The notes under the pieces: generated by a model
The model's input: only the letters and a program-made list of their open reading frames with translations
Databases searched by the model: none
Told to the model about the DNA's origin: nothing
Assembly: GCA_964413715.1 (NCBI GenBank)
Contig: CAYPSN010000002.1
Span: 850 to 64,849 of the forward strand
From: an uncultured Candidatus Saccharibacteria bacterium
GTDB lineage: Bacteria > Patescibacteriota > Saccharimonadia > CAILAD01 > JADZBC01
Direction: 5' to 3'
Length of the DNA stretch: 64,000 nt
In this document: piece after piece, positions 1 to 64,000 of the stretch
Position numbering within the stretch: the stretch's first letter is position 1
Layout of the letters: the number at the start of each line of letters is the position of its first letter
Position numbers and translations under genes: made by a program

Positions 1-1776
1 AGCTGGCGGAACCGTGCTCATATTCGTCCAGCCGCCATTGGGAATATTCTCGCCGCCTTGCCCTTCTGACATGCTAATGGTTGGGTTAGTCGGTGCAGTG
101 GTGTCTATCAGGTAGTTAATAGAAACTCCTGTTACCTTAAAGTCGCTACCAGCATCGGCTGACATGACTAGCTGGTATGCTAGGTATCTATTATTGGGAT
201 TCATGCAGTCACTGCTGTCGTTGGCTGGTGCTTGCTCGCTGTCCACCGTATAGGCGCACCACGTCATAGCGCTATCATCATACGACGTACCATCCCCAGT
301 GCGCAGAAGCCGCACAGCGGCACTCCCACCTGTGCCAGACGTTGTAATATTTACACTTTGTATATGCGCAATAGCGAAGTCAGGACTCAAATCGAAGCTG
401 TTAGACAATAGTGTACCTACACTCCCACCCAAAGATTCCTCCAGGCCCACACGTGTTTGCAAGCCGTTTTGTACTTTGTAGCGCTGGACATAAGGCACGT
501 TGTACGACACACTTACTCCCGCTCCGTTCCAGAAATTGAGACCAAAAGGTCCGTTATCAGAGCCTGCTTGATTACTAGACCCATTACCCATATTCACCCA
601 CGTACTACCGCTGCGGTATTGCATAACACCAGCATAATCATCCACCCCTACGCGGAAGTACCGCGGACCCGAACTGTTCGCCTGATTCTGCAATGGGCCA
701 AAATTTGCAGCACTCCAATTAAGCCCGCCATCCACCGTTTGACTACCTGAGACTACATTGTAGGTGTTGCCCGCATCACAGTTGAAGAACATTTGGTAAC
801 TCTCGGTTGTCTGACTGAAAACATTTACACCAAGCGAATTATTGATATCGCACGGGCTATTGCCGAAGCCCAGCACGTCCACGCCAAATTCATAGACCGA
901 CGAGTCGGTGCGCGTTATGCCTCCGTCTTGTGCAGTAATGCCAAAGTTATTAGATGTTCCTGTGACTGCCATATTGCCGTTGCCGTCCTGCGTGACGCCT
1001 AAATTACTCACATCATTCCACTTGTTAGCATCCAAAGCGCCATTGCCATTGAAATCGTCGTAAAAGTCGTAAACAGCCACGGGGTCAGACTGGCTGCCAG
1101 CGTTGGCATTGCCATAGTACATATATATTGGCGTAGTAGACTGCGGGACACTTGGCACCTTCACCATAACGGTAACGGAGGAGCCCTCTGCTGAGGAACG
1201 AATCACATACGGCAGATCCTGATCCCCTGCCTCATTGGTAAAACGCAGGTCCTGGAACTGACTCTGCATCTCGCTCTCGTATGCAACGGTGAACTCGACC
1301 TGCAAATCAGTGCGTGGACCGCCGCTGTTGGCTATTTCGATTTTTTTGCGCTTACTCCAGGTGTTGTCACAGTTAAGTGTCGAACACCAGTTAGTAATGG
1401 TCGTGTTCCCCAGGCTTAGTTCGTCTGGCGAACTGGTTACTATATTGGTAGCAGACTTGTACTCATTAACCGTACCGGTACCTACCCCCTGGCTCCAGTC
1501 CGACTGACTAAAGGTATCAAAGGCCTTGGCAATATTAGTAAGACCCAAGGCACCCACCAGCGCAATCGCTGCGTAAAGTCCTGCAATACCTAGGTGGACT
1601 TTTTTGTGGTGCTTCTTGGTATGCCAGGCCGCATAGCCTTTACTGTGGGCCATAAGGTGGGCGTGTGGTTTGGCGGCTACATGGTGGTGAGTTTTAGCCA
1701 AAGCAGTAGCCACACTCCTGGGCACAAACGTAATCACGCGGCGAAATTTACTCTGCTTTGTTTTTGGTTTACTCAT
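1..1776 (-). CDS. large membrane-anchored surface protein, DUF2341/LamG-like (partial; C-terminus lies beyond window start)
   Basis: Uninterrupted minus-strand frame from ATG at 1776 (MSKPKTKQSKFRRVITF...) to the window edge. It is absent from the ORF track only because no stop falls inside the window. N-terminal His/Lys-rich tail, TM helix LGIAGLYAAIALVGALGL, then DLRFTNEAGDQDLPYVI..VMVKVPSVP..IYMYYGN, typical of DUF2341. Confidence 0.6.
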   Translation of the reverse strand, partial: MSKPKTKQSKFRRVITFVPRSVATALAKTHHHVAAKPHAHLMAHSKGYAAWHTKKHHKKVHLGIAGLYAAIALVGALGLTNIAKAFDTFSQSDWSQGVGTGTVNEYKSATNIVTSSPDELSLGNTTITNWCSTLNCDNTWSKRKKIEIANSGGPRTDLQVEFTVAYESEMQSQFQDLRFTNEAGDQDLPYVIRSSAEGSSVTVMVKVPSVPQSTTPIYMYYGNANAGSQSDPVAVYDFYDDFNGNGALDANKWNDVSNLGVTQDGNGNMAVTGTSNNFGITAQDGGITRTDSSVYEFGVDVLGFGNSPCDINNSLGVNVFSQTTESYQMFFNCDAGNTYNVVSGSQTVDGGLNWSAANFGPLQNQANSSGPRYFRVGVDDYAGVMQYRSGSTWVNMGNGSSNQAGSDNGPFGLNFWNGAGVSVSYNVPYVQRYKVQNGLQTRVGLEESLGGSVGTLLSNSFDLSPDFAIAHIQSVNITTSGTGGSAAVRLLRTGDGTSYDDSAMTWCAYTVDSEQAPANDSSDCMNPNNRYLAYQLVMSADAGSDFKVTGVSINYLIDTTAPTNPTISMSEGQGGENIPNGGWTNMSTVPPA

Positions 1777-1951
1777 CTTGGGTTTTTCTAAGCTGCGCTT
1801 ACCCTACCTTAAGCGTTATTGTTAGCCCCATTATAACCTTAAGCGTTACGAGAGTGCAAATAGTTTTTTTGCCAAATATTTTGTTCAGTTTTCCCCACCC
1901 CAATTTACTTTTCCACTTGTTTTTTTAATAGTTATATGACAATATATAGTC

Positions 1952-2386
1952 ATGTTATGCCCATTCTGTCAGCACGATAAAACCGAAGTGTTCAATAGCC
2001 GTAGTACAGCTCATAGCACCCAAGTATGGCGTCGTAGGCGCTGCAAAAGCTGTCACAACGCCTTTACTACCTACGAGGCCTATGACTTAGGCTTTTTAGA
2101 CGTAAAAGACACCCATGGAGCCGTACGTGGCTATAGTCGAGCCCGGCTTTTTAGCAGCGTATATATGGCGTTTGTGGGCAGTAACCTAGAAGACGACCAA
2201 ACTATTGATAACGTTACGGCCACCATCGAGCAAAAGCTGCAGGCGCTGCAAAAACCACTTCTCCACCGTGATGAAATCATCGCGATAGTCGTAAAAACCA
2301 TTCGACCGCTCAGCATTACAGCCACTATGCGGTACCTGGCTGACCATACTCCAACAGATAGCAAAGACCCCTCTCGCCTACTTTAA
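1952..2386 (+). CDS. nrdR: transcriptional repressor NrdR (zinc ribbon + ATP-cone)
   Basis: MLCPFCQHDKTEVFNSRS...CKSC zinc ribbon followed by an ATP-cone-like region; size 144 aa. Confidence 0.8.
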   Translation: MLCPFCQHDKTEVFNSRSTAHSTQVWRRRRCKSCHNAFTTYEAYDLGFLDVKDTHGAVRGYSRARLFSSVYMAFVGSNLEDDQTIDNVTATIEQKLQALQKPLLHRDEIIAIVVKTIRPLSITATMRYLADHTPTDSKDPSRLL

Positions 2387-2501
2387 ACAACTTAACTTTC
2401 ATGCTTTCGTATGAATTGTAAGTAACTAATCGCGACGCCTATCCTGCAAAACACACTTATACTGAGTGAACATTATTTGCGTAATTTCGAACTCCAAATA
2501 C

Positions 2502-2529
2502 GTCATTCCGAGCTTGTCGAGGAATCTGC
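2502..2529. repeat. left arm of perfect 28-bp inverted repeat flanking the GIY-YIG gene
   Basis: GTCATTCCGAGCTTGTCGAGGAATCTGC; exact reverse complement at 2842-2869. Confidence 0.9.
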
Positions 2530-2799
2530 CGCCAAATCCTTTAGGCCAGGGTTTATACTGCGGGCTAAATTAAGTTTCTTACTGCGTCGCCAGCCTTTCA
2601 GTTGCTTCTCTCGGGCTATAGCTTCATATATATCCCGTGCTGCCTCAAAGTACATCAGCCGATCCACACTATATCGCGAGGTAAAACCATGTACTGTTTT
2701 TGATTTATGCTCATAAACCCGCCTCTGCAAGTCATTTGTTACGCCAATATAAATCGTGCCGGTCTTGCTGGCCAACATGTAAACATATGCACCGTTCAT
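2503..2799 (-). CDS. GIY-YIG nuclease family protein (UPF0213-like)
   Basis: MNGAYVYMLASKTGTIYIGVTNDLQRRVYEHK...YFE motifs. Start moved to the ATG at 2799, because the upstream extension in the ORF track is translation of the inverted repeat. Confidence 0.75.
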   Translation of the reverse strand: MNGAYVYMLASKTGTIYIGVTNDLQRRVYEHKSKTVHGFTSRYSVDRLMYFEAARDIYEAIAREKQLKGWRRSKKLNLARSINPGLKDLAADSSTSSE

Positions 2800-2841
2800 G
2801 CCTATAAAAATATATAGCCTTATAAAACTAGGCAAGCATAT

Positions 2842-2869
2842 GCAGATTCCTCGACAAGCTCGGAATGAC
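2842..2869. repeat. right arm of perfect 28-bp inverted repeat flanking the GIY-YIG gene
   Basis: GCAGATTCCTCGACAAGCTCGGAATGAC = reverse complement of 2502-2529. Confidence 0.9.
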
Positions 2870-3097
2870 ACGGCTAAGCTTTGAAGGGCGAAAAGGTTTT
2901 CCGACCACGGGTTCGCAAGCTAGGATTCATCTCATGCTTCGACTTATTAGCATTCAACTGCGGGATCGCTATCGCTAAGTCCTCGCCGAAGCTGAAGTTC
3001 TCAGATTCGCTGATCCTGTTGCTCCAAGGTCGGGGTAAGCTCCAGAAAACAGAAAAGACCCCGAGTTGGGGTCTTTTCTAAGTAGTAGAGAGCAGGT

Positions 3098-3769
3098 TTA
3101 CTCTTTAGCTTCACCTTCAGTGGCTGCTTCACCGCCTTCGCTGGCCTCACCCTCTTCGGCAGGTACAGCATCACCCACTTCGCTATCAAGCTCTTCAAGC
3201 TCTTCTTCGCTACGTGGCGGTTCTACCTTGGCAACAAGCTCTTCGGCATCAGTAAGAACCTCTACGCCTTCAGGAACTGTAAGATCAGCTACTGTAATGG
3301 TCTTTTCGAAGTCATCTAGCACTGCGATGTCGACTTCGATGTTCGACGGAAGCTTACCAGGCAAACATTCAATTTCCAGTTCACCTAGAGGTGTTACCAG
3401 ACTACCACCATCTTGGAATACAGCTGTTGATTCGCCAACAGTAACCAATGGCACTGAAGTGCGTACTACTTCGTCCATCTTTACGGTATATAGGTCGGCA
3501 TGCAATGGGAATGGTGCGTGCACACCGTGCTGAACGTCCTGAATAAGGGCATTTTTCTTGCCATCGCCTTCGATTTCAATCTCTAAAATGGTGCTGTGAC
3601 CAACGTGGGCGTAGAGTTTTGCAAACTCTGCCGCATCAACGCTTAAATTAACTGCTTCGCTACCCTGGCCGTACATTACGACTGGCATTCTCCCAGCTGT
3701 ACGCAAAGAAGCGAGTTTTTTACCTGTAATATCACGTTTTTGTGCTTTTAGCACGACTACATCTGTCAT
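3098..3769 (-). CDS. rplY: 50S ribosomal protein L25 / general stress protein Ctc, with acidic C-terminal tail
   Basis: MTDVVVLKAQKRDITGKKLASLRTAGRMPVVMYGQG... L25/Ctc fold signature; E/A/G-rich tail. Confidence 0.85.
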   Translation of the reverse strand: MTDVVVLKAQKRDITGKKLASLRTAGRMPVVMYGQGSEAVNLSVDAAEFAKLYAHVGHSTILEIEIEGDGKKNALIQDVQHGVHAPFPLHADLYTVKMDEVVRTSVPLVTVGESTAVFQDGGSLVTPLGELEIECLPGKLPSNIEVDIAVLDDFEKTITVADLTVPEGVEVLTDAEELVAKVEPPRSEEELEELDSEVGDAVPAEEGEASEGGEAATEGEAKE

Positions 3770-3785
3770 GTTGTTCTCTCTATAG

Positions 3786-4181
3786 TTACTTACGTTTACG
3801 TTGAGTAGGGATTAGACCGGCAAAATTACCGGAGTAGCCACTTATCTGCAAGTGAAAATCTGCAATCTCAGCCGAACTTATAGGCTCCATGGCCGAAAAG
3901 CGTGCTTTTTCGCCTGACTTGAGGTCTGTACGAGCTCTTTTAGCACGAGGGGCTACCTGGCCGGCTGGCTTAAGGCCATTACCTGCCTGGTTGTTCTCGG
4001 TTAAGAAAACTGTGGCCAAAACAGGCAGCGAGCAACGCTGACAGTTCAGCTGCATGAAGCAGTGACTGTCTACTTTGCCCAAGAATTTGATGTCGTTGAG
4101 TCGATAACCACCGTCACAGGAAGGACACTTGTAAAAAACCTGGAGGTTTTTAATCAGCTCTTGCAGATTTTTGCTTGTCAA
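3786..4181 (-). CDS. hypothetical C4 zinc-ribbon protein
   Basis: CPSC...17 aa...CQRC pattern. TTG start at 4181 preceded by AGAGGGAG; function unknown. Confidence 0.35.
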   Translation of the reverse strand: MTSKNLQELIKNLQVFYKCPSCDGGYRLNDIKFLGKVDSHCFMQLNCQRCSLPVLATVFLTENNQAGNGLKPAGQVAPRAKRARTDLKSGEKARFSAMEPISSAEIADFHLQISGYSGNFAGLIPTQRKRK

Positions 4182-4229
4182 AAAAGTACTCCCTCTTGCA
4201 CTAAAGCATAGCATTTTCGCTCACTCGCG

Positions 4230-5309
4230 TCAATCTGAAGCGGTAGTGTTGGCTTGTTTTTTACGCCTTAGCAGCGTTAAGGAGAGAATAAGTATTGCTA
4301 AAATTACAACTAACAGACCAAAGGCCATAATTTTCTGTGAGCTGGAAGCCACCAGAGCAACAATCCCGAAGACAATTGAGAAGGCGTAGATAACCAAAAC
4401 GGCCTGGCGCTGACTGAGCCCAACGTCGAGCAACAGGTGGTGAATATGCCCCCTGTCGGCACTGAATGGTGAGCGGCCAGCTGCCACCCTACGCACGACT
4501 GCCCAAAATGTATCAACAATTGGCAGACCAAGTACGAGCATGGCGGTAGCCAGCTTTGCACCCGAGAATATAGCAAGAATCCCAATCGTCATACCTAAGA
4601 AGTACGCTCCGCTATCACCATTAAAAATCTTGGCTGGATAGAAATTGTAAACTAAGTAGCCCAAGCATGCGCCGGCTAATACCAAGGCTATGAGTGCTGT
4701 GTTGGGCTGATTTACTCTGGGCCCAACGGCTACAAAGAACATCACAATAGCTGCAATTGCTGCTACTCCACTCGATAATCCATCGAGACCATCGAGTAAA
4801 TTCATGGTGTTGGTCATGCCTACGAGCCAAATAGTCGTTAAAGCCACTGCCACGGCATTAATACTTAGGGTTATCCCTACGATCGGCACCGTCCACTGCG
4901 AGGTATTAAACACAAACGAAGTGCCGAAGGGGTTACTTACGGCGTCAATACTAATGCCAAACCCGATTGCCGCCACCAAGGCCGCCACAACCTGGCCTGC
5001 TAACTTCAGCCATGGGTTCACTCCCCAAACGTCATCGGCCAAACCAATCAGCAGGACCATGGTTCCAGCTACAATGAGACCAACAAATGGCTTCTGGATA
5101 GTGCTTACGAGAGCTAGACTAATGGCCGTAAACGAGGCATAGATGGCCAAGCCACCAGCCCGAGCAATTGGCTTGGTGTGGAGCTTACGCTTTTCCTTGG
5201 AAACCTGATCAACAGCACCAATACGAAAGGCCAATTTACGCACTGCGGGCACCATCAAACAAGCTACAAGTGCAGCGGCTAAAAAGCCGAATACATACAG
5301 CATGGTCAT
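4230..5309 (-). CDS. UDP-GlcNAc:undecaprenyl-phosphate GlcNAc-1-phosphate transferase (WecA/TagO family, MraY-like GT4)
   Basis: 11 predicted TM helices; KLHTKPIARAGGLAIY, ADDVWG, NLLDGLDGL, KIFNGDSGAYFLG, DRGHIHHLLL motifs. Confidence 0.7.
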   Translation of the reverse strand: MTMLYVFGFLAAALVACLMVPAVRKLAFRIGAVDQVSKEKRKLHTKPIARAGGLAIYASFTAISLALVSTIQKPFVGLIVAGTMVLLIGLADDVWGVNPWLKLAGQVVAALVAAIGFGISIDAVSNPFGTSFVFNTSQWTVPIVGITLSINAVAVALTTIWLVGMTNTMNLLDGLDGLSSGVAAIAAIVMFFVAVGPRVNQPNTALIALVLAGACLGYLVYNFYPAKIFNGDSGAYFLGMTIGILAIFSGAKLATAMLVLGLPIVDTFWAVVRRVAAGRSPFSADRGHIHHLLLDVGLSQRQAVLVIYAFSIVFGIVALVASSSQKIMAFGLLVVILAILILSLTLLRRKKQANTTASD

Positions 5310-6994
5310 TTGCTTAGACCCTTTTCAGTTACGTCAAACTCCTCCAAGTAGCGGCCAAACATGAGGCGGGTTTGCGCATTGAGCGCGGCAAAAGCGCCAA
5401 AAGCAATCGTAGTAAACGGCAACAATGCCCACTGAACAAACATCCAGAGCATTCGAGAGCGCTTGTGGTGTGCTGGCCGAGGTGGCAAGAGCAAAAAGCT
5501 CACCCAAATGGTGGCAATAATACCAACCGAAGCGAATGTCAGCACCCGCGAGGCTACTACGGGTAGTTGATGAGCCAAAACTTGGTCCTTAAAGGCTGGG
5601 TTGAGCATTAAAGGTAGCCAAGCATAGTAGGCCAATACTAATGGCGCAGTTGCCCAGCTTACATGGCCCTCCAAATGGCGCGCGATTTGGAGAAATTTAT
5701 CGCCAAAAGGCGCTCGTTGATTACGAATTGCTTCGCGCACCGCATAGGCAAAGTCACTCACCCCCCATGCCCATCGCCTGAGCTGTACAAACTGGTTTTT
5801 AAATGCCGCTCGATAGGTTCGGCCCTCGATAGCATCTTGGTAAATCGGCACATACATTGGTATGACCTTATGGTCGCCGTCGTAGGTAAAGTACGTGCGC
5901 CAGTACTGGTGGCCGTCCTCTACTACCGTGGTAACCGACCAAAAATCCGTATCAATTAGCGTTTGCAAACCTTGAGCGTGCGAAGCAAAGTTACGCAACC
6001 TGTGCGGGCGGGTCATCTCTATCATGTTCCAGAAGGAATTACCACTCGCTATCACCCGCATTGGCGCCGGCACGTCCCAAATATTGGTTAGATACATTGC
6101 TATAGGCTGGAATGATCGGCGGCGGCGGCTTGGTTCTGCTGCATAGGTAAGTGCCAAATACGAAAAGTAGTTAGGATCAACCACATTATCTTCATCAAGT
6201 GTTGTAACAATTACATTACTAACGTCAATATTGAGCTCTTCTACGATGGCTAATGACTCGCGGCCAGCGTAGGTAATGTTGGCGCCCTTCCCCTTAATTT
6301 CTCCTTTGAGGCCGTCGGGGTGCTTGATTATTCGGAATGTTTTAAAGGAGTTTTTGTAGGTAATGGCCATTTGCTCGGCGTTGCGCTCGGATTCTTCACC
6401 GCCCCGCTCCTCGTAAGCTAACACGAAGATGACTTTGCGCGCATCGCTGTTGGAATTAAGCACTGCCTCGATAGAGGGCTGCACTACCTCGGGCACTACC
6501 TTGTAACAAGGCATAATTACCAGGTGATATAGGTCTTTCGGGCGAAGAATCAGACTCTCATGCTGAGCCAGTGCCTGCAATTCGGCCACATATGCTTTCA
6601 AATCCTTACGATGCTGTGCAGCAGCATCAGGAATAAGCCTGCGGAGCAGCGAAGGCCGAGGCAGCGCCAAAAACTCTTCTTGTTTAGCCTTAACGGTAGC
6701 AGCCAAGTTGTTTAAATCATTCGCTCGCTGCTCCCAGTTGATAACCTTGCTGTTCTTGTAGCGACGGTACGCTGTAATCAACCCCAAACTCATGCGCAAC
6801 GACTTTAGCAGCCAGTATATGTCGAAGGCGATAATGAAGTAGGCCAATACCACAGGCGCGCTAAAGCTTAAATAAAACGGCAAAAGGATAATCGTCCAGG
6901 TAAGAACACCTGGCAAGATCTCCAAGATTCGATAAAACCACCGTGAATCAACGAAGCCGAGCGATATATTGGGGATACCTTTGCGTCGTGCCAT
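5306..6994 (-). CDS. processive family-2 glycosyltransferase (cellulose/chitin-synthase-like, QxxRW motif)
   Basis: N-terminal TM helices, LDEDN (DxD), TVVEDGH (TED) and FVQLRRWAWG (QxxRW). 4-bp overlap with the downstream WecA-like gene. Confidence 0.7.
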   Translation of the reverse strand: MARRKGIPNISLGFVDSRWFYRILEILPGVLTWTIILLPFYLSFSAPVVLAYFIIAFDIYWLLKSLRMSLGLITAYRRYKNSKVINWEQRANDLNNLAATVKAKQEEFLALPRPSLLRRLIPDAAAQHRKDLKAYVAELQALAQHESLILRPKDLYHLVIMPCYKVVPEVVQPSIEAVLNSNSDARKVIFVLAYEERGGEESERNAEQMAITYKNSFKTFRIIKHPDGLKGEIKGKGANITYAGRESLAIVEELNIDVSNVIVTTLDEDNVVDPNYFSYLALTYAAEPSRRRRSFQPIAMYLTNIWDVPAPMRVIASGNSFWNMIEMTRPHRLRNFASHAQGLQTLIDTDFWSVTTVVEDGHQYWRTYFTYDGDHKVIPMYVPIYQDAIEGRTYRAAFKNQFVQLRRWAWGVSDFAYAVREAIRNQRAPFGDKFLQIARHLEGHVSWATAPLVLAYYAWLPLMLNPAFKDQVLAHQLPVVASRVLTFASVGIIATIWVSFLLLPPRPAHHKRSRMLWMFVQWALLPFTTIAFGAFAALNAQTRLMFGRYLEEFDVTEKGLSK

Positions 6995-6996
6995 CG

Positions 6997-7386
6997 CTAC
7001 ACCCCACTATAGTTAATAGCTGTAAACCCTACGAGCATGGCAATGCAGACAATTGATACCACAACGCTTATACCCAAAAGCGCCGCGCTGAGAAAGCGGT
7101 ACCTAGAATGTGCGACAAGGGCCAAAACAAGGTTCATGCCGAAGGTAAAGGCGGCCATTGCGAATAATTGATAGAGTTGATACCACTTACCGAGCACATC
7201 GAAGTTCGCAAAGCTGGTAAACCGAATCGGCACGGCTAGCTCGGTAGGCTTAATGTTCGAAAAACTCCAAAACAGCAGCCCCGCCAGGAGTGCGAGATTA
7301 ATCAATACTAATATAAGTAGCGGCGTGTCGCTAAAAAGCTGGTGGCTCCGAACCCGACCAATGCGGCCTTTGATTTGCTTTTTCAT
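6997..7386 (-). CDS. small integral membrane protein (3-4 TM), hypothetical
   Basis: Hydrophobic segments; immediately upstream of, and nearly abutting, the GT2 gene. Confidence 0.5.
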   Translation of the reverse strand: MKKQIKGRIGRVRSHQLFSDTPLLILVLINLALLAGLLFWSFSNIKPTELAVPIRFTSFANFDVLGKWYQLYQLFAMAAFTFGMNLVLALVAHSRYRFLSAALLGISVVVSIVCIAMLVGFTAINYSGV

Positions 7387-7433
7387 CTTATGCTCAAGTA
7401 TAGCATTTTTACGCCTTGTAGCGGAATAATTAC

Positions 7434-7509
7434 TGGAGCCACCTGCCGGGATTGAACCGGCGACCTACGCTTTACGAAAGCGTCGCTCTACCAACTGAGC
7501 TAAGGTGGC
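7434..7509 (-). tRNA. tRNA-Thr (anticodon CGT)
   Basis: Reverse complement GCCACCTTAGCTCAGTTGGTAGAGCGACGCTTTCGTAAAGCGTAGGTCGCCGGTTCAATCCCGGCAGGTGGCTCCA gives a cloverleaf with encoded CCA. Confidence 0.9.
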
Positions 7510-7510
7510 A

Positions 7511-7584
7511 TGGAGCGGGTAACGGGAATCGAACCCGTATCTCAACCTTGGGAAGGTTGCATTCTACCACTAAACTATACCCGC
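7511..7584 (-). tRNA. tRNA-Gly (anticodon CCC)
   Basis: Reverse complement GCGGGTATAGTTTAGTGGTAGAATGCAACCTTCCCAAGGTTGAGATACGGGTTCGATTCCCGTTACCCGCTCCA; 1 nt from tRNA-Thr. Confidence 0.9.
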
Positions 7585-7610
7585 CTGTACAGGGGCTCGC
7601 CGACAGATAT

Positions 7611-7649
7611 AAAATAACTCGCGTCCGTCGAGGATACGCGAGTTATTTT
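7611..7649 (-). terminator. intrinsic terminator hairpin downstream of the 7681-7908 gene
   Basis: AAAATAACTCGCGT-11 nt loop-ACGCGAGTTATTTT; 14-bp stem with U-rich 3' arm on the minus transcript. Confidence 0.6.
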
Positions 7650-7680
7650 AGCACAACTGGGCGGCGGCTCGGTAGTATCT

Positions 7681-7908
7681 CTACCGAGAAAGACGCTTTT
7701 TCAGTTTTGACTCAAGGGTTTCCCACTGCGCCTGTTCCGCCTGCGGGGCATTTGGCAGTTTTAGCAAAAACGTAGCACCAAACTTCTTTACCGCTTCACT
7801 CCGCGTATTTACTACGTTTTCGGCATGTAGGTAAGGCACTTGGGCCTGAGGCTTTACTTTACGGACTTTAATCTTCCGTTCTTTTGTAGGTTCATAATTA
7901 TAAAACAT
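7681..7908 (-). CDS. small basic hypothetical protein (75 aa)
   Basis: ORF with downstream terminator; no recognisable family. Confidence 0.4.
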   Translation of the reverse strand: MFYNYEPTKERKIKVRKVKPQAQVPYLHAENVVNTRSEAVKKFGATFLLKLPNAPQAEQAQWETLESKLKKRLSR

Positions 7909-8095
7909 ATCAAATTCCTTTGTTCTACTTTTGTGTTCGTTTTTGTTTAGCCGAATAGGCTTTTTATTTTATGTATTCATTTTCCCTCCACGACTGTTCA
8001 ATAACAGTCTCACAACACTAACAAACGAATATTATACGCTGATTGTCAATACTTATCAAGTATATTTCTTATGTTTTATGACTTTATGATTCATC

Positions 8096-8124
8096 TTGCC
8101 CATATCCCCTATTTTTGCTACTAT
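8096..8124 (+). promoter_or_regulatory. candidate sigma70 promoter of tRNA-Asp
   Basis: TTGCCC-17 nt-TACTAT, about 30 nt upstream of the tRNA 5' end. Confidence 0.35.
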
Positions 8125-8155
8125 ATCTAGGTTACAGTCAGCCTGAAACAAATGC

Positions 8156-8232
8156 GGGCCCGTGGTGTAGAGGCCTAACATGCCTCCCTGTCACGGAGGA
8201 GATCGCCGGTTCGAATCCGGTCGGGCCCGCCA
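8156..8232 (+). tRNA. tRNA-Asp (anticodon GTC)
   Basis: GGGCCCGTGGTGTAGAGGCCTAACATGCCTCCCTGTCACGGAGGAGATCGCCGGTTCGAATCCGGTCGGGCCCGCCA. Confidence 0.9.
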
Positions 8233-8369
8233 GATTACTTATACCCATGACTCCCGTTAGGAGTCATTTTTTATTGACATTTTAGTTTTTTTATGCCAAT
8301 ATATATACTTATAGGTCATTGAATTCAATTCAACCCCGCACCCCAACAACGCCCCCTTGGAGGCACCAA

Positions 8370-9383
8370 ATGGACTTGACCGTAAAGATCCTGGACAACC
8401 AGGCCAACATCCATCGTGGGGACGTTCTCGTCGCTTCGATCGGCCTTGACCCCTGGGAACAGGTGGACAAAGTCATCCTCATGCCCGACATCACGCAGGA
8501 CGAGACGGAACACGTCATTCGTCTCGCGGGTTCCCACATCCGTCACTTCGTTCGTCACCGCGACACCCCCGTGTTCGGCGAGCTGATGCGAGCGAAGCAC
8601 TACGACAACACCCTGACGTGCGCCATGTCGCACGAGATGCTGGAGACCCAGCAGATCGCCGACGACGTGAAGGAGATGGAAGTCGACTTCATCAAAGAGA
8701 TGTGCAAGCAGCTCTACATCCCGATCATCGTCGCTGTGTTCAAGACTGTCGACGAAGCCATCCTTTCGATCCTCTCTGACCCCCGTCTCGACAGCAAGAT
8801 CAGGTACGAGACGACTGAGAAGGACTTCCTGGGTGAAATGGGGCTCACGGTCTACTCGGAGAAGGATTCGGGCTTCCGATTCTGGCACTCTGTCATGATC
8901 GGCGGCTTCGACCTCGATGTCGTCCCTCTCTACCACCCCGTTCGACAGGACGGCCGCTCATCAGTGGGCATGATCAACGGTGACACGGATGCATACATCC
9001 GTGGTCGATCAGTCCGTTTCATCCATGCCCCTCAGGAAGCTCTGGTCGCCAGCAGTGGCTGGGCCACCTGGAGCTACGTCAACCACCCTTACTACGCGAA
9101 AGGACCCACGTTCGGCATGAAGATCATCCCGTGGGAGCTGCTTTCGCAGGAAGGGGCTGACAGCCTGAAGGATGTCCTGCTCGGTGCCTTGGAGATCGAC
9201 GGCAAGTACGTCGAGGTCAGCGGTGGCTTCCGTGCCCCTGCGGGTACGCCTTCCATACCTCACGGAGGAAAGCGGCTCGGATCTGAGGAACGAGCATACT
9301 GGTCGATCCAGGTGCTCAAGCAAGAAGGTGAGCTCGAAGGATCTCACATCCCTAGCTGGGCCGCATCCGTGGCCCGCGTCTGA
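8370..9383 (+). CDS. hypothetical protein (337 aa), high-GC island gene
   Basis: ATG at 8370 preceded by GGAGG; the ORF-track TTG extension is unlikely. Visibly GC-rich codons; no recognisable motif. Confidence 0.5.
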   Translation: MDLTVKILDNQANIHRGDVLVASIGLDPWEQVDKVILMPDITQDETEHVIRLAGSHIRHFVRHRDTPVFGELMRAKHYDNTLTCAMSHEMLETQQIADDVKEMEVDFIKEMCKQLYIPIIVAVFKTVDEAILSILSDPRLDSKIRYETTEKDFLGEMGLTVYSEKDSGFRFWHSVMIGGFDLDVVPLYHPVRQDGRSSVGMINGDTDAYIRGRSVRFIHAPQEALVASSGWATWSYVNHPYYAKGPTFGMKIIPWELLSQEGADSLKDVLLGALEIDGKYVEVSGGFRAPAGTPSIPHGGKRLGSEERAYWSIQVLKQEGELEGSHIPSWAASVARV

Positions 9384-9391
9384 CCTACCCC

Positions 9392-9444
9392 GCCCCCACC
9401 TGATTCCTGAAAGGGATGATGGTGGGGGCACTTCTATTTGTGGG
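9392..9444 (+). terminator. intrinsic terminator of the 8370-9383 gene
   Basis: GCCCCCACC-20 nt loop-GGTGGGGGC followed by ACTTCTATTTGTG. Confidence 0.6.
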
Positions 9445-9491
9445 TATAACCAAGTTCTAACTTCGTAAGCTCTAGGGCTTACGTTTTAGCC

Positions 9492-9520
9492 TTGAAAAAA
9501 CTAAAGCTTTAATGCATAAT
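9492..9520 (+). promoter_or_regulatory. sigma70-like promoter for NYN/wHTH operon
   Basis: TTGAAA-17 nt-CATAAT in an AT-rich spacer. Confidence 0.5.
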
Positions 9521-9573
9521 ACTGCTGTTCGTATCCCGAGCAATTTGCTCCTTAACAGAAAGGTTCTCGCACC

Positions 9574-10158
9574 GTGCCAGAACCAAAAAATACAAAGCGT
9601 CGTTATAAGCGCAAAACACTCACGGTCTTCGTTATGGACGCCCCGAATGTCGATGCAAGCTTCGGCCTGCTACTAGAGAGGGCCCCGCTGCCATCCGAGC
9701 GAATGCGCATGGATGCTCTTATGCAGTGGCTAGAGGGCAAGCAGCAGGCAAACGGCAGCGAGCTGTACGCCAAGATCTTCGTAAATCGTCCTGCTGAGTC
9801 AGTTGCAAGCAACAGGCAATTCGGCTGGGTGGTTGCCATGCAGAAGCTTGGCTACCATGTGTATTCAAAGATTCGAACCACTGATGACAGCGACGTTGAC
9901 GAAGATATGGTCGCATATATCAACAAGCTCGTGAAGTGCCACGAAGTTGTAGAGATCGTGCTGGCATCCAACGACGGCCAAAGGTTTCATAACATCCTGG
10001 AGATCTTGGCCTGCAACGGAGTCAAGGTAACAATCTTGGGTTTCAACGAGTTCCCAAGCATTCTCACTAGAAACGAGCTCTTCGAATTCGTCCCGTACAG
10101 CAGCATTCCTGGCCTGATGCCAGCAACGGGTTGCCAAACGGAAAGCCAAGCAACATGA
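9574..10158 (+). CDS. NYN/LabA-like (PIN-fold) nuclease domain protein
   Basis: KTLTVFVMDAPNVDASFG... resembles the NYN/DUF88 N-terminal strand plus acidic cluster. GTG start with AAAGG upstream. Confidence 0.5.
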   Translation: MPEPKNTKRRYKRKTLTVFVMDAPNVDASFGLLLERAPLPSERMRMDALMQWLEGKQQANGSELYAKIFVNRPAESVASNRQFGWVVAMQKLGYHVYSKIRTTDDSDVDEDMVAYINKLVKCHEVVEIVLASNDGQRFHNILEILACNGVKVTILGFNEFPSILTRNELFEFVPYSSIPGLMPATGCQTESQAT

Positions 10159-10466
10159 AGAAAGTACGCATCAACGAAAGCCTGCAGTCACTTCGGACGT
10201 ACGCAACGATGGTTGGCACAGATGGCCCCATCACCGCACGAGAGATCATGGATAGAACAGGTATCGCAGATGGAACCCTGTATCCAATCCTCGAGAAACG
10301 TGTGGCGGCAGGGATCATCGTTGAGGTCGAAGGTGGACACCCTGCCAGGTTCGACCTCTCACCTGATGGGTACGAGGTTGCAAAAGCAATACTGCTTTCA
10401 CTCGAGCTATCCTCATCCGCCTGGCTGCGCTGCGACCGCAGGCACAGACCCCCCCTGCTTAGCTAG
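10155..10466 (+). CDS. winged-helix DNA-binding protein (PadR-like)
   Basis: GTLYPILEKRVAAGIIVEVEG resembles the PadR wing/recognition helix. ATGA start-stop overlap with the NYN gene. Confidence 0.4.
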   Translation: MKKVRINESLQSLRTYATMVGTDGPITAREIMDRTGIADGTLYPILEKRVAAGIIVEVEGGHPARFDLSPDGYEVAKAILLSLELSSSAWLRCDRRHRPPLLS

Positions 10467-10496
10467 TCAGTAGCCCTGCTGGGCTCCAACAAAGAT

Positions 10497-10524
10497 GGAG
10501 CTTGGCGGGGCTCCTTCTTTTTTG
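10497..10524 (+). terminator. intrinsic terminator
   Basis: GGAGCTTGGCGGGGCTCC followed by TTCTTTTTTG. Confidence 0.6.
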
Positions 10525-10540
10525 GCAGAATAATTACATA

Positions 10541-10569
10541 TTGCCTGAGCATTCTAATCGTGTTATGAT
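10541..10569 (+). promoter_or_regulatory. sigma70-like promoter
   Basis: TTGCCT-17 nt-TATGAT upstream of the 10622 ORF. Confidence 0.45.
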
Positions 10570-10621
10570 TTTCTCCTCGCTCCGAAACTACTAGAATCAG
10601 GGGAAACAATTGAGCGTAGCC

Positions 10622-10864
10622 ATGGAGTTCGCTGCCATCAGCAGGCCCACCCAGATGGGCATTGGCATCTGCGTCTTGGGGCTGGCATGGTGCATCACCA
10701 TGCAGTGGCTGTTGGGCAAGGGCCACATCCAGGTGGTCAACCAAGACGAACCGGCCGCAGAGCCTTCGCGAGAGCGGTGGTTCAACTGGGAGTGGTTGTC
10801 CGCCATCAAGGAGTTCGCCAACTCGCGCGCTCGTGCCCACGGCCAACCCCAGCCCAAGCCGTAG
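10622..10864 (+). CDS. small membrane protein (80 aa), hypothetical, high GC
   Basis: GGGGAAA RBS; one hydrophobic helix GIGICVLGLAWCITMQWLL; own promoter and terminator. Competing minus-strand ORF 10463-10930 judged spurious. Confidence 0.4.
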   Translation: MEFAAISRPTQMGIGICVLGLAWCITMQWLLGKGHIQVVNQDEPAAEPSRERWFNWEWLSAIKEFANSRARAHGQPQPKP

Positions 10865-10892
10865 TTCCTGCCTCGGCAGTGGCTTCAACCTA

Positions 10893-10935
10893 GAACCCCC
10901 TCGGCATCGCGCCAAGGGGGTTCTTCTCATTTCAC
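10893..10935 (+). terminator. intrinsic terminator
   Basis: GAACCCCCT-13 nt loop-AGGGGGTTC followed by TTCTCATTTCACTTTCC. Confidence 0.6.
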
Positions 10936-10959
10936 TTTCCTACTCTGGATTCGTACGAA

Positions 10960-12060
10960 CTAAGGCCTGAAGTACTCTTTAATCTTAGCTTTTGTTCGTT
11001 GTGCTTTGAGCCAAGTTTCCACGTCGGTGCCCTTTATAAGGATGTGTGAGGCCTTTACTTGGTCATCTTTCTTATCGGTCACCTTGATAATATGATAGCC
11101 GTACTGAGTCTTTACAATGCCGCTCACTGCACCTTTCTCGAGCGCAAAGGCAGCTTGTTCGAACTCTGGCACCATTTGGCCTTTGCCAAAGAAACCTAAA
11201 TCACCACCATTTGAAGCGCTGCCATCTTGAGAATACTTCTTGGCTAACTCTTCGAAGTTGCCGCCTTCACGAACTTGCTTAAGGATGTCTTCGGCTTGCT
11301 TTTCGGCGCCGCCATTGAGGTTAGGATCTGCAGCAATCTTCTCGCCCAGCTTCTTCTGAAGCAGGCTTAGGCGCACACGCTCGCGGAAATCATCTACAGT
11401 CCAGCCATATAACTTATCAAGCGTGGTTTTTACCTTATCAATGCCACCGGCATTTTTCACTAGCTCGTTGAATTCGGTGTCAACGTCCTTCTTGGTAACA
11501 ATAATTTTATACTTTTTAGCCGACTGTTCGACCAATAAATTGTCTTCTTGCTGCTTAATCAAGTCTTGCTTGAGCTGTGCTAGCTTCTTTTTGCCTTCAG
11601 CCGAGTTGAGGTCCTGACCCTGTGATTTGTAGAACTTCTCGACGCTAGCGAGCTCGAAGAGATAGTCTTTGTAGCTAGTAGTATTCCACACCACATTGCC
11701 GTTTACGCTCGACACTGGGTATGGCACGACGCTCGCAAAAATACGCACTGCACGATTGGTCTGCTTGTATTTATAAATCAATACACCGAACACTACGGTA
11801 AACAGGAGTAAAGCCCCAAGTACGCTCGCGATAACGACGCCAATGGTCTTTTTGCTTGGGCCCTTTTTCACACCAAGCTTGCTCAAGCGCTCCTGAAAAC
11901 TCTGCTGCTTAGCTTCAGTCTTCTTTTCTGCAGGCGCAGCTGGCTTAGGAGCAGCTGCTACAGCCTTAGTTACTGGCTTTTTCTTAGCAGGCTTCTTGCT
12001 CGCTGCGGTCGGCTTAGTAGCCGGTTTCTTGTTTGGTTTGATGTCTGGATCTTGTGCCAT
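10960..12060 (-). CDS. peptidyl-prolyl cis-trans isomerase, parvulin/PpiC type (PrsA/SurA-like), membrane-anchored with Lys/Ala/Pro-rich N-tail
   Basis: SNGGDLGFFGKGQMVPEFEQAAF...YGYHIIKV rotamase motifs; TM IGVVIASVLGALLLFTVVFGVLI. Start at 12060 (ATG) or 12081 (TTG) is uncertain. Confidence 0.8.
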   Translation of the reverse strand: MAQDPDIKPNKKPATKPTAASKKPAKKKPVTKAVAAAPKPAAPAEKKTEAKQQSFQERLSKLGVKKGPSKKTIGVVIASVLGALLLFTVVFGVLIYKYKQTNRAVRIFASVVPYPVSSVNGNVVWNTTSYKDYLFELASVEKFYKSQGQDLNSAEGKKKLAQLKQDLIKQQEDNLLVEQSAKKYKIIVTKKDVDTEFNELVKNAGGIDKVKTTLDKLYGWTVDDFRERVRLSLLQKKLGEKIAADPNLNGGAEKQAEDILKQVREGGNFEELAKKYSQDGSASNGGDLGFFGKGQMVPEFEQAAFALEKGAVSGIVKTQYGYHIIKVTDKKDDQVKASHILIKGTDVETWLKAQRTKAKIKEYFRP

Positions 12061-12111
12061 AAAACGTGTATTCACCCTCAATAAATTACTTAATACTTAG
12101 CACTAATAGTA

Positions 12112-12693
12112 TCACGAAGCGGCAGGTGGTGTCGAACTGTTGGAGGTGTACTTATGAACCGCATCGATAATCTGCTTGGCAAGGACTGCTGGCTTATGAA
12201 CGAACTTCAGCTCCATGTCGCCAGAACCAGATAGCGTCTGAACGAGCACGTTGCCGTAGCCAAACAGCGAGGCATTAAAGCCGTCGACGTGATAGTTAAC
12301 GCTCTGGATGTTGTGAAGCTCCATGTCGGACACTTTGCGGTTAAAAAAGCCTTTTTGGGTAATGATTTTTAAGCTCTTATTGGTTAATACATACACACTA
12401 TAGTACCAGCTCACCCAGTGCCAAAAGCCATAACAAAAAGCCAGGCCAAAGCCGAGCCACATCATCCCGGCGGTCTCCTCTACTAAATTCGTGGCGTAAT
12501 TGCTCGCCAAAGCCCATGGTAGCATTACAAGCACCAGCATCGTGCCGCCGAACAAAATTGGTCGCCGCAGGGCAATAATAAACTGGCGCACTACTACAAT
12601 AACTTCTTCGTCTTTTTCCCGACCCACTGCGGCGGCGCCACGTTTGTGGGCAAGTTCGCGCTTATTTGGATTCGCTCTTTCGCTCATGGCCAT
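12112..12693 (-). CDS. bacterial PH-domain membrane protein (YdbS/DUF304-like)
   Basis: ATG at 12693 (MAMSERANPNK); two TM helices followed by a bPH_2-like domain. The ORF-track N-terminal extension overlaps the neighbouring gene. Confidence 0.55.
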   Translation of the reverse strand: MAMSERANPNKRELAHKRGAAAVGREKDEEVIVVVRQFIIALRRPILFGGTMLVLVMLPWALASNYATNLVEETAGMMWLGFGLAFCYGFWHWVSWYYSVYVLTNKSLKIITQKGFFNRKVSDMELHNIQSVNYHVDGFNASLFGYGNVLVQTLSGSGDMELKFVHKPAVLAKQIIDAVHKYTSNSSTPPAAS

Positions 12694-12772
12694 ATTGTAA
12701 CAGCTTATGATTATTCGACCAAAATCAAACCAAAAGGAAAACCCGGTCTTCTCGTCTTTGAGAAAACCGGGT

Positions 12773-13381
12773 TTAGTCGCGGAGCTTGATGTGTACTGGC
12801 CGATCGCGGTAGTACGCGTCGATGTACCCCACAATGCCATCTGGCAACTGCGTGGACTCGTTCTCAAGCGGCATCTCTGCCTTGTACCTGATAGCGAGGT
12901 CCTTGCCAGACAGCCCCCACGGGAACTCCTCGCCCGAGCTATCGCAGGGCCGCCAGCCATGTGAGCGAATCCAGGCCAACAGGTTCTCCCTGGCGGGAGT
13001 CTTGGCAGTTGACCGAACCCACAGATGATGGTTCTTGCCCTTCAGGGTGACCCGAAAGAGGAAAAACTTCACTGGCTTGAGCTTGCGCTGTGCACTGCGA
13101 CTGGGGTGGTGAACAGGCGCTTCGGTCGCGTAAGGCGGCTCGAATTCCTCGGCGGCGAGGAGCTCCTCGGCCTCGGTAGCTCGATGGATTATGTGGTCGT
13201 CGGTTTCGTTCGCGGCGGCATTTGCCCTGCGCTCGTCGAACATGATGATCTTGCCATCGTGGCCGTCGAGAACCACAGGATCACCACGCGTGAAGTCAGG
13301 TTCGGCGATGTGCGCACCGCAACTTGGACAGGTACTCGCCTCGATCTCATCGATCGAGGCTTCACAGATTGGACACTGCAT
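12773..13381 (-). CDS. hypothetical protein with N-terminal CPxC..CPxC zinc ribbon, high GC
   Basis: ATG at 13381 (MQCPICEASIDEIEASTCPSCGAH) with AAAGGA/GAGGA upstream; visibly GC-rich. Confidence 0.45.
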   Translation of the reverse strand: MQCPICEASIDEIEASTCPSCGAHIAEPDFTRGDPVVLDGHDGKIIMFDERRANAAANETDDHIIHRATEAEELLAAEEFEPPYATEAPVHHPSRSAQRKLKPVKFFLFRVTLKGKNHHLWVRSTAKTPARENLLAWIRSHGWRPCDSSGEEFPWGLSGKDLAIRYKAEMPLENESTQLPDGIVGYIDAYYRDRPVHIKLRD

Positions 13382-13495
13382 ATCCTCGATCCTTTCAATC
13401 GATTGTGCGGACGCCCTAAAAATACAACACTTATGGTTTTTTGTCAATCCCTGGTAACAACTTTTAGTGTATAATTATGGACGCGTGCGAATTAC

Positions 13496-13571
13496 GCCCT
13501 GGTAGCTCAGTGGATAGAGCGTCTCCGTCCTAAGGAGAGCGTCGGGGGTTCGATTCCCTCCCAGGGTACCA
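13496..13571 (+). tRNA. tRNA-Arg (anticodon CCT)
   Basis: GCCCTGGTAGCTCAGTGGATAGAGCGTCTCCGTCCTAAGGAGAGCGTCGGGGGTTCGATTCCCTCCCAGGGTACCA. Confidence 0.85.
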
Positions 13572-13576
13572 TTCTA

Positions 13577-13605
13577 TTGACTTTTTTAATTACTTATGCT
13601 ATTAT
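13577..13605 (+). promoter_or_regulatory. near-consensus sigma70 promoter
   Basis: TTGACT-17 nt-TATTAT, followed by a 5'-UTR hairpin GGTACCAG..CTGGTACC and RBS AAAGGAGG. Confidence 0.55.
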
Positions 13606-13672
13606 AGGCAAGTTCTAACGTTCAGGTACCAGTCACACAAAGCTGGTACCGCTCCTACCCAAAGGAGGCGCC

Positions 13673-14002
13673 GTGAGGCGTATCTTGATTGCAATGCTGA
13701 TCGTACTCTTCGGAGTCTGCATCAGCTCGGTCGCCCCTGCGGCTACCCAGGGCGGCACGCCACCAACGACGGTACCGCCCATCACGCCCACGACAGCGTG
13801 GCAGACAGTTCCGCCGACTGTGGATCCGCCCACCATCACCCCGTCGACTGTTCGGCCGTCAGCCAGCAACAGACCATCAACGGTCGAGGTCAAAGGGTTG
13901 CACGAAGTAATCGTGCTGATGCGATGGGTGGTGGTGGCCGCCTTTCTCGCATGTGCGATCCTCATATGGATCCTCATGCGGTTGTACCGGCCAAGCCGGT
14001 GA
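13673..14002 (+). CDS. small secreted/anchored Pro/Thr-rich protein (signal peptide, PT-rich linker, C-terminal TM)
   Basis: GTG start 6 nt after AAAGGAGG. MRRILIAMLIVLFGVCISSVAPAA signal peptide, TPPTTVPPITPTT repeats, C-terminal helix WVVVAAFLACAILIWILM. Confidence 0.5.
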   Translation: MRRILIAMLIVLFGVCISSVAPAATQGGTPPTTVPPITPTTAWQTVPPTVDPPTITPSTVRPSASNRPSTVEVKGLHEVIVLMRWVVVAAFLACAILIWILMRLYRPSR

Positions 14003-14008
14003 TATTCC

Positions 14009-14057
14009 GCCTGGCGGGGACGACAAGATCGTCCTTAGCCGGGCGATCTTTCGTTTA
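14009..14057 (+). repeat. copy 1 of ~47-bp direct repeat (hairpin + T-run, terminator-like)
   Basis: CGCCTGGCGGGGACGACAAGATCGTCCTTAGCCGGGCGATCTTTCGTTT; second copy at 14491-14542 with 4-5 mismatches. Confidence 0.7.
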
Positions 14058-14145
14058 GGAGAAATAATCAATGACGGCAAGTGGTATAATTGTATTCTCC
14101 CGCACAGTCCAAACCACTCCGCTTCGCAGATCAAAGTGAGGAATA

Positions 14146-14463
14146 ATGAAGAGACCACCCCGCCCCAGAAGCTTGGATGATGTTAACCAGCTCGTAGCGG
14201 AGCTACTTGAAACTGGTAGGCCAAAGGTAGCGAATCTCCCTATCCTCAACCGAGATGACGCAATCTTAAGAATGCTGGCGCTCATTGGGATTTGCTGGGG
14301 ACGAGACGAAGCCATGCTCGAATCGATCCTGGGTGAAGATGTCAAATTGGTTGATCCAGCAGAGAACGTAAAGTTTGCAGTTCGACAGCAAGACGGCTCT
14401 TACGTATTTGTAGACAAGTTTGACCAACTCAAGTCAACCGTCTACTACATGCTGAGCTCCTAG
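14146..14463 (+). CDS. hypothetical protein (105 aa) flanked by the direct repeats
   Basis: ORF with lower GC than its high-GC neighbours; no recognisable motif. Confidence 0.4.
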   Translation: MKRPPRPRSLDDVNQLVAELLETGRPKVANLPILNRDDAILRMLALIGICWGRDEAMLESILGEDVKLVDPAENVKFAVRQQDGSYVFVDKFDQLKSTVYYMLSS

Positions 14464-14490
14464 ATGAACTGCACAAAGCAGAGAGTTAAT

Positions 14491-14542
14491 CGCCCGACGG
14501 GGACGACAAGATCTTCCTTAGCCGGGCGGTCTTTCGTTTTTA
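14491..14542 (+). repeat. copy 2 of ~47-bp direct repeat
   Basis: CGCCCGACGGGGACGACAAGATCTTCCTTAGCCGGGCGGTCTTTCGTTTTT. Confidence 0.7.
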
Positions 14543-14643
14543 CACATAGAACTGCTTGCGCTTGAAATAACGAACAATTTGTTTAATAATCTGCTCCATG
14601 CATCGTGCAACAAGCGTACGAGCAAGAACCCCTAGGGGGAACA

Positions 14644-14871
14644 TTGAAAGTAATCGGAACAGCAGTCTCGCTCGGCCTCACGGCCGCAGTGGGTGCAGTC
14701 AGCCTGGCACTCGCCAGCGAACGCAAGCACGCCGACCAAGCTCGGCCGAAGGAGCTCCAATACCAGGGAGGGCCTCACTTCCTCGACCAGCTGGTCGGAG
14801 CCATGTACATCTTGGCGCCCATCGCCCTGGTGTGGCGTGCCACGCGCAAGCTGCGCGGAGGTGGCTGGTGA
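14644..14871 (+). CDS. small 2-TM membrane protein (75 aa), first gene of a high-GC overlapping four-gene operon
   Basis: TTG start after GGGGGA; two hydrophobic helices. Start is ambiguous; the ORF track GTG is at 14605. Confidence 0.4.
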   Translation: MKVIGTAVSLGLTAAVGAVSLALASERKHADQARPKELQYQGGPHFLDQLVGAMYILAPIALVWRATRKLRGGGW

Positions 14872-15017
14872 TCAAGCGATTCGTCGGCAAGACCCTGCTC
14901 TACACTGCAACGATCGGTGCTGGTGCTGCTATCGGCATCGGCTCGGTCAGGGTTGGTGAATGGGCGCTCCTCCACGGTTGGGATCGGCTGATGAACCCAA
15001 GTGCGAGGCGCCCATGA
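14868..15017 (+). CDS. hypothetical 49-aa protein, GTGA-overlap coupled
   Basis: GTG at 14868 overlaps the upstream TGA (GTGA). Same frame as ORF-track 14598-15017. Confidence 0.35.
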   Translation: MIKRFVGKTLLYTATIGAGAAIGIGSVRVGEWALLHGWDRLMNPSARRP

Positions 15018-15277
15018 GCCAGCCCTACAGAGGCAAAGACCCGAACTTCACCCAAGAGTGGTGGGATCTGGTTTGCTCGGCCCCTGAAAAGATCGAGCAT
15101 GCTCGCGCTAAGACCAAGGCAATTCGTGAAGGCAGAGCTCCAGTCGTACACTACGACTACGGCGATGTATTAACCAAGGCTGGCCTTGATGCTGCTGCCG
15201 AAGTCTTAGCTAGGGACAAGAAAACGCGTGTCAGTCAAGCTGACCGACTCCTGCCAGCGAGTCTCCGCGATGAATAA
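15014..15277 (+). CDS. hypothetical 87-aa protein, ATGA-overlap coupled
   Basis: ATG at 15014 overlaps the upstream TGA; sequence MSQPYRGKDPNFTQEWWDL... Confidence 0.4.
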   Translation: MSQPYRGKDPNFTQEWWDLVCSAPEKIEHARAKTKAIREGRAPVVHYDYGDVLTKAGLDAAAEVLARDKKTRVSQADRLLPASLRDE

Positions 15278-15362
15278 GCCAACCAGGACCCAGCGGCTGG
15301 CCTACCGAATAGGTCGATTCTTCGGCCTGGTCATCGGCGCGTTCCTGCGCGTCTTCGACTAA
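15270..15362 (+). CDS. 30-aa basic amphipathic peptide (not in ORF track)
   Basis: ATG at 15270 overlaps the upstream gene end (ATGAATAA); MNKPTRTQRLAYRIGRFFGLVIGAFLRVFD, then stop. Confidence 0.3.
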   Translation: MNKPTRTQRLAYRIGRFFGLVIGAFLRVFD

Positions 15363-15417
15363 AATAGCGCGGGGTAAGCGGCGATTGCAGCCGGCCCCGC
15401 AGACTATGCCCATAACC

Positions 15418-15446
15418 AAAAGCCCCGAGATATCTCGGGGCTTTCA
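15418..15446. terminator. bidirectional intrinsic terminator
   Basis: AAA-AGCCCCGAGA-TA-TCTCGGGGCT-TTCA; 10-bp perfect stem between the convergent operon and the NUDIX gene. Confidence 0.7.
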
Positions 15447-15461
15447 TCGTATTGATTGCTA

Positions 15462-15884
15462 TTACTTCAGCCAATCCCTGTATTGCTCTAACTGAAATCG
15501 TGTCATTGGTGTCAAATCTTCCTGGGCTAATGCATCTTCGAGAGGATGCCATTTGAACTCTAACACCCTGTCATACTCTGTTCTGTGAGGCTCTCCACTC
15601 TTCCAGTCACACTGAAACGTTATTCCCACCCAGTGCTCTTTGCCATCTGGACTTTGGCGCACGTTGCTACCAATAATTTTGCCAGGGCTAACTTCGAGGC
15701 CAGCTTCTTCGCGCACTTCCCGCTTCACTGCCTCTTCCAAGCTCTCGCCAAACTCTACGAGGCCACCTAGTAGCTCCCACTTGTAATGTTGGTCTCGCGC
15801 CTTGGGCCCACGTAAGCCGAGTAGAATGTTACCGTCCTTGATAATAAGAGCGCCAACGCCGACTCGAAACTTCTGTTCTTCCAT
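15462..15884 (-). CDS. NUDIX hydrolase
   Basis: Nudix box GGLVEFGESLEEAVKREVREEAGL. Confidence 0.85.
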   Translation of the reverse strand: MEEQKFRVGVGALIIKDGNILLGLRGPKARDQHYKWELLGGLVEFGESLEEAVKREVREEAGLEVSPGKIIGSNVRQSPDGKEHWVGITFQCDWKSGEPHRTEYDRVLEFKWHPLEDALAQEDLTPMTRFQLEQYRDWLK

Positions 15885-15887
15885 AAC

Positions 15888-16379
15888 CTAGTGTCCAAAG
15901 GTATGAATCTGGTGCACGGTCTTATAGTCCTGCACATCTTCGTCGGCAAACCATAGCTTAATTTCCGCTTCGGCCTCTTCTGCATTACCCGAAGCATGCA
16001 CTAAGTTGCGTAGTGACTTGTTGTTACTATCGCCCCAGCTGTAGTTCTCATGAGCAAAGTCGCCACGAATGGTGCCTGGTGCAGCCCCAAGAGGTTCGGT
16101 CGTTCCAACCATCTTGCGCACAGCAGCAATCACCCCAACGCCTTCTAGTACGAATGCAAGCACAGGGCCTTCCGACAAGTAGGCAGTTGCCTGGTCAAAA
16201 ACCTTCTGGCTAACACGCTCGGCCAAGCCGTCGTAATGAGCATCGGCGTGCTCCTTGCTTACGTTCATAAGCTTCATGCCTACAACTTTCATACCTGCGT
16301 CTTCAAAGCGTTGAATAATCCGACCCATCAGCCCTCGTGCAACTCCATCGGGCTTAATTATTACGAGTGTTCTTTCCAT
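15888..16379 (-). CDS. ndk: nucleoside diphosphate kinase
   Basis: MERTLVIIKPDGVARGLMGRIIQRFE...NLVHASGNAEEAEAEIKLWF. Confidence 0.9.
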   Translation of the reverse strand: MERTLVIIKPDGVARGLMGRIIQRFEDAGMKVVGMKLMNVSKEHADAHYDGLAERVSQKVFDQATAYLSEGPVLAFVLEGVGVIAAVRKMVGTTEPLGAAPGTIRGDFAHENYSWGDSNNKSLRNLVHASGNAEEAEAEIKLWFADEDVQDYKTVHQIHTFGH

Positions 16380-16394
16380 AATTGTCTCCTAGTT

Positions 16395-18281
16395 TCAGTT
16401 AGTTATTGTAGCAGCTTTGCGCCCAGCCTGGCCACGATGCCGATGGGCATGCAATGCAATCATGAGGATGCTCATGTCAGCTGGTGTTATGCCCTGCACC
16501 TTACCAGCTTGAGCTAAGGTAGTTGGTTGCATTTCTTCGAGTCTCTTGCGGGCTTCGTTGCGCAACCCCCTTACCTGTTCATAATCAAAATCACCTGGAA
16601 TCGGCTGACCAGCCTTTTCATGCAACTTGGCTGCCTCGCGTTGCTGACGCTCAAAGTAGCCGTGGTATTTTGCCTCCAGCTCCACAGCTTCCATATATTC
16701 ATCCTGAATTTCGATTCCATGCTCCCCCGCCACATCCTTAAGCCGTAATTCGGGGCGAGCTAGTAGTTCGTAGAGAGATACCTTGCCATGAGCTTGCGCT
16801 ACGCGAACACCCTTAAGCTGCTCTAGAGCTGACTGCACGCCAGCCTGCTTAGCCACTACTCTGTCGTAGGACTCTTTGCTAGCGAGCCCCAGCTCATGCC
16901 CCAGCTTCGTTAGGCGCATGTCGGCGTTATCGTTGCGCAAAAGCAGCCGATATTCGGCACGACTAGTGAACATTCTATATGGCTCCACGTGCGTTTTAGT
17001 CGTTAAATCCTCAATCAAAACTCCAATGTAAGCCTGCGTTCTATCCAGCGTAAATTCTGGCTTGCCAAGGGCCTTGCGCGCCGCATTCACTCCTGATATC
17101 AGCCCCTGAGCGGCGGCTTCTTCGTAGCCTGTGGTGCCGTTCATTTGACCAGCAAAATACAAACCTTGAACAATTTTTGTTTCCAATGTGAGCTTAAGTT
17201 GGTGGGGCAAAAAATAATCGTATACAACCGCATAGCCATGGGCTAAAAACTGTGCACGTTCCAAGCCCGGCACGCTGTGGATAATTTGCTCTTGGACCTC
17301 TTCGGGGAATGCCAGCGATCCACCTTGAATATACATACGCTGGCCGTCAGGGCCGTCTGGTCGACCCTCTGGCTCTATAAACAATGGGTGTCGGTCCTTA
17401 TCTGGAAAGTTTGCTACCTTCAGGTCAAGCGATGGGCAGCTCCTGGGTGCTCGCTCATTGATCATGCCCGAGAACACTGGAGATTTCTTGAGGTTATCCA
17501 TGATGATCTGGTGTGTTTCAGGCGTTGTATAGGTTAAGTAGCACGGTTCTTGTTGGCCTAAAGGAAGGATTTCCCTATCTGGATAACTAAAGCTCACTGG
17601 GCCCGCCGAACCTGGAGCCAACTCCATTTTGGCGTAATCAATGCTGTCGCGCGCAATTCTAGGTGGCGTGCCAGTCTTAAGCCGACCGTGCTTGAGCCCC
17701 AGCTTTACCAGCGACTCCGTGAGCCCACCAACTGAATCTTCGTCGATCCGACCACCTTTGCGCACCACTCTGTCCCCCACTACGATTTCGCCATTAAGAA
17801 ACGTACCAGCACAGATAATGACTGATTTAGTAGCAATTACTCCCCTATGAGTAGTCTCCACGCCTGTTATGCTTCCATCCTCAGCCTGCACGCCATGCAC
17901 TTCGTCTTCGAGCAGGTCTAGGCCCTCTGTGGCTCGTAAAACCGCCAGCATGTTGTCATTGTAGCCTGGCTTATCGATTTGCGCTCTGTAGGCGCGTACG
18001 GCTGGGCCTTTGGACGTATTAAGCTCCTTTAACTGAATAGCGCTTTTGTCCACTACGTCGGCCATAATGCCACCCAGGGCGCCGATTTCACGCACCAAGT
18101 GACCTTTGCCCGGCCCGCCAACCGACGGATTGCAGGGCAAAGTCGCCACCTTAGCAAGCGTGGTGGTAATGAGTGCAGTCTTGGCGCCTAGTTTAGCTGC
18201 TGCCACAGCAGCTTCACAGCCAGCATGACCAGCACCTACGACCACAACGTCGTATTGTTGTTTTTGGATTGCTTTAGCCAT
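16395..18281 (-). CDS. mnmG: tRNA uridine-5-carboxymethylaminomethyl modification enzyme MnmG (GidA)
   Basis: [19 protein letters not shown] motif; 628 aa; GidA C-terminal domain. Confidence 0.9.
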
Positions 18282-18358
18282 AAATCGAGGCTAATTATAG
18301 CTTAAAAAGGCCATTATGTCACCTTGCAGGTTGCCCCAAAACAGCTTAAGCTAAAGGT

Positions 18359-19270
18359 ATGTTTAATGACTACATGGCTGATTTTTTGGAATACATGGAA
18401 GTAGAACGCGGGCGCAGCGTTAAGACGATAGAAAACTACGCCCACTACTTGAATCGCTTCGATGAATTCGCTGGCGAAATTAAGGTTGAAAAGATCACGC
18501 TCGATACTATTAGCAAGTGGCGCCAATGGTTGAACCGCTACGTTACCGACGACGGTCGCAGTATTAGCCGCACCACCCAAAACTACCATCTAATAGCTAT
18601 GCGAAGTTTTCTGCGCTACCTGGTGAAGCGGGACGTTAAAAGTCTGAGCCCCGACAAGATAGAGCTCGCTCAAGCCAAACGACCACAGGTGAGCTTTCTG
18701 GATAAAGATGAGGTACATAGGCTCATGGAGGCAGTAAAAACCGACACCATGACTGGCCTGCGTGATAAAGCAATCCTAGCCATGCTATTCTCCACTGGCC
18801 TGCGCGTGTCAGAACTAGTAGCACTCAATCGCGACAGCGTTAACTTGGATCGCGGCGAGTTTAGCGTACGCGGTAAAGGGCAAAAGGATCGGCCAGTCTA
18901 CTTGAGCGAATCGGCCGCGTTAATCCTTAGTTACTATCTGGAAGCCCGCCACGACGAGTACGATCCGCTCTTCATCCACTTTAGCGGCACCAAAAGCAAC
19001 CTCGAAGGTGGCGAATACACACGCCTAACTACCCGTAGCATTCAGCGCATTGTAGAAAAATATACGAAGCTCGCTGGCATTACCAAACACGTTACGCCCC
19101 ACACCCTGCGCCACAGCTTTGCCACTGACCTGCTTATGAATGGCGCCGACATCCGCAGCGTGCAAGGGCTATTGGGCCACTCCAACATATCCACAACGCA
19201 AGTGTATACCCACATTACCGACCCGCACCTAAAGGACGTGCACAAGAAGTTTCATTCGGACAACAGTTAA
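18359..19270 (+). CDS. tyrosine site-specific recombinase XerC/XerD family
   Basis: Catalytic tail LRHSFATDLLMNGADIRSVQGLLGHSNISTTQVYTHI; 303 aa. Confidence 0.85.
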   Translation: MFNDYMADFLEYMEVERGRSVKTIENYAHYLNRFDEFAGEIKVEKITLDTISKWRQWLNRYVTDDGRSISRTTQNYHLIAMRSFLRYLVKRDVKSLSPDKIELAQAKRPQVSFLDKDEVHRLMEAVKTDTMTGLRDKAILAMLFSTGLRVSELVALNRDSVNLDRGEFSVRGKGQKDRPVYLSESAALILSYYLEARHDEYDPLFIHFSGTKSNLEGGEYTRLTTRSIQRIVEKYTKLAGITKHVTPHTLRHSFATDLLMNGADIRSVQGLLGHSNISTTQVYTHITDPHLKDVHKKFHSDNS

Positions 19271-19273
19271 AGG

Positions 19274-20338
19274 CTAGCTCCCGCTTTCGCAGCTACTATC
19301 ATTTTTACCGTCTCCACCTGCTACTGGCTTGTATTGATCATTCACCTGTAATGATTTGCAGATATTCTTTCCAGAAAACAGTACATTGCCATCGAGAAAA
19401 TCGAACGTGGAAGTCGGACTAAGATCTTTTGTGGCGATAACTCGCCTATAGAGGTTATTCGCCCTAGCTGTAACATCAATTTTGGCGTAAGGAAGTGGAA
19501 TTTCTAACTGCTTGCCATTGGCATCATAAAATTTTAGCCTTACGCGCGAAGAGTTATATCGCGGCGTCACCTTCACAACCAGATTACTAACTGCATCTAG
19601 ATTGGTAACCGTTTTAATACTAATTTTTTGGGCTGTCTTAGTACGACAAAAATATCCATCGGAGTAAGCTGTATCTGGATCACTACTGCATTCCGTCGCG
19701 ATAGGGCCAGATGTGCCGCCAGGTTTGGTAAGATACTTATTGATCTTGAAACCATAGTCACCATTGGCGTCATTCACTGGAGTGATCGGAGCACCGTCCC
19801 ACCACACAAAAGTTGATTCAATCGCGGCTGCAGTTTGCCCATTGCCGTCGCTCGCAGGCCATCCTGTCAAAGAAAAGAAGTCTGTGGCGGGCACCGTTGA
19901 CCATTCCATAGACATTGAGGCTATTGGGGTGGCTAAATTGGTTAGCTCGAGCCTCATCGAGCGGTCGCGGTCTAATTCCTTCTCAGCATAATCACCCTTG
20001 CCAGCACTTACCGAGTAGCAGGTAATCTCAATATTCTCAGTCTGCTTCAGTGTATCGTCGGTCTGGCAGCTGTCTATAAACTTAAAATTAGATGAAGATA
20101 TTTTGTTACCGAGTTTCTGCACATAAGATTCGGCTGCAGTAAGTGCCCTATTCGATTGCTCAGTGTTACTTGCCTGGCGCAGCTCGCGCACAGAGAGTGT
20201 CGTAAGACCGCCGACAACTCCAAGCAAAAGGACAGCTAACACGACTGTTACGAGTAGTGACGCTCCACCCTTCTGTTTGCGCAATAACTTTATCATACTC
20301 CTTATGCTATCAGATGTAGCGTATCGTGTTAATGCCAT
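19274..20338 (-). CDS. PilX-like type IV pilus minor pilin/assembly protein
   Basis: N-terminus RKQKGGASLLVTVVLAVLLLGVVGGLTTLSV...ALTAAES resembles PilX_N. TAATG overlap with the upstream minor pilin. Confidence 0.5.
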   Translation of the reverse strand: MALTRYATSDSIRSMIKLLRKQKGGASLLVTVVLAVLLLGVVGGLTTLSVRELRQASNTEQSNRALTAAESYVQKLGNKISSSNFKFIDSCQTDDTLKQTENIEITCYSVSAGKGDYAEKELDRDRSMRLELTNLATPIASMSMEWSTVPATDFFSLTGWPASDGNGQTAAAIESTFVWWDGAPITPVNDANGDYGFKINKYLTKPGGTSGPIATECSSDPDTAYSDGYFCRTKTAQKISIKTVTNLDAVSNLVVKVTPRYNSSRVRLKFYDANGKQLEIPLPYAKIDVTARANNLYRRVIATKDLSPTSTFDFLDGNVLFSGKNICKSLQVNDQYKPVAGGDGKNDSSCESGS

Positions 20339-20916
20339 TATTCATAACCCCGCAAGAAATATGTTGACTGCAGCTTAAAGGCATTACTAAATTGACGCGC
20401 CCTAGGAGTCGCTTCTGTACCGACACTCTTTTCAATCAAGACCCTAATAGACTGAGACTCTACCTCGCCTTGCAAATACTGATTTAGCTCAAAGCTTTTA
20501 ACGCTCGTCAAAATTACTGAGTCGCCGGACTGCACGGTGAATGTTTGTAAGTAAACAATACAGCCCTGCAGCATATCCGAACCTGACACTTTTCTCGTCC
20601 GAAGATTACTCGTGACTGATTGTGCGGCATCTTTGTAATACACCACGCCTCCTGCAGTGCCACCTTCAAGACACAACACAGCTTGATTGGTATCCGACTT
20701 AACAGCTGACTTTTTTGCAGAACGAATGTCGGCACCAATCTGTTCCATAGTCCGCCTGACCTGCTGCTGGTTGTCTCGACTCACGTTAGCCTGATTGTAT
20801 ATTGCTACGGCGTTTAAAAACCCCGATACGGCAACTATCAGCATAACGCTAAACCCAGCCATTGCGAATATGAGCTCAATGAGTGTAAAACCGCGCTCCT
20901 TTCGTACTCCCAACAT
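20338..20916 (-). CDS. minor pilin (prepilin-type N-terminal cleavage/methylation domain; PilW-like position)
   Basis: GFTLIELIFAMAGFSVMLIV after a short leader. ATG at 20916 in TGATG overlap with GGAGG upstream; the ORF-track extension was rejected. Confidence 0.65.
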   Translation of the reverse strand: MLGVRKERGFTLIELIFAMAGFSVMLIVAVSGFLNAVAIYNQANVSRDNQQQVRRTMEQIGADIRSAKKSAVKSDTNQAVLCLEGGTAGGVVYYKDAAQSVTSNLRTRKVSGSDMLQGCIVYLQTFTVQSGDSVILTSVKSFELNQYLQGEVESQSIRVLIEKSVGTEATPRARQFSNAFKLQSTYFLRGYE

Positions 20917-21419
20917 CAGTCGTCCTCCGTAATCGTCATAAGCTGAGTGGTTGAATTCAAAGTGGTTGAACCAAGTGATCGCCACGTGACTGTTATCTTT
21001 AATTCGATTGATTTTGCATCGGCTGCAGCTGGTCCGGTTTGGGTAATTGCGACTAGTGCCGATGGAAGAATCAGAGATAGCCCCCCTGCCCCACCTTCGC
21101 CAGATTTGACTTCCCATGTTTGTTGGCTATTTGCATCTTGCTGAACTGGCGCCATATGTACAGTCTTTTGGCCACCCGAAGCATCAGTAAAATTTTCTTT
21201 AAAACTCTGCCAGTCAGCAGCATCAACAACCTTCTTATAGGCCCTGAGTGCTTCGGCCTGTTCATTGGCAATTGCCGACGCCTGAGTGCGCTCTCCTGCA
21301 ACACGTGATGTGCGCCATGCATTCACCGCCCCACTAGTCATAACGGTTAAAATTGTTGCCAATATTGCCAATGCAAAGACTACCTCAATGAGAGTATCAC
21401 CACGCCTTAATTTAGCCAT
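20916..21419 (-). CDS. minor pilin (PilV-like position)
   Basis: MAKLRRGDTLIEVVFALAILATIL; TGATG coupling at both ends. Confidence 0.65.
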   Translation of the reverse strand: MAKLRRGDTLIEVVFALAILATILTVMTSGAVNAWRTSRVAGERTQASAIANEQAEALRAYKKVVDAADWQSFKENFTDASGGQKTVHMAPVQQDANSQQTWEVKSGEGGAGGLSLILPSALVAITQTGPAAADAKSIELKITVTWRSLGSTTLNSTTQLMTITEDD

Positions 21420-22054
21420 CACTGCTTCAACTCCATTGCCCCAGTAGCAGTATTCACTTCAATTGTCGCTTTATAGTCAGCCTTTGAGCCCTCGAAGCTT
21501 ATTACAACAACCCCCGTTTGCGAAGCCGTATATTTGTCAGCATTCGCAACATCGCCGACAAAATCCGACGAAGCAAAAAAGTATGGTAAAGCGCTAGTTG
21601 ACCCAGTCAGATTAACAAAATTCAGAGTGCCTTTCGTGCCACTCCCTGCTAGAGTTTGAAAGCCAGTAATCTTTATACCTGCGGGCAGATTTACCTTTAC
21701 ACCATTAATATCTGATTTTTGAATTACGTTGCGGTCAGCAGCACCCTCTCCCGACCTAACCAGCCAGTAGTTAGTGTAGGCTACAGTTGGGGCTTCACCT
21801 TCAAAAACAATACCCTTACCCACTAATTCTTTGCCTGCAAGATTCTGAGCTGGGGCTTGCCCACTGCTTGCCTCGTTCTGTACTTGTCGGAAGTTATTAA
21901 GTACTTGGCGCATGCCATCGTCAAACTGTGCCCTGCCACTGTTTGCCACGCCATTAATCGCTAGAACTATCATAAAACCAGCGATTGCCACGACCAAAAT
22001 GACCTCGACGAGGCCTATCCCCCTTTGCCTATTTTTGGGAAGTTTTATAGGCAT
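21419..22054 (-). CDS. minor pilin/pseudopilin (FimT/GspH-like position)
   Basis: RGIGLVEVILVVAIAGFMIVLAI prepilin-like N-terminus. Confidence 0.55.
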   Translation of the reverse strand: MPIKLPKNRQRGIGLVEVILVVAIAGFMIVLAINGVANSGRAQFDDGMRQVLNNFRQVQNEASSGQAPAQNLAGKELVGKGIVFEGEAPTVAYTNYWLVRSGEGAADRNVIQKSDINGVKVNLPAGIKITGFQTLAGSGTKGTLNFVNLTGSTSALPYFFASSDFVGDVANADKYTASQTGVVVISFEGSKADYKATIEVNTATGAMELKQ

Positions 22055-22108
22055 AAATACATAAATCCTTATGCTTTATTATACCACTTATGCTGAGCCA
22101 GAACGAAA

Positions 22109-22879
22109 CTATACACCAAGATACATATTTATGAGTGCTTCACCTAAAAATAGACCTATAAAGGTGCCGAGGATTAAGAATGGGCCAAGAGGAATAACGT
22201 CTTTACGATTTTTTAACCTGAGCCCCAATAGTGCTAAGGCTGTGATTGCAGCTATGTTAAAACTAAAGAAAATTGCCACCACAAGCTGCTGGGGGCTCAA
22301 CAATAAGCCCATCAGGAATGCCAACCGTATATCACCATCACCAATCCATGTGCCTTTGGAAAAAAACCACAATGCCCCAAAGAATAGCGCGAACACCAAA
22401 GCGCCCACCGCCCTAGCTGCCAATACCGGCTGGCCAAAGTAGCTGTTCGCTAGTAGCAAGTAGCCTACTGCCAAAACTATCGCTGGGATCATAAATCTGT
22501 CAGGCAAAAGCATCCAGCGCAAATCATATACGAATGATGCCATGAGCAAGCTGGCAATTACCAACCAAAACACGAGTGTAATACGGCCAAGGCTGGTAAC
22601 GTTACTGCCGAACTTTGCATACAACAATGCAAACATAGCAGCGGTGCCAAGCTCTACCATTGGGTACTGCGCAGAAATCGTCTTGCCGCACTTACGGCAC
22701 TTACCCTTTTGCAGCACGTAGCTTAAAACAGGTATCAGCTCGTACCACGCAAGCGTTTTGTGGCACTTGGGGCATTCGGAGCGGCCGGTTACAAAGCTCT
22801 TCTTATTATGAGTGCGGAAGATTAATACATTTAGGAAGCTACCAATCAACAACCCCAATATGGCCATAAACAACCACAT
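22109..22879 (-). CDS. pilD: prepilin peptidase (A24 family)
   Basis: CPKC..CRKC zinc motif, 8 TM helices, GDGDIRL catalytic Asp motif. Confidence 0.9.
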   Translation of the reverse strand: MWLFMAILGLLIGSFLNVLIFRTHNKKSFVTGRSECPKCHKTLAWYELIPVLSYVLQKGKCRKCGKTISAQYPMVELGTAAMFALLYAKFGSNVTSLGRITLVFWLVIASLLMASFVYDLRWMLLPDRFMIPAIVLAVGYLLLANSYFGQPVLAARAVGALVFALFFGALWFFSKGTWIGDGDIRLAFLMGLLLSPQQLVVAIFFSFNIAAITALALLGLRLKNRKDVIPLGPFLILGTFIGLFLGEALINMYLGV

Positions 22880-23340
22880 TATGGAGTGTATTTATATATA
22901 CCGCTTTCGAGACACGTTTCTAAGCGATAGGACGTTGGATTAGCTGCGTCATTGACTATATAGCCCACATAAGTCGGGAAGCAGAAGTTATTCGGTAACG
23001 GAGTCGTCCTGTATAGTACAAAGTAGGTTTTTCCTGTCGTTGGATCTTTGAATTTATCATTTGCGATATAGCCCTTGGTATATAGATCACCAGGAGCACT
23101 GCTGTCAGCATTTGCTCCAGTTTGGAAAAAATCCTGACTTCCAGGGAGTTTACCGTTATTATTAGCTGCGTACTGCTCAATGGCTGTTGCCAACTTTTGT
23201 GTGTCTGCTCTGCGAGTAGTATCTCTTGCACTACGCTGCGCGCCACTAACTGCAATAAACACCGCAGCCGTAATGAGTGAAGCAATACCTAGAACCATGA
23301 TTATTTCTACTAGTGTAAAGCCTTTATTCTTATGCTTCAT
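22879..23340 (-). CDS. pilA: type IV pilin (second PilA paralogue)
   Basis: MKHKNKGFTLVEIIMVLGI; TAATG overlap with pilD. Confidence 0.8.
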   Translation of the reverse strand: MKHKNKGFTLVEIIMVLGIASLITAAVFIAVSGAQRSARDTTRRADTQKLATAIEQYAANNNGKLPGSQDFFQTGANADSSAPGDLYTKGYIANDKFKDPTTGKTYFVLYRTTPLPNNFCFPTYVGYIVNDAANPTSYRLETCLESGIYKYTP

Positions 23341-23373
23341 GAATACAGTTTAATTCAGTTGACTAAGTTCTGC

Positions 23374-23409
23374 AAATCAAAAACACCCGTTCGGGTGTTT
23401 TTGATTTGC
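23374..23409. terminator. bidirectional intrinsic terminator between the two pilin genes
   Basis: CAAATCAAAAACACCCG-TT-CGGGTGTTTTTGATTTG; 17-bp perfect stem. Confidence 0.75.
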
Positions 23410-23424
23410 ATATATCTTAAATCG

Positions 23425-23901
23425 TTAGTTGCTAATGCACACCGGACCATTTTTAGTTTCTGACCAGTAGCTGACTGCGACCTGTGTGTCTGAACCGTTG
23501 GCATAAGCTTTGCCGTCATTTGTTGCAACAGCCCCTGAAGCAGGAGTCGATAGACAAGTCCCTTTTGCAACGTAGTACCAAGTTTTAGATGCTACATCAG
23601 ATCCGTTTGTAGCTACAGCCGTTGCTGCAGAAAATGTGACTGGCTGAGAACGCCCATCTTTAATATTAACCACATACTGGTTCATATCTCCAGATGCAGT
23701 AGGTGCCTTGTTTGAATTATCTCCTAAATATGCAGTATAAGCAGCAACGACTTTGCCTGCTGCGTCCTTACTTGCTTGATCACGCTGAGCGCGTTGAGCA
23801 CCGCCGACTGCTAAGAACACAATCACGAGTATCAAAGCAGCGATTGCCAAGACAATTACGATTTCGATAAGTGTGAAACCTTTTTTCTTAAGAGCTAACA
23901 T
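23425..23901 (-). CDS. pilA: type IV major pilin
   Basis: MLALKKKGFTLIEIVIVLAIAALIL; strong terminator directly downstream. Confidence 0.85.
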   Translation of the reverse strand: MLALKKKGFTLIEIVIVLAIAALILVIVFLAVGGAQRAQRDQASKDAAGKVVAAYTAYLGDNSNKAPTASGDMNQYVVNIKDGRSQPVTFSAATAVATNGSDVASKTWYYVAKGTCLSTPASGAVATNDGKAYANGSDTQVAVSYWSETKNGPVCISN

Positions 23902-23978
23902 TTTATAAGTTCTCCTTTTGTAATATTACCTAAAACTCTTATGCTTAGATTAGTTGATTTACCCATGCCAGTCAAGAG

Positions 23979-25226
23979 CTACTTGGTCTGAGTGCTACTT
24001 GCTGGATTGGTATCTATCCCACCGCCAACCAGGCTATACACTGGCAACAATATGGCAGCAATCATAAAGAATACCAAACCGCCAAGTACGACCATCATAA
24101 CCGGCTCAATGATTGTAGAGAGGTTCTTAACAGTCTGGTCAACTTCGTCTTCGTAAAAGTTTGCAACCTTGTCCAGCATATCGCCCAAGGTGCCCGAGTC
24201 TTCACCAATGCGAATCATTTGAGGAACGAGTGGCAAAATGTATTTATGCCCCGTTAGCGTGGCCGACAGAGCTTTACCGCCCTTTACCTGCTGTGCGGCA
24301 CCATCAATGATGTTTTTGATAATCACATTGTTCACCGCGTCCGAAGTAATGCTCATAGCTTCGAGAACCGGCACACCGCTTGCCACCAGTGAACCTAAGG
24401 TGCGGGTAAAGCGCGCCATGTAGACTTTCTGGAATAGCTTACCAAAAACTGGCGCGTTCAATTTGATTTTATCGAGAGTTTTGCGGCCGGGTTTAGACTG
24501 CACATAGGCTCGTGCCCCAAACACAGACGCAACTAGCACTAGCAACGTAAGCCACCAGTAGGTGATGACAAAATTGGACACTCCTAAAAGAATGCTTGTG
24601 TAAATAGGCAACTCCTTGCCAAGGTCTTTGTACAATCCTGTTACTTGAGGCAGTACTGAAACCAACATAAAGCCGATGACCGCTAGAATCACCACCAACA
24701 CAAGTGCTGGGTAGATGAGAGCGCCACGGACTTTAGAGGCAATGGCGAGCTCTTTTTCTTGCTGGTTGGCGAGTCGTTCTAACGCCGAATCAAGCGTACC
24801 AGACGCCTCCCCGGCTTTTACAAGGCTTATGTAGGTGTGGTTAAAAACCTGCGGGTATTTATCAAAGGAGTCAGCCAAACTATTACCGCCCTCTACCGAA
24901 GCCACGACTTTTTGCAAAATGTCCTTAAACTTTTCACTACTTACTTGATCAACTGCAGTAGCAAGCGCCTGCGTAATGGGCAAACCGGCCTTAATAAGCG
25001 TAGACAGCTGCCGAGTAAAGATAACCCTGTCACGAGCCTTGACCTTTTCTACACTCGATAGGTCTATACCGAAAAGAGTGCCCTTTTTAGCCGGCGTAAT
25101 CTTTACAGGAACTAGTTGTTTTTGCATTAACAAATCAGCTGCAGCCGATTCATTGTCGGCCTGGATGTTGCCTTTTATGGTAGAGCCAGAGGCCTGATCG
25201 CGAGCGGTATAAATATAATCAATCAC
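23979..25226 (-). CDS. pilC: type IV pilus assembly platform protein PilC (GspF family)
   Basis: Duplicated T2SSF domains and three TM segments; GTG start after TGAGGGG. Confidence 0.9.
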   Translation of the reverse strand: MIDYIYTARDQASGSTIKGNIQADNESAAADLLMQKQLVPVKITPAKKGTLFGIDLSSVEKVKARDRVIFTRQLSTLIKAGLPITQALATAVDQVSSEKFKDILQKVVASVEGGNSLADSFDKYPQVFNHTYISLVKAGEASGTLDSALERLANQQEKELAIASKVRGALIYPALVLVVILAVIGFMLVSVLPQVTGLYKDLGKELPIYTSILLGVSNFVITYWWLTLLVLVASVFGARAYVQSKPGRKTLDKIKLNAPVFGKLFQKVYMARFTRTLGSLVASGVPVLEAMSITSDAVNNVIIKNIIDGAAQQVKGGKALSATLTGHKYILPLVPQMIRIGEDSGTLGDMLDKVANFYEDEVDQTVKNLSTIIEPVMMVVLGGLVFFMIAAILLPVYSLVGGGIDTNPASSTQTK

Positions 25227-25228
25227 GG

Positions 25229-26299
25229 CTAGCCCCTCATTAAGCGGTCAAGTTCTGATAAATCAATGGCGTAGTTTTTGGCCTCTTCATAGCTAATCTT
25301 GCCTGCTCGAATCAGCGAGATGAGTGTGCGATCCATGGTTTGCATGCCGTATTCAGCGCCGGTTTGAATCGCGGCGTCCAGCTGGTGAGTTTTTGCATCA
25401 CGAATGATGTTACGTACCGCCGAAGTAGCCACCATTATTTCGGTAGCCGCCACACGACCACCACCCACCATAGGAATAAGCCGCTGTGCCACAATTGCCT
25501 GCAATATGCCAGCCAGCTGCACACGCACTTGTTGCTGTTGATATGGCGGGAAGACGTCTATGATACGGTCGATCGTTTGAGCAGCGTTATTGGTGTGCAA
25601 CGTAGCCAATACTAAGTGGCCAGTTTCGGCAATGGTAATAGCAGCCGCAATGGTTTCGAGATCGCGCATTTCACCAATCAGTACTACGTCTGGATCTTCA
25701 CGCAAAGCCGAACGCAAAGCTGGCGTAAAACCATTGGTATCAAAGTGGACTTCGCGTTGCACTACAATTGATTTTTTGTGATGGTGCTCGTATTCAATCG
25801 GGTCTTCGATGGTAACAATGTGAAGTGATTTGTTGGTATTGATAAGGTCCACCATGGCCGCCAAAGTGGTCGACTTACCAGAGCCAGTTGGCCCGGTCAC
25901 CAGCACTAAACCACGTGGAAAATTCGTAAAGGTATTGACCACCTGTGGCATGCCGAGCTCTTCGAGCGTACGGATTTTCGTGGGGATCAAACGCAACGCT
26001 ACAGCCAAATTACCCTTTTCATGAAAGGCATTTACCCTAAAGCGACCTTTGTTGCCAAAGGCAAATGAAAAGTCTAGCTCGCGGTCTTTAACAAGAATCT
26101 TCTTCTGCTCTTCATCAAGCAGTGAATAAGCTAGTGCCTCAACGTCTTCTCTCTTCAGGGCAGGCGTTTCGGGTACCGGCTGCAAAGCACCATCCACACG
26201 CAACATCGGCGGCAGCCCAACTTGCAAATGCAAATCAGACGCGTCGCGTCGAATAACTTCTTCTAGAAATGGTTCGATCCTCATCTGGGTCGATTCCAT
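25229..26299 (-). CDS. pilT: twitching-motility retraction ATPase PilT
   Basis: GPTGSGKSTTLAAM Walker A, Asp box, His box; 356 aa. Confidence 0.9.
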   Translation of the reverse strand: MESTQMRIEPFLEEVIRRDASDLHLQVGLPPMLRVDGALQPVPETPALKREDVEALAYSLLDEEQKKILVKDRELDFSFAFGNKGRFRVNAFHEKGNLAVALRLIPTKIRTLEELGMPQVVNTFTNFPRGLVLVTGPTGSGKSTTLAAMVDLINTNKSLHIVTIEDPIEYEHHHKKSIVVQREVHFDTNGFTPALRSALREDPDVVLIGEMRDLETIAAAITIAETGHLVLATLHTNNAAQTIDRIIDVFPPYQQQQVRVQLAGILQAIVAQRLIPMVGGGRVAATEIMVATSAVRNIIRDAKTHQLDAAIQTGAEYGMQTMDRTLISLIRAGKISYEEAKNYAIDLSELDRLMRG

Positions 26300-26308
26300 C
26301 CGCCCTCC

Positions 26309-28117
26309 TTAATAATCACTGGCAACTCTCGATACTTCTTCGATAGTCGTAATACCCATCAGCACCTTCAATATGCCATCTTGCTGCATGGTCAACATGC
26401 CATCAGCTTGCGCTTGTTTTTGAATATCCGCAGTAGTCGCGTGACTCAACAGAAGCTTCTCCATGGCCGAGTTCATTTCGAACACTTCATAGATGCCAGT
26501 TCTGCCCTTGTAGCCATCAGCACACTGCGTGCAGCCCTCCCCCTTGTACAAAGTATAAGCTTTTTCGTTATAGATTGGCAAATTGTCATAGCCTAATTCT
26601 TCGGCTTTGGCAGCCGACTCAGACTCGCTTTTGGGTAGCACTGCGCCAAGCGAGCGATTGATCATTTGCGTAGCGGCTTCGCTCGACTCGAATGGCTTTT
26701 TGCAATTGTCGCAAACTTTGCGCACCAAGCGCTGGCCAATTACCGTATTGATAGTGGAAGCGATCAGGAATGGCTCGATTTCCATGTCTAACATACGCGG
26801 CAGAACGCCCGAAGCCGAATTGGTGTGCAGCGTAGAAAGCACCACGTGGCCCGTGAGCGATGCCTGTACTGCCAAATCAGCGGTTTCATGATCACGGATC
26901 TCACCCACCATAATCACGTTCGGGTCTTGACGCAAAATCGAACGTAAGCCCGAAGCAAACGTTAGGCCGACGGCTGTATTAACTTGGATTTGATTGATAC
27001 CTTCCATTTTGTATTCAACCGGGTCTTCGAGCGTTACGATGTTGATGGCAACATCTTTGATCTCCTGAATGACTGCATATAGCGTGGTCGACTTACCCGA
27101 TCCGGTCGGCCCCGTGGAAAGGATCATACCGTGTGGCTTTTTCATACCCTGCTCAATGAGCTTGAGCGAACGACCCTTAAACCCAAGACTATCGAGTGAC
27201 ATGAGTGCTTCGCTCTTGTCTAGCAAACGAATAACCACCTGCTCGCCATACGTAATAGGTGCAATTGCGATACGCAAATCCACCTCTCTACCCCCCACCT
27301 TATACTGCGCCTGACCGTCTTGCGGTATGCGGTGTTCGTCAATTTTTAAATTCGATAGGATTTTGATACGCGAAATCAGCGGTGGCTCGGTAGTTTTTGG
27401 CAACGTCATGGCGTCTTGCAAGATACCGTCGATGCGAAAACGGATTTTGAGTTCCTGCTCTCTTGGCTCGATGTGAATATCTGAAGCCTTTGAATTGATG
27501 GCGTATTCCAAGATTGCATTCAGAGCACGCGTAATCGGCGCGTCTTGGACTAAGTTTTCTACCTCTTTGGCGGTGTCCTTAAACGACTTGGCTTTGCTTT
27601 CTTTATCATCAGTCGCGGCCTGCTTGGCAGTCGCAGCCTGCGCTTGGTCCAACACTTGCGCCACCTCGGCACCAAGTCCTTCGGTGTAATTACCTAGCAC
27701 CGCATCAATTTGCGGCTTGGTCGTCATATATGTTTCGAGGCTATAGCCGGTTTTGCGAGAAATAAAATCAACGGCTTGTAGATTCGATGGGTCCACCATC
27801 GCCACGGCCAACTTATTACCGGCTTTAATCTCAAATGGCACAGCCATATAGGTAGCGGCTACGTCACGAGGCAGAAGCTTGAGCACCTTTTGGTCGATCT
27901 GGCGATCTTTTAAGTCCACGAAAGGCGTGCCCGAGGTAAGGGCAATAATCTTCGTACTATCCTCATCACTAATTAACTTCCGCTCCACGAGTACCTCTAT
28001 CAGGGTTCGGCCCTTGGTTTCTGCCTCTTTTTTGGCATCCAAAAACAGCCGATCATCGATAAGCTTATTGTCGGCGATCAGTTTTTCGATCTTCTGTGCT
28101 GTGTCGCTAGAAAGCAC
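26309..28117 (-). CDS. pilB: type IV pilus extension ATPase PilB (GspE family)
   Basis: GSPII_E N-domain, GPTGSGKSTTLYAV Walker A, tetracysteine CDNC..CTQC; GTG start after AAAGGGGA. Confidence 0.9.
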   Translation of the reverse strand: MLSSDTAQKIEKLIADNKLIDDRLFLDAKKEAETKGRTLIEVLVERKLISDEDSTKIIALTSGTPFVDLKDRQIDQKVLKLLPRDVAATYMAVPFEIKAGNKLAVAMVDPSNLQAVDFISRKTGYSLETYMTTKPQIDAVLGNYTEGLGAEVAQVLDQAQAATAKQAATDDKESKAKSFKDTAKEVENLVQDAPITRALNAILEYAINSKASDIHIEPREQELKIRFRIDGILQDAMTLPKTTEPPLISRIKILSNLKIDEHRIPQDGQAQYKVGGREVDLRIAIAPITYGEQVVIRLLDKSEALMSLDSLGFKGRSLKLIEQGMKKPHGMILSTGPTGSGKSTTLYAVIQEIKDVAINIVTLEDPVEYKMEGINQIQVNTAVGLTFASGLRSILRQDPNVIMVGEIRDHETADLAVQASLTGHVVLSTLHTNSASGVLPRMLDMEIEPFLIASTINTVIGQRLVRKVCDNCKKPFESSEAATQMINRSLGAVLPKSESESAAKAEELGYDNLPIYNEKAYTLYKGEGCTQCADGYKGRTGIYEVFEMNSAMEKLLLSHATTADIQKQAQADGMLTMQQDGILKVLMGITTIEEVSRVASDY

Positions 28118-28130
28118 CGGCTTATCCCCT

Positions 28131-28370
28131 TTACTGGATTATTGGTTTGGCGGCGGAATCAGTTGGTGTAATGTCTGGTGTAAAGTCAGTGACGTTATTC
28201 TTGAGCGTATCAAGCTGCTGTTGGTTAAAAGTTGCTTGCACCGGCCGCGGCACTACCACCTGCACACCATTGTCTTTTGCCGGCGGCACGAAGTAGCGGT
28301 AAATCAACGCGCCTGCGATGAGCAGTATTACCACACTGACTACCAATGTTATGATGTCTCGCTTTTTCAT
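28131..28370 (-). CDS. small single-TM protein in pilus operon (79 aa)
   Basis: ITLVVSVVILLIAGALIYRYF; 4-bp overlap with pilO. Confidence 0.45.
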   Translation of the reverse strand: MKKRDIITLVVSVVILLIAGALIYRYFVPPAKDNGVQVVVPRPVQATFNQQQLDTLKNNVTDFTPDITPTDSAAKPIIQ

Positions 28371-29035
28371 TGTAGTGGCTCCGTTTTACTCGAAATGTCA
28401 GCGGGTGGCTGCCAATACGTTTTCATACTCAAACTTGCCGTAACGGTACCGGAATTGCCCGACAACGTCATGTTTGTAAAGTTCATGACTCTTGCTGAGC
28501 GTTCGGTGTTTTGTAGGAAGGTAAATATTTTGTCATAGGGTCCTTCAAGATTGACTGAAAAGCCAAGCGTTTGGGCGCCGCTCGCCGACGCAGTTGCACT
28601 CGCTGCTGCAGAAGTACTTTGGCTAACAGACGTAACCTTTACGCCACTTTCAAGGCCTATTCTCTCAAGTGAAGCAATTAAGCTTTTGTAGTCTTCGTTG
28701 GTTGGTACAGCTCTGAGCACTAAATCGGCATCGCTAATTCCGCCATCGGCTTTTTGGGTAATGTTGGCATAAGCTGACTTCAAAGCCTCGAGGTCCGTCT
28801 GTTTTTGCTTAAGCAGTGAGATTTGCTTATCCTGAGCCTTAACCTCGTTAGCACCCCGCACATATGATTTACCGAGAGAATAGATGAAGTAACCACCGAT
28901 TATGACCGCAGCTGCCGACACTATTCCCATTACGGCTAGGAAGTTTTTGGTGTCCATCTTCTGCTGCATCGAAACTGGGGTTTTGGGATGCTCAACGGCT
29001 TTCGGTGCTACACTGGGTTTTTCTTGAGGGCTCAT
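28367..29035 (-). CDS. pilO: PilO-like pilus inner-membrane alignment protein
   Basis: Single TM followed by a coiled-coil region, in the pilM-N-O position. Confidence 0.55.
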   Translation of the reverse strand: MSPQEKPSVAPKAVEHPKTPVSMQQKMDTKNFLAVMGIVSAAAVIIGGYFIYSLGKSYVRGANEVKAQDKQISLLKQKQTDLEALKSAYANITQKADGGISDADLVLRAVPTNEDYKSLIASLERIGLESGVKVTSVSQSTSAAASATASASGAQTLGFSVNLEGPYDKIFTFLQNTERSARVMNFTNMTLSGNSGTVTASLSMKTYWQPPADISSKTEPLQ

Positions 29036-29640
29036 GAGCTTTTTCCTCCCTTTGTCTTAAACAAACTTGGGTCGACCTTAAATGTCATGCTAAAGGTAAC
29101 TTTCGAAGAGCTGTTGTCTTTGCTAACGGAGGTGATTTTAACACCGCTAAAGAGTTGTTTGCGATCTAAGTTTTCCTGCGGCTTGAAGTTTACGTTGTAC
29201 TCTTCCAGTGCCTTCGAGAACACACTAACCTCTTTGATGCTCGAGGTGCTGCCACTAATGGTGGCGGTATAGTCATCGGCGAGCGCAAAGCTTGATACTG
29301 TTACGTCAGACGGAATGGTGTTACCAAAATTGCTGAAGATTTCACTCGCGTATAGCCGACTGCTATGGAGAGAATAAAACGTTGCGAGGTGTTCTTGAAT
29401 TGTGGCGGCCTGCTGCTCCATGTCCTTTGATTTGGTAACGTCTTCGTTAAGGCCATTAATAGTACCCTTGTTGGCCTGCGCCACGGTAGCGTTGTAGGCC
29501 ATAAGGAGCAAAAGCGTACCGATAATCGTTGCAATCACCACGCACACAGCTATCATGATGGTCATGGCCAGCTTCTTACGCTTTTCATCACGCAACTTGG
29601 CAACACGTGCTTCTGGCAAGAGATTAATCAAAACCGACAT
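29032..29640 (-). CDS. pilN: PilN-like fimbrial assembly protein
   Basis: MSVLINLLPE start typical of PilN, followed by a TM. Confidence 0.65.
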   Translation of the reverse strand: MSVLINLLPEARVAKLRDEKRKKLAMTIMIAVCVVIATIIGTLLLLMAYNATVAQANKGTINGLNEDVTKSKDMEQQAATIQEHLATFYSLHSSRLYASEIFSNFGNTIPSDVTVSSFALADDYTATISGSTSSIKEVSVFSKALEEYNVNFKPQENLDRKQLFSGVKITSVSKDNSSSKVTFSMTFKVDPSLFKTKGGKSS

Positions 29641-29641
29641 G

Positions 29642-30685
29642 CTATACCATCCCCCGCATAGCTAAGCCCAAAGCACTACTGTACGACAACGACAGCGGCA
29701 AAAGCTTGGCTTCTAGATTGGCTGGGTAACTAACGTTATTCCACGGATTGCCTATTTCAACCGTCACGCCAATGGCATTTGCCAAGTAGGCTGGCAAACC
29801 TGGGAGCGCCGCGGTTCCGCCAGTAATGATGAGTTTGGAGACTTTAACGTCTGGATTTGATTCATGAAAGTAGTTAAGTGACTTGGTAATTTCACCGATT
29901 ATGGAATCCACCGCTGGCTTCAAAGCAGCAAACACTTGCCCTTCAAGCTTGGTATGCACCAAACCAAATTTTTGCATAAACTGCTCGGCTTGTTGTTCAT
30001 CCAGGCTAAGGTTCTGGGCAAGAACGCGCACCATCGTGCGAGAGCCAACGTTGACAGAACGTATAAGCCGCGTTGCCTGGCCAGTAACAATCGCCATGTC
30101 TGTAGCAACTGAGCCAAAATCCAAGATCATCAGTGGCTCGTGATCTATTGGCAAGAGTGAGCGGGTTTGTGCAATTGGGTTGATTTCGAGGGCGAGCAGT
30201 TCTAAGCCAGCTTTTTGCATGATGTTGAGGTATTTGTTGGCAAGCGAAATTGGTGCAGCAACCAACAGAACCTCTACCTCGCTATCCTCGCTACCCTGTT
30301 TGGGGCCTAGCACAGCCCAATCCAACTTAACCTGATCAATCGGCATAGGTATGTATTTGTCAGCCTGAAACCGTACGGCATTCGCCAGCTCATCATGTGG
30401 TAGCTTCGGCATCGGCACTACAGCGGCGTAGGCAAAATTAGAAGGCAGCGCTGCCACTACGTTCTTTGTAGAAACGCGTGCATCCTCTACCAACTGCTTG
30501 ACCATCTGCGCCAGCTTATCTTGATCAATTGGCGAATCACTGGCCAACAGGTTAGGTGGCAATTCCATATCACCATAGGTAAGCAGGCTTGGCTTGCCGT
30601 GCATCTGTTTTAGTTGGACGAGCTTGATGCTGCTGGCACCAAGGTCAAGTCCAAAAAAGTTTTCTTCTTCGGTAAATAGACTCAT
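29642..30685 (-). CDS. pilM: type IV pilus assembly ATPase-fold protein PilM
   Basis: FFGLDLGASSIKLVQL actin-like fold N-terminus; 347 aa. Confidence 0.85.
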   Translation of the reverse strand: MSLFTEEENFFGLDLGASSIKLVQLKQMHGKPSLLTYGDMELPPNLLASDSPIDQDKLAQMVKQLVEDARVSTKNVVAALPSNFAYAAVVPMPKLPHDELANAVRFQADKYIPMPIDQVKLDWAVLGPKQGSEDSEVEVLLVAAPISLANKYLNIMQKAGLELLALEINPIAQTRSLLPIDHEPLMILDFGSVATDMAIVTGQATRLIRSVNVGSRTMVRVLAQNLSLDEQQAEQFMQKFGLVHTKLEGQVFAALKPAVDSIIGEITKSLNYFHESNPDVKVSKLIITGGTAALPGLPAYLANAIGVTVEIGNPWNNVSYPANLEAKLLPLSLSYSSALGLAMRGMV

Positions 30686-30746
30686 ATACCTTATATTAGC
30701 ATAAGTACTATGAACTCAATAGCTTCTTTTTAGATATTCCTACAAC

Positions 30747-33700
30747 TCAGAAGCGTGGATTACCGTTAGTGGTAAGATACTTAACTCCTCGTACGTTTTG
30801 GCTGTAAATATCTACGAAGCCGGGTGGCGGGAATGCCTCTACAAGGCCTGAGCCGATAATGAGCTCTGCTGGAGTATTTGCTCCGTATACATTTCTACCA
30901 AACTCAAATCCCTTGCCTGCCGCAAGCATACCACGTACTTTCAGTTGTTTATTACATGCTTCGCTTGGGTAGGTTGGACCGGCTGGGGTACTCTTTAAAC
31001 CAGAGCAGGTCCGAATTTTGCCACTTGCATATATGGACATATCCAACTGGGTGACATTTGGCTCGATATAGATATCTCCTTTAACAATCAAGCCGACATT
31101 AGGGATCTTATTGATTGCTTGGTAAGAACCATACTGGACAATGTTATTATTTCCTATTCTCAAATCGCCCTCTACATAAAGTGTTGCTCTGTCCTGATTG
31201 AAGAAATGAGGGGCATCAAAGTTATTCGAGTTGGCTTTCCCTATAATCGGGCAGTCCGCTGTTGCGCCAAAACCTCCGTTTGCGCTTGATTGCGTGCCCT
31301 GAAATACGGTCTTTAAATCGAGTGAAACCTTATAAGGCTTCGACGCAGAGCAAGGGCCATCATATGCTCCGCCCGCAAATATCTTCTCAACTCCAGTTAT
31401 CACCGGGTCATTCGTGAAATCAGCAGTGCTATTAAACCTATAGCCATTACTATAAGAACAAGTTGGACTATCTGGCCCCGATAAACCCAAGTTGTACTTC
31501 GGAATACTACAGAAGTTTGTTGAAACATAAGAATTATCTTGAGTTAAGTACGCCATGACTACATAGTCGGCCGAATTAATGCCCGCTCCAGCTAGGGTAC
31601 TGCGTTGGCCAAGTATTCTGCCCAGCGCCAGAACATTACCTTTGCGAGTTTGCAGCCAAGGTCCATATTTTACTTCACTCGGAGGAGGATCAAAGTAAAA
31701 TACGACGGTGGGTGTCTGACCCTCACAGACCCTTACATTAACCGCTCCAACAGAAGAGAAAGTTTCCACACCCTTGGCGTGTGAACCACACTGATCTGGA
31801 TAGGTCACCTCAATCTTCTTAAGCGACCAATCCGTAACGCCGCCATTAACCCCAGCGCTATATACACCAACATCAAGCTTATCTTTCAGCTCTTGTCCGC
31901 CCCACAGCTTCGAAGCATTAGGCACCCCATTAACTATATCCGCCGAGCAGCGCACTGAATAATCAACTGAGGGAGTAAAATCCTTCTGGCCCTTAAGGCA
32001 ATAGAATCGCTTTTTCTCTTCTAGGGTTACATCTGGTGGTACTTTCCAGTCAACTGAATAGCCTGCTCCGTCTTTTATTTTAGATAATGACCAGATTTGA
32101 CCTTTAGGGCCTTCTAGCGGTGGCTTTTTCGTAAAGTACACCCGAATCGTAAAGCCCTTAGCGCCGTTTGCTATGCCAGTGTAGTATTGCTGTGGGATCT
32201 GATACTGGCCACTTGTCGATGAAGCTGTGTATCCTGCATAGCTGCTTGAAGCGTACTCAACTTTCAAGTAGAAAAGGCTTTTGTTGGCATAATCCGCACT
32301 GCTAAGTTCTTCGTAACCACTCGGCGCGCCAAAATTAAACCGCCAAGACGTGTAGCACGTTAAGCCAAAGTTCCAAGGATTCGGGTGGAATGGTGCGTCA
32401 TAAGTAATCTGTCCGCTATTAATGCCGCCATATGAAACATTAACCCCGTAAGCATTCGTGCCTGCGGCTGGCTCGTCCTTACATGGAGTCTTGATATCTC
32501 CGGTACTAGTGATCTTTATTTGCCCACTATTGCTCTGGATAATGCTTTTAGTGGCTGCATCACGATACTCCACGCTAAACGGCAATTTATGGGAATCTCC
32601 ATAGCAGGTAATGCTGTTCGGCGTAGCAGCATGGGCGGCAGGCACAAATAACCTTAAAGCGCGACTTAGCACGCCAGAAACAAATGACAATCCCTGACCT
32701 GTTTCCTGGGGCTTCTTCTCTACTTTGTCAGGTTCTGGTAGCTTGGCATATGAACGATCCACTTTAGCAGCCTCTAGAGCTTTTGCCAGGAGCTCATCAT
32801 ATGTGCCATAGCTGCCATTAAACTTCTTCGTAGCCCTATAGATTACATAGTAGCCAGTCTTGGACTTGAAGATTTTCGTATATTCGCCCTGCTCCAGGTT
32901 ATTTACGTACTGGGTCTCGTCCTCGCCCTCGCTATATTGCTGAAATGTTTTATAAATCTCACTGTTAAAACGAGCTAACTTCAAAACGCGAGAAGGTGGA
33001 TTGCCTAAATCAATTGTTTTTGCATCAAAGTCTTCTGTAGTAGTGTTGCCATTAATGTCTGCCTGCTGCTCAATCGTTGCGTCATCGGCCTTCTGCTCGA
33101 AGAGTGGTAAAAACTGCTTGGTTAATTTCGCAACTGCTTTGTTTTCAACGCTGTCCTGCAACGCCTTGTCTTGGCCTAGTGCGACGTCCCATCGCACATA
33201 TACACCGAAGAGCTCATGGCCAGCTATAAGGTCGTCCTGCAAAAGCTCCTTATAATACTCGAGGCACTGCTGATGAGCACTGACTTGCTCAGTCCAGCCA
33301 TACTGGCTCTTGAGCTTTGAATAGTAGGCACTCCTGCCTCCCTCAGAGCTATAGTTATCCTTCAATAACTCATCGACTTTAGTTTGATCGCAATATTGCT
33401 TGCCGAGTTTTTTAGCCTCATCTTGCAATGCTAGTCGTAAAATAACTTCATCGGCAGCACGGCGCTCGGTTTTTGCAGCATCAACATTTTTACCAGCAGC
33501 ACTTGCCTGATCAAACTTAATGTAGGCAGATTTGATTTCGTCAAAATTTTTTTGACTTTCAGATTGCGTACCAACGATTGCGTATGTGCCTTTGGGTGGA
33601 TAGTTGCGGTTGTTCCACGTTTGCCACCCTATGTATGCACCGGCGACAACAAGAAGCGCCATAACACCCAATAAGACCTTGGGCCAACGGTGTTTTTTGG

Positions 33701-33788
33701 GCATAACGTGGCTTGTAGCTGCAGGAGAAGCATCGGCCTGCGCAACAGCCTCACTCAAAGTCTTTTTGGGCGGAGTAATATCGTTCAT
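30747..33788 (-). CDS. large N-terminally anchored extracellular protein (1013 aa), hypothetical, leading the pilM-pilB operon
   Basis: TM helix VLLGVMALLVVAGAYIGW, then a long Gly/Ser/Tyr/Asn-rich region with many Cys pairs; no recognised family. Confidence 0.5.
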   Translation of the reverse strand: MNDITPPKKTLSEAVAQADASPAATSHVMPKKHRWPKVLLGVMALLVVAGAYIGWQTWNNRNYPPKGTYAIVGTQSESQKNFDEIKSAYIKFDQASAAGKNVDAAKTERRAADEVILRLALQDEAKKLGKQYCDQTKVDELLKDNYSSEGGRSAYYSKLKSQYGWTEQVSAHQQCLEYYKELLQDDLIAGHELFGVYVRWDVALGQDKALQDSVENKAVAKLTKQFLPLFEQKADDATIEQQADINGNTTTEDFDAKTIDLGNPPSRVLKLARFNSEIYKTFQQYSEGEDETQYVNNLEQGEYTKIFKSKTGYYVIYRATKKFNGSYGTYDELLAKALEAAKVDRSYAKLPEPDKVEKKPQETGQGLSFVSGVLSRALRLFVPAAHAATPNSITCYGDSHKLPFSVEYRDAATKSIIQSNSGQIKITSTGDIKTPCKDEPAAGTNAYGVNVSYGGINSGQITYDAPFHPNPWNFGLTCYTSWRFNFGAPSGYEELSSADYANKSLFYLKVEYASSSYAGYTASSTSGQYQIPQQYYTGIANGAKGFTIRVYFTKKPPLEGPKGQIWSLSKIKDGAGYSVDWKVPPDVTLEEKKRFYCLKGQKDFTPSVDYSVRCSADIVNGVPNASKLWGGQELKDKLDVGVYSAGVNGGVTDWSLKKIEVTYPDQCGSHAKGVETFSSVGAVNVRVCEGQTPTVVFYFDPPPSEVKYGPWLQTRKGNVLALGRILGQRSTLAGAGINSADYVVMAYLTQDNSYVSTNFCSIPKYNLGLSGPDSPTCSYSNGYRFNSTADFTNDPVITGVEKIFAGGAYDGPCSASKPYKVSLDLKTVFQGTQSSANGGFGATADCPIIGKANSNNFDAPHFFNQDRATLYVEGDLRIGNNNIVQYGSYQAINKIPNVGLIVKGDIYIEPNVTQLDMSIYASGKIRTCSGLKSTPAGPTYPSEACNKQLKVRGMLAAGKGFEFGRNVYGANTPAELIIGSGLVEAFPPPGFVDIYSQNVRGVKYLTTNGNPRF

Positions 33789-33850
33789 CTATAGATAAAA
33801 AGCTTATGGTACTACTATAGTCCAGCCTACCCGCAATCTCAAGCCTAACC

Positions 33851-33859
33851 TGGTATAAT
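33851..33859 (+). promoter_or_regulatory. extended -10 element (TGgTATAAT) 6 nt upstream of ychF ATG; likely leaderless start
   Basis: TGGTATAAT at 33851-33859, ATG at 33866, no Shine-Dalgarno in between. Confidence 0.45.
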
Positions 33860-33865
33860 ATTCCT

Positions 33866-34942
33866 ATGAGTCTTTCGCTTGGCATAGTCGGACTGCCCAA
33901 CGTCGGCAAGTCCACACTGTTTAATGCCTTAACCAAAAACAATATTTTAGCTGCTAACTACCCATTCGCCACCATCGAGCCAAATGTGGGTGTGGTTGCC
34001 GTACCTGACGATAGACTTGGCAAGCTGGCCGAAATGTCTGGTTCGGTACAAACAATTCCCGCCAGCGTAACGTTTGTGGACATTGCGGGTATTGTGCGTG
34101 GCGCATCGGAAGGTGCGGGCCTAGGCAATAAATTCCTTGCCAACATTCGCGAAACGAACGCCATTGTACAAGTAGTGCGAGCCTTCAGCGACGATAATGT
34201 GATCCATGTGGAAGGCAAAGTCGACCCCAAAGACGATATCGATGCCATTCGCACCGAGCTGTGCTTAGCCGACATCTCGACCATCGAAAAACGCATTGAT
34301 GCAACGCGACGAGAAGCCAAGACTAACGCTAAAGCAAACATGATCGTGGCGGAACTAGAAGGTATTAAAACTAAACTCGACAGCGGTGAGCTCATTAGCC
34401 ACACTTACAGCGAACTGCCAGAATCAATTGCTGATTTGCAGCTGCTGACTGCCAAGCCATTTATTTACGTCTTTAACATGGATGAGGCTGGCTTAAGCGA
34501 CAAAGCGCAACAAGACGAACTCACCAAACTAGCTGGCTCTTCCCCAACTGTTTTCTTGTGTGCCAAAATCGAAGCCGAGCTTCAGGATTTACCATCCGAA
34601 GAAGCAAAAGAGCTACTACAAAGCCTTGGCCAACAGCAAAGTGGTCTCGACAGCTTGGTGCAGATTGGCTACAAAATTCTTGGTCTACAAACGTACTTTA
34701 CCAGCGGACCTAAAGAATCACGCGCCTGGACTATCCACGCCGGCGACACTGCCCCAGAGGCAGCAGGTGTAATTCATACGGATTTTGAAAAAGGCTTCAT
34801 AAAAGCCGAGGTAACCGGCTTCGAAGATATAGTTACAGCTGGCGGTTTCGCCGAAGCCAAGGCTGCCGGCAAGACTCGCCTAGAAGGCAAAGACTACATC
34901 ATGCACGACGGCGATGTTGTGGTGTTTCGATTTAGCAACTAA
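33866..34942 (+). CDS. ychF: ribosome-binding ATPase YchF
   Basis: MSLSLGIVGLPNVGKSTLFNALT; TGS C-terminal domain. Confidence 0.9.
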   Translation: MSLSLGIVGLPNVGKSTLFNALTKNNILAANYPFATIEPNVGVVAVPDDRLGKLAEMSGSVQTIPASVTFVDIAGIVRGASEGAGLGNKFLANIRETNAIVQVVRAFSDDNVIHVEGKVDPKDDIDAIRTELCLADISTIEKRIDATRREAKTNAKANMIVAELEGIKTKLDSGELISHTYSELPESIADLQLLTAKPFIYVFNMDEAGLSDKAQQDELTKLAGSSPTVFLCAKIEAELQDLPSEEAKELLQSLGQQQSGLDSLVQIGYKILGLQTYFTSGPKESRAWTIHAGDTAPEAAGVIHTDFEKGFIKAEVTGFEDIVTAGGFAEAKAAGKTRLEGKDYIMHDGDVVVFRFSN

Positions 34943-35370
34943 TGCATAGATTACATCGAATCGCAAAATTGCTTCACGGCTCCATGCATGACCTAAGCTT
35001 AAAGACACCTATGCTAAATGGGTTCCCAAAAGGAAAATGTGACTATGCTTCCACCATCAGCCTAGTTGTCTTGTATTGTAACGACTTCAAGGGGGTGTCC
35101 TATATCAATCAAATCGACGAGGACTATATGGATAACCACGTCTGGCTGGAATATATGGAGTACTGCATAGATCTAACTATTGATCAATTTACCAATGAAA
35201 TTCCGCTTGTTTCTGATGGGGTATGGCAAAGAACGAACTTCCCGCACAGCTCAAGCAATTCAATTACTGACAGTGAGTGTGCATACGTAAAATGCCTTGA
35301 GCTATTAGAGCAATGGGGGCTAGTTTACGCGCTAGAACACATCCAAGCTAGGATTGATGCATCAAACTGA
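34942..35370 (+). CDS. hypothetical protein (142 aa), low GC, TAATG-coupled to ychF
   Basis: ORF only; His-rich N-terminus; no recognisable family. Confidence 0.4.
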   Translation: MHRLHRIAKLLHGSMHDLSLKTPMLNGFPKGKCDYASTISLVVLYCNDFKGVSYINQIDEDYMDNHVWLEYMEYCIDLTIDQFTNEIPLVSDGVWQRTNFPHSSSNSITDSECAYVKCLELLEQWGLVYALEHIQARIDASN

Positions 35371-35399
35371 TATTAGACTGGCCAACGAATGCATAGCAG

Positions 35400-35606
35400 C
35401 TATTTTTTGTTAATTTTTAGGGCTAAGTAGACAAGTAAAATGACAGTTATGGTTAAGAATGAGAAAAGGGCAATACCTGTAGCGGGAAGCCTCATCGGCT
35501 CAGGCTGCAGAGCAACAGAGCCGCCACTACCCGGCTCTCGCCTATTCTCCAGGCGATAGTCTGTATCAATGCCCTTGGACTTTAAATATCTATCTACCCC
35601 ATTCAT
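35400..35606 (-). CDS. 68-aa ORF consisting largely of an LPXTG cell-wall sorting signal (possible gene remnant or mini-substrate)
   Basis: C-terminus LPATG-IALFSFLTITVILLVYLAL-KINKK is a textbook sortase signal. No N-terminal signal peptide; weak RBS. Confidence 0.3.
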   Translation of the reverse strand: MNGVDRYLKSKGIDTDYRLENRREPGSGGSVALQPEPMRLPATGIALFSFLTITVILLVYLALKINKK

Positions 35607-35642
35607 ACTTATAAGGCAACTCCGATTAAGCTCAATTATAGA

Positions 35643-36203
35643 CTATTTCGCGCGTTCTAAGTATTGGCCAGTGCGAGTATCAACTTTAACGCCGTCGCCG
35701 ACCTTAATGAACATTGGTACTTGAACTTCAATGCCTGTCTCGAGCGTAGCAGGTTTAGTCCCCCCACTAGATGTATTTCCTTTGTCAGCACCAGGGGTTT
35801 CGGTAACCTTAATAACAGTATTTTTTGGCAAATCGAAGCCGATAACTTGTCCCTTATAGATCAAGCCAGTAACTTCTGACCCCTCTGGAAAGTACTTAAC
35901 AATCGCTTCATCAATGTCGGCAGGAACTTCGTATTGATCAAAACTTACCATATCCATAAACGCCAAGTCATTGCCATTTGCATACAGGTATTGGAGCTGC
36001 GCGCGTTCGATACTGGCCGGAGCGACCTTTTCATCGTTTTTGAACGTTTTCTCCAACACGCTGCCATTAAGAAGATTCTTGATTTTCACCTTAACAGTAG
36101 CGCCGCCACGACCCATTTGAGTATGCGAATACTCTGTTACCCGATAAGGTACGCCGTCGAGATCGATCAATGTGTCTTTGCGTAAGTCGGTAATGCCGTA
36201 CAT
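35643..36203 (-). CDS. efp: elongation factor P
   Basis: 186 aa; KPGKGGA-like loop GRGGATVKVK and three OB domains. Confidence 0.9.
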   Translation of the reverse strand: MYGITDLRKDTLIDLDGVPYRVTEYSHTQMGRGGATVKVKIKNLLNGSVLEKTFKNDEKVAPASIERAQLQYLYANGNDLAFMDMVSFDQYEVPADIDEAIVKYFPEGSEVTGLIYKGQVIGFDLPKNTVIKVTETPGADKGNTSSGGTKPATLETGIEVQVPMFIKVGDGVKVDTRTGQYLERAK

Positions 36204-36209
36204 AAATTG

Positions 36210-36647
36210 CTAACTCCTTATTACTTTCTGCATCATTATATGAGGCATATTAGCCTCTTCAAAAACATCGCCGACAGTCTCGTAGCCAAGCTTCTTGTAA
36301 AATTCGGCAGCTGCTAACTTAGAGTGCATTACAAGCTTCTTTACTCCTTTTTGCTTTGCCGTCTCTTCGAGGATCGTCATGACTTGCATTCCAACCTGCT
36401 TGCCACGATATCCCGGCAAGACAGCAACTCGCTCGACCTTTGCAATACCGTCATCAATTAAACGATAACGAGCGGTACCAATAGCGTTTTCGCCATCATA
36501 AGCCACAAACTGTTCGGCCGCTTCATCTCTGCCATCAAAGTCGTGCGACTTCGGAACACCGTCCTCGTCATTAAATACTTGCTTACGAACAGCAAACAGA
36601 GGCGACAAATCAGCACCCCGACCTAGATGTTCTACCTTTATATTCAT
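36210..36647 (-). CDS. GNAT family N-acetyltransferase
   Basis: VAVLPGYRGKQVGMQVM...AAEFYKKLGY acetyl-CoA binding motifs. Confidence 0.8.
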   Translation of the reverse strand: MNIKVEHLGRGADLSPLFAVRKQVFNDEDGVPKSHDFDGRDEAAEQFVAYDGENAIGTARYRLIDDGIAKVERVAVLPGYRGKQVGMQVMTILEETAKQKGVKKLVMHSKLAAAEFYKKLGYETVGDVFEEANMPHIMMQKVIRS

Positions 36648-36650
36648 AGA

Positions 36651-36863
36651 CTATCTAACAACGTACGGAAGCAGACCAATGTGTCGAGCCCGCTTAAGCG
36701 CAACTGCCAACAAGCGTTGGTGCTTCATAGAAGCTCCGGTGCGTTTGCGTGATTCAATTTTGCCAGTTGGACCCAAGTAACGCTGCAACAGCTTTACGTC
36801 TTTGTAGTCGATGACGCTAATTTTTTCTGAATAAAATCGGTTTTGCTTTCGGTATTCTGCCAT
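36651..36863 (-). CDS. rpsR: 30S ribosomal protein S18
   Basis: [25 protein letters not shown]. Confidence 0.9.
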
Positions 36864-36873
36864 TATCTTCTCC

Positions 36874-37335
36874 TTAGAATGGTATGTCGTCTAGATTAAT
36901 TTCACCCTCACCCATGTCCTCGATCACAACGTCGTCGCTCTTTTTGCTTGGCTTTTTAGCTTCTGCTGGTGCAGAACTAGCTGCTGAGTAATCAGTGCCA
37001 TCGCCAGCTCGGTCGAGGAAGTTAATGTCGGTTGCCACGATTTCAGTTTTCTGTCGTTTTACACCGTCAGTCTCCCAAGATCGTGTTTGTAGACGACCAG
37101 TCACAAGCACCTTGCGGCCTTTCGACAGGTAGTTGCTAGCAAGCTCGCCCAACTTACCCCAAGCTACAATATCGTGATACTCCACGGCTTCTTTCTTTTC
37201 ACCCGATGGATCGGTCCAGTTACGGTTCGTTGCAACTGCAAACGAAGCCACCGACTGACCACTTGGTGTGGAGCGAAGTTCTGGGTCTCGCGTTAAGTTG
37301 CCCATTATGATTGCCTGGTTAAAGCCCTGTGCCAT
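36874..37335 (-). CDS. ssb: single-stranded DNA-binding protein
   Basis: OB fold; acidic C-terminal tail ending DDIPF. Confidence 0.9.
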
Positions 37336-37336
37336 A

Positions 37337-37714
37337 TTATTTGCCCTCCTGTGGCTGTTCTTTAGTAGCTTCCTTGTCTTCTTTTACTTCGGTTTCGGTG
37401 TTTTGCTGTGTGGTTTTGCTCACCAATCGAGTGTTTTCCATCGAAACAATTAAATAACGCATAACTTCTTCGGTAATGCGAAGCTTTGCCTCAATCTGAG
37501 CTACGTTGGCAGGCTCCAATTGAACCTGGTAAAACACGTAAATGCCCCAGTCTTGTTTTTTAATCTTGTAAGCCAGCTTACGCTTGCCCCAGTTGTCTTT
37601 TTTGGTAATCTTGCCCTTGGCGGCTTCGATGATTTTTTCTACTTTGCTTGTTGCACTCTCGATGTCGATTTCTAAATCGGGGTGCAATACTACTGCAATC
37701 TCGTAGTTACGCAT
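37337..37714 (-). CDS. rpsF: 30S ribosomal protein S6
   Basis: MRNYEIAVVLHPDLEID start; ORF-track N-extension rejected; acidic/K-rich C-terminal tail. Confidence 0.85.
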   Translation of the reverse strand: MRNYEIAVVLHPDLEIDIESATSKVEKIIEAAKGKITKKDNWGKRKLAYKIKKQDWGIYVFYQVQLEPANVAQIEAKLRITEEVMRYLIVSMENTRLVSKTTQQNTETEVKEDKEATKEQPQEGK

Positions 37715-37876
37715 ATGTTGTTTTGTTCCTTTCTTTGGCTTGACCAACATAAATTTGGTCTTTGCTGTAGTCGGGCTATATAGATGCTCTGCTACAACAA
37801 AAAGGTTAGTTAATACCGTGTTATTCTACCTTATAAAGGTCTTTTGGTCAACCTATCAACGGGTTATAATACAGTC

Positions 37877-38401
37877 ATGCTTATGCTCTATGACCAACTC
37901 ATCGGCCGAACAATTGCAAGCGTGCAGTCTGGCTTGCCATGCGGCCGCATTGCCAGCTTCATTGTAGACCCCGCCAAGCTTGCGATTGAGCTCATCACGA
38001 TACATGACCTGCACGGCGCTCAGTACTTGTTGCCAGGTGACGTACGCTATATTGGCACAGAACGAGTTATTATTGATGCCGAAGAAAAACTTTCTGAAGC
38101 CGACGAGCTGTTGCGTCACCAAGAGATTATTCACCAGAACTATAGTCCAATCAGCTCCAAGGTGGTGACTGAAAGTAAAAAGAAGCTCGGTCGAGTCACC
38201 AACTATGCAATTGACGAAAACAATTGGCGAATTGCAAAGCTCTATGTTACCTCCGGACTCTTTGGCAATCCCTTACAGCAGGAACAGATAATTGACACAG
38301 GAGATGTTGTTAACGTAGAGGCCAACAAGATTATTGTGCGGGACTTACGTAATACTCAAAAGAAACCGCTTACGATACCCTTGCCCAAAAATGTAGCATA
38401 A
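37877..38401 (+). CDS. hypothetical protein (possible PRC-barrel-like repeats)
   Basis: ORF on the plus strand amid minus-strand genes; start uncertain; weak family assignment. Confidence 0.35.
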   Translation: MLMLYDQLIGRTIASVQSGLPCGRIASFIVDPAKLAIELITIHDLHGAQYLLPGDVRYIGTERVIIDAEEKLSEADELLRHQEIIHQNYSPISSKVVTESKKKLGRVTNYAIDENNWRIAKLYVTSGLFGNPLQQEQIIDTGDVVNVEANKIIVRDLRNTQKKPLTIPLPKNVA

Positions 38402-38462
38402 CCTATACTATGTCCAATGAGATGAGGAGGGTGATTTGGTAGTAGTATTTATGTGGCTCTTG

Positions 38463-39107
38463 CTAATCGGTACTGTCATTCGATTCGTTGTTCTCAGCCG
38501 CTAATACACTCATCGCCTCCCGTACGTCCGAATATCTAAAGCCTTGGCCCACCAAATATGTGACTAACTTTTGCTGGTCATTGGCATAACGAGCCAGTCG
38601 CATTTTCTTTATCAGTACCTTGGTTAAGTTTGCTTGCTCATCAGCTGATTCGATTTCGCCAAGCGCAGTATCGAGTACATCACGGCCTATGCCCTTTTTC
38701 ATAAGCTCCATACGCAAAACGCGAGAGGAACTGTGTTTGGTGGCTGACCGACTGCGAATCCACGACCGTGCGAACTCAAGGTCATCCACATACTTTTCGA
38801 CAGCAAGTCGACCGATGGTTGCACTAGCAACATCCTCATCGTAACCTTTGCGTGCTAAATACTGTCGTAATTCATACTCACTGCGCGGGCGATAGCTAAG
38901 ATACCTCAGTGACACATTGTAGGCCTTGGAGCCTAGAGCGGACTGAATGAGATTGGCTTGTTCGTCACTGCTAATTTCCTGGCCGATCTTGAGGCCTCGG
39001 TTTGACATCTCTAATACCCCTAAGCCGCATAGAAATTTACCATCGACTTCAATATTATAGATATCTTGATTTCGCTTTTGAGCCGTTATGTTTGTAATCT
39101 GTGGCAT
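38463..39107 (-). CDS. recX: recombination regulator RecX
   Basis: Three-helix repeats YLSYRPRSEYELRQYLARKGY...; immediately downstream of recA. Confidence 0.85.
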   Translation of the reverse strand: MPQITNITAQKRNQDIYNIEVDGKFLCGLGVLEMSNRGLKIGQEISSDEQANLIQSALGSKAYNVSLRYLSYRPRSEYELRQYLARKGYDEDVASATIGRLAVEKYVDDLEFARSWIRSRSATKHSSSRVLRMELMKKGIGRDVLDTALGEIESADEQANLTKVLIKKMRLARYANDQQKLVTYLVGQGFRYSDVREAMSVLAAENNESNDSTD

Positions 39108-39133
39108 ATGAACCTAGCCAAGAGCTTACTCAG

Positions 39134-40222
39134 CTACTTAAGATCGGCTTCTTTGCGAATAGCAGCATCTAATGCGTCCATGACTTTCGGGTGTTCCTTG
39201 AGAAATCCTTTGGCAGCCTCACGGCCTTGACCGATTTTTTCATCTTTGTAGGAATACCAAGCCCCAGACTTAACTACCATGCCATACTTTACGGCTAAGT
39301 CGATCATATCACCAGCCTTCGATATACCTTCGTTATACATAATGTCGAACTCAGCCACCTTAAATGGCGCGGCAATTTTATTCTTCACCACTTTGACTTT
39401 TACATGATTGCCAATTGGGTTGTCGCCGTCTTTCAGCTGCTCACTGCGACGAATGTCGAGCCGCACCGAGGCGTAATATTTAAGCGCATTACCACCAGCG
39501 GTTACTTCGGGGTTACCGAACATTACACCTATCTTCATGCGCAGCTGGTTAATGAATATAACGGTACAGTTAGATTTACTAATTACACCAGTCAACTTAC
39601 GCATAGCCTGACTCATGAGCCGTGCTTGGAGACCCATTTGGGCATCACCCATATCGCCTTCAATTTCAGCGCGCGGCACCAGTGCTGCCACAGAGTCTAC
39701 GATAACAATGTCCACCGCACTCGAGCGCACAAGCGTTTCACAGATTTCAAGCGCCTGTTCGCCGTTATCGGGCTGAGAAATTAGCAGGCTATCTAAGTTC
39801 ACACCAATTCTTGAGGCGTATTCAGGGTCTAGGGCGTGCTCGGCGTCTATAAAAGCAGCTGTACCGCCGCGCTTTTGCACCTCTGCAACAGCGTGTAGCG
39901 CCAATGTGGTTTTACCACTCGATTCTGGGCCGTAAACCTCTACAATGCGACCTTCGGGAATTCCCCCACCCAAGGCAATATCGAGTGATAAACTGCCAGT
40001 TGGAATGGTTTTTACCTGCACCTTCGAGCCCTCGCCGAGCTTCATAATTGAGCCCTTACCAAACTGACGTTCAATCTGCTCTACTGCTAAATCAACTGCA
40101 CGCAAACGCGCTGCTTTTTCTCCGCTTGGTGCCTTTGATTCTGCTTTGTCATCCTTCACTACTTTTGTATTCTCCAACTTTACGTTCTTCGTTCCTGTTT
40201 TTTCGACTGTTGCTGTACTCAC
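39134..40222 (-). CDS. recA: recombinase RecA
   Basis: [13 protein letters not shown] Walker A; 362 aa. Confidence 0.95.
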
Positions 40223-40284
40223 TTTATCTCCTTACATCTTAAAACATTTGATATAAGGATGATACCGAACAATATACGTACATG

Positions 40285-41325
40285 TCAAGAGGGCTTTTTG
40301 AGCCAACTTTGCAGCTCCTGTACTGTTCTTACCTTACCAAGTACGACTCCCCTATAAACATCGGCGCTAAACACAGTCTTACCATAATCCCCAGCCTGAA
40401 TGAGGTCATACTTTAATTGCAGGATCTGTTCTTTCTGTTGCTCGCTCAACTTCTTATACCAGGCATCCGGCATGTCTGCCATGACGGCCTCGGCTCCGGG
40501 TTTCAGAAACCAAATATCGAAATTCCACATTCTTTCGCCAACCGGCACATTGAGACCGAGATAAACCCCAGTCGGCTGATGCGCCAGTCTTGACTTAAAA
40601 TTTAGATGATTTGAAACAAAGGTCCTGCGTACATCGGCCCGAGAAGCAAAGTATTGGGCCGCTTTTGCAGCCGCTTCCAAGGTTGGAGGAGCCATCCAGA
40701 CACACATATCAATATCCGGGTTCACCATTAAGCCATAGCTTAAACTGCCATCGACTGTGACCGTGCCAAATTGCGACAAGACACTTATCGCATCTAGCTG
40801 CTTTAGCAACTGCTCCCCTTCCGCCACCAAAGCCTTTGAGCCATCAATAACAGGCCCGCGAACAGATACCCTGCGGGCGATGTGTCCTTGCTGCTCCACA
40901 GCATCCCGTCCTACAAGATAACCTTCTAGCAGCGTGGCATCGTACCTATCTTTTACTCGGCCTGAGCGAGATTTAAAGAATAGCGCGTGATCGATGCATT
41001 GAAAGTACAGTCCGTCAATTTCTTCAGCTTGCGCTAGTTGCTCTTCTGAGGTCGGCCAACCTTGCTTTGGCGGAAAGCTTTCAGCCGAAAAACACTCCAC
41101 ATCATCGGCAAGTAAAATCTTTGGGACATCAGATGCTATGACGGGGTGCTTTTTTCTTAGATCTTGCCATAATGCATCGGATACCATAATGTCGACATCG
41201 GTCACCTTACGCAAACCACGAGCACCAAGCGGCCCGCTGCCAACAATCGCATACTGGCCAGCTGGGAGATCAAGCGCCCTTACCCTGTCGAATAACTTAC
41301 GATTATAGGCGACTATCTCATTCAT
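40285..41325 (-). CDS. hypothetical protein with two tandem pol-beta-type nucleotidyltransferase-like motifs
   Basis: GSGPLGARGL..DVDI and GSLSYGLMVNPDIDM resemble hG[GS]x9-13Dh[DE]h NTase signatures. Confidence 0.4.
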   Translation of the reverse strand: MNEIVAYNRKLFDRVRALDLPAGQYAIVGSGPLGARGLRKVTDVDIMVSDALWQDLRKKHPVIASDVPKILLADDVECFSAESFPPKQGWPTSEEQLAQAEEIDGLYFQCIDHALFFKSRSGRVKDRYDATLLEGYLVGRDAVEQQGHIARRVSVRGPVIDGSKALVAEGEQLLKQLDAISVLSQFGTVTVDGSLSYGLMVNPDIDMCVWMAPPTLEAAAKAAQYFASRADVRRTFVSNHLNFKSRLAHQPTGVYLGLNVPVGERMWNFDIWFLKPGAEAVMADMPDAWYKKLSEQQKEQILQLKYDLIQAGDYGKTVFSADVYRGVVLGKVRTVQELQSWLKKPS

Positions 41326-41819
41326 CGGAAGTTTGTAAAACTTAGTGGAAAATCAAAGTCAGCACTTTTAAGTACATTCATTATCCCCTGTAAATCATCT
41401 TTGCTCGTACTACTTACCCGCACTTCTTGCCCTTGAATTTGAGCCTTGGCCTTGGGGTACTCGTCGCGAATCAGCTTAGTGACTTTCTTGGCCTTTTCCT
41501 GATCTAAGCCTTTGCGCAAAGGAACAGTTAATTTACTTACCATGCCGCTCTGCACAATCTCCCCCGACTTATCAAGCACCTTGAGGCTGATGCCGCGCTT
41601 GAGCAGTTTTGATTCAACCACGTCCAGAATCGTCTGGACTTTAAGATCGGAGTTGGCTTCAAGCGCTAACTCCCCCTTATCGCGCACAAATTCACATTTA
41701 GCACCTGTGCCCTGAAAGTCGTAACGAGTTTGTAGTTCTCGCCCCACTTGATCAATCGCGTTAATCATTTCGGACAAATCATAGTCGCTCACCACGTCAA
41801 ATGAAAAATCTTTTGCCAT
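41322..41819 (-). CDS. yajQ: YajQ family nucleotide-binding protein (UPF0234)
   Basis: MAKDFSFDVVSDYDLSEMINAIDQ...; 165 aa. Confidence 0.85.
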   Translation of the reverse strand: MAKDFSFDVVSDYDLSEMINAIDQVGRELQTRYDFQGTGAKCEFVRDKGELALEANSDLKVQTILDVVESKLLKRGISLKVLDKSGEIVQSGMVSKLTVPLRKGLDQEKAKKVTKLIRDEYPKAKAQIQGQEVRVSSTSKDDLQGIMNVLKSADFDFPLSFTNFR

Positions 41820-41871
41820 CGCTTAGGCCTCCATTATCAGATACATTATACCAGATAGCTTTGAGGCGGAA

Positions 41872-42930
41872 CTATTGAACCTGCGTGTCTTTCTTGAAAA
41901 TAATATCGCTCTTCGGCTCAGAGCTTGTCCCGACTTTTCCAAGATCCTTTTTGGTCACCACCGTGTTGCTCAAAATAAGCTGAGTTGAGGCAGCGTTGCT
42001 CGTCGAAACCTTAATCGTTTCATTCGCGCGAAAAGTCTGTTCACTTCCTGCCATCATTGTAGAGCTAAAGACATCTTTGCCGTCTGTGCTCACCACAATA
42101 TTAGCCGTATCTGGCCCTATTCTCACGGTGAGCTCCACCCCGCCAGCCACTGCCGAACTTGCACCGATGACTTTTTCGTCGTCTGGGAGCTTGGCGTTAA
42201 TCGTGCGGACTACTGTGGTGTTTTTGTTAAGTCGACTGCGTGCGGTTACTTTTACTTGGTTCGGGCCATCGACGAGCGTGAGTTTTTGACTAAATTTACC
42301 GTCCGCTGTAATTGTCACTTGGGTGTCGTTAATAAAAAGTTCGGCGGTCTGGTCTGTCTGGCCCGTGATATAGATTGTGCCCGATTTCACCGTAGTGTTA
42401 TTTGGATTATCGACAACCAATGAAGGTGGTGCCGAAAGAACGCTAAGCTGCCACGCTATGTATGCGGTTATTAGACCAACCACCACCACGCCCAATACAA
42501 ATAGGAGGCTTTTGGGCGTAATAACAAACTTGGGACTATCCAAAGGCTTCAAGCCTAGTTGCGGGGAATCTTGTCTTTTGGCTTCGCTGCCACGCCTTGC
42601 CGCAAACGCTTGTCGCTCTTTTTTGTATAAGTTAAGTAGAGGTGCTGTATCAAAACCCAAAAAGTCGGCGTAGTTTTTAACATAGCCGCGCGAATAAATA
42701 TCATCAGGTAGTTTGTCGTACGCAGCAGCTTCGATTTGCTCTAAATAAGCCGCGCGAATGTTTGTCTGTTTTTCAGCATCTTTAATACTCAGGCCAAGCT
42801 CATCGCGTCGTTTCTTTAGTAGCTCGCCTAATGAAAAATCAGCGACTCGTTTGGGAGCCGGCTGACTCTTTGGACTGTGCGCTGAAGGCCTAGATTTCGG
42901 AGTCACTGTCACCTCCCTCGCCCAAGTCAT
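41872..42930 (-). CDS. RodZ-like HTH membrane protein (HTH_25 + TM + C-terminal beta domain)
   Basis: SLGELLKKRRDELGLSIKDAEKQTNIRAAYLEQIE HTH, central TM. Confidence 0.55.
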   Translation of the reverse strand: MTWAREVTVTPKSRPSAHSPKSQPAPKRVADFSLGELLKKRRDELGLSIKDAEKQTNIRAAYLEQIEAAAYDKLPDDIYSRGYVKNYADFLGFDTAPLLNLYKKERQAFAARRGSEAKRQDSPQLGLKPLDSPKFVITPKSLLFVLGVVVVGLITAYIAWQLSVLSAPPSLVVDNPNNTTVKSGTIYITGQTDQTAELFINDTQVTITADGKFSQKLTLVDGPNQVKVTARSRLNKNTTVVRTINAKLPDDEKVIGASSAVAGGVELTVRIGPDTANIVVSTDGKDVFSSTMMAGSEQTFRANETIKVSTSNAASTQLILSNTVVTKKDLGKVGTSSEPKSDIIFKKDTQVQ

Positions 42931-45004
42931 TCATACTCGAAACTAATGTTTTGCGCGGTTTAGCCCCTTCTTTTGGCCCCACAACGCCCCGGTCTTCCAG
43001 CATATCAATCAGGCGACCAGCTCGTGAAAAACCTACCTTGAATCTTCGCTGAATCGTCGAAGCCGATATCTCACCTGACTGAATTGCTAACTCGGCTACT
43101 TCATCGAACAAGTCATCATCACCTGTGTCATAAGCACCACCGCCGCCACCCTTTATGCGCACGGCTTGCTTGAGAATCTCGTCGTCGTACTCGGGCTCAC
43201 GCGCATCCCTTAGGTAGTCTGCAACCGCCTTTACTTCCTCTTCGCTCAACCATACGCCCTGAACACGCTTCGGCTTAATGAACGAAGGGCTGGCGAAGAG
43301 CATATCACCCTTACCAAGCAACTTTTCGGCACCAGACATCTCAATAATGGTGCGCGAATCAACCTGGCTAGCTGTAGTCAACGCAACACGAGTCGGGATA
43401 TTTGCCTTAATCACACCGGTAATTACATTCACACTTGGTCGCTGAGTGGCTAACACTAAGTGAATACCAACGGCACGAGCCATCTGAGTAATGCGCTGCA
43501 CCAAGGCCTCCACGTCTTTGCCAGCAATGGTCATAAGGTCAGCGAACTCATCAATCACAATGACAATGTATGGCATGTTATCGACGCCTTTTTGGGCATT
43601 ATATTCTTCGATCCCGCGCTTACCATTATCTTGTAAGAGCTTATAACGACGTTCCATTTCCGCTACTGCCCACTTTAAAGCAGAGATGGCCTGGGGTGGG
43701 TCTACAATCACCGGAGCCAAAAGGTGTGGAATATCAAAGTATAGACCAAGCTCAACTCGCTTTGGATCAACTAAGATTAGCTTGAGTTCCGCCGGTGAGT
43801 TTCTATATAACAAGCTGGTTATCAGAGTGTTGATCATGACAGACTTACCCGTCCCAGTAGCACCAGCTACGAGTAAATGAGGTGCTTTTCCTAAGTCGGC
43901 GGTTACGATATCTCCACTCACATCTCGACCGAGCACAAACGTAAGCTTGGTACCCTTACCCGCAACTTCTTTTGACGCCAAGATGTCACCAAGCCGAACT
44001 TGTGCTGATTTTTTATTTGGCACCTGAATACCTACTAAGCTTTTACCAGGGATTGGTGCTTCTATGCGAATTTGCTCGGCCTCGAGTTTGAGGGCTAAGT
44101 TGCGATCAAGCGCGGTGAGTTTGTTGAGGTTTACACCCGACGGTGGTTTCAGGCTATATTGAGATACAGTCGGGCCGATGTCGACTTCGCCCATTTGCAC
44201 TTCGTAGTTAAACTCGCCAAACGTATCCTGAATAAGCTTAGCAATTGCCTTGGCATCGCCAGGATCGGCTTGCGTGGTGGTGGCCTTTACTAGATCAAGG
44301 GGTGGATACTTCCAGTCCTTATCCATAGTAGACAGAGTAACGGTCGCCTCTTTCTTTTTTGCTTCTGGCTCCTCTTCACCAATGCTACCGCGGACAGGCA
44401 GTTTGTTGTTAATCTTGAATTCAGTTTCTTCAGCAGCTTCACCGAGCTCTCGTTGGCGTGCAAAAAGCTGCAAGAAGCTTTTGAATAAGTCCTTGACGCG
44501 CGTGTTGGTAGCTACTACCAAGCATATCAATAACAGTGCTGCGAGGATGAAAATAGAAACTGGCTTATTTAAAATCGGCAACATAGCTGCGCTCAAACCA
44601 AAACCAACCATGCCGCCGCCACTTCCTACGTTGCCAAAATCAACATTTTCGGGTGCAAATACCATATGAGCTAGTCCCGCTAGACATATGAAGACAGCAA
44701 TCGTACCGAAAAGATTATTGGGTTTAAATTCGTACTTCGATGGCTGGAATAGCACCCAAGCGATCAGAAGCAAAGCAAACGGCAGCACAAATGCCGCCAG
44801 ACCAATAACAAAGCCTACGGCCATGAAGATCCAGCCGCCTAAGCTACCGGCAAATCCAATCATAGCGAGAATCAAAAATACCGCAATCGTAATCAGGACT
44901 ATTGCTGCAATTTCTCGCTTTGCCTCACTCGAAATGTGCGCCTTGGCTTCACCTGGAATCCGTGCGGTGTCTTTCTTTTTTACTTTTCGCTGCTTCTTAG
45001 CCAT
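42890..45004 (-). CDS. ftsK: DNA translocase FtsK/SpoIIIE
   Basis: N-terminal 4-5 TM segments, LLVAGATGTGKSVMINTLI Walker A, C-terminal winged helix (gamma domain). Confidence 0.9.
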   Translation of the reverse strand: MAKKQRKVKKKDTARIPGEAKAHISSEAKREIAAIVLITIAVFLILAMIGFAGSLGGWIFMAVGFVIGLAAFVLPFALLLIAWVLFQPSKYEFKPNNLFGTIAVFICLAGLAHMVFAPENVDFGNVGSGGGMVGFGLSAAMLPILNKPVSIFILAALLLICLVVATNTRVKDLFKSFLQLFARQRELGEAAEETEFKINNKLPVRGSIGEEEPEAKKKEATVTLSTMDKDWKYPPLDLVKATTTQADPGDAKAIAKLIQDTFGEFNYEVQMGEVDIGPTVSQYSLKPPSGVNLNKLTALDRNLALKLEAEQIRIEAPIPGKSLVGIQVPNKKSAQVRLGDILASKEVAGKGTKLTFVLGRDVSGDIVTADLGKAPHLLVAGATGTGKSVMINTLITSLLYRNSPAELKLILVDPKRVELGLYFDIPHLLAPVIVDPPQAISALKWAVAEMERRYKLLQDNGKRGIEEYNAQKGVDNMPYIVIVIDEFADLMTIAGKDVEALVQRITQMARAVGIHLVLATQRPSVNVITGVIKANIPTRVALTTASQVDSRTIIEMSGAEKLLGKGDMLFASPSFIKPKRVQGVWLSEEEVKAVADYLRDAREPEYDDEILKQAVRIKGGGGGAYDTGDDDLFDEVAELAIQSGEISASTIQRRFKVGFSRAGRLIDMLEDRGVVGPKEGAKPRKTLVSSMNDLGEGGDSDSEI

Positions 45005-45109
45005 AAAGCTTATTATAGGTGCTCCTGGCCTGGTGTGCTAGATGGTTTTTGCATTATTCACCCTCATGTTAGATCCCATTATAGCACAGTAGTACAATAA
45101 TTACAAGAC

Positions 45110-45138
45110 TTGTCAAATATAACCATTTTACCTAGTAT
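45110..45138 (+). promoter_or_regulatory. sigma70-like promoter of ABC exporter operon
   Basis: TTGTCA-17 nt-TAGTAT, then AGGTGA RBS and ATG at 45147. Confidence 0.5.
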
Positions 45139-45146
45139 TAGGTGAT

Positions 45147-46895
45147 ATGAAGAACATCCTCAAGTCACTTAAGCTAGTTAAGTCTGCACGATCGAAGATA
45201 CTACTTTTGATAATAATTGGCTCGATTTCTGCAGCACTCTCATCGGTACAGCCGTATATCGTAAAGGAGATTATAAACTCCTTAGCAGCTGCTGCAGGAG
45301 CGGAGCAAACCACAAAGCAAATTATTTTCTATTTGGTACTATTCTTAACTTTTAGCCTCATATATGCAGTATTTGGCAGCTGGGAGGTCTGGCAAACAAG
45401 ACGAATTAACACACATCTTAATACGCTTCTATCTCTCTCTTCATTCCAAAAACTATCAGGTCTTTCCGTTGACTACTTTGAGATGAACCGGCCTGGATCT
45501 ATCTTGCGTAAAGTTAATGATGGAATCGGCTCGCTCTCGCAGTGGATATATGACCTCTCCTACAACTTCATTGGTCCAGTAGGACTCATAATTTTCGGGC
45601 TACTCGCGCTTTGGAGTAAGTTTCCGCTAATTGGCCTGATGGCCACCTTGGCACTTCCCCTCAATACATATATATTTCTTCGTTCGGCAAAAAAATCTCA
45701 GATTATATATAAGAAATACCGTAAGCTTACTGAAAGATCTGACGGCAAGATGAGCGAGACTTTTTCTAACATCACAACGACCCGGAGCCTTTCAGCGGAA
45801 CGAGCTGTGTATAAACAATACGAGAAGGACATATTAAAGGCACGAGACTATGAACACAAAGATGCAGACATCTGGCGTCTCTCAATCTGGTTACGCATCA
45901 CCATCACCAGAATAGTGTTTGTAGCTTCGATGCTTATCGTTGCCTATCTGGTGATTCAGAACAATGCAACCGTGGGCGACGTAGTCTTCGTCAATCTGTT
46001 CCTGCAACAAGTATTGAGCCAAGCATTAAGTATAGGGCGGTTCTTCGACATGACAATAAAGCGAGATGTAACCATTGGACGGCTACTCGACATATTAGAC
46101 CAAAAGCCTAGATTCAGCGACAAGCCCGACGCCCTACCTCTTGTGGAATTAGACACTATTGAGTTCAAAAAAGTGAGCTTCAGCTATCCCGATGGCAAGA
46201 AAGGTGCAATCAAAAATGTTAGTTTTAAGATCGAGAGTGGTAAAACAGTTGCACTCGTTGGGCCAAGTGGCACTGGCAAAAGCACAATTACAAAACTCCT
46301 TCTACGCTTCTACGAACCTACAGAGGGTCAGATACTTATTAATGGTCAAGATGTTAGTGACTTTACCGCAGATAGTATCCGCCAACACATTGGCATGGTC
46401 ATGCAGGATGTCGCGCTATTTAACGCCACCGTGGAAGAAAATTTAGGCATGGCAAATAACCAGGTGAATAAAGAAGCTATCATTCGTGCAGCCAAACAAG
46501 CCCATGCTGATGATTTCATCCAGAATTTACCGCAGCAATATAGGACTTTAGTCGGCGAACGCGGCATAAAACTCTCGGGTGGACAAAAGCAGCGCGTAGC
46601 AATTGCGCGTGCCATACTCAAAGATCCACAGCTTATCATTCTAGATGAAGCTACGAGCGCTTTAGACAGTGAGTCTGAACGACTGGTTCAAGAAGGCCTA
46701 AAGAAACTTATGGCGGGCCGTAGTGCCCTGGTTATCGCCCACCGACTGAGCACCATTATGCATGCCGATGAGATACTAGTACTCAGAAACGGCAAGATAT
46801 CGGAACGAGGTACGCATGCCGAGCTCATGAATCAAACGGGACTGTACAAGAAGCTCTTCGACCTCCAGTCCTCTAGCGGTAAAGTAAAATTGTAG
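45147..46895 (+). CDS. ABC transporter permease/ATPase (type I exporter half-transporter)
   Basis: 6-TM N-domain; GPSGTGKST, LSGGQKQR, ILDEATSALD. Confidence 0.85.
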   Translation: MKNILKSLKLVKSARSKILLLIIIGSISAALSSVQPYIVKEIINSLAAAAGAEQTTKQIIFYLVLFLTFSLIYAVFGSWEVWQTRRINTHLNTLLSLSSFQKLSGLSVDYFEMNRPGSILRKVNDGIGSLSQWIYDLSYNFIGPVGLIIFGLLALWSKFPLIGLMATLALPLNTYIFLRSAKKSQIIYKKYRKLTERSDGKMSETFSNITTTRSLSAERAVYKQYEKDILKARDYEHKDADIWRLSIWLRITITRIVFVASMLIVAYLVIQNNATVGDVVFVNLFLQQVLSQALSIGRFFDMTIKRDVTIGRLLDILDQKPRFSDKPDALPLVELDTIEFKKVSFSYPDGKKGAIKNVSFKIESGKTVALVGPSGTGKSTITKLLLRFYEPTEGQILINGQDVSDFTADSIRQHIGMVMQDVALFNATVEENLGMANNQVNKEAIIRAAKQAHADDFIQNLPQQYRTLVGERGIKLSGGQKQRVAIARAILKDPQLIILDEATSALDSESERLVQEGLKKLMAGRSALVIAHRLSTIMHADEILVLRNGKISERGTHAELMNQTGLYKKLFDLQSSSGKVKL

Positions 46896-46910
46896 ACAAA
46901 AAGGACCGTC

Positions 46911-48665
46911 ATGAAAAACATCCTCAAACTTACAAAGTACCTAAAGACTGAGAAAAAACCAATCGCTATTGTAGGCTTCTTTAGTCTTGTAATGGGATTA
47001 GTGTCTGCTATTTTGCCACTTCAATTTAAGCGCATCGTAGATAATGTAGCAGAAGCAACAAAGAACCCCGGACCCGACACGACTCAGCAAGTTGCTTTAT
47101 CTGTACTGTTGCTAGGATCACTCTTAATCGGCAATGTGATTCTGCAGTACTTTAATGAGAAGTATTCGGACATCATACGAATGCGAATCCTCACAATACT
47201 CCGACAGAGGATCTACCCGAAGGTCATTGACCTGTCGGTGGATTACATTGAAAAACATCAACCAGGTGCGGTCATACAGAGGGTAACGCAAGGCATTGGT
47301 GATTTCCAAATGTGGATCTTTAGTGTTGCAGAATGGCTATTTTCTCTCTTAACAAGCACCGTATTCATACTTATTATCATATGGACCAAAAGTACAGCGA
47401 TGGGCCTCCTCTTCGTAGTAGCCCTCCCTCTGATGGTATGGCTAAATTTCCGCAAAGTTAACAGAGCTAAAGAATCTAAAGTTAAGGCAAATAAATACTA
47501 TGAAAAATTTGCTGGCGCATTTACGGAAAGTATAGGCCAACTAACAACAATTAAAACTATGTCGGCGGAACACCGAACCCAAGGCAAGATTGAAAACCTG
47601 ACAAATAGTATCCTAGATTTTCGACTGCAGCAGTTTTCAATTGAACGAAACCACAATGTCGCTCGCGATATTATAGGCAACCTCGCCGTAGCTACCTCAG
47701 TGGTCATTGCGGCCTACTATGCCCTGAAAGGTAAGTTTACTCCGGGGGATCTCTTCTTGGTAATTTTCTATAGTCGAGATCTCGTCGGATCGATCAACCC
47801 AATTAGTCGGTTTATACAGAATACTTCGGATGTCGAAGTTACTGCTGAGCGTCTCGTCAGCTTCTTGGAAACGAAACCCAACTTGGTTGACCAGCCTGAT
47901 GCTCTCCCGCTCGTGCAACTAGAAAGTATCGAATTTAAAAACGTAGGATTTAGCTATCCTCAGGGCAAGAAAGGAGCAATAAAGAACATAAGTTTCAAGA
48001 TTGATGAAAACAAAACTATAGCACTCGTTGGCCCAAGTGGCACTGGCAAAAGCACAATTACAAAACTCTTACTGCGCTTCTACGAGCCTACCGAGGGGCA
48101 GATACTAATTAATGGCCAAGACGTAGGTAATTATACTCAAGAGTCTGTGCGTCAACATATTGGAATGGTCATGCAGGATGTTGCACTTTTTAACACAACC
48201 ATCGAAGAAAACTTGGGCATGGCAAATGCTCATGCGAATAAGGAGAATGTTATCCACGCCGCCAAACAAGCTCATGCTGATGACTTTATTCAAGATCTCC
48301 CTAAAAAGTATAAAACCTTAGTAGGTGAACGAGGTATTAAACTCTCGGGTGGTCAAAAACAACGCGTAGCAATTGCTCGAGCCATACTAAAAGACCCCCA
48401 GCTCATCATCCTAGACGAAGCTACGAGTGCGCTGGACAGTGAATCTGAACGACTTGTGCAGGATGGCCTCAAAAAGCTCATGGCCGGCCGTAGCGCCCTC
48501 GTAATCGCCCACCGCTTAAGCACAATTATGCATGCTGATGAAATATTGGTTCTTAAAAACGGCAAGGTTGCCGAGCGCGGTACACATGCCGAACTCATTA
48601 ATCAGACAGGGCTATATAAAAAGCTGTTCGATCTGCAATCTGCCAGCGGCAAAGTTAAGTTGTAA
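46911..48665 (+). CDS. ABC transporter permease/ATPase (paralogous half-transporter, likely heterodimer partner)
   Basis: Same architecture; NBD nucleotide sequence near-identical in long stretches to the upstream paralogue. Confidence 0.85.
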   Translation: MKNILKLTKYLKTEKKPIAIVGFFSLVMGLVSAILPLQFKRIVDNVAEATKNPGPDTTQQVALSVLLLGSLLIGNVILQYFNEKYSDIIRMRILTILRQRIYPKVIDLSVDYIEKHQPGAVIQRVTQGIGDFQMWIFSVAEWLFSLLTSTVFILIIIWTKSTAMGLLFVVALPLMVWLNFRKVNRAKESKVKANKYYEKFAGAFTESIGQLTTIKTMSAEHRTQGKIENLTNSILDFRLQQFSIERNHNVARDIIGNLAVATSVVIAAYYALKGKFTPGDLFLVIFYSRDLVGSINPISRFIQNTSDVEVTAERLVSFLETKPNLVDQPDALPLVQLESIEFKNVGFSYPQGKKGAIKNISFKIDENKTIALVGPSGTGKSTITKLLLRFYEPTEGQILINGQDVGNYTQESVRQHIGMVMQDVALFNTTIEENLGMANAHANKENVIHAAKQAHADDFIQDLPKKYKTLVGERGIKLSGGQKQRVAIARAILKDPQLIILDEATSALDSESERLVQDGLKKLMAGRSALVIAHRLSTIMHADEILVLKNGKVAERGTHAELINQTGLYKKLFDLQSASGKVKL

Positions 48666-48725
48666 TCTCTGCTAAAAACTCAATGCGCTTGAGTACTTAG
48701 GAAAGAAAGGATACATGCAAGCCTT

Positions 48726-48747
48726 GCGGGGGCCCGAAGGCCCCCGC
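48726..48747 (-). terminator. GC-rich hairpin terminator of orphan Zn-ribbon gene
   Basis: GCGGGGGCC-CGAA-GGCCCCCGC, 3 nt after the stop; pyrimidine-rich run follows on the minus strand. Confidence 0.6.
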
Positions 48748-48750
48748 CGA

Positions 48751-49032
48751 TCAGCTTGCGACGGGCTGCAGATGGCGCGACTTGCGCACCCGCGGTCTGG
48801 TTCCGTCCTCCTTGATCATGCGCCGGCCGCCCAGGTAGTGCTTGAGTGCCTGGTGGGTCATCCAGCAACGCACGTTGCAGAACGCCTCGCCCGAGTCGTC
48901 GTACGAGAACCGAGTTCTCCTCGACTCCTTGCACTGTTCGCACTTCCCTTCCGGCTCCGCCTCTCGCAAGAGGAAGAACTTGGTTCCAGGGAACCGCACT
49001 CTGACACACTTGGTGTCGTGTTGCTTCGCCAC
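48751..49032 (-). CDS. orphan high-GC zinc-ribbon protein (93 aa)
   Basis: Perfect SD AGGAGG-6 nt-GTG; CVRV..CEQC..CNVRC Cys pattern. Within a ~440-bp visibly GC-rich insert between the ABC pair and rnj. Confidence 0.5.
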   Translation of the reverse strand: MAKQHDTKCVRVRFPGTKFFLLREAEPEGKCEQCKESRRTRFSYDDSGEAFCNVRCWMTHQALKHYLGGRRMIKEDGTRPRVRKSRHLQPVAS

Positions 49033-49217
49033 GAATGACCTCCTAGGTCGATGGTAAGTTGGGCGAACTCTGATCCTTGGCTAAAGCAAGGTCCAGTAGC
49101 GTGCGCTCTCGTGAGAAGAACGCACATTACCGAACCCTGCTGCATGCATCCTTGTAATGAACCTTGAACTAAATCAAAGTGGAATACATTTTATACTCAA
49201 TAGTGTGTTTTGTCAAG

Positions 49218-51254
49218 CTAAACTTCGATGACCACAGGCACGACAATTGGATTGCGCTTGGTCACTTTGTACAAGTAGTTCGACAATTCGTCGCGCATTT
49301 TCGTCTTGATAATCAGCGAATTCGGCGGTGTTGAACGATCTCGCGAATCAAAGATGTTTTTGACTATTTGTCGCGACTTGTTAATCAACTCTTCGTTGTC
49401 CTTCATATACACAAAGCCACGCGAAATGATGTCTGGGCTGGTGGTGAGACGGCCAGAACGCTTATCAACTGTAGCAATTGCTGTGAATATTCCGTCACTT
49501 CCCATCGCCTTTCGGTCGTTCAATACAACCGCCTGCACGTCGCCAATGCCATTACCATCGATAAACACAATGCCGTTTTGTACAATCGGGCCTTTTTGCA
49601 CTGTCTTACCATCTGCTACCAAAGTTTGGCCGTTTTCAATTACAAACACATGGTCGTTATCGTAGCCTTTGCGCTCAGCAATCTTGGCATTGTGAACCAA
49701 GTGATGAACTTCGCCATGAATTGGCAAGAAGTACTTAGGTCGAACCAAGTCAATCATCTCTTCAATTTCTTCGGTCCAAGCGTGACCCGAAGTGTGTAGG
49801 ATGCCTAAATCATCGAACTTGGCCGTAGCACCTTGGTACACATATGTTCCCCAGCGGTACAAATTGTCTACCATACCCCAAACCGACTTCTCATTGCCCG
49901 GGATGATTGAGGAACTCAAGATAACCACGTCGGTTTCTTTGAGCTTCACATCGCGATGTTCGCCACGACCCATACGGTTCAGGCCACCCATTTCCTCGCC
50001 CTGTGATCCGGTAGTTAGAACAGCCAACTGACCATCTTGGTACTTACCCATTTCTTGAGCGTTAATCATCAGTCCGGTTGGTACCTTAACGTAACCTAGC
50101 TTCATAGCCAGCTCAATGTTATTGAGCATACTGCGGCCAGTCACTACCAACTTACGGTTAGCCTTGGCAATAGCATCAATAATGATCTGCATACGCGTAA
50201 CCTGACTCGAGAACGACGCAATGATAACGCGTTTATTGTAGTTCTGAATCAGAACATCATCGATAGTCTCAACAATTTCCTGTTCAGTTGGTGACTTTCC
50301 TACCACCTCACAGTTCGTACTATCACTCATCAGCATCAACACGCCTTCATCACCCAATTCTTTCAGGCGCTGCTTATTAGAAAGCTTACCGTCCACTGGG
50401 TTTTCTTCGAATCGCCAGTCGCCGGTGTCGATTATGGTACCGACTGGTGTACGAATAGCGAGCGCACAAGCATCAGGGATTGAGTGGGTAATGCGGATAA
50501 ACTCTACCGAGAAAACACCGGCTTGAATGCGTTCACCTGCGTCTTGGTCGACAATACGCAAGTCTGGCTTAAACGGCAAACGATATTCTTCAAGCTGGCG
50601 CTCAATGAATTTAATGCTAAATTTCGCACCAAACACTGGTGCTGGCATTTTAGGTAGCAGGAATGGCACACCACCAACGTGATCGAGGTGAGCGTGAGTT
50701 ATAAAGTGCCCACGGATTTTATGCTTTCGTTCTTCAAGATACGTAACGTCGGGGATAATGAGGTCTACCCCTGGCTCATCGATTCCTGGGAACGAAAAGC
50801 CCAAGTCCAACACGATAATGTCGTCTTCGTACTCCAAGGCCATGACGTTTTTACCAATTTCGCCAAGTCCGCCGAGCGGGATGATTTTGAGCTTACCAGC
50901 GTCGGCTTTGCTGGTTTGAGCACGCACTACTTTTGGCGCAGTGCTGTTTTGATTAAAGCTACCAGTCACAAAGTTAGATCGTCCATCACGACCACGTCGT
51001 GGACCACCTGGTCGTCCACCACTGCGTGGCCCACGCTGCTGACCCGATTGGCTACGCGACTTGCCGCCACGGTTTTGACCTTCGCCGTCTTTCGGCTGCG
51101 AGCGTCGGTTATTGTTATTTTGTCGAGTGTCCTGCGTGGTTGGCTGCACGAGCGTATCTCTGGCAGGAGTCGATGATTTTGCAATTGGCTTCTTACTGGC
51201 CGGCATACCGAGATCCTCGGCGCTTAATGGTCGTGAAGCTAAATTATTACTCAT
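49218..51254 (-). CDS. rnj: ribonuclease J with Arg/Gly-rich N-terminal extension
   Basis: HFITHAHLDHVGG metallo-beta-lactamase motif plus beta-CASP; N-terminal QNRGGKSRSQSGQQRGPRSGGRPGGPRRGRDGR. Confidence 0.9.
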   Translation of the reverse strand: MSNNLASRPLSAEDLGMPASKKPIAKSSTPARDTLVQPTTQDTRQNNNNRRSQPKDGEGQNRGGKSRSQSGQQRGPRSGGRPGGPRRGRDGRSNFVTGSFNQNSTAPKVVRAQTSKADAGKLKIIPLGGLGEIGKNVMALEYEDDIIVLDLGFSFPGIDEPGVDLIIPDVTYLEERKHKIRGHFITHAHLDHVGGVPFLLPKMPAPVFGAKFSIKFIERQLEEYRLPFKPDLRIVDQDAGERIQAGVFSVEFIRITHSIPDACALAIRTPVGTIIDTGDWRFEENPVDGKLSNKQRLKELGDEGVLMLMSDSTNCEVVGKSPTEQEIVETIDDVLIQNYNKRVIIASFSSQVTRMQIIIDAIAKANRKLVVTGRSMLNNIELAMKLGYVKVPTGLMINAQEMGKYQDGQLAVLTTGSQGEEMGGLNRMGRGEHRDVKLKETDVVILSSSIIPGNEKSVWGMVDNLYRWGTYVYQGATAKFDDLGILHTSGHAWTEEIEEMIDLVRPKYFLPIHGEVHHLVHNAKIAERKGYDNDHVFVIENGQTLVADGKTVQKGPIVQNGIVFIDGNGIGDVQAVVLNDRKAMGSDGIFTAIATVDKRSGRLTTSPDIISRGFVYMKDNEELINKSRQIVKNIFDSRDRSTPPNSLIIKTKMRDELSNYLYKVTKRNPIVVPVVIEV

Positions 51255-51358
51255 AGATATAAATTTTCCTTTCTTTACTGGTTATGAGTCATTCTGAATA
51301 TGATTCAGAATCCCTGGTCCTACTAAACGGGTGTTTAGCGAGAGACCCTGAAATCTAT

Positions 51359-51955
51359 TCACAAGGACAGTTTTTTAAGAATGCTGGGGATTTTTTGAAA
51401 ATCTTCCTGCAAAGTAGCCCGCATACCGCCGTTATACAACGCTGCTGCCGGGTGATACAGAGGCAAGAATACTTGGTTGGCCAACGTTAGCTCGCCAACT
51501 TTTACCGTCTGCTTAATAGCATGGCCGTGTGCTTGGCTAATTTTCAAATCCGGGAAGAAAACATTCATAGAATGCCGGCCCAAAAACACCACGAGCTTCG
51601 GCCGGATTACTTTGATCTGTTCAATCAGGTACGGCAGACAAGCTGCAATTTCTTCTTTGCTCGGGTCACGATTGTCGGGTGGACGAAACTTTACAATGTT
51701 GGTTATAAACACGTCTTCGCGCCGTAAGCCAATAAGTTCGAGCATTTCGCCCAGGAACTTTCCGCTTGCACCCACGAAAGGTCGCCCTTCCCTATCTTCC
51801 TGTGCCCCGGGGGCTTCACCCACAAACATGATGTCTGCTTCTGGGTCACCCTCGCCGGGCACAGGGTTCAAGCAACTGTGCGCGATGTCGATGGCAAGTT
51901 CGCGGCTTTTGATCCGGTCGGCAATTGCATCGAGCTGTGTTGCTTGGTCTGACAT
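51359..51955 (-). CDS. uracil-DNA glycosylase, family 4
   Basis: FVGEAPGAQEDREGRPFVGASGKFL motif. Confidence 0.85.
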   Translation of the reverse strand: MSDQATQLDAIADRIKSRELAIDIAHSCLNPVPGEGDPEADIMFVGEAPGAQEDREGRPFVGASGKFLGEMLELIGLRREDVFITNIVKFRPPDNRDPSKEEIAACLPYLIEQIKVIRPKLVVFLGRHSMNVFFPDLKISQAHGHAIKQTVKVGELTLANQVFLPLYHPAAALYNGGMRATLQEDFQKIPSILKKLSL

Positions 51956-51965
51956 GTCAATTAGC

Positions 51966-54113
51966 TTACTGCTCGTCGAGAACCTTTTTACTGAGATTCA
52001 ATCGGCCTTGGCCATCGATCTCCACAAGCTTCACGTCAAACTCATCACCTTCTTTGAGAACCTTGTGAATGTCCTCGACACGATCTTTGGAAATTTGGCT
52101 AATGTGCAGCAGCCCATCTTTGCCAGGCATGATCTCCATAAAAGCACCGAAGTCCATAATGCGCACCACCTTGCCGTGGTACACTTTGCCAACTTCTGGT
52201 TCGGCCACAAGCATTTCGATCCATTCTTTGGCCGCACGAGCAGCAGACTCATCGCGCGATGCAATCATAACCAACCCACTGTCGTCGATGTCAATTTCGA
52301 CACCAGTTTCGTCGATAATTCGATTGATCATTTCGCCGCCCTTACCGATCACTTCGCGGATCTTATCGGGGTTAATGTTCAGCTTCGTGATGCGTGGTGC
52401 ATACGGGCTGAGTTCTGTACGTGGCGCATCAAGAATTGCCAAGAGCTTGCCCATAATGTGCGTTCTGCCCTCTTGAGCTTGTGCTAGGGCGTTTTTCATA
52501 ATCTCAATCGTAATGCCTTTGACTTTAATGTCCATCTGAAGCGCCGTAATGCCGTCATCGGTTCCAGCTACCTTAAAGTCCATGTCACCCGCAAAGTCCT
52601 CAGTGCCTTGGATGTCTGATAGCACTACATAAGTGCCGGGCTTATCATGGTCAAGCACTAAGCCCATAGCAATCCCAGCCACCGGCTTGCGCAGAGGCAC
52701 ACCAGCGTCCATCAAGCTCAAAGTTGAACCACACACACTAGCCATCGAGGTTGAGCCATTTGAGCTCAAGATTTCGGAAACGACACGAATTGTGTACGGA
52801 AATTCTTCTACATCAGGTATCATGGCGGCCAAGGCCTTTTCGGCCAAATAGCCGTGGCCAATTTCGCGACGACCAGCCGAGCGCATTGGCTTAGCTTCGC
52901 CCGTGGAATATGGTGGGAAGTTATAGTGATGCATGTAGCGCTTCTTACTGTCTTCTTCCATGGTGTCGATCAGCTGTGCGTCGCTTGCTGGACCAAGCGT
53001 TACTACGCTGAGCGCTTGTGTGCTGCCGCGAGTAAATAGTGCTGAACCATGGGTGCGTGGCAATAAGCCAACTTGTCCGCTAATAGGTCGAATTTCGGTA
53101 GTAGCACGTCCATCGGGTCGCGCACCATCTTTCAAAATCGCCCGGCGGATTTCCATATCAATTACTTTACCGAAGGCATCACCAACTACGCCACGTGCAT
53201 AACGACCAGCATTAGCGCTGTCCATTGGGTCGTTTTCGATAAATGCAAGCTCATCAAGCACAGACTGCTTGAGTTCCTGAATAGACTGCTGGCGCAGCTT
53301 AGCATCTTTGTGTCGGACGCCTTCGCCTAGTTTGCCATCAAGCAAGTGAGCAACTTTTTCCACTACTTCATTCTCGGGGGTACTGAGCTCGTACTGCTGC
53401 GGCTTCACGCCAACGGCGCGCACCATTTCTTCTTGCAGCCCTACAACTGGCTGCCAAGTTTGTTTGGCTAATTCCAGGCCTTGAATGATCGTGTCTTCAT
53501 CCACCTCGTCAGCCTCTGCTTCCACCATCATAATAGCGTCTTTTGTACCGGCTACTACCAGGCTTAATTTGCTCTCAAGCAATTCCTCAGTTGTTGGGTA
53601 CGCTATGAGCTTACCGTCGACCAAACCAACCCTACAGGCACCAACTGGTCCTTCGAACGGTGCGCCTGATAGCATCAAGGCGCTCGAAGCCGCGATAATA
53701 CTTACGACGTCAGGACTGTGCTCCAGGTCAGCACTCAGCACCACCACTACTACCTGCACATCATTACGGTAACCTTTTGGAAACAGTGGTCGAATTGGGC
53801 GGTCAATCAAGCGACTGGTCAAAATAGCCTGCTCACTCGGTCGGCCTTCGCGCTTAACAAACCGACTACCTGAAATCTTGCCTGCAGCATACATCCGCTC
53901 CTCGTAGTCGACCATGAGCGGGAAAAAATCAACACCTTCGCGCGGCTCATTGGCAATCGTTGCCGTCGCCATTACCACAGTGTCGCCGTAACGAACGGTT
54001 ACAGCACCGTCGGCCATAAATGCCAACTTACCTGTCTCGATTGTGAGTTCGCGCCCAGCAAACTGGGTGCTAAATTGTTGTGTTTTACACCCAAATGGAT
54101 GGATTATCTCCAT
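51966..54113 (-). CDS. pnp: polyribonucleotide nucleotidyltransferase
   Basis: Two RNase PH domains plus KH and S1; 715 aa. Confidence 0.95.
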   Translation of the reverse strand: MEIIHPFGCKTQQFSTQFAGRELTIETGKLAFMADGAVTVRYGDTVVMATATIANEPREGVDFFPLMVDYEERMYAAGKISGSRFVKREGRPSEQAILTSRLIDRPIRPLFPKGYRNDVQVVVVVLSADLEHSPDVVSIIAASSALMLSGAPFEGPVGACRVGLVDGKLIAYPTTEELLESKLSLVVAGTKDAIMMVEAEADEVDEDTIIQGLELAKQTWQPVVGLQEEMVRAVGVKPQQYELSTPENEVVEKVAHLLDGKLGEGVRHKDAKLRQQSIQELKQSVLDELAFIENDPMDSANAGRYARGVVGDAFGKVIDMEIRRAILKDGARPDGRATTEIRPISGQVGLLPRTHGSALFTRGSTQALSVVTLGPASDAQLIDTMEEDSKKRYMHHYNFPPYSTGEAKPMRSAGRREIGHGYLAEKALAAMIPDVEEFPYTIRVVSEILSSNGSTSMASVCGSTLSLMDAGVPLRKPVAGIAMGLVLDHDKPGTYVVLSDIQGTEDFAGDMDFKVAGTDDGITALQMDIKVKGITIEIMKNALAQAQEGRTHIMGKLLAILDAPRTELSPYAPRITKLNINPDKIREVIGKGGEMINRIIDETGVEIDIDDSGLVMIASRDESAARAAKEWIEMLVAEPEVGKVYHGKVVRIMDFGAFMEIMPGKDGLLHISQISKDRVEDIHKVLKEGDEFDVKLVEIDGQGRLNLSKKVLDEQ

Positions 54114-54270
54114 ACATCTCCTCTTCTCTCTTTGTCTATATGCAAAGAGTTCTCGTCATAAGTGCCAGAGACAATTGATCAAATAATTAATCACTTAACT
54201 CTATCACTTACATACGAGCAAATTAGTTATTCTTTTTATACCAAAAGGTACGTTTTGCGATACGCAAACT

Positions 54271-54537
54271 CTAGCGTCGAAGTCCGAGTTTTTTTACAAC
54301 TGCGTCGTAGCGCTTGGTGTCTTTCTTCTGTAAATAGTCCAAAAGACGTCGTCTTTTACTCACCATAGCTAGCAAACCACGGCGACTGTGATTGTCACCT
54401 TTGTGGATTTTTAGATGCTCTGTAAGTTGCTTGATTTTTTCAGTAAACAAAGCAATTTGAACCTCTGGCGAGCCAGTGTCCTTACCATGCACAGCATGTG
54501 CTTTAATGAGTGTTTTCTTTTCTTTCGTTTGCAACAT
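54271..54537 (-). CDS. rpsO: 30S ribosomal protein S15
   Basis: [32 protein letters not shown]. Confidence 0.9.
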
Positions 54538-54567
54538 CGTTTCCTTACTTTAGCAGATTATGCGTAA

Positions 54568-55215
54568 TTAATCAATAAGAACAGCGTTTTTGAGGTCGTT
54601 TTCACCGATACGTGTACGCTTCAGCGCACTCATATATGCTCCGGTCTTCAAGTGCGCACCGATGTCTTCGACCAAACTGCGTATGTAAGTGCCGCTTGAT
54701 ACATGAGTCCGAAATGTGACTTTGGGGTAGTGGTAAGTCATAAGTTCCAGGGAAAATATGGTAACGGGGCGGGCTTCAAGCGTCACCTCTTGGCCGGCTC
54801 GAGCCAACTTATAGGCGCGTTGGCCGCCAATTTTGATAGCAGAATACGCTGGCGGTGTCTGCATAATTTCGCCCGTAAAGAAATTGAGCGCCGCTTCCAC
54901 CTCTTCCCTACTTGGTTCGAGAGCAGAGATATGTGTCAGTTCGCCTTCACGATCACCCGTGGTGGAAGTGCTGCCAAGCGTTGCCTCTACCTCATAAACC
55001 TTATCGAGCTTCAAAAAATTATCTGCCTGGCGAGTGTATTCCTTGCCAACCAGGATAATCATAAGTCCTTCGGCCTGAGGATCAAGCGTACCGGCATGGC
55101 CCACTTTGCGAATGCCCGTAGCGCGGCGTACTTGCGCCACCACGCCGAATGAACTTATGCCAACTGGCTTATGTACCAGCCACACTCCCTCGCCGGATAT
55201 TTTTTGCTGCTTCAT
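54568..55215 (-). CDS. truB: tRNA pseudouridine-55 synthase TruB
   Basis: KPVGISSFGVV..HAGTLDPQAEGLMIILVG catalytic Asp motif. Confidence 0.85.
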   Translation of the reverse strand: MKQQKISGEGVWLVHKPVGISSFGVVAQVRRATGIRKVGHAGTLDPQAEGLMIILVGKEYTRQADNFLKLDKVYEVEATLGSTSTTGDREGELTHISALEPSREEVEAALNFFTGEIMQTPPAYSAIKIGGQRAYKLARAGQEVTLEARPVTIFSLELMTYHYPKVTFRTHVSSGTYIRSLVEDIGAHLKTGAYMSALKRTRIGENDLKNAVLID

Positions 55216-55230
55216 GTTTACTAGTATAGC

Positions 55231-56364
55231 CTAGGCTACTTCAAGCGGACTCTTCAGGGCGGATTTTAAACTGGCTGCCTCGACTGCCGTTGATTCTGCC
55301 TGACCATGGTCCGATTTGCTTACTGGGCTGCTCTGCTTTGCTGTTGGAGAGTTTTTTTTTGAGCCGCTTTTTGACTCATCATCGTCGCCTGCACTGTTTT
55401 CCTCTTTCGGCTCTTCCTTTTTAGACTCTTCTGGGGCATCAATTACCGGCTTCTCTGACTTGTCTTCTTTAGCAGGCTTCTCTTCGGCAGGTTTATCTTC
55501 AGATTTTTCTTCTGAGCGCTTGTCTTCTGCGGGCTTAGCTTCTGCCTTTGGCGCAGAATAAACCTTATCCGAGCTCGCCGTAGTTGCTGGCTTTGGCTCA
55601 GTCTTGTCTTTATCTTTCATAGCCAATGCTTTTACGACCGCTTGCTGTTTAGCACCAGCAGAAATCATCTGTGCAGCAATCGTCAGAGCCTTAGCGGTTG
55701 TGGCGGGAGCAGTAAAATTAGCCGTAGTCGACATGAAGCTCGCCAAAAACGCCGTAGCAATTGGCGCATCAATCATGCCTTGGCCAAGGGATTCAATTGT
55801 AGAAATCAAGATTTCTGCCACACAGGTAGCACTGGTATCCACCAGGTTCACGCTACCATATTGCTCATTAATGCGGTGGTAATCAATGTTAATTAAGTGC
55901 AAACCATCGAATATGGTTGGGTTTGCCTCGTGCAAGCGATCAAGCTTAGCAAGCGATGGCACACCTAGGGCGATAACCAGATCAAACTGGTAGGCACCGT
56001 AGCCAAATGTAACGTCTTTGGCAGTAAAATTTCCGCCATGCGGTGTAATAGTAATGTCCAGATTGCTGCCGTTCACATCGTAACGAACCTTATCAACCTG
56101 AGTTGACCGCATATCAACGCTGACCACAAAGTCCCGCACGCCCTGCATGTCGCCCGCCACCATCGAGGTGTCTAGGATGCTTGCCACTTTAGGTAAGCGA
56201 TCGGTAATTACAATATTCGCCACCTTACCTAACTTCGTAAGTACAGCATGTAAACCAACGGCACTAGCCAGTTGGTCATTGCTTGGTTCGCGGCCAGTCA
56301 CAATTAGAATGTTTTCGGCCTGGCGAATCAGTTCGGTTGTTTGCTGTTTAGGTGTTAAATCCAT
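55231..56364 (-). CDS. DHH-family phosphoesterase (NrnA-like) with long Lys/Glu/Pro/Ala-rich disordered C-tail
   Basis: DHH/DHHA1 architecture (NIDYH, GGGH-like) in the rbfA-truB-rpsO-pnp neighbourhood; roughly 130-aa low-complexity tail. Confidence 0.55.
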   Translation of the reverse strand: MDLTPKQQTTELIRQAENILIVTGREPSNDQLASAVGLHAVLTKLGKVANIVITDRLPKVASILDTSMVAGDMQGVRDFVVSVDMRSTQVDKVRYDVNGSNLDITITPHGGNFTAKDVTFGYGAYQFDLVIALGVPSLAKLDRLHEANPTIFDGLHLINIDYHRINEQYGSVNLVDTSATCVAEILISTIESLGQGMIDAPIATAFLASFMSTTANFTAPATTAKALTIAAQMISAGAKQQAVVKALAMKDKDKTEPKPATTASSDKVYSAPKAEAKPAEDKRSEEKSEDKPAEEKPAKEDKSEKPVIDAPEESKKEEPKEENSAGDDDESKSGSKKNSPTAKQSSPVSKSDHGQAESTAVEAASLKSALKSPLEVA

Positions 56365-56457
56365 AAATTACCTTTGAGGTGTAATATAATAGCAATTTTT
56401 TGACGTTTTGTCAATACCAGCACAAGCTTTTTGGCAGTTTTGGCTAAAAAGACAAAT

Positions 56458-56481
56458 GGCCCGGGGATGAATCCCCGGGCC
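56458..56481 (-). terminator. GC-rich hairpin terminator of orphan membrane-protein gene
   Basis: GGCCCGGGGAT-GA-ATCCCCGGGCC; 11-bp perfect stem, T-rich after it on the minus strand. Confidence 0.65.
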
Positions 56482-56485
56482 ATGT

Positions 56486-56728
56486 TCATGCCTCACCCGT
56501 GAAGCTCTTGATGCAAAGCCCAATGAACCAGTAAAAGAACACACTGGCCACCAGCCACACCGCCAAGGGGTGGAAGCCCCATAGGCAGATAGCCGGGTAT
56601 AGACCGAACAGTCCGCTGGTGATGAGCTTCGCCAACAGCAACACCCGCTTCTTCATGTCGGGGTCTGGCCAGCTGGGATCCTCATGGTCAGATTCGCCGC
56701 TCCAACCAGGAAGTTGGTTCCGGTCCAT
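56486..56728 (-). CDS. orphan high-GC 2-TM membrane protein (80 aa)
   Basis: ATG at 56728, 6 nt after AAGGAG; helices VLLLAKLITSGLFGLYPAICLW and AVWLVASVFFYWFIGL. Confidence 0.45.
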   Translation of the reverse strand: MDRNQLPGWSGESDHEDPSWPDPDMKKRVLLLAKLITSGLFGLYPAICLWGFHPLAVWLVASVFFYWFIGLCIKSFTGEA

Positions 56729-57137
56729 GTCACGCTCCTTTGTAGCGTAGAGGTGTGTTGTCAAATTCCTTATACGAACCTGGGCGAATTTTACGCCCCA
56801 CAGCTCAGAAAAACAAGCCGCACTACGATAATCTCATTGACTTTAGCTTCGAAATTGACTAGTATATATAACCCTGTCCGCTTTACCCAAGCTCAAAGCA
56901 AAGGAAGAAAAGGTGCACTGCACACACAATCCCTGCAAACTCACGTGTCCACTCGTTCAATCGATCCTCTCTTGGATCATGGACGCGCTCGACCTCCTGG
57001 GCGACATGATGCTGGGCGCTGCCGAAGCGCTCTGCCATGACATGCACAGGCTACCCCTGTGTAGCCGGTAAGCAAGCGGACAGGCGCACTCGGAGCCTCA
57101 CGGCTTCGGGTGCTCAGTCCAGCAATTATCGCCTGTC

Positions 57138-57166
57138 TTTACAGGTAAGCAGAATTACGCTATAAT
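57138..57166 (+). promoter_or_regulatory. sigma70 promoter of rpsT
   Basis: TTTACA-17 nt-TATAAT. Confidence 0.55.
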
Positions 57167-57203
57167 AAGCGCTGTTTTAATTCACTTTTAAGAAAGAGAT
57201 TCA

Positions 57204-57611
57204 ATGCCAATTATTAAATCAGCCATCAAACGAGTTCGTCAGCAAAAAGTTCGACGTGCTCGCAACGTGGCCACCAAAACTGAAGTCCGTAAGCAGATTA
57301 AGACGTTTCGTGCCGATGTAGTCGCAGCCGACCTGAAAAAGGCTCAAAGCGACTTAGTCGACGCAATCTCGAAGCTTGACCGAGCTGTAAAGCGTGGCGT
57401 AATGCACAAAAACACTGCTGCCCGCAAAAAAAGCCAACTCACACGCGAATACAACGCCGTAGCTGCCAAGCCATATGGCACCGAAAACCCTGGCTCCGCT
57501 AAGCCAAAGGCTGTCAAACCAGCAGCTAAGAAAGCAGCACCTGCAGCCAAGAAGACTCCGGCCAAAAAAGCTGCTCCAAAAGCAGCGGCCAAAAAGCCTG
57601 CTAGCAAGTAA
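57204..57611 (+). CDS. rpsT: 30S ribosomal protein S20 with Lys/Ala/Pro-rich C-terminal extension
   Basis: MPIIKSAIKRVRQQKVRRARN...; C-terminal tail AKPKAVKPAAKKAAPAAKKTPAKKAAPKAAAKKPASK. Confidence 0.85.
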   Translation: MPIIKSAIKRVRQQKVRRARNVATKTEVRKQIKTFRADVVAADLKKAQSDLVDAISKLDRAVKRGVMHKNTAARKKSQLTREYNAVAAKPYGTENPGSAKPKAVKPAAKKAAPAAKKTPAKKAAPKAAAKKPASK

Positions 57612-57623
57612 TATTTGCTAGGC

Positions 57624-57665
57624 TCTAATCTAAAAACCCCTCGAATGAGGGGTTTTTAGATTAGA
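57624..57665. terminator. bidirectional intrinsic terminator
   Basis: CTAATCTAAAAACCCCTC-GAAT-GAGGGGTTTTTAGATTAG. Confidence 0.7.
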
Positions 57666-58239
57666 AAGCCGGGTCAGCGGTCTCTACGCCTTCCGGCATA
57701 TCCCGCCACGCCACAGGAATTACACATACGGGCTCTATATCCGCATAAGAACGCCATTCGTCACCCCTATGGTGTTCAAAATTTGCCGCATCAAAAACAT
57801 ACACATAGCCCGGCTCCTCCGCATGCCTTGCTGAATCAAGCATGTCGGCAGTGGCATAGAATCGCCATCGGTCGGCAGATCCTCCCCAGCCACTATGACT
57901 ACCTTTGCCTGCAGCACCATGCCCCCTTAATACACCCATAAATATTGCGGGGTCAATGCTCCGAGCCGCACAAACTGCTGGCTCTCCATCTGGAATATTT
58001 TCGCCAGTCTTAGGGTTAAATTGCATTTGCTGTCTTGGTTCGAGATGCGCCAGCTTTCTATCGGTACCATGAAAAACATAATCGCCATTCCTAGCAAGCC
58101 ACTCTAGTGCCTCGCGTCCAGTAACTACGCCCATTTCCACGGCTTTTTCTGGTCCAAGCGCAGCCAATTGAGCTTCAACTCCTAGAGCTACATTACTATC
58201 GCGCCTGATAGGGCCAGGATGTTCTGGCTTTTCTTTCAT
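57661..58239 (-). CDS. hypothetical protein (192 aa)
   Basis: ATG at 58239 (MKEKPEHPG...); no family recognised. Confidence 0.4.
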   Translation of the reverse strand: MKEKPEHPGPIRRDSNVALGVEAQLAALGPEKAVEMGVVTGREALEWLARNGDYVFHGTDRKLAHLEPRQQMQFNPKTGENIPDGEPAVCAARSIDPAIFMGVLRGHGAAGKGSHSGWGGSADRWRFYATADMLDSARHAEEPGYVYVFDAANFEHHRGDEWRSYADIEPVCVIPVAWRDMPEGVETADPAF

Positions 58240-58249
58240 AAATTCTAAC

Positions 58250-59179
58250 CTACCCTTCCTTCTTGCAGAGTGCAATAATCAGATTCTGCGTGGCGCTACT
58301 GCTATCGAGCATGCCAGTCTTGATACTGTAATCAGCTTCTACGATCAGTGCATATGCCCGACGCAAATCATCCAGCGTCATTTTCATAGCTACTTGCATA
58401 GCTTTTTCGGCAGGGTATGGCTTAATGCCAAATTGCTTAGCCCAACCACTTCCCTGGCCAGCGTTATCGTGTGCCAACACAATATTGCGATACTGCCCCA
58501 CGAGCATTGCGATGATCTGCTGGTCAGCCACCCCCTGCCGTACCAAATTCTTGTATGTCGACATAGCTCGATCCAGGTTTTGCGCCACCACCGCGTCAGT
58601 AAGTTCAAAAATCGTCTGCTCTACATTGGCCACCACTAATTCTTCAATTGCTGTCTGTGTAACGTTTTTATCATAAGCCACCAGCTTTTGAATCTCTTGT
58701 GCCAGCTGCCACTGGTCATTACCAATACGCCTGAGTAAGCTCATGGCAAGTGCGGGCGAAATTGTTCCGCCGTGGCGCTGGGCCTGCTGCACTATCCAAT
58801 CACGCAGTGCCACGTCACTAAGCTGCTTAAATTCCTTCGCCTGCTTCAAGGCAGAGAGTTTCTTAAAGTAACTACTACGCCGATCAACCTTCGGCTCCTC
58901 TATAAGTAGCACCGTACTATCGGCAACAGAAGCCAAAACTTCATCAATCTTTTCTACAGCCTTTTTATTGTCACCCAACCCGCGTAGAATGATGAACCGA
59001 CTACTTGCCAACAGCGGCATTACTGCTAGGGCATCGAGCAAGTTGCCCACCGAATGTTCGGCCATATCGATTACTTCTAAGTTTAAATCCCCATCAGATT
59101 TTTTGGCATAATGGCCCTTTAGCCGCTCCACTTCTTGCCGCATCGCGTAGCTGTTTTCGCCATAAAAGAATAGAATCAT
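58250..59179 (-). CDS. holA: DNA polymerase III subunit delta
   Basis: MILFFYGENSYAMRQEVERL N-terminus and overall architecture; 309 aa. Confidence 0.75.
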   Translation of the reverse strand: MILFFYGENSYAMRQEVERLKGHYAKKSDGDLNLEVIDMAEHSVGNLLDALAVMPLLASSRFIILRGLGDNKKAVEKIDEVLASVADSTVLLIEEPKVDRRSSYFKKLSALKQAKEFKQLSDVALRDWIVQQAQRHGGTISPALAMSLLRRIGNDQWQLAQEIQKLVAYDKNVTQTAIEELVVANVEQTIFELTDAVVAQNLDRAMSTYKNLVRQGVADQQIIAMLVGQYRNIVLAHDNAGQGSGWAKQFGIKPYPAEKAMQVAMKMTLDDLRRAYALIVEADYSIKTGMLDSSSATQNLIIALCKKEG

Positions 59180-59194
59180 ATACCTATTGTACCT

Positions 59195-59259
59195 GAAAAT
59201 AAAAAAGGACCCCGCTGGCCAGCTCGCCTCCCGAAGGATTTGAGCCAGCCAGCCGAGTC
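59195..59259 (-). repeat. 65-bp terminator-like repeat, copy 1
   Basis: GAAAATAAAAAAGGACCCCGCTGGCCAGCTCGCCTCCCGAAGGATTTGAGCCAGCCAGCCGAGTC; identical copy at 59871-59935. Confidence 0.8.
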
Positions 59260-59260
59260 A

Positions 59261-59803
59261 TCACCAGCCGTCGGATCGTTCTCTGTGCTCTTCCCACGTC
59301 GACCTGAGGACACCTAGCAGTTCCTCTACGTCGCTTCTGCACTTTGCATCATCCGTCACTACTGCCCAGCCAAGTTCAGCGCATGAACCATCCTCTATGT
59401 TATCCATCGAATAACAAAGCATGAGGGCATCAACGACAACAGTCTTGTCGTCACCTTGTTGGAACACAACGATATAGAGAGTTCCGCCAGCGAACGTTGG
59501 GCCGCATGCCAGCAAGAGGTCGTTCCGCAGCTCAGCGTCGATAAGCTCATCTTCTACACCAACGAACTCGATGACGCTCCTGAACTGATCATCCCGTGCC
59601 AATCTGACTTGGTGGCAATAGCACGGCCCTCGAGGCCGTACATAGGCTTGTATGAAGTCAGCTAGCAGACCAAGCGCTGCCTGCACCAAATCGCACTTGC
59701 GGCAGGTACCAGTTCCGAGCTCGATGCTCTTGTCCCTCCACTGTTCCACATGCACCCTGCGAGAATGAGGGTGCCACGAAACAGCCAAAACTGACCTGTT
59801 CAA
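59261..59803 (-). CDS. hypothetical Cys-rich protein (~180 aa), high GC
   Basis: TTG at 59803 after AAAGGAAA; GTG starts at 59755 and 59749 are also possible. CRKCDL..CYCH cysteine cluster. Confidence 0.35.
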   Translation of the reverse strand: MNRSVLAVSWHPHSRRVHVEQWRDKSIELGTGTCRKCDLVQAALGLLADFIQAYVRPRGPCYCHQVRLARDDQFRSVIEFVGVEDELIDAELRNDLLLACGPTFAGGTLYIVVFQQGDDKTVVVDALMLCYSMDNIEDGSCAELGWAVVTDDAKCRSDVEELLGVLRSTWEEHRERSDGW

Positions 59804-59870
59804 TTTATTTCCTTTCAAAGGCCTATTGGGCAATGTAAGTATGCTGCTGGGGACCAATAAAATCAAGCGT

Positions 59871-59935
59871 GAAAATAAAAAAGGACCCCGCTGGCCAGCT
59901 CGCCTCCCGAAGGATTTGAGCCAGCCAGCCGAGTC
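59871..59935 (-). repeat. 65-bp terminator-like repeat, copy 2
   Basis: Identical to copy 1; 12 nt downstream (minus strand) of the 65-aa ORF stop. Confidence 0.8.
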
Positions 59936-59947
59936 GGCATGTTCCCC

Positions 59948-60145
59948 TCAGTCGGGGAACGGATTGGTGGAGCCGGCCATCGCCAGGTCCATGGAGCCAC
60001 CACCGCGCGGGCGGCGCTGGGGGGTGAGGACGTCCCAGCCCTCACTCAGCTCCGGATGGTCACGGCAGATCTCGCCGTGGGTCTTGCCCTGGGCTCGCAT
60101 CTCCTCGATGCGAGCCGCCTGCTGTCGTGGGCTCAGATCGCCCAT
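59948..60145 (-). CDS. small hypothetical protein (65 aa), overlaps the 3' end of the 696-aa ORF by 85 nt
   Basis: ATG preceded by GGAGAGGAA. Whether this ORF or the C-terminal tail of the large ORF is real cannot be decided from sequence. Confidence 0.3.
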   Translation of the reverse strand: MGDLSPRQQAARIEEMRAQGKTHGEICRDHPELSEGWDVLTPQRRPRGGGSMDLAMAGSTNPFPD

Positions 60146-62150
60146 GTTGGTTCCTCTCCGCCCGTTCGTGGGCTAGGTAGGTAAGCTTGCGGTCGCAAGC
60201 TCGGTGGGTGTATCGCAAACTACGAACCATCTGTTCGGCCCGTAGTACATCTGGATGCCCTGCATCGCTCCTTTCGTATCCTTCGGACAGATCAACGGCC
60301 TCGTGCCAGTACACCTGCGAGGAGGAGTACTCGAGTAGAAGTCTACCAGGCAATTCCGACCCAGTCCAGCTACGAAGATGATTCACCACTGCCAGCGCAA
60401 CGCTGTAGTCAGGGAGACTCACTTCAATAGCCGGGTCGAGTCTAGCAGGCCTCTCACGAGAGAATTCTTCCCCCAACAACCTCAGCTTTCGCCTTAGCCA
60501 GATTGTTGCCGCAGCAAACATTCTATGACGACGAAACTCATCATCATCAAGAAACAGTCGGGCGAGAGCCTCGATTACCTCGCTCTCATGCTCTTCGGGA
60601 TAGATATCATCCCTAAAGCCAAGAAGCTCGAGAGCAAGCCTCAAATCCTGAAATCGCATCAGGCCCAAGGTCTCCTCAGCAGTTAGTTCACCACTTTCCC
60701 CAGAGAATCCAGAGAGCCTCTCCTCAAAGAACTCTTCGAGTAAGTACAGAGGCTCGAGAGTCTCTGCCAGCCAACTGGGCGATTCGAGATAGTACTCGAA
60801 TTGGACCTGCTCTTGTTCGCGCCGGGTAATAGCATCCGTATCCACCGGAAGTTCGGACATGACCTGCATCATAGTCCTTGCTCCCTCTATGGCAGATCTC
60901 AGATCGTCACTCCACTGGACGGTGGATCGCCTGAGCGCTCCACCGTCATCTGCAACAATCGTAAGCCCAGGCAGAACCTTGGCATACTTTTCAAGCAGAG
61001 CGTGTATGGCTGGTATCCCCCAGTCAGCATCGAGCTCAGCCAACGTGCGCTGATATGGATCGAGATGCCACCAGCTCCCGTCGTTTACCTGCAGCACTAC
61101 TCCGTAGTGAAAATCCATGACTTTCACCTGAGAGCGTTGCAAGAAAGTAAGCTCTTTTGAGGACCAGTCATGGAAAGAGGTGCCTGCACCCCCGAGCTCC
61201 TCGAAGGCCTCATGAACTTCGGTATAGACAGGCAGCTTGTCGGCAACCAATCTATCCACCGCCCACTCGATCTGTGACGCAAGAAGCACCGGAGCACCTG
61301 CGAGGCGAGCAAAAGCTAGTAGTGCAATACTCATTCCAAGACAGTTCGGGGTTTGGGTGCCTTCACCCAACTTGCCGTATTGCCTAGGTAGAACGCCCTC
61401 GGCCGGGTAGTCGTTTTCACCAGAGATGCCTTCGAACCACCCATAGTTCGACCTGAGGTGATGCATATCAACCACATAGTTGGCGATAACTTCGTTACCC
61501 TTCTGAACTTCCTTGGGGTCTTCATCCTCGTCGTTGTTCGCAGGATTGCGTGCGTAATCCAATGCCAATTGCGCCAAATCGGCTTCGTCGGCCTTCTCAA
61601 GGCGCCGAAGATGCCGAATGGCTTCTTCGACTTCTTCCGGATAGTAGGTAACGACAATATCGTCAGTCACCTCTACATGCCAACATGGTCCGGTTCGCCC
61701 CCTGGCTGCCTCAAGTTCTTGGTTAGTTTTCGTAATCCTGTAAGCCTTGAGCAACTCGTCATAAACCGTCTGCAGAGCAGTGCGTTGGTCGGCCAGGCTA
61801 AGGGCTTGCCACATAAGGGCGACATTCCTTACAGTATCCGGCAGGCACTCCGCCGCAGCATCTATGAGGCTTTCGCCAAGATGCTCCAGCACGACAGCAT
61901 CAAACGGATCAATTCCGCCAAACACACCAGCCTGCTTAAGCGCTTGGTCTTCTGGGAGGGCATTGAAAAGCTCACCCATTTCGATGTGGCCTGCCCTGTA
62001 GGCGATTGACTCATCGAATTCACCAAGCTGCAAAAGCGAGTAAAGATCGCGACGCTCACGCGTCTCGGCGACCGAATCACAAACTGCTTGTTCGAACGTA
62101 ATGCCGCAGCCCTTTTCAAAGGCCATAGCAACGAGCTCCATGAACTCCAT
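60060..62150 (-). CDS. large acidic hypothetical protein with central transglutaminase-like (papain-fold Cys-His-Asp) core
   Basis: ATG 5 nt after AGGAGGG. NCLGMSIALLAFARLAGAPVLL (Cys), DFHYGVVLQVNDGSWWHLDPY (His..Asp) in the spacing typical of Transglut_core. Confidence 0.5.
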   Translation of the reverse strand: MEFMELVAMAFEKGCGITFEQAVCDSVAETRERRDLYSLLQLGEFDESIAYRAGHIEMGELFNALPEDQALKQAGVFGGIDPFDAVVLEHLGESLIDAAAECLPDTVRNVALMWQALSLADQRTALQTVYDELLKAYRITKTNQELEAARGRTGPCWHVEVTDDIVVTYYPEEVEEAIRHLRRLEKADEADLAQLALDYARNPANNDEDEDPKEVQKGNEVIANYVVDMHHLRSNYGWFEGISGENDYPAEGVLPRQYGKLGEGTQTPNCLGMSIALLAFARLAGAPVLLASQIEWAVDRLVADKLPVYTEVHEAFEELGGAGTSFHDWSSKELTFLQRSQVKVMDFHYGVVLQVNDGSWWHLDPYQRTLAELDADWGIPAIHALLEKYAKVLPGLTIVADDGGALRRSTVQWSDDLRSAIEGARTMMQVMSELPVDTDAITRREQEQVQFEYYLESPSWLAETLEPLYLLEEFFEERLSGFSGESGELTAEETLGLMRFQDLRLALELLGFRDDIYPEEHESEVIEALARLFLDDDEFRRHRMFAAATIWLRRKLRLLGEEFSRERPARLDPAIEVSLPDYSVALAVVNHLRSWTGSELPGRLLLEYSSSQVYWHEAVDLSEGYERSDAGHPDVLRAEQMVRSLRYTHRACDRKLTYLAHERAERNQHGRSEPTTAGGSHRGDASPGQDPRRDLP

Positions 62151-62194
62151 TTGGCCCTCCTGGGCTATGTCAAAGCTGCCCTAAGGCAGTTGCC

Positions 62195-62207
62195 ACCGAA
62201 TTTCGGT
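62195..62207. promoter_or_regulatory. 6-1-6 palindrome ACCGAAtTTCGGT between promoter and RBS of the 696-aa gene (candidate operator)
   Basis: Perfect inverted half-sites; shares the CCGAA core with the microrepeat array upstream of the RHH gene. Confidence 0.4.
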
Positions 62208-62215
62208 ACCGCCGA

Positions 62216-62244
62216 TTTATACCATTTTTCACCTTAAAATACAA
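62216..62244 (-). promoter_or_regulatory. sigma70-like promoter of the 696-aa gene
   Basis: Minus strand TTGTAT-17 nt-TATAAA. Confidence 0.45.
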
Positions 62245-62253
62245 TCATAAGTG

Positions 62254-62318
62254 CAATAAAAAAGGACTCCGCTGGCCAGCTCGTCATCCCTTGGGAATCA
62301 GAGCCAGCCAGCCGAGTC
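62254..62318 (-). repeat. 65-bp terminator-like repeat, diverged copy 3
   Basis: CAATAAAAAAGGACTCCGCTGGCCAGCTCGTCATCCCTTGGGAATCAGAGCCAGCCAGCCGAGTC. Stem arms conserved; loop changed while keeping an inner mini-hairpin. Confidence 0.8.
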
Positions 62319-62319
62319 G

Positions 62320-62571
62320 TCACATGCGAAGTTCGAGCTCCCTTTCGGTGCCATCAGGCGCCCGAACGACGATGATGCATCCCTCCAGGGCACCACACTC
62401 GACAAGCCATCCAAGCGTCTGGAGGGAAGACCTCAAGACCCAGCTTGTATTCACGCCGAATTTGCCTTTCAGACCTTCGAGAATGGCTTTTTCCTCGCGA
62501 TTCACCCTGACCTGCAACGTCTCTTCACGAGACTGCGTGCCAGACAAACTGAGCACCTGGCGATCTGTCAC
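62320..62571 (-). CDS. ribbon-helix-helix DNA-binding protein (MobC/CopG-like), 83 aa
   Basis: Perfect SD AGGAGG-8 nt-GTG at 62571; LQVRVNREEKAILEGLKGKFGVNTSWVLRSSL matches the RHH beta-strand plus two-helix pattern. Confidence 0.5.
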   Translation of the reverse strand: MTDRQVLSLSGTQSREETLQVRVNREEKAILEGLKGKFGVNTSWVLRSSLQTLGWLVECGALEGCIIVVRAPDGTERELELRM

Positions 62572-62608
62572 AACAACTACCTCCTTATAGGATGCGATGA
62601 GCACTGTG

Positions 62609-62637
62609 AGTATGCAGCTTACTGGGCCAGATTTCAA
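62609..62637 (-). promoter_or_regulatory. sigma70-like promoter of RHH gene
   Basis: Minus strand TTGAAA-17 nt-CATACT. Confidence 0.4.
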
Positions 62638-62680
62638 CCCCTAAAACGAAAAGAGGCCCAGCCGGCCCCGCCCTTCCCCC

Positions 62681-62857
62681 GCCGAAGCGTGGAGTTGGTG
62701 CGGGACCGGCCGAAGCCGTTATGCGGTTGGCATGGCATGCATGCTTCCCCGCGGGATGTCGCTGTCGCTGTGAGCCGAAGGCGGATGGCCGACTGCAGAT
62801 GGCGATGCGATGGAACCGAAGGTCGATGGTCGAAGACCGAAGGCCGAAGGTTCGAAG
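62681..62857. repeat. degenerate microrepeat array (CCGAAGG / CGATGG units, at least 8 copies)
   Basis: Copies at 62681, 62710, 62775, 62815, 62829, 62837, 62844 and 62852, in ~500 bp of visibly GC-rich sequence without a convincing ORF, upstream of the RHH gene. Confidence 0.6.
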
Positions 62858-63267
62858 GCTCCTGTAACCCTGGGCAGGGGGCCGTAAGCACACTCGAGCG
62901 CTCGAGTCAGGAGCTTTACCTGCTCCAACCACGTCCTTGGACACCCGGCTTTCGCCAGGAGGATGTAGCTTGCCTACGTATCAACCTACGTGGTGATCCG
63001 CGGACCGTTCCACTCCACCATTCTGCACACGGCATCAGGCTTTAGGTTAATTCTCGTCTTTCCGAGCTGTCCGCCAGTCTGTCTGGCACATCACCCCTAG
63101 CCGAAGCGTGAGGGCGAACTTGTGATTAATTTTCCACGTGTTGTCCGGCTTTTTATTTTGCGGGACAAAGAATATTATAGCCTACGAAGACTTTTTGTCA
63201 ATATCTATTTGAGCTTCTGGCACTTGGGGCAAATATGTGTGCCGCGGCCAGCCAATCATGACTATTA

Positions 63268-63936
63268 TTAACCTTGTGATTTGTACTGCTCTATTGCCTC
63301 GGATATTCGCACCCTCTCAGGCAATTCCTGATTAAGTTTTGCCATCTCAGAGCCTGGCACTATCGTAAGCTTGATGAGTTCGTCGGCGTCGCCCCCTGTG
63401 GCAATTATTTGATCAATCGTTTCGTCACTCAAGCTATATGTGTCACGTAGAATACCCCTACTCGCCTCCTGAGTTTCTGTCGAAAATAATGCCCCGATCA
63501 CTTCACCCAAGCGAGCTCGAGCTGGATTCGGACCTTGGGGCTCTTTGCCTGTTAATCCTGCTACAATCTCATAAGTAGCCTCTTTACCCGAACTACCAAA
63601 TGGGTCTTTGAGCTCATGAATATCGTCATCTACAGCCCAATCACGAACTCGAGACTCAGGGTATACCGCCAGGGCGTCCGATTCATCAACTACCATTGTG
63701 TCGGGATCAACACCCTGTGGAGTACGACCGTCTGCGTCCATGAGCTGAATAATGTCTTTCGGGTGGGTTATATAAGCCCCTACCTTAAATGCCTTCCCTG
63801 TACCACCTTTAAAAGCCTTTTCTTTCGCATTACGACTCTGCCTTGCGCCACCGCTGGCTTTTTCACGTAGTTCATTATATTCATGCATTAAAGCGCGTGC
63901 GGCCAGGATATTCTGCTTTTGTTCTGCCGTGACCAC
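63268..63936 (-). CDS. hypothetical protein; frame stays open to the window end (start either GTG 63936 or beyond 64000)
   Basis: No in-frame stop between 63936 and 64000; AAGG 10 nt upstream of the GTG; no family recognised. Confidence 0.4.
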   Translation of the reverse strand: MVTAEQKQNILAARALMHEYNELREKASGGARQSRNAKEKAFKGGTGKAFKVGAYITHPKDIIQLMDADGRTPQGVDPDTMVVDESDALAVYPESRVRDWAVDDDIHELKDPFGSSGKEATYEIVAGLTGKEPQGPNPARARLGEVIGALFSTETQEASRGILRDTYSLSDETIDQIIATGGDADELIKLTIVPGSEMAKLNQELPERVRISEAIEQYKSQG

Positions 63937-64000
63937 ATCAGGATACCTTCCGAGTTTCGGGTCAGCCCTGCGTTCGTCTGAGTTCCAGCCCTCTAATAAG

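What the first reader, a model, noticed from the sequence alone, without database searches (positions are those of the whole stretch)
59195..63140. High-GC cassette array: RHH regulator, transglutaminase-like 696-aa protein, 65-aa ORF and Cys-rich protein, separated by one shared 65-bp element
Between holA (ends 59179) and the partial gene at 63268 lies about 4 kb of visibly GC-richer DNA. Read on the minus strand, the order is:
- a CCGAAGG microrepeat array;
- a promoter, then an 83-aa RHH protein with a perfect AGGAGG SD;
- repeat copy 3;
- a promoter plus the ACCGAAtTTCGGT palindrome, then a 696-aa protein with a papain-fold transglutaminase-like Cys/His/Asp core;
- an overlapping 65-aa ORF;
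- repeat copy 2;
- a promoter, then a ~180-aa Cys-rich protein;
- repeat copy 1.
None of the proteins belongs to a housekeeping family I can name. A DNA-binding RHH protein with iteron-like repeats next to a putative peptidase or effector, with modules bounded by identical 3' elements, looks like a horizontally acquired unit. It may derive from a plasmid or ICE and may act as a regulator-plus-effector or toxin module. I cannot tie it to any described system.
Basis: partly seen in the sequence, partly recalled or inferred. Interest (0 to 1): 0.7.

Follow-up and report, generated by a model that had tools for sequence, protein, structure and literature searches.

The report
Terminator-bounded gene cassettes beside novel RNA
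In an uncultured Saccharibacteria genome, a variable spot between two core genes holds an undescribed structured RNA and then unrelated genes (one a transglutaminase-like enzyme), each ending in a copy of that RNA's terminator hairpin, an arrangement like a gene-cassette array with no recombinase in sight.

Summary
Window 59.2-63.2 kb is the most GC-rich and most compositionally deviant 4 kb of the window, and three independent assemblies give it identically. It sits in a hypervariable spot between fpg and holA, which are adjacent in most related Saccharibacteria.

- **65-bp repeat:** it is a strand-specific intrinsic terminator (17-18 bp hairpin plus U-run). It is a paralogue of the 3' hairpin of a conserved RNA.
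- **RNA:** about 430-530 nt, structured, with no Rfam match. Four genomes carry it, and 26 of 70 pairs show compensatory changes. The microrepeat is a 45-nt strain-specific expansion inside it.
- **696-aa protein:** it belongs to an unannotated family with an invariant Cys270/His348/Asp364. Its fold resembles transglutaminase-like enzymes.
- **65-aa ORF:** it is this protein's conserved small partner.
- **RHH call:** it rests on sub-threshold hits only.
- **Coupling and origin:** the RHH and the enzyme are separable units, and nothing links the locus to plasmids, phages or ICEs.

Best reading: independent transcription units accumulated at a recombination hot spot, and the copied terminator marks the unit boundaries. 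How the units were inserted is inferred, not shown.

The parts
63215..63255 (-). Remnant of the ancestral 3' end of fpg. It is a 40-nt direct repeat of the 3' end of the current fpg gene, and the pair flanks the inserted 497-aa gene.
   Evidence: 37/40 identity between L001 7321-7361 and L001 8896-8936. The downstream copy aligns with the fpg ends of L004-L008 and L023.
63174..63201 (-). Promoter of the structured RNA: TTGACA, 16 nt, TATAAT (12/12).
   Evidence: Promoter-like hexamers sit at the same place in L005, L004 and L007, read from the alignments.
62640..63168 (-). Candidate structured non-coding RNA of about 525 nt (430-475 nt in relatives). GC is 0.595 and no Rfam family matches.
   Evidence: Homologues in L005, L004 and L007. 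RNAalifold predicts 70 pairs; 26 have compensatory changes. 95 % of cells pair, against 28-43 % when the partners are slid, and 0/500 shuffles reach the observed value. No Rfam match at E <= 1 or <= 5. MFE z-score -3.7.
62811..62855 (-). Heptamer microrepeat (CCTTCGG-like). It is a 45-nt expansion segment specific to this strain inside the RNA.
   Evidence: TRF. Absent from L005, L004 and L007 in alignments A1 and A4. Coordinates.
62640..62716 (-). The RNA's own 3' terminator hairpin plus U-run. It is the diverged fourth member of the repeat family.
   Evidence: Terminator scan. The hairpin profile hits it with E = 9e-9. The RNA profile hits the three repeats with E = 6e-6, 8e-6 and 0.012.
62320..62571 (-). 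83-aa probable ribbon-helix-helix protein. It has a GTG start, AGGAGG 8 nt upstream, and a weak promoter at 62637-62609.
   Evidence: Pfam RHH_1 E = 0.076 here and 0.023 for the 90 % identical L005 orthologue. That orthologue is the only other relative among 5.8 billion proteins.
62255..62321 (-). Terminator-hairpin repeat copy 3. It starts 2 nt after the RHH stop codon. Its apical loop differs but still pairs.
   Evidence: (-38.5 kcal/mol, z = -5.6).
62195..62244 (-). Putative promoter of the 696-aa gene (TTGTAT, 17 nt, TGgTATAAA), followed by the palindrome ACCGAA-N-TTCGGT (62195-62207), which is operator-like.
   Evidence: The promoter was read directly and was not reported by the scan. The palindrome is unique in the window, with 0.06 expected.
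60060..62150 (-). 696-aa cytoplasmic transglutaminase-like (papain-fold Cys-His-Asp) protein with large helical N- and C-terminal domains.
59948..60145 (-). 65-aa partner ORF that overlaps the 3' tail of the 696-aa gene by 86 nt. GC is 0.69.
   Evidence: Homologous small ORFs follow the 696-aa homologues in L085 (also present uncalled in L084) and L086, and more weakly in L089 and L088. The shared motif is G(K/M)TH..I...HPEL..GW...PRGGGS. The Pfam DUF433 hit is weak (E = 0.006).
59870..59935 (-). Terminator-hairpin repeat copy 2.
   Evidence: (-37.1 kcal/mol, z = -4.3).
59261..59749 (-). Orphan 162-aa protein (ORF extendable to 201 aa at 59866). It is Cys-rich, with CxxC at 16-19 and CxC at 43-45.
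   Evidence: No match in Pfam, NCBIfam, PADLOC, PHROGs or PDB. The region is not more structured than shuffles (z = -0.75).
59194..59259 (-). Terminator-hairpin repeat copy 1. It starts 1 nt after the stop codon of the 162-aa ORF, and the holA start lies 15 nt downstream.
   Evidence: (-36.8 kcal/mol, z = -4.4). It is the positional equivalent of the single hairpin of L006, of copy c of L005, and of the RNA 3' end of L007.

Best explanation
The region is a strain-variable islet in the fpg-holA intergenic hot spot of a Saccharibacteria (Ca. Saccharimonadia) chromosome. It is not one operon. It is a row of independent transcription units, all co-oriented with the flanking core genes:
1. a strongly promoted, structured non-coding RNA of about 525 nt of unknown function;
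2. a small, probable RHH DNA-binding protein;
3. a transglutaminase-like Cys-His-Asp enzyme with its conserved 65-aa partner;
4. an orphan Cys-rich protein.

Each protein unit ends, within 1-15 nt of its stop codon, in a copy of one Rho-independent terminator (a 17-18 bp hairpin with G.U pairs, then a U-run). That terminator is a paralogue of the RNA gene's own 3' hairpin.

Shown:
- the anatomy;
- the homology of the repeat to the RNA's 3' end;
- the conservation and covariation of the RNA;
- the variability of the site;
- the catalytic triad and fold of the enzyme.

Inferred:
- The hairpins terminate transcription and so insulate the units.
- Their copies, like the duplicated 40-nt fpg end next door, are footprints of insertion by recombination at short local homology. 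This would be Campbell-type or homology-facilitated illegitimate recombination after DNA uptake.
- The copies remain the points at which units are gained, lost and homogenised.
- The enzyme most likely cleaves or cross-links a cytoplasmic protein substrate, under control of, or in complex with, its small partner.
For: **Hot spot**
- fpg and holA are 22-80 bp apart in L008, L009, L019, L020 and L024. They are directly adjacent in the tblastn maps of another seven Saccharibacteria loci.
- The gap is 0.25-5.6 kb, with different contents, in the window and nine other loci: L005-L007, L010, L016-L018, L021 and L023.

**Breakpoints**
- Between the window and L005, only four things are shared: the fpg end, the block from promoter through RNA and RHH to a hairpin (80.7 % over 812 nt), the hairpins, and the holA start.
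- The cargo between hairpins differs. The window has the 696 + 65-aa pair and the 162-aa gene. L005 has an 82-aa gene, a 130-aa gene and a 160-aa cytidylyltransferase. L006 has the 130-aa and 160-aa genes.

**Origin of the hairpin**
- In L007 the whole fpg-holA spacer is the RNA, and its last 65 nt are the repeat (nhmmer E = 6e-32).
- L004 has fpg, then the RNA, then holA.
- The alignment of 11 copies is.

**Terminator**
- Free energies are -37 to -38.5 kcal/mol, with z-scores of -4.3 to -5.6. G.U pairs form only in the minus-strand RNA, and a U-run follows.
- Changes between copies are G.U to G-C changes or compensatory ones.

**Locus-restricted and evolving in concert**
- All window copies carry GAGCTGG. 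All L005 copies carry GAGCCGG.
- Copies 1 and 2 are identical over 66 nt.

**A second insertion footprint**
- A 40-nt fpg-end repeat flanks the 497-aa gene.

**Other**
- Foreign composition.
- RNA evidence.
- Enzyme evidence.
- Partner ORF.
Against: - Only four genomes carry the RNA and five carry the hairpin, so the history is reconstructed from very few states.
- Nothing shows that recombination takes place at the hairpins. No circular junctions or alternative orders were examined.
- The contig breaks inside the hairpins are what any repeat would cause.
- Termination and expression are predicted only.
- The structure was derived from the same four-sequence alignment on which the pairs were counted (warns that this inflates the contrast with the slid controls).
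- The RNA could be a cis-acting leader. In L004 and L007 it directly precedes holA.
- In L005 one hairpin lies upstream of the RNA, so the copies do not simply spread downstream from the RNA.
- The RHH fold is unconfirmed.
- The 162-aa ORF has no homologue and may not be a functional gene.
Confidence: 0.55

Rival explanations
1. Integron-like cassette array, of the type called a cluster of attC sites lacking an integrase. The hairpin would be the recombination site of a site-specific recombinase encoded elsewhere. It would fold as single-stranded DNA, and cassettes would be captured and excised as circles.
For: - Unrelated genes each end in one conserved imperfect hairpin of about 65 nt, all in the same orientation. 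Identical copies flank the 162-aa unit.
- Related genomes hold different cassettes between the same repeats.
- The copies are homogenised within a genome.
Against: - No tyrosine recombinase or any other recombinase lies within about 10 kb on either side.
- The hairpin has no RYYYAAC or GTTRRRY core sites on either strand (read).
- It carries a U-run and G.U pairs, which are features of an RNA terminator on the coding strand.
- The units appear to have their own promoters.
- There are only 3-4 copies.
- The neighbouring 497-aa insertion used a different repeat, the fpg end. That points to a homology-driven process rather than a site-specific one.
Confidence: 0.13
2. One horizontally acquired regulator-plus-effector (or toxin-antitoxin-like) module from a plasmid or ICE. 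The RHH protein would bind the CCGAAGG repeats and the palindrome to control the transglutaminase-like effector.
For: - An operator-like palindrome lies between the -10 element and the SD of the 696-aa gene.
- A half-site-like TTCGGT recurs in the microrepeat.
- There are sub-threshold RHH hits.
- The composition is foreign.
Against: - The RHH gene is separated from the 696-aa gene by a strong terminator. In L005 it occurs with the RNA but without the enzyme.
- Five homologues of the enzyme in other contigs have no RHH neighbour. Four of the five (not L087) keep a small partner ORF directly downstream.
- The microrepeat is absent from L005, whose RHH is 90 % identical.
- There are no plasmid, phage or defence-system matches.
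Confidence: 0.07
3. The 0.5-kb 'RNA' is not a gene. It would be either decayed coding sequence or a long cis-regulatory leader with an attenuator for the downstream gene (holA in L004 and L007, the RHH gene here). The hairpin copies would then be nothing more than duplicated attenuator or terminator stems.
For: - In L004 and L007 the element lies directly upstream of holA and ends in a terminator, which is the classic leader layout.
- ORFs of 69-119 aa can be drawn through it.
- It is known from only four genomes.
Against: - Indels among the four homologues have lengths of 1, 2, 4, 7, 13, 15 and 45 nt, and no ORF is shared.
- 26 pairs keep pairing through changes on both sides.
- holA keeps its own TACAAT -10 element downstream of the hairpin, including in L008, which lacks the element.
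- In the window and in L005 the element is separated from holA by 1.5-3.4 kb of cassettes, yet it is conserved with its consensus promoter.
Confidence: 0.15

Closest known systems
Integron gene-cassette arrays and CALINs (clusters of attC sites lacking an integrase)
   Same: A row of unrelated, co-oriented genes, each followed by one family of imperfect hairpin repeats of about 60-70 nt. Related genomes differ in content. The repeats are homogenised within a genome, as in chromosomal integrons.
   Different: No integrase is present and the hairpin has no R or L core-site consensus. The hairpin is an RNA terminator with a U-run and derives from the 3' end of an RNA gene. The units seem to carry their own promoters. 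There are only 3-4 copies.
Intergenic hot-spot islets between conserved core genes, such as the 'minimal mobile elements' described in Neisseria (from my own knowledge)
   Same: Different whole genes occupy the same gap between two conserved core genes in related strains. This is best explained by recombination after DNA uptake. No mobility genes are present.
   Different: Here the inserted units are individually bounded by copies of a local hairpin or of the fpg end. The site also holds a structured RNA gene.
Genomic islands integrated at the 3' ends of tRNA or tmRNA genes
   Same: Direct repeats that copy the 3' end of a structured-RNA gene delimit successive inserted segments.
   Different: The segments are only 0.3-2.4 kb, carry no integrase, and include the terminator rather than the mature RNA end. 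One hairpin copy in L005 lies upstream of the RNA.
Transglutaminase-like / papain-fold Cys-His-Asp superfamily (Pfam Transglut_core PF01841; arylamine N-acetyltransferases, LapG, PeiW, vasohibin, the menin thumb domain)
   Same: The order Cys...His...Asp is invariant. Cys sits at the N-terminus of a helix, and His and Asp sit on adjacent strands in the model. The local motifs C-x(8)-FARLAGAP and H-x(11)-W-x(3)-DP resemble the PF01841 consensus; that comparison is from my own knowledge.
   Different: The query itself does not match PF01841, and only 8 of 60 relatives do so, weakly. The core is embedded between helical domains of about 240 and 290 residues. A conserved small partner ORF follows it. 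The substrate and the reaction are unknown.
Large structured bacterial RNAs of unknown function (OLE, GOLLD, ROOL, HEARO, raiA)
   Same: It exceeds 400 nt and is GC-rich relative to the genome. It has many covarying helices, invariant unpaired blocks and variable peripheral expansions, and it has its own strong promoter and terminator.
   Different: No sequence or structure match to any of these or to any other Rfam 15 family. It is known from only four closely related genomes, at one fixed locus.
Ribbon-helix-helix regulators (CopG/Arc/MetJ, MobC/NikA)
   Same: The size and the strand-helix-helix pattern at residues 19-50 fit. Pfam RHH_1 and NikA-like hits fall at the right place.
   Different: All hits are below threshold. 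A C-terminal beta-hairpin extension is present. The structure prediction failed.

Membership tests
Intrinsic (Rho-independent) terminator | A stable GC-rich hairpin directly followed by a U-run on the transcribed strand, placed just after a stop codon. | tested here: met
   -36.8 to -38.5 kcal/mol, z = -4.3 to -5.6, followed by UUUUUUAUU. G.U pairs occur on the minus strand only. The hairpins start 1-15 nt after the stop codons. Termination activity itself was not tested.
Integron attC site / CALIN | Core sites R'' (RYYYAAC) and R' (GTTRRRY) at the ends of the hairpin. | tested here: not met
   Neither motif is present on either strand of the eight hairpin-repeat copies listed.
Integron attC site / CALIN | An integron integrase (IntI) nearby, or at least an array of promoter-less cassettes. 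| tested here: not met
   Pfam-annotated genes within 10 kb on either side include no recombinase. The units have promoter-like sites.
Transglutaminase-like superfamily (PF01841) | A conserved Cys-His-Asp triad in that order. | tested here: met
   C270, H348 and D364 are the only invariant columns in 60 family members.
Transglutaminase-like superfamily (PF01841) | A significant profile match to Transglut_core. | tested here: inconclusive
   The query has no hit at E <= 1. 8 of 60 relatives hit, with a best E of 2.7e-4. No PDB sequence match.
Transglutaminase-like superfamily (PF01841) | A papain-like alpha+beta core fold, with Cys on a helix N-terminus and His and Asp on a beta-sheet. | tested here: met
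   - The AF2 model has pLDDT 84.7. A helix starts at residue 270, with strands at 349-354 and 360-364.
- Foldseek lists mostly transglutaminases, but not significantly.
Ribbon-helix-helix (Pfam RHH_1) | A profile match above the gathering score, or an RHH fold. | tested here: inconclusive
   13.4 and 15.1 bits against a cut-off of 20.5. The AF2 model has pLDDT 44 and is unusable. No PDB match.
Any Rfam 15 RNA family (including RNase P, tmRNA, 6S, SRP, OLE, GOLLD, ROOL, HEARO, raiA, group I/II introns) | A covariance-model match. | tested here: not met
   No match at the gathering scores in the window. None at E <= 1 in 59000-63400. None at E <= 5 in the L004 and L007 homologues. ARAGORN finds no tmRNA.
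Plasmid-, phage- or ICE-derived module | Similarity to plasmid or phage records, or adjacent mobility genes. | tested here: not met
   tblastn and blastn against plasmids and phages give no match. IMG/VR gives none. PHROGs and PADLOC give none.
Dispersed hairpin repeats (REP/BIME/MITE-like) | Many copies dispersed over the genome. | tested here: not met
   Copies occur only in the fpg-holA gap of the window and of L004-L007. None lies elsewhere in 64 kb plus about 1.5 Mb of loci. Whole genomes could not be searched.
Toxin-antitoxin or defence system | A match to known toxin, antitoxin or defence profiles, or a conserved two-gene operon with the RHH. | tested here: not met
   PADLOC finds nothing. 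The RHH gene and the 696-aa gene are not co-conserved.

The most novel reading that the evidence does not exclude
The terminator hairpin of a previously unknown structured RNA would be the attachment site of a cassette-capture system in Saccharibacteria, that is, an integron analogue in the ultra-small CPR bacteria. It would work either through a recombinase encoded elsewhere or through the RNA itself taking part in recombination, for example as a guide or as the target. The RNA would then be a new class of large functional RNA, not a leader.
Probability: 0.1. Interest if true: 0.9.

Novelty: new variant of a known kind. Interest (0 to 1): 0.58.

Why it matters
- **Genome plasticity in CPR bacteria.** Saccharibacteria have tiny, streamlined genomes and few recognisable mobile elements, so how they gain genes is poorly understood. 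This locus shows a concrete hot spot where single genes are added between two core genes. The footprints are readable: a duplicated gene end, and a copied terminator that also marks the boundary of each unit.
- **A candidate new RNA.** The locus contains a large structured RNA with unusually good covariation support for only four sequences. RNAs over 400 nt of unknown function are rare and have repeatedly led to new biology.
- **An unannotated enzyme family.** It also defines a family of about 180 clusters of transglutaminase-like Cys-His-Asp enzymes, each with a conserved small partner. That gives a starting point for biochemical work.

Tried and rejected
- **Word-indexed protein searches** found only self hits, or one orthologue, for the 696-aa protein, for its family profile and for the RHH. 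The exhaustive HMMER search was needed to find the family.
- **Exact-pattern scans** for the hairpin and the RNA motifs found nothing in genome contigs, metagenome contigs or viral contigs. The genome contigs pattern was stricter than the variation later seen in the relatives' copies. The metagenome and viral collections returned no locus from this lineage.
- **The search for related loci** with the 60-sequence alignment failed because no block was conserved enough. afdb50 was unavailable.
- **The covariance model** of the RNA core found only its four training sequences in 0.59 Mb of related loci.
- **The AF2 model of the RHH** was unusable, with pLDDT 44.
- **Readings considered and rejected:**
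  - RNase P RNA or tmRNA: no CM or ARAGORN signal.
  - attC sites: no core motifs.
  - A type III TA repeat RNA: the heptamers are too short and are strain-specific.
  - A group IIC intron targeting terminators: no intron domains, and the RNA lies upstream of the hairpin.
  - The 497-aa gene as a recombinase: it has a weak glycosyltransferase-2 match instead.
- **The 19-nt inverted repeat** at 59187-59205 and 63150-63168 (I2) consists of an A/T-run plus the holA -10 region. It is probably chance.

Full report
**Observation**

- ORFs: 83 aa (62571-62320), 696 aa (62150-60060), 65 aa (60145-59948) and 162-201 aa (59749/59866-59261).
- Repeat copies lie at 59194-59259, 59870-59935 and 62255-62323.
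- A heptamer microrepeat lies at 62817-62858.
- A unique palindrome, ACCGAATTTCGGT, lies at 62195-62207.
- The block has GC 0.547, against 0.486 +/- 0.025 for all 4-kb windows. It also has the largest tetranucleotide deviation of any 4-kb window, 0.31 against 0.178 +/- 0.036.
- Contigs from three different samples are 100 % identical across it, so it is not a mis-assembly. Two of those contigs end inside hairpin copies, as expected for repeats.

**Organism and synteny**

PolA relatives identify an uncultured Saccharibacteria (Ca. Saccharimonadia) lineage. The closest genomes are L004-L008, at 81-86 % amino-acid identity.

Across the roughly 25 Saccharibacteria loci where both genes could be mapped, the order is polA ... 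fpg - holA - rpsT.
- fpg and holA are 22-80 bp apart in L008, L009, L019, L020 and L024. They are directly adjacent in the tblastn maps of L011-L013, L015, L022, L025, L026 and L035.
- The gap is 0.25-2.4 kb, with differing small ORFs, in L005-L007, L010, L016-L018, L021, L023 and L027.
- The gap is 5.6 kb in the window.

The gap is therefore a hot spot of variable content, and the finding is its largest known filling.

**The repeat is a terminator**

Each copy folds, on the minus-strand RNA only, into a 17-18 bp hairpin that includes G.U pairs. The free energy is -37 to -38.5 kcal/mol, with z-scores of -4.3 to -5.6, and UUUUUUAUU follows. The hairpins start 1-15 nt after the stop codons of the 162-aa, 65-aa and 83-aa ORFs. 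Copy 3 has a different apical loop that still pairs.

Copies in L005 (three), L006 (one) and L007 (one) differ by G.U to G-C changes or by compensatory changes. No copy lies elsewhere in the 64-kb window, nor in about 1.5 Mb of related loci.

Copies within one genome share variants. The window copies carry GAGCTGG and the L005 copies carry GAGCCGG. This points to concerted evolution or to recent copying.

**The repeat comes from an RNA gene**

Between the 497-aa gene and the RHH gene lies about 0.6 kb without a credible ORF. A perfect promoter (TTGACA, 16 nt, TATAAT; 63201-63174) opens it, and a terminator (62669-62643) closes it.

This stretch is 80.7 % identical to L005, and L004 holds a diverged homologue. 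A profile search then showed that the whole fpg-holA spacer of L007 is a fourth homologue (E = 6e-32). Its last 65 nt are the hairpin repeat. In L004 the order is fpg, RNA, holA. The RNA profile hits the three window repeats (E = 6e-6, 8e-6 and 0.012), and the hairpin profile hits the RNA's own 3' end (E = 9e-9).

On the four-sequence alignment, RNAalifold predicts 70 pairs.
- 26 pairs keep pairing through changes on both sides.
- 95 % of cells are paired, against 28-43 % when the partners are slid by 1-3 columns.
- No shuffle out of 500 reaches the observed values.
- The caveat is that the structure was derived from the same alignment.

Indels of 1, 2, 4, 7 and 13 nt, and the lack of a shared ORF, argue against coding. 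No Rfam 15 family matches the window copy or the L004 and L007 copies, and ARAGORN finds no tmRNA.

It is absent from the other three homologues. A covariance model of the core found no further members in the loci held.

**Proteins**

*696-aa protein*
- The word-indexed search found only the protein itself. An exhaustive HMMER search found 181 representative relatives of 500-700 aa.
- In 60 of them the only invariant residues are C270, H348 and D364.
- Eight of the 60 match Pfam Transglut_core weakly.
- The AF2 model is confident (pLDDT 84.7, pTM 0.83). It puts Cys270 at a helix N-terminus and puts His348 and Asp364 on adjacent strands.
- Transglutaminases make up most of the Foldseek top list, but without significance.
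Family membership by profile remains inconclusive.

*65-aa ORF*
- It is a real gene. Homologous small ORFs directly follow the homologues of the enzyme in L085 (also present uncalled in L084) and L086, and more weakly in L089 and L088.

*83-aa protein*
- It and its 90 % identical L005 orthologue give only sub-threshold RHH_1 hits (E = 0.076 and 0.023).
- Structure prediction failed.

*162-aa ORF*
- It is an orphan with ten times the backbone cysteine content.
- None of these proteins matches NCBIfam, PADLOC or PHROGs. The 696-aa protein and the island DNA match nothing in the plasmid and phage collections.

**How the parts relate**

The window and L005 share only four things: the fpg end, the block from promoter through RNA and RHH to a hairpin, the hairpins themselves, and the holA start. 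The cargo between hairpins is unrelated.

The RHH travels with the RNA block, not with the enzyme. Elsewhere the enzyme travels with its small partner and without an RHH. The "regulator plus effector" reading is therefore not supported. The units are independent, each with its own promoter-like site and terminator.

Next to the array, the 497-aa gene (weak glycosyltransferase-2 match) is flanked by a 40-nt direct repeat of the fpg 3' end. The downstream copy is the ancestral gene end. So at least two kinds of local sequence are duplicated around inserted genes. This fits recombination at short homology after DNA uptake, either Campbell-type or homology-facilitated illegitimate recombination, better than it fits a dedicated site-specific system. 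That step is an inference.

**Comparison with known systems**

The architecture resembles integron cassette arrays. It fails their defining tests, however: it has no integrase and no attC core motifs, and the units have promoter-like sites. It also resembles hot-spot islets between core genes, and islands bounded by copies of an RNA gene's 3' end.

I rate it a new variant of a known kind. It has two unannotated components: a structured RNA family, and a transglutaminase-like enzyme with its partner.

**Verdict**

- Interest is 0.58. It rests mainly on the RNA and on the copied-terminator cassette layout. It is tempered by the narrow distribution (four or five MAGs) and by the lack of direct evidence for mechanism.

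Noticed in passing
window 63215-63255 and L001 7321-7361 (the 497-aa gene runs from window 63268 to beyond 64000; it is complete at L001 7390-8883): The 497-aa gene has a weak Pfam Glycos_transf_2 match (E = 2.4e-4). It is flanked by a 40-nt direct repeat (37/40) of the fpg 3' end. The downstream copy is the ancestral fpg end, so this gene is itself an insertion that rebuilt the end of fpg.
   Followed up: partly
L005 15154-15402: An 82-aa ORF lies between fpg and a hairpin copy, upstream of the RNA. It looks like a second RHH-type protein with the same C-terminal beta-hairpin motif as the 83-aa protein (BLAST E = 0.13 only; no Pfam hit).
   Followed up: partly
L005 16535-17498 and L006 14928-15891: These genomes hold other cargo at the same hot spot: a 130-aa membrane-like ORF followed by the hairpin, then a 160-aa cytidylyltransferase-like gene (Pfam CTP_transf_like, E = 6e-17) inserted between the hairpin and holA.
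   Followed up: partly
L007 6137-6183 (-) and L004 13343-13387 (-): Sub-threshold Hammerhead_3 matches (E = 0.97 and 3.4) lie at syntenic positions between the HAD gene and fpg in two related genomes. The region lies outside the window.
   Followed up: no
window 13600-15400: A stretch of about 1.8 kb next to tRNA-Arg (13496-13571) has GC 0.54-0.56 and only small ORFs. It may be a second islet at a tRNA gene.
   Followed up: no
window 59187-59205 and 63150-63168: A 19-nt inverted repeat (84 % complementary) brackets the block from the RNA 5' end to the last hairpin. It consists of an A/T-run plus the holA -10 region and is probably chance.
   Followed up: partly
window 59948-60145: The 65-aa partner ORF has GC 0.69 and GC3 0.82 in a 48 % GC genome. 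It overlaps a 28-codon C-terminal extension of the 696-aa gene that homologues lack. No gene caller had annotated it (the exact sequence is absent from the 15-billion-protein collection).
   Followed up: partly
L002 end (window 59221) and L003 ends (window 62673 and 59907): Independent assemblies break inside hairpin copies. This is expected for repeats, but it would also be compatible with alternative cassette arrangements in the population.
   Followed up: no

Follow-up and report, generated by a model that had tools for sequence, protein, structure and literature searches.

A repeated terminator-like hairpin at the borders of gene units in a variable slot upstream of holA in Saccharibacteria

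Gene units and hairpin copies between fpg and holA

Saccharibacteria have tiny, highly syntenic genomes and an epibiont lifestyle, and, to our knowledge, where and how they acquire new genes is poorly understood. The DNA studied here, a 64-kb stretch of a Saccharibacteria (TM7) MAG that we refer to as the window, contains three copies (T1 to T3) of a hairpin-forming element upstream of the essential gene holA. The copies occupy a variable slot between fpg and holA and are accompanied by a diverged hairpin of the same design, T4. The features of this region, with the bit scores of the copies against covariance model R1, are as follows:

58250–59191, minus strand: holA (DNA polymerase III delta); a TACAAT box of its own at 59191–59186 lies 6 nt ahead of the ATG (59179)
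59194–59259, minus strand: T1, candidate terminator copy 1; hairpin GACUCGGCUGGCUGGCUC...GAGCUGGCCAGCGGGGUC followed by U6AUUUUCA; 101.6 bits
59261–59749, minus strand: 162-aa ORF, payload of unit 1; a TTG-extended 201-aa version reaches 59866
59838–59866, minus strand: putative promoter, TTGATT-17-CATACT, read from the sequence directly after T2
59870–59935, minus strand: T2, candidate terminator copy 2; 98.6 bits
59948–60145, minus strand: 65-aa ORF, second ORF of unit 2; 69% GC (GC3 82%); weak DUF433-like match
60060–62150, minus strand: 696-aa protein, payload of unit 2; invariant Cys-His-Asp triad
62216–62244, minus strand: weak putative promoter, TTGTAT-17-TATAAA, read from the sequence after T3
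62255–62318, minus strand: T3, candidate terminator copy 3; same arms, other 19-nt loop; 79 bits
62320–62571, minus strand: 83-aa ORF, payload of unit 3; weak ribbon-helix-helix match
about 62640–62722 (hairpin 62649–62717), minus strand: T4; long hairpin, GC-rich, enclosing a UUCG mini-hairpin and followed by UCUUUUCGUUUU

According to a repeat search, T1 and T2 are identical at 66 of 66 positions, one base more than the 65 given in the initial annotation, and are spaced 676 bp apart. T3, which starts at 62255, has the same arms around a different loop, much as had been described. More specifically, its 5′ arm, GACTCGGCTGGCTGGCTC, is identical to that of T1 and T2, and its 3′ arm carries one change (minus-strand G to A, converting a U·G to a U-A pair). 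The inner UCC/GGA pairs are retained in T3; the loop and junction bases differ, and the loop sequence is unlike that of T1 and T2. Loop length across the three copies is 17–19 nt. Each copy follows the stop codon of a minus-strand ORF: T1 lies 1 nt past that of the 162-aa ORF, T2 12 nt past that of the 65-aa ORF and T3 1 nt past that of the 83-aa ORF. T1 is also 14 nt ahead of the holA ATG. The borders of the element are sharp (GACUC...UUUUCA). T4, which scored 29.5 bits with R1 and is 94.5% identical to positions 9345–9417 of the related locus L007, would terminate an upstream, non-coding unit of ~530 nt.

The payloads of the different units had no detectable similarity to each other in a self-comparison, and their GC content is 54–69% versus 48.7% for the genome. 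Beyond the weak matches listed above, searches with the 162-aa ORF and the smaller ORFs found no homologs or known domains, and the AF2 model of the 162-aa ORF was unusable (pLDDT 54). The 696-aa protein has remote, unannotated homologs only, and its core is predicted to be transglutaminase-like; the tail of its ORF overlaps the 65-aa ORF. None of the slot payloads matched a recombinase in Pfam, PHROG or PADLOC.

The 83-aa ORF is preceded by a conserved ribosome-binding site, AUAAGGAGG, and by a putative TTGAAA-17-CATACT promoter (62637–62609) located after T4, which was detected in a promoter scan and which the box after T2 resembles. The similarity between T2 and T3 continues ~17 nt beyond the U-tract, to 59856 and 62238, respectively, and stops just after a TTG(T/A)TT box. 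The promoter-like boxes after T4, T3 and T2 are consensus matches only. At holA, the spacing between the TACAAT box and the ATG is kept in L007, L008, L010, L013, L020 and L025, and the gene appears to be leaderless.

Folding and conservation of the element

In minus-strand RNA, each of T1 to T3 forms a 17-bp hairpin followed by U6AUU, with folding energies of −36.8, −37.1 and −38.5 kcal/mol (z −4.3 to −5.3). In each of the three copies, the U-tract, UUUUUUAUU(UUCA), begins 1 nt past the end of the paired stem. Plus-strand RNA reached only −25.9 and −30.7 kcal/mol, internal loops replacing the G·U pairs of the minus strand. The minus strand was likewise favoured when folded as DNA (−15.9 vs −11.9, as compared with −36.8 vs −25.9 for RNA). 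The initial annotation had proposed a minus-strand RNA structure with a U-tract at gene 3′ ends, its wobble pairs confined to that strand, and had suggested folding as a check; the stable minus-strand hairpin found in all three copies agrees with each of these points. Among 85 hairpin-plus-T-run candidates in the window, T4, T3, T1 and T2 ranked first to fourth, T4 being the strongest at −50 kcal/mol.

The element thus resembles intrinsic terminators in having a stable, GC-rich hairpin on the transcribed strand, a U-rich tract immediately 3′ of it and a same-orientation gene ending just upstream, an arrangement also present in L007, L008 and L013. This anatomy suggests that transcription terminates at the element, which is best read as a variant of known intrinsic terminators. 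It differs from usual ones in its length and stability (17 bp plus an inner mini-hairpin, with all four hairpins at the top of the window's ranking), in forming a small locus-specific family as opposed to unrelated hairpins, and in being 89–96% conserved between species, loop included, where genes are about 70% identical (63–70% for holA DNA and 73–76% for pnp).

We examined the stem in six copies from the only four species that carry the element, a narrow basis for comparison. All 20 pairs were 100% paired, and the main helix contained five one-sided changes and no two-sided one. All five are switches from G·U to G-C or A-U that keep the pairing valid on the minus strand only. As each is a one-sided wobble/Watson-Crick switch, there is no true compensatory change, and the initial annotation was mistaken in describing such changes. 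Counted by hand, 102 single substitutions are possible in the stem, and only 20 of these preserve pairing; assuming a transition:transversion ratio of 2:1, p is about 0.01 for all five observed ones doing so. The stem is preserved in a manner typical of terminators, through G·U/G-C switches. The loop is identical in T1, T2, L007, L008 and L013; loop conservation is not needed for plain termination. Five of six other intergenic regions tested held comparably conserved non-coding blocks (about 86–100% over 17–97 nt, some of them short), so high conservation alone is not special to the element.

Across the window and ~270 kb of retrieved loci, many of them overlapping, R1 matched the fpg–holA slot only: the remaining 61 kb of the window had no copy, nor did any other part of the syntenic loci. 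The arm motifs were absent from the rest of the window (chance expectation, 0.33 and 0.02 matches), and genome, metagenome and viral collections scanned for the exact arms yielded no more than chance matches. These data argue against a ubiquitous terminator, the finding that the initial annotation had named as refuting its proposal.

Variation of the slot among relatives

Among eight genomes compared, the slot was empty or held one gene, one gene plus a reverse gene, or at least four units. In L010 it is empty, the fpg stop running straight into the holA TACAAT box. L007 and L013 each contain one membrane-protein gene followed by the element, and L008 has an additional reverse-strand gene. In L025 and L026, two near-identical strains whose holA is 98% identical to that of the window, the gene upstream is a different one: the reverse gene, not T1, adjoins holA. 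The slot of the window comprises the three units, the non-coding RNA unit and a 497-aa gene; the latter is a neighbouring insertion with a 40-bp segment of the fpg 3′ end directly repeated on either side. The copies mark the exact borders of units that are missing from related genomes or differ there, consistent with their earlier description as cassette boundaries. Cassette variation between strains, which had also been suggested as a check, was observed as slot differences in L025 and L026; an alternative order of the window strain's own cassettes was not found among the contigs carrying its cassette proteins. These contigs keep one order, and no exchange or stacking event was caught, an observation that counts against a recombination flank.

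In L007, L008 and L013, the element occupies an orthologous position after an orthologous gene. Between L008 and L013, identity is 90–97% in the leader, 37–57% in the gene body and 87–100% in the element. The housekeeping genes of this pair are 82% identical and the membrane gene 57%; by comparison, the membrane genes of L007 and L008 are 79% identical and their holA genes 66%. Because these identities conflict, the history of the payload disagrees with that of the genome.

The minimal mobile elements of Neisseria are recombination-driven hotspots of gene content in naturally competent bacteria (PMC3787668, PMC3082526). Like them, the slot holds different genes in different strains between the same conserved flanks (87–100% identical versus 37–57% for the core of the segment), and the variable segment has no mobility genes according to Pfam, PHROG and PADLOC. 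Moreover, the host phylum is naturally competent, as shown in other Saccharibacteria, and integrates DNA by RecA-dependent homologous recombination (PMC10633639), and the window encodes recA, recX, ssb and pilMNO. Unlike in minimal mobile elements, it is a 66-nt terminator and a promoter/leader of ~100 nt, not core genes, that form the conserved flanks, and the units are also tandemly stacked, with the flank repeated.

Proposed insulation and exchange at the element

The locus is best read as a slot for accessory genes that one Saccharibacteria lineage has between fpg and holA. Within it, the element is probably a strong intrinsic terminator, insulating the apparently leaderless holA, closing stacked promoter-gene-terminator units and also serving as a recombination flank. 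The sequence itself shows that each unit has the layout of a self-contained transcription unit, with a promoter-like box, a payload and a hairpin with U-tract, the −35-like box of the next unit opening a few bases past the U-tract. Three such units stand head to tail behind a fourth (promoter, ~530-nt non-coding RNA and T4), and the last terminator abuts the −10 box of holA. The terminator may then block read-through from foreign, independently promoted genes into essential holA; with read-through stopped, the slot would be a safe place for new genes.

The second proposed function concerns exchange. Nothing but the element and the promoter/leader is common to otherwise unrelated payloads, and these two would thus provide homology arms. 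Following natural transformation, RecA-dependent recombination might swap payloads between strains and species, and Campbell-type or unequal crossovers within the terminator could stack extra units, leaving near-identical copies in direct repeat with sharp borders. The pattern of conserved leader, unrelated gene body and conserved element, together with the strain-level differences, is compatible with homologous recombination at the element, which we infer may be a conserved flank for swapping and stacking units. A length of 66 bp is short for an efficient RecA crossover, and the identity of T1 and T2 could stem from gene conversion or in-situ duplication instead of capture.

The design of the locus is a slot beside an essential gene in which foreign, self-promoted genes are each sealed by the same very strong terminator. 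If the element is a crossover point, it would provide a simple, integrase-free means of modular gene exchange in a naturally competent, genome-reduced lineage, and a ready-made safe-harbour site with a terminator for engineering cultivable strains. As a terminator only, it would still be a clear case of a transcriptional insulator kept at every hotspot boundary.

That last, narrower explanation is the strongest competitor, albeit an unlikely one: the copies would descend from an old tandem duplication of the slot or from gene conversion, would take no part in gene entry or exit, and the payload differences would reflect unrelated illegitimate events. The whole termination anatomy applies equally to it, the apparent kinship of the boxes after T4 and T2 (TTGAxx-17-CATACT) is what duplication of a slot would produce, and the samples show no arrangement variants. 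The failure to find a recombinase nearby also fits: none of the tyrosine or serine type, and no integrase, was detected as a Phage_integrase or recombinase Pfam domain in the two overlapping loci of ±10 kb around holA and the 696-aa gene or at 28–49 kb of the window. However, the payloads have no detectable similarity while T1 and T2 are 100% identical; an old duplication is disfavoured because an age sufficient to erase the genes should not have spared perfect terminators. In addition, the sharp drop in identity from element to gene body between the closest relatives, L008 and L013, tells against it, and the incongruence between membrane and housekeeping genes suggests that exchange has occurred repeatedly, with the element as its boundary.

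It is doubtful that a site-specific recombinase encoded elsewhere recognizes the hairpin, perhaps in the form of folded single-stranded DNA, as a dedicated site and moves circular gene-plus-element cassettes in and out in the manner of attC. The related notion of cassette capture with no integron integrase detected nearby, whereby a recombinase encoded elsewhere recognizes incoming ssDNA at the hairpin and self-expressing cassettes are added serially upstream of holA, is just as doubtful; were it true, the slot would be a functional analogue of the integron in the candidate phyla radiation with a different site chemistry. As in integrons, including CALINs, small units (676 bp and 2.4 kb), mostly of unknown function, are arrayed in one direction, each with one uniformly oriented element at its 3′ end. 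The element, like attC, is an imperfect, strand-asymmetric hairpin with conserved arms and a variable centre, as the arms and loop of T3 illustrate. Its sharp borders, a conservation far exceeding that seen in the flanking genes, small ORFs without detected homologs or domains and a 696-aa protein with remote, unannotated homologs would all suit such a site. An attC site carries R″ (RYYYAAC) and R′ (GTTRRRY) at the hairpin ends and occurs with an adjacent IntI or in a many-attC CALIN. In regular-expression searches of both strands, 58500–63500 contained no paired RYYYAAC/GTTRRRY sites, and no single core lay within ~15 nt of any copy. Integron cassettes are promoterless and expressed from a common Pc, whereas the units here seem to have their own promoters. 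A U-tract, together with wobble changes compatible with RNA alone, suits an RNA structure that terminates transcription rather than such a site. An attC assignment was rejected on the missing core sites, the failure to find an integrase in the annotated parts, and the presence of only 3–4 elements, at one locus. Xer/dif-type sites (IMEX, pdif modules) have two arms of ~11 bp and a central region of 6–8 bp; this assignment was rejected on arms of 12–18 nt separated by 17–19 nt.

A precedent for a stem-loop as an insertion landmark is provided by group IIC introns, which target terminator hairpins as DNA (PMC1702495, PMC3001079). The slot is similar in that new DNA lies immediately downstream of the U-tract. 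It differs in having no intron, reverse transcriptase or ribozyme sequence, with no Rfam match in 59000–63400 at E ≤ 1.

It is very unlikely that the copies are insertions of a self-copying miniature mobile repeat (REP/BIME-, MITE- or Correia-like) at three intergenic sites, with only an incidental likeness to a terminator. Several traits of the element would suit such a repeat: it is a palindrome, short and imperfect, with sharp ends and identical copies, and it is intergenic, just past stop codons, as are many REP elements. REP/BIME and Correia-type repeats act as terminators or mRNA stabilisers, and an effect on transcript 3′ ends is likely here as well. Repeats of the REP/BIME or MITE type have many dispersed intergenic copies, target-site duplications or terminal inverted repeats, and a cognate transposase (RAYT, DDE). 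By contrast, the element is restricted to one 3-kb slot, at an orthologous position in relatives; no target-site duplications were found beside the copies, nor terminal inverted repeats apart from the hairpin itself, and the neighbouring genes that were annotated had no recorded Y1, DDE or RAYT transposase domain. A REP/BIME or MITE assignment was rejected on the absence of dispersal (64 kb of genome and ~270 kb of loci), target-site duplications and transposase.

Finally, an assembly artefact, in which strain variants were collapsed or chimerically joined at the shared repeat, is scarcely credible: two contigs from other samples stop inside a copy (L016 at T1 and L017 at T2), but the repeated copies are not artefactual, because independent assemblies from other samples, made with different assemblers, reproduce every element junction (L016/L019/L028, L017, L002 and L029). 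The junction of T3 with the 696-aa gene is present in L015, L016 and L017, that of T2 with the 162-aa ORF in L015 and L016, and that of T1 with holA in L015 and L002. The k141_ name of L016 suggests a 141-mer assembly, which would span the whole of the 66-bp T2.

Structure of the element and organization of the fpg–holA slot

A repeat search of the window located two 66-nt direct copies of the element, T1 and T2, which are 100% identical and spaced 676 bp apart, and a third copy, T3, that has both arms in common with them. The coordinates in the initial annotation were confirmed by this search. The arm motifs had no further occurrence in the 64-kb window, and their recurrence in the three copies was well above chance. 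The window is a portion of a 104.6-kb metagenomic scaffold, and its gene content is in line with Saccharibacteria (RNase J, recA, recX, pilMNO, small ribosomal operons); one relative of its holA product is a protein named Candidatus Saccharibacteria. The element was found at every unit boundary of the slot, in agreement with the earlier placement of the copies at cassette boundaries. Each unit consists of a promoter-like box, one or more accessory genes (the payload) and a terminal element.

Features of the fpg–holA slot, listed in minus-strand order
Beyond the window: fpg, first in order
After fpg: 497-aa gene
63215–63254: 40 bp remaining from the 3' end of fpg, after the 497-aa gene; its partner repeat lies at 4351–4390 of the fetched locus L001 (64790–64829 in window numbering, beyond the window)
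62640–63201 (−): perfect TTGACA-16-TATAAT promoter and ~530 nt of non-coding sequence (candidate non-coding RNA unit; 8420–8925 in the related locus L008), then hairpin T4 (62649–62717)
After T4: promoter, AUAAGGAGG ribosome-binding site and 83-aa RHH-like ORF, then T3 (62255–62318)
After T3: 696-aa ORF (60060–62150, −) and 65-aa ORF (59948–60145, −), then T2 (59870–59935)
After T2: 162-aa ORF, then T1 (59194–59259), then holA

On the minus strand, the element reads GACUCGGCUGGCUGGCUC - loop - GAGCUGGCCAGCGG(G/A)GUCC - UUUUUUAUU, the last part being the U-tract. The minus-strand RNA folded into a stem of 5+12 bp with one G × G mismatch, two or three G·U pairs and an inner mini-hairpin of 3–5 bp. 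The hairpin was stable in all three copies (−36.8, −37.1 and −38.5 kcal/mol; z −4.3 to −5.3). By contrast, the plus-strand RNA reached only −25.9 and −30.7 kcal/mol, because the wobble pairs turn into A × C mismatches. The assignment to the minus strand, the wobble argument and the U-tract of the initial annotation therefore stand. DNA folding parameters favoured the minus strand as well (−15.9 vs −11.9). In a scan of the window for hairpins followed by a T-run, the top four of 85 candidates were T4 (−50), T3 (−38.2) and T1/T2 (−36.8), the bulk of the remainder lying between −12 and −25. Three of four features of intrinsic terminators could be read from the anatomy of the element. Stop codons lie 1 nt (T1), 12 nt (T2) and 1 nt (T3) from the element start. 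These features argue strongly that the element is, in function, an intrinsic terminator.

T1 ends 2 nt from the TACAAT box of holA. This box precedes the ATG by 6 nt, and a leaderless holA is therefore probable. A (G)GTACAAT box occurs 6–8 nt before the holA ATG, without a Shine-Dalgarno sequence, in seven of seven genomes (window 59177–59191; L007, L008, L010, L013, L020 and L025), a pattern that suggests a leaderless mRNA throughout.

Six copies of the element from four species were aligned. All five main-stem substitutions were one-sided switches between G·U and G-C or A-U that preserve pairing on the minus strand only. By manual count, pairing survives just 20 of the 102 single substitutions that could occur in the stem, and the chance of five out of five is about 0.01 at a 2:1 transition bias. 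Such an outcome being unlikely by chance, the substitutions support selection on an RNA (or same-sense DNA) hairpin, but they are not covariation: no pair in any copy was altered on both sides, and the 'compensatory changes' originally ascribed to the third copy were not found. In T3, the inner UCC/GGA pairs are intact, the differences lying in the loop and at the junction. The loop sequence is the same in T1, T2 and the related loci L007, L008 and L013.

Distribution and variability of the slot

A covariance model built from the six-copy alignment gave full-length matches confined to the fpg–holA slot in the window and ~270 kb of loci searched, with T4 as one diverged relative at 29.5 bits. 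The initial annotation had weighed the prospect of a ubiquitous terminator following core genes; none was seen in the visible sequence, which amounts to ~7–9% of a typical Saccharibacteria genome. An exact two-arm pattern, too strict for the element variants of relatives, had three matches in GTDB representative genomes (Variovorax, Metapseudomonas and Hymenobacter) and one in JGI metagenomes, in a high-GC coding region, all attributable to chance; it had none in IMG/VR viral contigs. At gathering thresholds, Rfam models matched four tRNAs only, and 59000–63400 was without a match even at E ≤ 1. No description of the element or locus was found in the literature. CRISPR, dif and REP assignments were rejected on spacing, copy number and the absence of associated genes.

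To compare the slot among relatives, we fetched their holA neighbourhoods. L010 (74% amino acid identity in HolA) contains an empty site, with GTTACAATATAAGGTATG directly after the fpg stop codon. In L007, L013 and L008 (76–73%), the slot holds a single small membrane-protein gene, which ends in TGA-C and has the same element after it; the indel that sets L013 apart from the empty L010 corresponds precisely to one promoter-gene-element unit. The element is absent from L020 (71%) and L021/L022 (49%), where other sequences take its place. In L008, the element is separated from holA by a reverse-strand 140-aa gene (9522–9944, −), the stop codon of which overlaps the U-tract. This reverse gene also adjoins holA in place of T1 in L025 (1–213) and L026 (1–354), whose holA is 98% identical to that of the window; the slot therefore differs even among very close strains. 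The 140-aa gene has a weak 2H-phosphoesterase-like match (E 0.005). Directly downstream of holA, the window, L010 and L020 have a 192-aa gene with no domain (57661–58239, −) that L007, L008 and L013 lack, a second small presence/absence polymorphism adjoining holA.

Across species, the element is 89–96% identical, as compared to 63–70% for holA, 73–76% for pnp and 74–82% for fpg DNA. In 30-nt sliding windows, L008 and L013, the closest pair among the relatives (82% in housekeeping genes), were 90–97% identical in the promoter/leader and first ~30 codons, 37–57% in the gene body and 87–100% in the element. Conserved flanks surround unrelated cores in the window as well, where it is the unrelated RHH-like ORF that follows this promoter and ribosome-binding site. 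Mosaic exchange or, alternatively, strong diversifying selection would account for the nearly unrelated bodies of the membrane-protein gene in close relatives. Payload similarity does not follow genome similarity: the membrane genes of L007 and L008 are 79% identical (holA 66%), those of L008 and L013 57% (holA 82%). Non-coding blocks of comparable conservation occur in five of six further intergenic regions along the syntenic stretch (~86–100% over 17–97 nt, some short); conservation alone thus points to functional non-coding sequence without necessarily implying a recombination site.

The membrane-protein gene (L008 8960–9464; L013 9420–9919; L007 9430–9920) is conserved at 90–97% over the first ~100 nt after AUAAGGAGG. 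It lacks a canonical in-frame start codon near the ribosome-binding site, and gene callers begin far downstream.

Possible exchange of units and alternative explanations

We propose that the element ends transcription and so would shield the leaderless holA from read-through, which would account for its presence at the end of every retained unit. A role in recombination is plausible: element and leader could act as short homology arms for RecA-mediated exchange of payloads following natural transformation. The genes recA, recX, ssb and pilMNO lie in the window, and competence with homologous integration has been shown in other Saccharibacteria (PMC10633639). Stacking of units could arise from a crossover in the element, whether Campbell-type with a circular molecule, by unequal exchange or by homology-facilitated illegitimate recombination. 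Such a crossover would explain why the repeats are direct and sharply bordered (GACUC...UUUUCA) and why T1 and T2 are perfectly identical.

At the population level, the locus is similar to the recombination hotspots and minimal mobile elements known from competent Neisseria (PMC3787668, PMC3082526); it differs in that the flanks are regulatory elements rather than genes and the units are stacked in tandem. Terminator hairpins can serve as insertion landmarks for group IIC introns (PMC1702495), although no intron is present at this locus.

That the element is purely a terminator, duplicated incidentally, is plausible yet rather unlikely, as perfect terminators beside unrelated genes and incongruent payload similarities fit it poorly. 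The architecture also hints at a dedicated, integron-like site-specific recombination system. However, the resemblance to integron arrays is in layout only: an attC assignment was rejected for want of core sites, no integrase was found in the annotated parts, the units appear to carry promoters of their own (consensus matches after T4, T3 and T2), and the RNA-type wobble changes and U-tract speak for a transcriptional function. We regard such a system as very improbable. A self-spreading REP/MITE-type repeat merits even less credence, given the restriction to one locus and the orthologous position in relatives. Finally, an assembly artefact as the source of the repeated copies is excluded for practical purposes: the T3–696-aa, T2–162-aa and T1–holA junctions were recovered in contigs from other samples and assemblers (L016/L019/L028, L017, L002 and L029). 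Two contigs end within a copy of the element; repeats and hairpins are a frequent cause of contig ends. The cassette shuffling and copy-number variation envisaged in the initial annotation did not appear in this strain: contigs found via its cassette proteins had the same gene order only.

The 497-aa insertion lies between direct repeats of the fpg 3' end that match at 37 of 40 positions, the same footprint as that of the terminator copies, an insert bounded by duplicates of its upstream end, with a different repeat. Its gene has a weak glycosyltransferase-2 N-terminus, and the terminal codons of fpg were rewritten upon insertion.

Payload proteins and candidate small RNAs

The 162-, 83- and 65-aa ORFs had no significant family matches. 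Searches of the cassette proteins against Pfam, PADLOC and PHROG yielded no matches, and no relatives were found on viral contigs. The 696- and 65-aa proteins had no tblastn matches in phages or plasmids. In a word-indexed search, the 162-aa protein had no homologs; its single-sequence AF2 model was unusable (pLDDT 54). The same type of search had made the 696-aa protein an apparent orphan, wrongly: exhaustive phmmer identified 181 remote homologs, mostly ~540 aa, in an unannotated family that the word-indexed search had missed entirely. The cluster names of these homologs carried no taxonomic information. Residues C270, H348 and D364 are invariant in a 43-sequence alignment of this family, and two homologs weakly match Pfam Transglut_core. 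For the AF2 model (pLDDT 83), Foldseek listed mainly transglutaminases and a putative cysteine protease, all weak (E > 0.1). We infer a transglutaminase-like (or papain-like) enzyme core, seemingly set between large helical domains.

The GC content of the three larger payloads is 54–56% and that of the 65-aa ORF 69% (GC3 82%), versus 48.7% for the window, consistent with a foreign origin. Separate acquisition of the 65-aa ORF as a high-GC fragment is probable; its derivation from an actinobacterial host or from a phage would be speculation. This ORF has a good GGAGAGGA ribosome-binding site and is overlapped over 86 nt by the tail of the 696-aa ORF, a segment in which the AF2 model has a pLDDT < 50.

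The ~530-nt unit ended by T4 follows its perfect sigma-70 promoter (63201–63174) and contains no credible ORF. UUCG-type hairpins are abundant in it (RNA fold z −3.4), and it had no Rfam match at E ≤ 1. It is ~90% identical in L008, the two differing further by 1-nt indels and a CCUUCGG-rich insertion of 45 nt, and is missing from L010, L013 and L020; L007 keeps the last 73 nt only. We regard it as a candidate for a new accessory non-coding RNA in Saccharibacteria. Another candidate small RNA lies downstream of the RNase J gene (window 49065–49150, −; L001 20030–20115), where a 26-bp hairpin that looks perfect (−42 kcal/mol, z −5.9) comes after a TTGACA-17-TATAAA promoter. This region had no Rfam match at the gathering threshold and is 95–96% conserved in L007, L008 and L013.

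Follow-up and report, generated by a model that had tools for sequence, protein, structure and literature searches.

A large transglutaminase-like protein and its small coupled partner as a candidate conflict module in Candidatus Saccharibacteria

What might a large acidic protein with the appearance of a cysteine enzyme, encoded together with a very small gene that overlaps its 3′ end, be doing in the genome of an uncultured Candidatus Saccharibacteria bacterium? In CPR bacteria and Saccharibacteria, whose genomes are small, most accessory genes lack an assigned function. The gene in question lies on the minus strand of the window (i.e. the whole 64-kb stretch of DNA analysed), where the listing of open reading frames gives a 696-aa ORF with an ATG start at 60060..62150. 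The acidic product and the two motifs described in the first-pass annotation are present as claimed: NCLGMSIALLAFARLAG corresponds to residues 269-285 and FHYGVVLQVNDGSWWHLDPY to residues 347-366, and the protein has a pI of 4.67 with 125 Asp and Glu residues against 68 Lys and Arg. The ORF is a real gene, and the genome that carries it is of the Saccharibacteria/CPR type. The PNPase encoded in the window is 66-68% identical to proteins labelled as Candidatus Saccharibacteria or Patescibacteria. We consider that the two genes are best read as a conflict-type (i.e. toxin-antitoxin-like) unit, self-contained and centred on a thiol acyl-enzyme. We put the probability of the account as a whole (enzyme, operon, mobile insertion and conflict role) at about 0.6, and that of the conflict role by itself at somewhat below one half.

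The large protein belongs to a family that is rare and easily missed. A word-indexed protein search, using either the query or a 40-sequence profile, returned the query itself and nothing else. The family was detected by exhaustive HMMER search of 1.84 billion representatives, giving 181 clusters at E ≤ 1e-3. Its members are 540-700 aa in length with an overall identity of only ~20-35%, the best-conserved stretch being residues 245-440. All ten clusters that were looked up are singletons. A genome scan gave one family locus and a metagenome scan two, and the locus of the closest homologue lies in a Ca. Saccharibacteria metagenome-assembled genome. No viral relatives were found in IMG/VR contigs or among BFVD structures, and a full-text literature search returned no description of the family. 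A Pfam scan of the query gave no match at E ≤ 1, and NCBIfam, PADLOC, PHROG and PDB sequences gave no meaningful match; the earlier statement that the protein has no other recognisable domain was correct. The same Pfam check, which had been put forward as a way of identifying the core, failed to do so for the query and gave sub-threshold matches only for homologues. Since the query falls below every curated threshold it lies outside PF01841 and all NCBIfam models. The family is therefore a candidate addition to domain databases, being covered by no Pfam or NCBIfam model; it is rare, without a model in the libraries searched, and previously unannotated.

The evidence for catalysis comes from three residues, whose codons were each checked on the minus strand: Cys270 (61341-61343), His348 (61107-61109) and Asp364 (61059-61061). 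All three are invariant in 40 aligned homologues. When 150 representatives were taken, 147 covered the triad columns and all 147 retained the Cys, the His and the Asp. The first-pass annotation had held that loss of these residues among homologues would speak against a transglutaminase-like core; they are conserved, so this objection falls away. The AlphaFold2 (AF2) model of the whole protein (pLDDT 82.9, pTM 0.82) places Cys270 at the N-terminus of a predicted helix (270-284), followed by a strand (288-295), a helical hairpin, and strands at 349-354, 360-364 and 369-373, with His348 and Asp364 predicted to lie on consecutive β-strands. A single-sequence AF2 run was uninformative (pLDDT 36). 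The gap between Cys270 and His348 is 78 residues, and contains a two-helix insert at 297-341. The catalytic core (residues ~250-405; 60936..61403, minus strand) is supported by triad conservation, by the secondary structure of the model and by sub-threshold matches to Transglut_core.

Those matches occur in 8 of the 40 homologues, with a best E of 2.7e-4, and fall on the stretch from Cys to Asp; in homologue P0002, for example, residues 263-362 match profile positions 53-108 of 108 with 13.4 bits. No homologue among the 40 reached the gathering score of 23 bits. A profile search of the family against PDB sequences found nothing, and alignment with the TG2 core by hhalign was not significant (E 0.25), with Cys270 aligned to TG2 Cys277. 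The best structural matches of the AF2 model found by Foldseek are menin, TG2 or factor XIII, and the arylamine N-acetyltransferases (NATs); the top of the list is mostly TG2, factor XIII, TG3, protein 4.2, the putative cysteine protease 3isr and NATs, and every match has E ≥ 0.48. These folds belong to one papain-like cluster (PMC10318531). Overall, evidence on the fold is weak, though consistent. With the invariant triad, the weak profile matches and the topology of the model it upholds the transglutaminase-like assignment made earlier, and the core is predicted to have a transglutaminase-like or papain-like arrangement of Cys270, His348 and Asp364. For now we see the family as a well-founded but modest extension of an enzyme superfamily that is already vast and varied.

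The presence of menin (PF05053; PDB 3re2/3u84) among the structural matches raises the possibility of a catalytically dead scaffold in which the fold alone has been kept. Menin is a eukaryotic scaffold, and human menin has no catalytic Cys. The large protein shares 13% sequence identity with it, and there is nothing that points to a common function. Invariance of all three triad residues in a family with ~20-35% identity implies selection on catalysis, so that we consider a dead scaffold extremely improbable.

The core is embedded in a larger architecture. It is preceded by an N-terminal helical domain (residues ~1-150) and a variable acidic linker (~150-245), and after it come an insert that is disordered (437-505) and a helical domain on the C-terminal side (~514-668). 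The final residues (669-696) form a tail that is not conserved and where the confidence of the model is low. The N-terminus is acidic, and no signal-peptide-like or membrane segment was found in the protein; it is therefore predicted to be a soluble cytoplasmic enzyme. This has a bearing on the suggestion that the domain could belong to a secreted effector or toxin. Effectors often contain transglutaminase-like or papain-like domains, and the small gene is downstream, where an immunity gene is usually found. An enzyme injected into another cell (e.g. the host of an epibiont), with the small gene encoding an immunity protein or chaperone, could therefore be imagined for a CPR-type bacterium. 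Yet the large protein has no polymorphic-toxin-type N-terminal domain and no recognisable secretion or trafficking domain, and no secretion-system genes are conserved beside it across 12 loci. Together with the missing signal peptide and membrane segment, this makes an exported effector very unlikely, and the earlier suggestion is not upheld.

The small downstream ORF encodes 65 aa (59948..60145, minus strand). An overlap with the large ORF had been noted before; it exists, although it measures 86 nt with the stop codon counted, rather than 85. In each of 12 distinct loci an ORF matching the partner profile lies directly downstream of the large gene or overlaps it, including loci that had been left out when the profile was built; scores at independent loci were E 1e-14, 1e-13, 1e-16 and 2e-6. 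In the loci examined the two genes either overlap or stand 5-22 nt apart. A search for fusions between the partner and the large protein found none. The 65-aa ORF is therefore a genuine, conserved partner gene. It has its own Shine-Dalgarno sequence GGAGAGGA (60152..60159, minus strand), which falls within the 3′ end of the large ORF and is separated from the partner ATG by 6 nt. This also settles the C-terminus of the large protein, which had been left ambiguous: its conserved part stops near residue 668, and the last ~28 aa run into the partner gene.

The partner consists of two parts. The head (residues ~8-40) is conserved and helical, with the pattern ...G-x-x-x-x-I-x-x-x-P-E/D-L-x-x-G..., i.e. 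a helix-Gly-helix-Pro-x-Leu-helix arrangement resembling a helix-turn-helix (HTH). A match to DUF433 was obtained on the head of one of seven members, with E 0.0063 and under the gathering score. The partner profile gave chance matches only against the PDB, and did not find 2GA1. The tail is disordered, with R-R-P-R-G-G-G-S at residues 44-51 followed by a variable end; its conserved segment is R-P-x-R-G-x-G-S. The motif R-G-[GSA]-G-[STAP] is present in 7 of 10 complete partner sequences, with near variants at L004 (R-P-P-G-T) and L010 (L-S-G-S-T / R-G-G-S-R), while the partner of L006 has no Gly motif in its tail.

The signals around the two genes are those expected of a single transcription unit. 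The Shine-Dalgarno sequence AGGAGGG of the large gene is present at 62155..62161 (minus strand), 4 nt before the ATG and not 5 as first given. A probable σ70 promoter (62216..62244, minus strand) has a predicted -35 element TTGTAT at 62239-62244, a 17-nt spacer and a TG-extended -10 element TATAAA at 62216-62221; a -10-like box occurs at the equal relative position upstream of homologues. A consensus promoter scan did not list this promoter. The expression signals had been described as unusually strong, which is not borne out: the Shine-Dalgarno sequence is a good one, but the promoter is of moderate quality and weaker than first described. The 5′ leader also contains a 6-1-6 palindrome ACCGAAATTCGGT (ACCGAA-A-TTCGGT; 62195..62207, unstranded), formerly taken to be an operator. 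There are 30 such palindromes in the 64-kb window, so that ~0.05 would be expected in a leader of 104 nt; the palindrome is thus marginal compared with chance. No equivalent is conserved upstream of homologues, and we retain it as a putative element only. Another feature of the leader is TTGACAT (CCTTGACA; 62167..62173, minus strand), which is part of a motif CC[CT]TGA(A)CA found just upstream of the Shine-Dalgarno sequence in 6 of 8 homologous loci. At the other end an intrinsic terminator, repeat copy T2 (59873..59935, minus strand), begins 12 nt past the stop codon of the partner; it has an 18-bp stem, an apical stem-loop and then U6, with an MFE of -38.3 kcal/mol (z -4.0), and belongs to a repeat family. 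The predicted promoter, large gene, translationally coupled partner and strong hairpin terminator form one self-contained operon.

The hairpin is repeated on either side. Copy T3 (62255..62323, minus strand) is the same terminator hairpin as T2; it ends an upstream cassette encoding an RHH-like protein of 83 aa and marks the upstream boundary of the module. Copy T1 (59194..59264, minus strand), which is 100% identical to T2 over 66 nt, closes a downstream cassette encoding 162 aa and adjoins holA. Three cassettes therefore finish in a common ~70-nt hairpin. We considered whether these might be integron gene cassettes. No integrase family was found in the 22 kb around the cassettes, and the U-tracts are typical of terminators; this reading was rejected for these reasons.

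The operon occupies an insertion hot spot, flanked by fpg and holA, whose content varies between strains. The two-gene module is missing there from three related genomes, the site being empty in one (L020) and filled differently in the other two (L013 and L018). The GC content of the module is 0.54, compared with 0.487 for the window, and the description of a foreign-looking cassette is borne out. Neighbouring genes differ at every family locus (11 loci with gene tables). One locus adjoins HsdR, a Shedu SduA_C gene and a PDDEXK gene. The models of known anti-phage defence systems in PADLOC-DB 2.0 gave no family for the large protein, the partner or four neighbours.

This distribution bears on a quite different interpretation, in which the large protein is a housekeeping or metabolic enzyme (i.e. 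a NAT-like small-molecule acyltransferase or amidase), the small gene is its transcriptional regulator, and no conflict is involved. It would accommodate the NAT structures among the weak Foldseek matches, as well as the HTH-like pattern of the partner and its one weak DUF433 match. By contrast, the spread of the module is sporadic and strain-specific with the site empty in close relatives, the family is very rare (the clusters looked up being singletons without exception), and no metabolic genes are conserved around the large gene in 11 loci. We therefore think a metabolic role unlikely.

The toxin-antitoxin-like model is drawn from the anatomy and the context of the gene pair. From the chemistry of the superfamily, Cys270 would attack an amide or peptide carbonyl to give a thioester acyl-enzyme, with His348 acting as general base and Asp364 orienting His348; the thioester could be resolved either by water (as a peptidase or amidase) or by an amine (as a transamidase). 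In the partner, the helical head would be folded and the tail intrinsically disordered; the R-P-x-R-G-x-G-S segment of this tail may occupy the catalytic cleft and restrain the enzyme, acting as an inhibitor or pseudo-substrate. The head may bind DNA and could autoregulate the operon. If the partner were lost or cleaved the enzyme would be freed to modify cellular or invader proteins. The pair has two traits of toxin-antitoxin systems, namely two adjacent, co-directional and coupled genes with a predicted promoter and terminator, and a sporadic, mobile distribution. On the other hand the large gene precedes its partner in the operon, and its product is of unusual size for a toxin; there is no PADLOC match, and the link to DUF433 is one sub-threshold match. 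The specific proposal of a mobile toxin-antitoxin-like module with the partner as inhibitor or pseudo-substrate is therefore a tentative one, somewhat short of an even chance. We note that the combination of an invariant thiol triad, an obligatory partner and a mobile cassette makes the pair a testable candidate for a conflict or toxin-antitoxin-like module in CPR/Saccharibacteria.

The main competing explanation reverses the role of the partner. It could be the substrate, a ribosomally made precursor or tag that is cut or transferred at R-G-x-G-S, with the helical head as the recognition part and one of the two parts released or conjugated; the models for this are the double-glycine leader peptidases and the proteases of ubiquitin-like proteins. 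The tail lends itself to such a reading: the conserved Arg-Gly-x-Gly-Ser/Ala/Pro motif is in a disordered region, and the short C-terminal piece that comes after it varies greatly. The genes are also strictly paired and translationally coupled. Leader peptidases, McjB among them, are known within the papain fold (PMC10318531). Yet in 11 loci no conserved neighbour is a cyclase, an RRE, an ABC exporter or an E1/E2-like gene, the variable tails are neither Cys-rich nor bacteriocin-like, the L006 partner lacks the Gly motif, and the head is not a β-grasp by sequence. We judge a substrate role to be rather improbable, though the closest competitor. A lasso-peptide system in particular was rejected because there is neither a cyclase nor an RRE nearby; no Asn-synthetase-like cyclase, PqqD-like RRE or C39-domain ABC exporter was present among the called neighbours at the 11 loci with gene tables.

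In its strongest form the substrate reading would become an ATP-independent system of CPR bacteria for processing or tagging small proteins, with a thioester formed at the ubiquitin-like Arg-Gly-Gly(-Gly) of the partner. The enzyme would recognise the helical head, and then either free the variable C-terminal peptide or move the head onto lysines of a target, giving a sortase-, transglutaminase- or ubiquitin-like outcome without E1 or E2 enzymes. We regard this as a long shot. A partner that was a substrate with a ubiquitin-like RGG site would be of wider interest, but a protein-processing system in CPR/Saccharibacteria is a less probable alternative for the gene pair than a conflict module.

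It remains to compare the pair with known systems. The transglutaminase-like superfamily (PF01841) was reportedly delineated by Makarova, Aravind & Koonin in 1999. It is cluster III of the papain-like folds (PMC10318531). The large protein shares its order of Cys, His and Asp, a His-to-Asp spacing of 16, the local motifs C-x-G at the start of a helix, (F)H on a strand and W-x-x-x-D-P on the next strand, and, in the predicted model, its helix-plus-sheet topology. It differs in scoring below curated thresholds, in the length of the Cys-His gap with its two-helix insert, in the large conserved helical domains that flank the core and in its obligatory small partner gene. The arylamine N-acetyltransferases and amide synthases (PF00797) share the Cys-His-Asp fold cluster and gave weak Foldseek matches; they differ in having no sequence-profile match, and the large protein has another domain context and no associated biosynthetic genes. 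The McjB (or split B1-B2) and C39 leader peptidases are likewise cysteine peptidases of papain/transglutaminase fold encoded beside a short ORF in which, as in the partner, a conserved N-terminal region precedes a small-residue motif and a C-terminal region that varies. The enzyme here is 3-4 times larger, however, its short ORF is downstream and overlapping, and no lasso cyclase, RRE or ABC exporter accompanies it. A further parallel is provided by the PIN-DUF433/COG2442 type II toxin-antitoxin modules, where the antitoxin is a three-helix DNA-binding protein (PMC2701414). Here the larger component is a 540-700-aa cysteine enzyme in place of a PIN nuclease, its gene is the first of the two, and the likeness of the partner head to DUF433 is sub-threshold and seen in one member only. 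In common with them it is a two-gene, translationally coupled and mobile unit, in which the small partner is predicted to have a helical head and a disordered tail.

The large gene occupies 60060..62150 on the minus strand and encodes the acidic protein of 696 aa (pI 4.67; 125 Asp plus Glu vs 68 Lys plus Arg) described by the first-pass annotation. The two motifs quoted there lie at residues 269-285 and 347-366, giving C270, H348 and D364 as the candidate triad (codons checked). No match to the protein was obtained in Pfam, PADLOC, PHROGs, NCBIfam or the PDB sequences, consistent with the earlier remark that it contains no other recognisable domain, and a word-indexed protein search returned the protein itself only. 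When 1.84 billion cluster representatives were searched exhaustively with HMMER, 181 relatives emerged at E≤1e-3, and for 22 of these E was ≤1e-30. These are mostly ~540 aa in length, and conservation peaks at query residues 245-440. In an alignment of 40 sequences G92, P255, C270, G272, H348, D364, P394 and G395 are invariant. Conservation of the Cys, His and Asp in homologues had been proposed as a check; all three are retained in 147/147 sequences covering these columns among the 150 best representatives, the rest being fragments. Since the overall identity within the family is only ~20-35%, this conservation points to catalysis and not to a recent shared ancestry. A scaffold that has lost its activity is contradicted by the invariant triad, and is scarcely credible. 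Viral contigs yielded no relatives. The sole source name met for a family member is 'hypothetical protein', no description of the family was found in the full-text literature, and none of Pfam, NCBIfam, PADLOC and PHROGs has a model that covers it.

Several lines of evidence on a transglutaminase-like core agree, each alone not being strong. Sub-threshold matches to Pfam Transglut_core occur in 8 of 40 homologues (best E 2.7e-4), no member reaching the gathering score, and no other Pfam family recurs among the 40. In the homologue P0002 the match begins at the Cys motif and ends at the Asp motif (residues 263-362; profile positions 53-108 of 108). The AlphaFold2 model calculated from the 40-sequence alignment is of good confidence (pLDDT 82.9, pTM 0.82). 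In the modelled core Cys270 starts a helix (270-284) that is followed by a strand (288-295) and a two-helix insert, after which His348 and Asp364 lie on successive strands; as modelled, this order is the papain/transglutaminase topology. A Foldseek search with the model gave no match below E 0.48, its list being mostly TG2, factor XIII, TG3, protein 4.2, the putative cysteine protease 3isr and arylamine N-acetyltransferases (NATs). A classification of papain-like folds places menin, transglutaminases and NATs in one cluster (PMC10318531). An NAT-like enzyme acting on small molecules, accompanied by a regulator, is an improbable reading of the gene pair. The family profile found nothing among PDB sequences, and hhalign of the family against the TG2 core (TG2 residues 274-402) was not significant (E 0.25), the sole and non-significant alignment pairing Cys270 with the catalytic Cys277 of TG2.

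From these sequence and model data it is very probable that the proposal of a transglutaminase-like core is correct, i.e. that the large protein belongs to a divergent family, so far unannotated, within the transglutaminase-like/papain-fold superfamily, in both fold and predicted catalytic competence. It has the character of a soluble predicted enzyme, whose Cys-His-Asp triad is invariant and sits on a scaffold of papain/transglutaminase type. The context of secreted effectors and toxins suggested earlier is not borne out; neither a signal peptide nor a secretion context was found, and a secreted effector is very unlikely.

The 65-aa ORF (59948..60145, minus strand) shares 86 nt with the 3′ end of the large ORF. 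By sequence it is a genuine partner gene, which is the principal new finding. In 12/12 distinct loci the large gene is followed directly, or overlapped at its 3′ end, by an ORF that matches the profile of the 65-aa product; for loci outside the profile building the E values are 1e-13 and 1e-14 (L011 and L012), and 1e-16 and 2e-6 (L015 and L016). The partner has a Shine-Dalgarno sequence, GGAGAGGA, 6 nt before its ATG on the minus strand. Fusion to the large protein was sought and never found. Conservation in the large protein stops near residue 668. Its last ~28 residues are modelled with low confidence, are non-conserved, and exist because the reading frame continues into the partner gene. 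This settles the ambiguity of the C-terminus that had been raised over the overlap. Gly/Arg/Ser-rich tails like that of the query, seen in the C-terminal columns of the homologue alignment for P0004, P0005, P0006, P0009, P0025 and P0038, are probably out-of-frame readings into the overlapping partner gene.

The expression signals of the large gene are mostly as first described, if less strong. The Shine-Dalgarno AGGAGGG (62155-62161, minus strand) is 4 nt before the ATG, and the best reading of the promoter is TTGTAT, a 17-nt spacer and a TG-extended TATAAA (62244-62216, minus strand). This is plausible but moderate, and is not listed by a consensus promoter scan of the window. The leader contains the 6-1-6 palindrome ACCGAAATTCGGT (62195-62207). 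With 30 such palindromes in the 64-kb window, 0.05 would be expected per 104-nt leader, so that it is only marginally unexpected; because no equivalent was found conserved upstream of homologues, it cannot be called the operator that was suggested. A motif CC[CT]TGA(A)CA, located 10-25 nt upstream of the Shine-Dalgarno sequence, recurs in 6 of 8 leaders. The window copy is at 62167-62173, and the others are in the homologue loci L004, L007, L008, L009 and L010, even though protein identity is only ~25-35%; it may serve as a regulatory site or belong to a structure in the leader. At the other end, 12 nt past the partner stop codon, comes a hairpin of 18 bp, which carries an apical stem-loop and is followed by a U6 tract (-38 kcal/mol, z -4.0), so the unit comprises promoter, large gene, partner gene and terminator.

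This ~70-nt hairpin is present in three copies, found in the window only at the fpg|holA island. All are on the minus strand, each directly following the stop codon of a separate cassette: T1 (59194-59264) after a 162-aa gene, T2 (59870-59940) after the partner gene and T3 (62255-62323) after an 83-aa gene. T1 matches T2 at 100% identity over 66 nt, while T3 keeps the stem with a different apical loop. Related genomes have one copy at the same hot spot. The repeats may be recombination points for gain and loss of cassettes; no integrase was found near them.

The window PNPase is 66-68% identical to proteins labelled Candidatus Saccharibacteria or Patescibacteria in their sources, and the nearest homologue locus is a Ca. 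Saccharibacteria MAG. The fpg|holA interval differs in content in every related genome compared. In L020 (PNPase 86% identical) it is empty, with fpg and holA 15 nt apart; in L018 (PNPase 87% identical) it holds ~1.6 kb, with a non-coding RNA and two genes, one of 105 aa that has the hairpin and one of 140 aa; and in L013 (holA at least 90% identical) ~1.15 kb, with the same 140-aa gene and a hairpin-bearing gene of 196 aa. In the window it spans ~5.6 kb, from ~59195 to beyond 64000 (7362-12956 of the full locus, L001), fpg lying just outside, and contains a 497-aa gene, the RNA, the 83-aa and 162-aa cassettes and, between these two, the transglutaminase-like pair. The pair is therefore strain-specific cargo in a hot spot for insertion. 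With a GC content of 0.54, against 0.487 for the window, it also agrees with the foreign-looking cassette noted previously. In other loci the neighbours of the large-gene homologues are mutually unrelated, and one locus adjoins HsdR, Shedu SduA_C and PDDEXK genes. The sequence data thus depict a mobile unit of two genes, in which the large protein is apparently expressed together with a small protein dedicated to it.

The 497-aa gene (63268-64000, minus strand, continuing past the window; L001:7390-8883) and the 162-aa gene (59261-59749, minus strand) encode proteins with no family in Pfam, PADLOC, PHROGs or NCBIfam, the former having only chance-level glycosyltransferase matches. A second copy of 46 nt from the 3′ region of fpg follows the 497-aa gene. 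The RNA is a candidate structured non-coding RNA of ~520 nt (~62648-63172, minus strand) with a perfect TTGACA-16-TATAAT promoter (63174-63201, minus strand), a hairpin+U terminator (62653-62669, minus strand) and seven CTTCGG (UUCG-loop type) motifs within 425 nt. The region has no convincing ORF, and no match in Rfam 15 even at E≤10. A homologue at L018:2905-3535 is 79-81% conserved, promoter and terminator included; the consensus fold of the two sequences has no pair disrupted by a substitution, and its most diverged helix has four compensatory double changes. Absence of the RNA from the empty site of L020 marks it as accessory rather than housekeeping. The 83-aa gene (62320-62571, minus strand) has its own Shine-Dalgarno sequence and terminator, and a typical strand-helix-helix stretch that weakly matches ribbon-helix-helix (CopG/RHH_1; E 0.13). 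It has the look of a cassette for an orphan antitoxin or a regulator-like protein, and is not conserved beside large-gene homologues. Directly downstream of holA, a 192-204-aa gene (57661-58275, minus strand) without a family match is kept in the corresponding position in L020 (192 aa), and is probably a conserved lineage-specific core gene.

The helical head of the partner is conserved and follows the pattern helix-G-x-helix-P-[ED]-L-x-x-G-helix. A short linker joins it to a second conserved element, the motif R-P-x-R-G-[GSA]-G-[STAP] (RRPRGGGS, residues 44-51, in the window copy), after which comes a variable C-terminal end of 10-25 residues. The L015 partner has two heads. On the head, only one member has a weak match to DUF433 (E 0.0063). 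The DUF433/COG2442 family is predicted to be a DNA-binding antitoxin of three helices (PMC2701414), and we take the likeness as a lead rather than as membership. No relative of the partner profile was found among solved structures. From this anatomy and the genomic context we tentatively infer that the pair is a toxin-antitoxin-like conflict module, with a probability of about 0.4. By analogy with the chemistry of the superfamily, Cys270 activated by His348 and Asp364 would form a thioester with an amide or peptide carbonyl, which would then be resolved by water or an amine. In the conflict module the disordered R-G-x-G-S tail of the partner might occupy the catalytic cleft as inhibitor or pseudo-substrate, while the helical head might bind DNA. 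The same tail could instead make the partner the true substrate, processed or transferred at the Gly-rich site. This is the main rival, possible if somewhat doubtful, and likens the pair to double-glycine leader peptidases and ubiquitin-like-protein proteases; that the pair forms an ATP-independent system of small-protein processing or tagging is quite unlikely. The parent superfamily is very large and well known. New here are the distinct architecture, a partner that is obligatory and bears a Gly-rich motif, and mobility in the manner of a cassette in CPR genomes.
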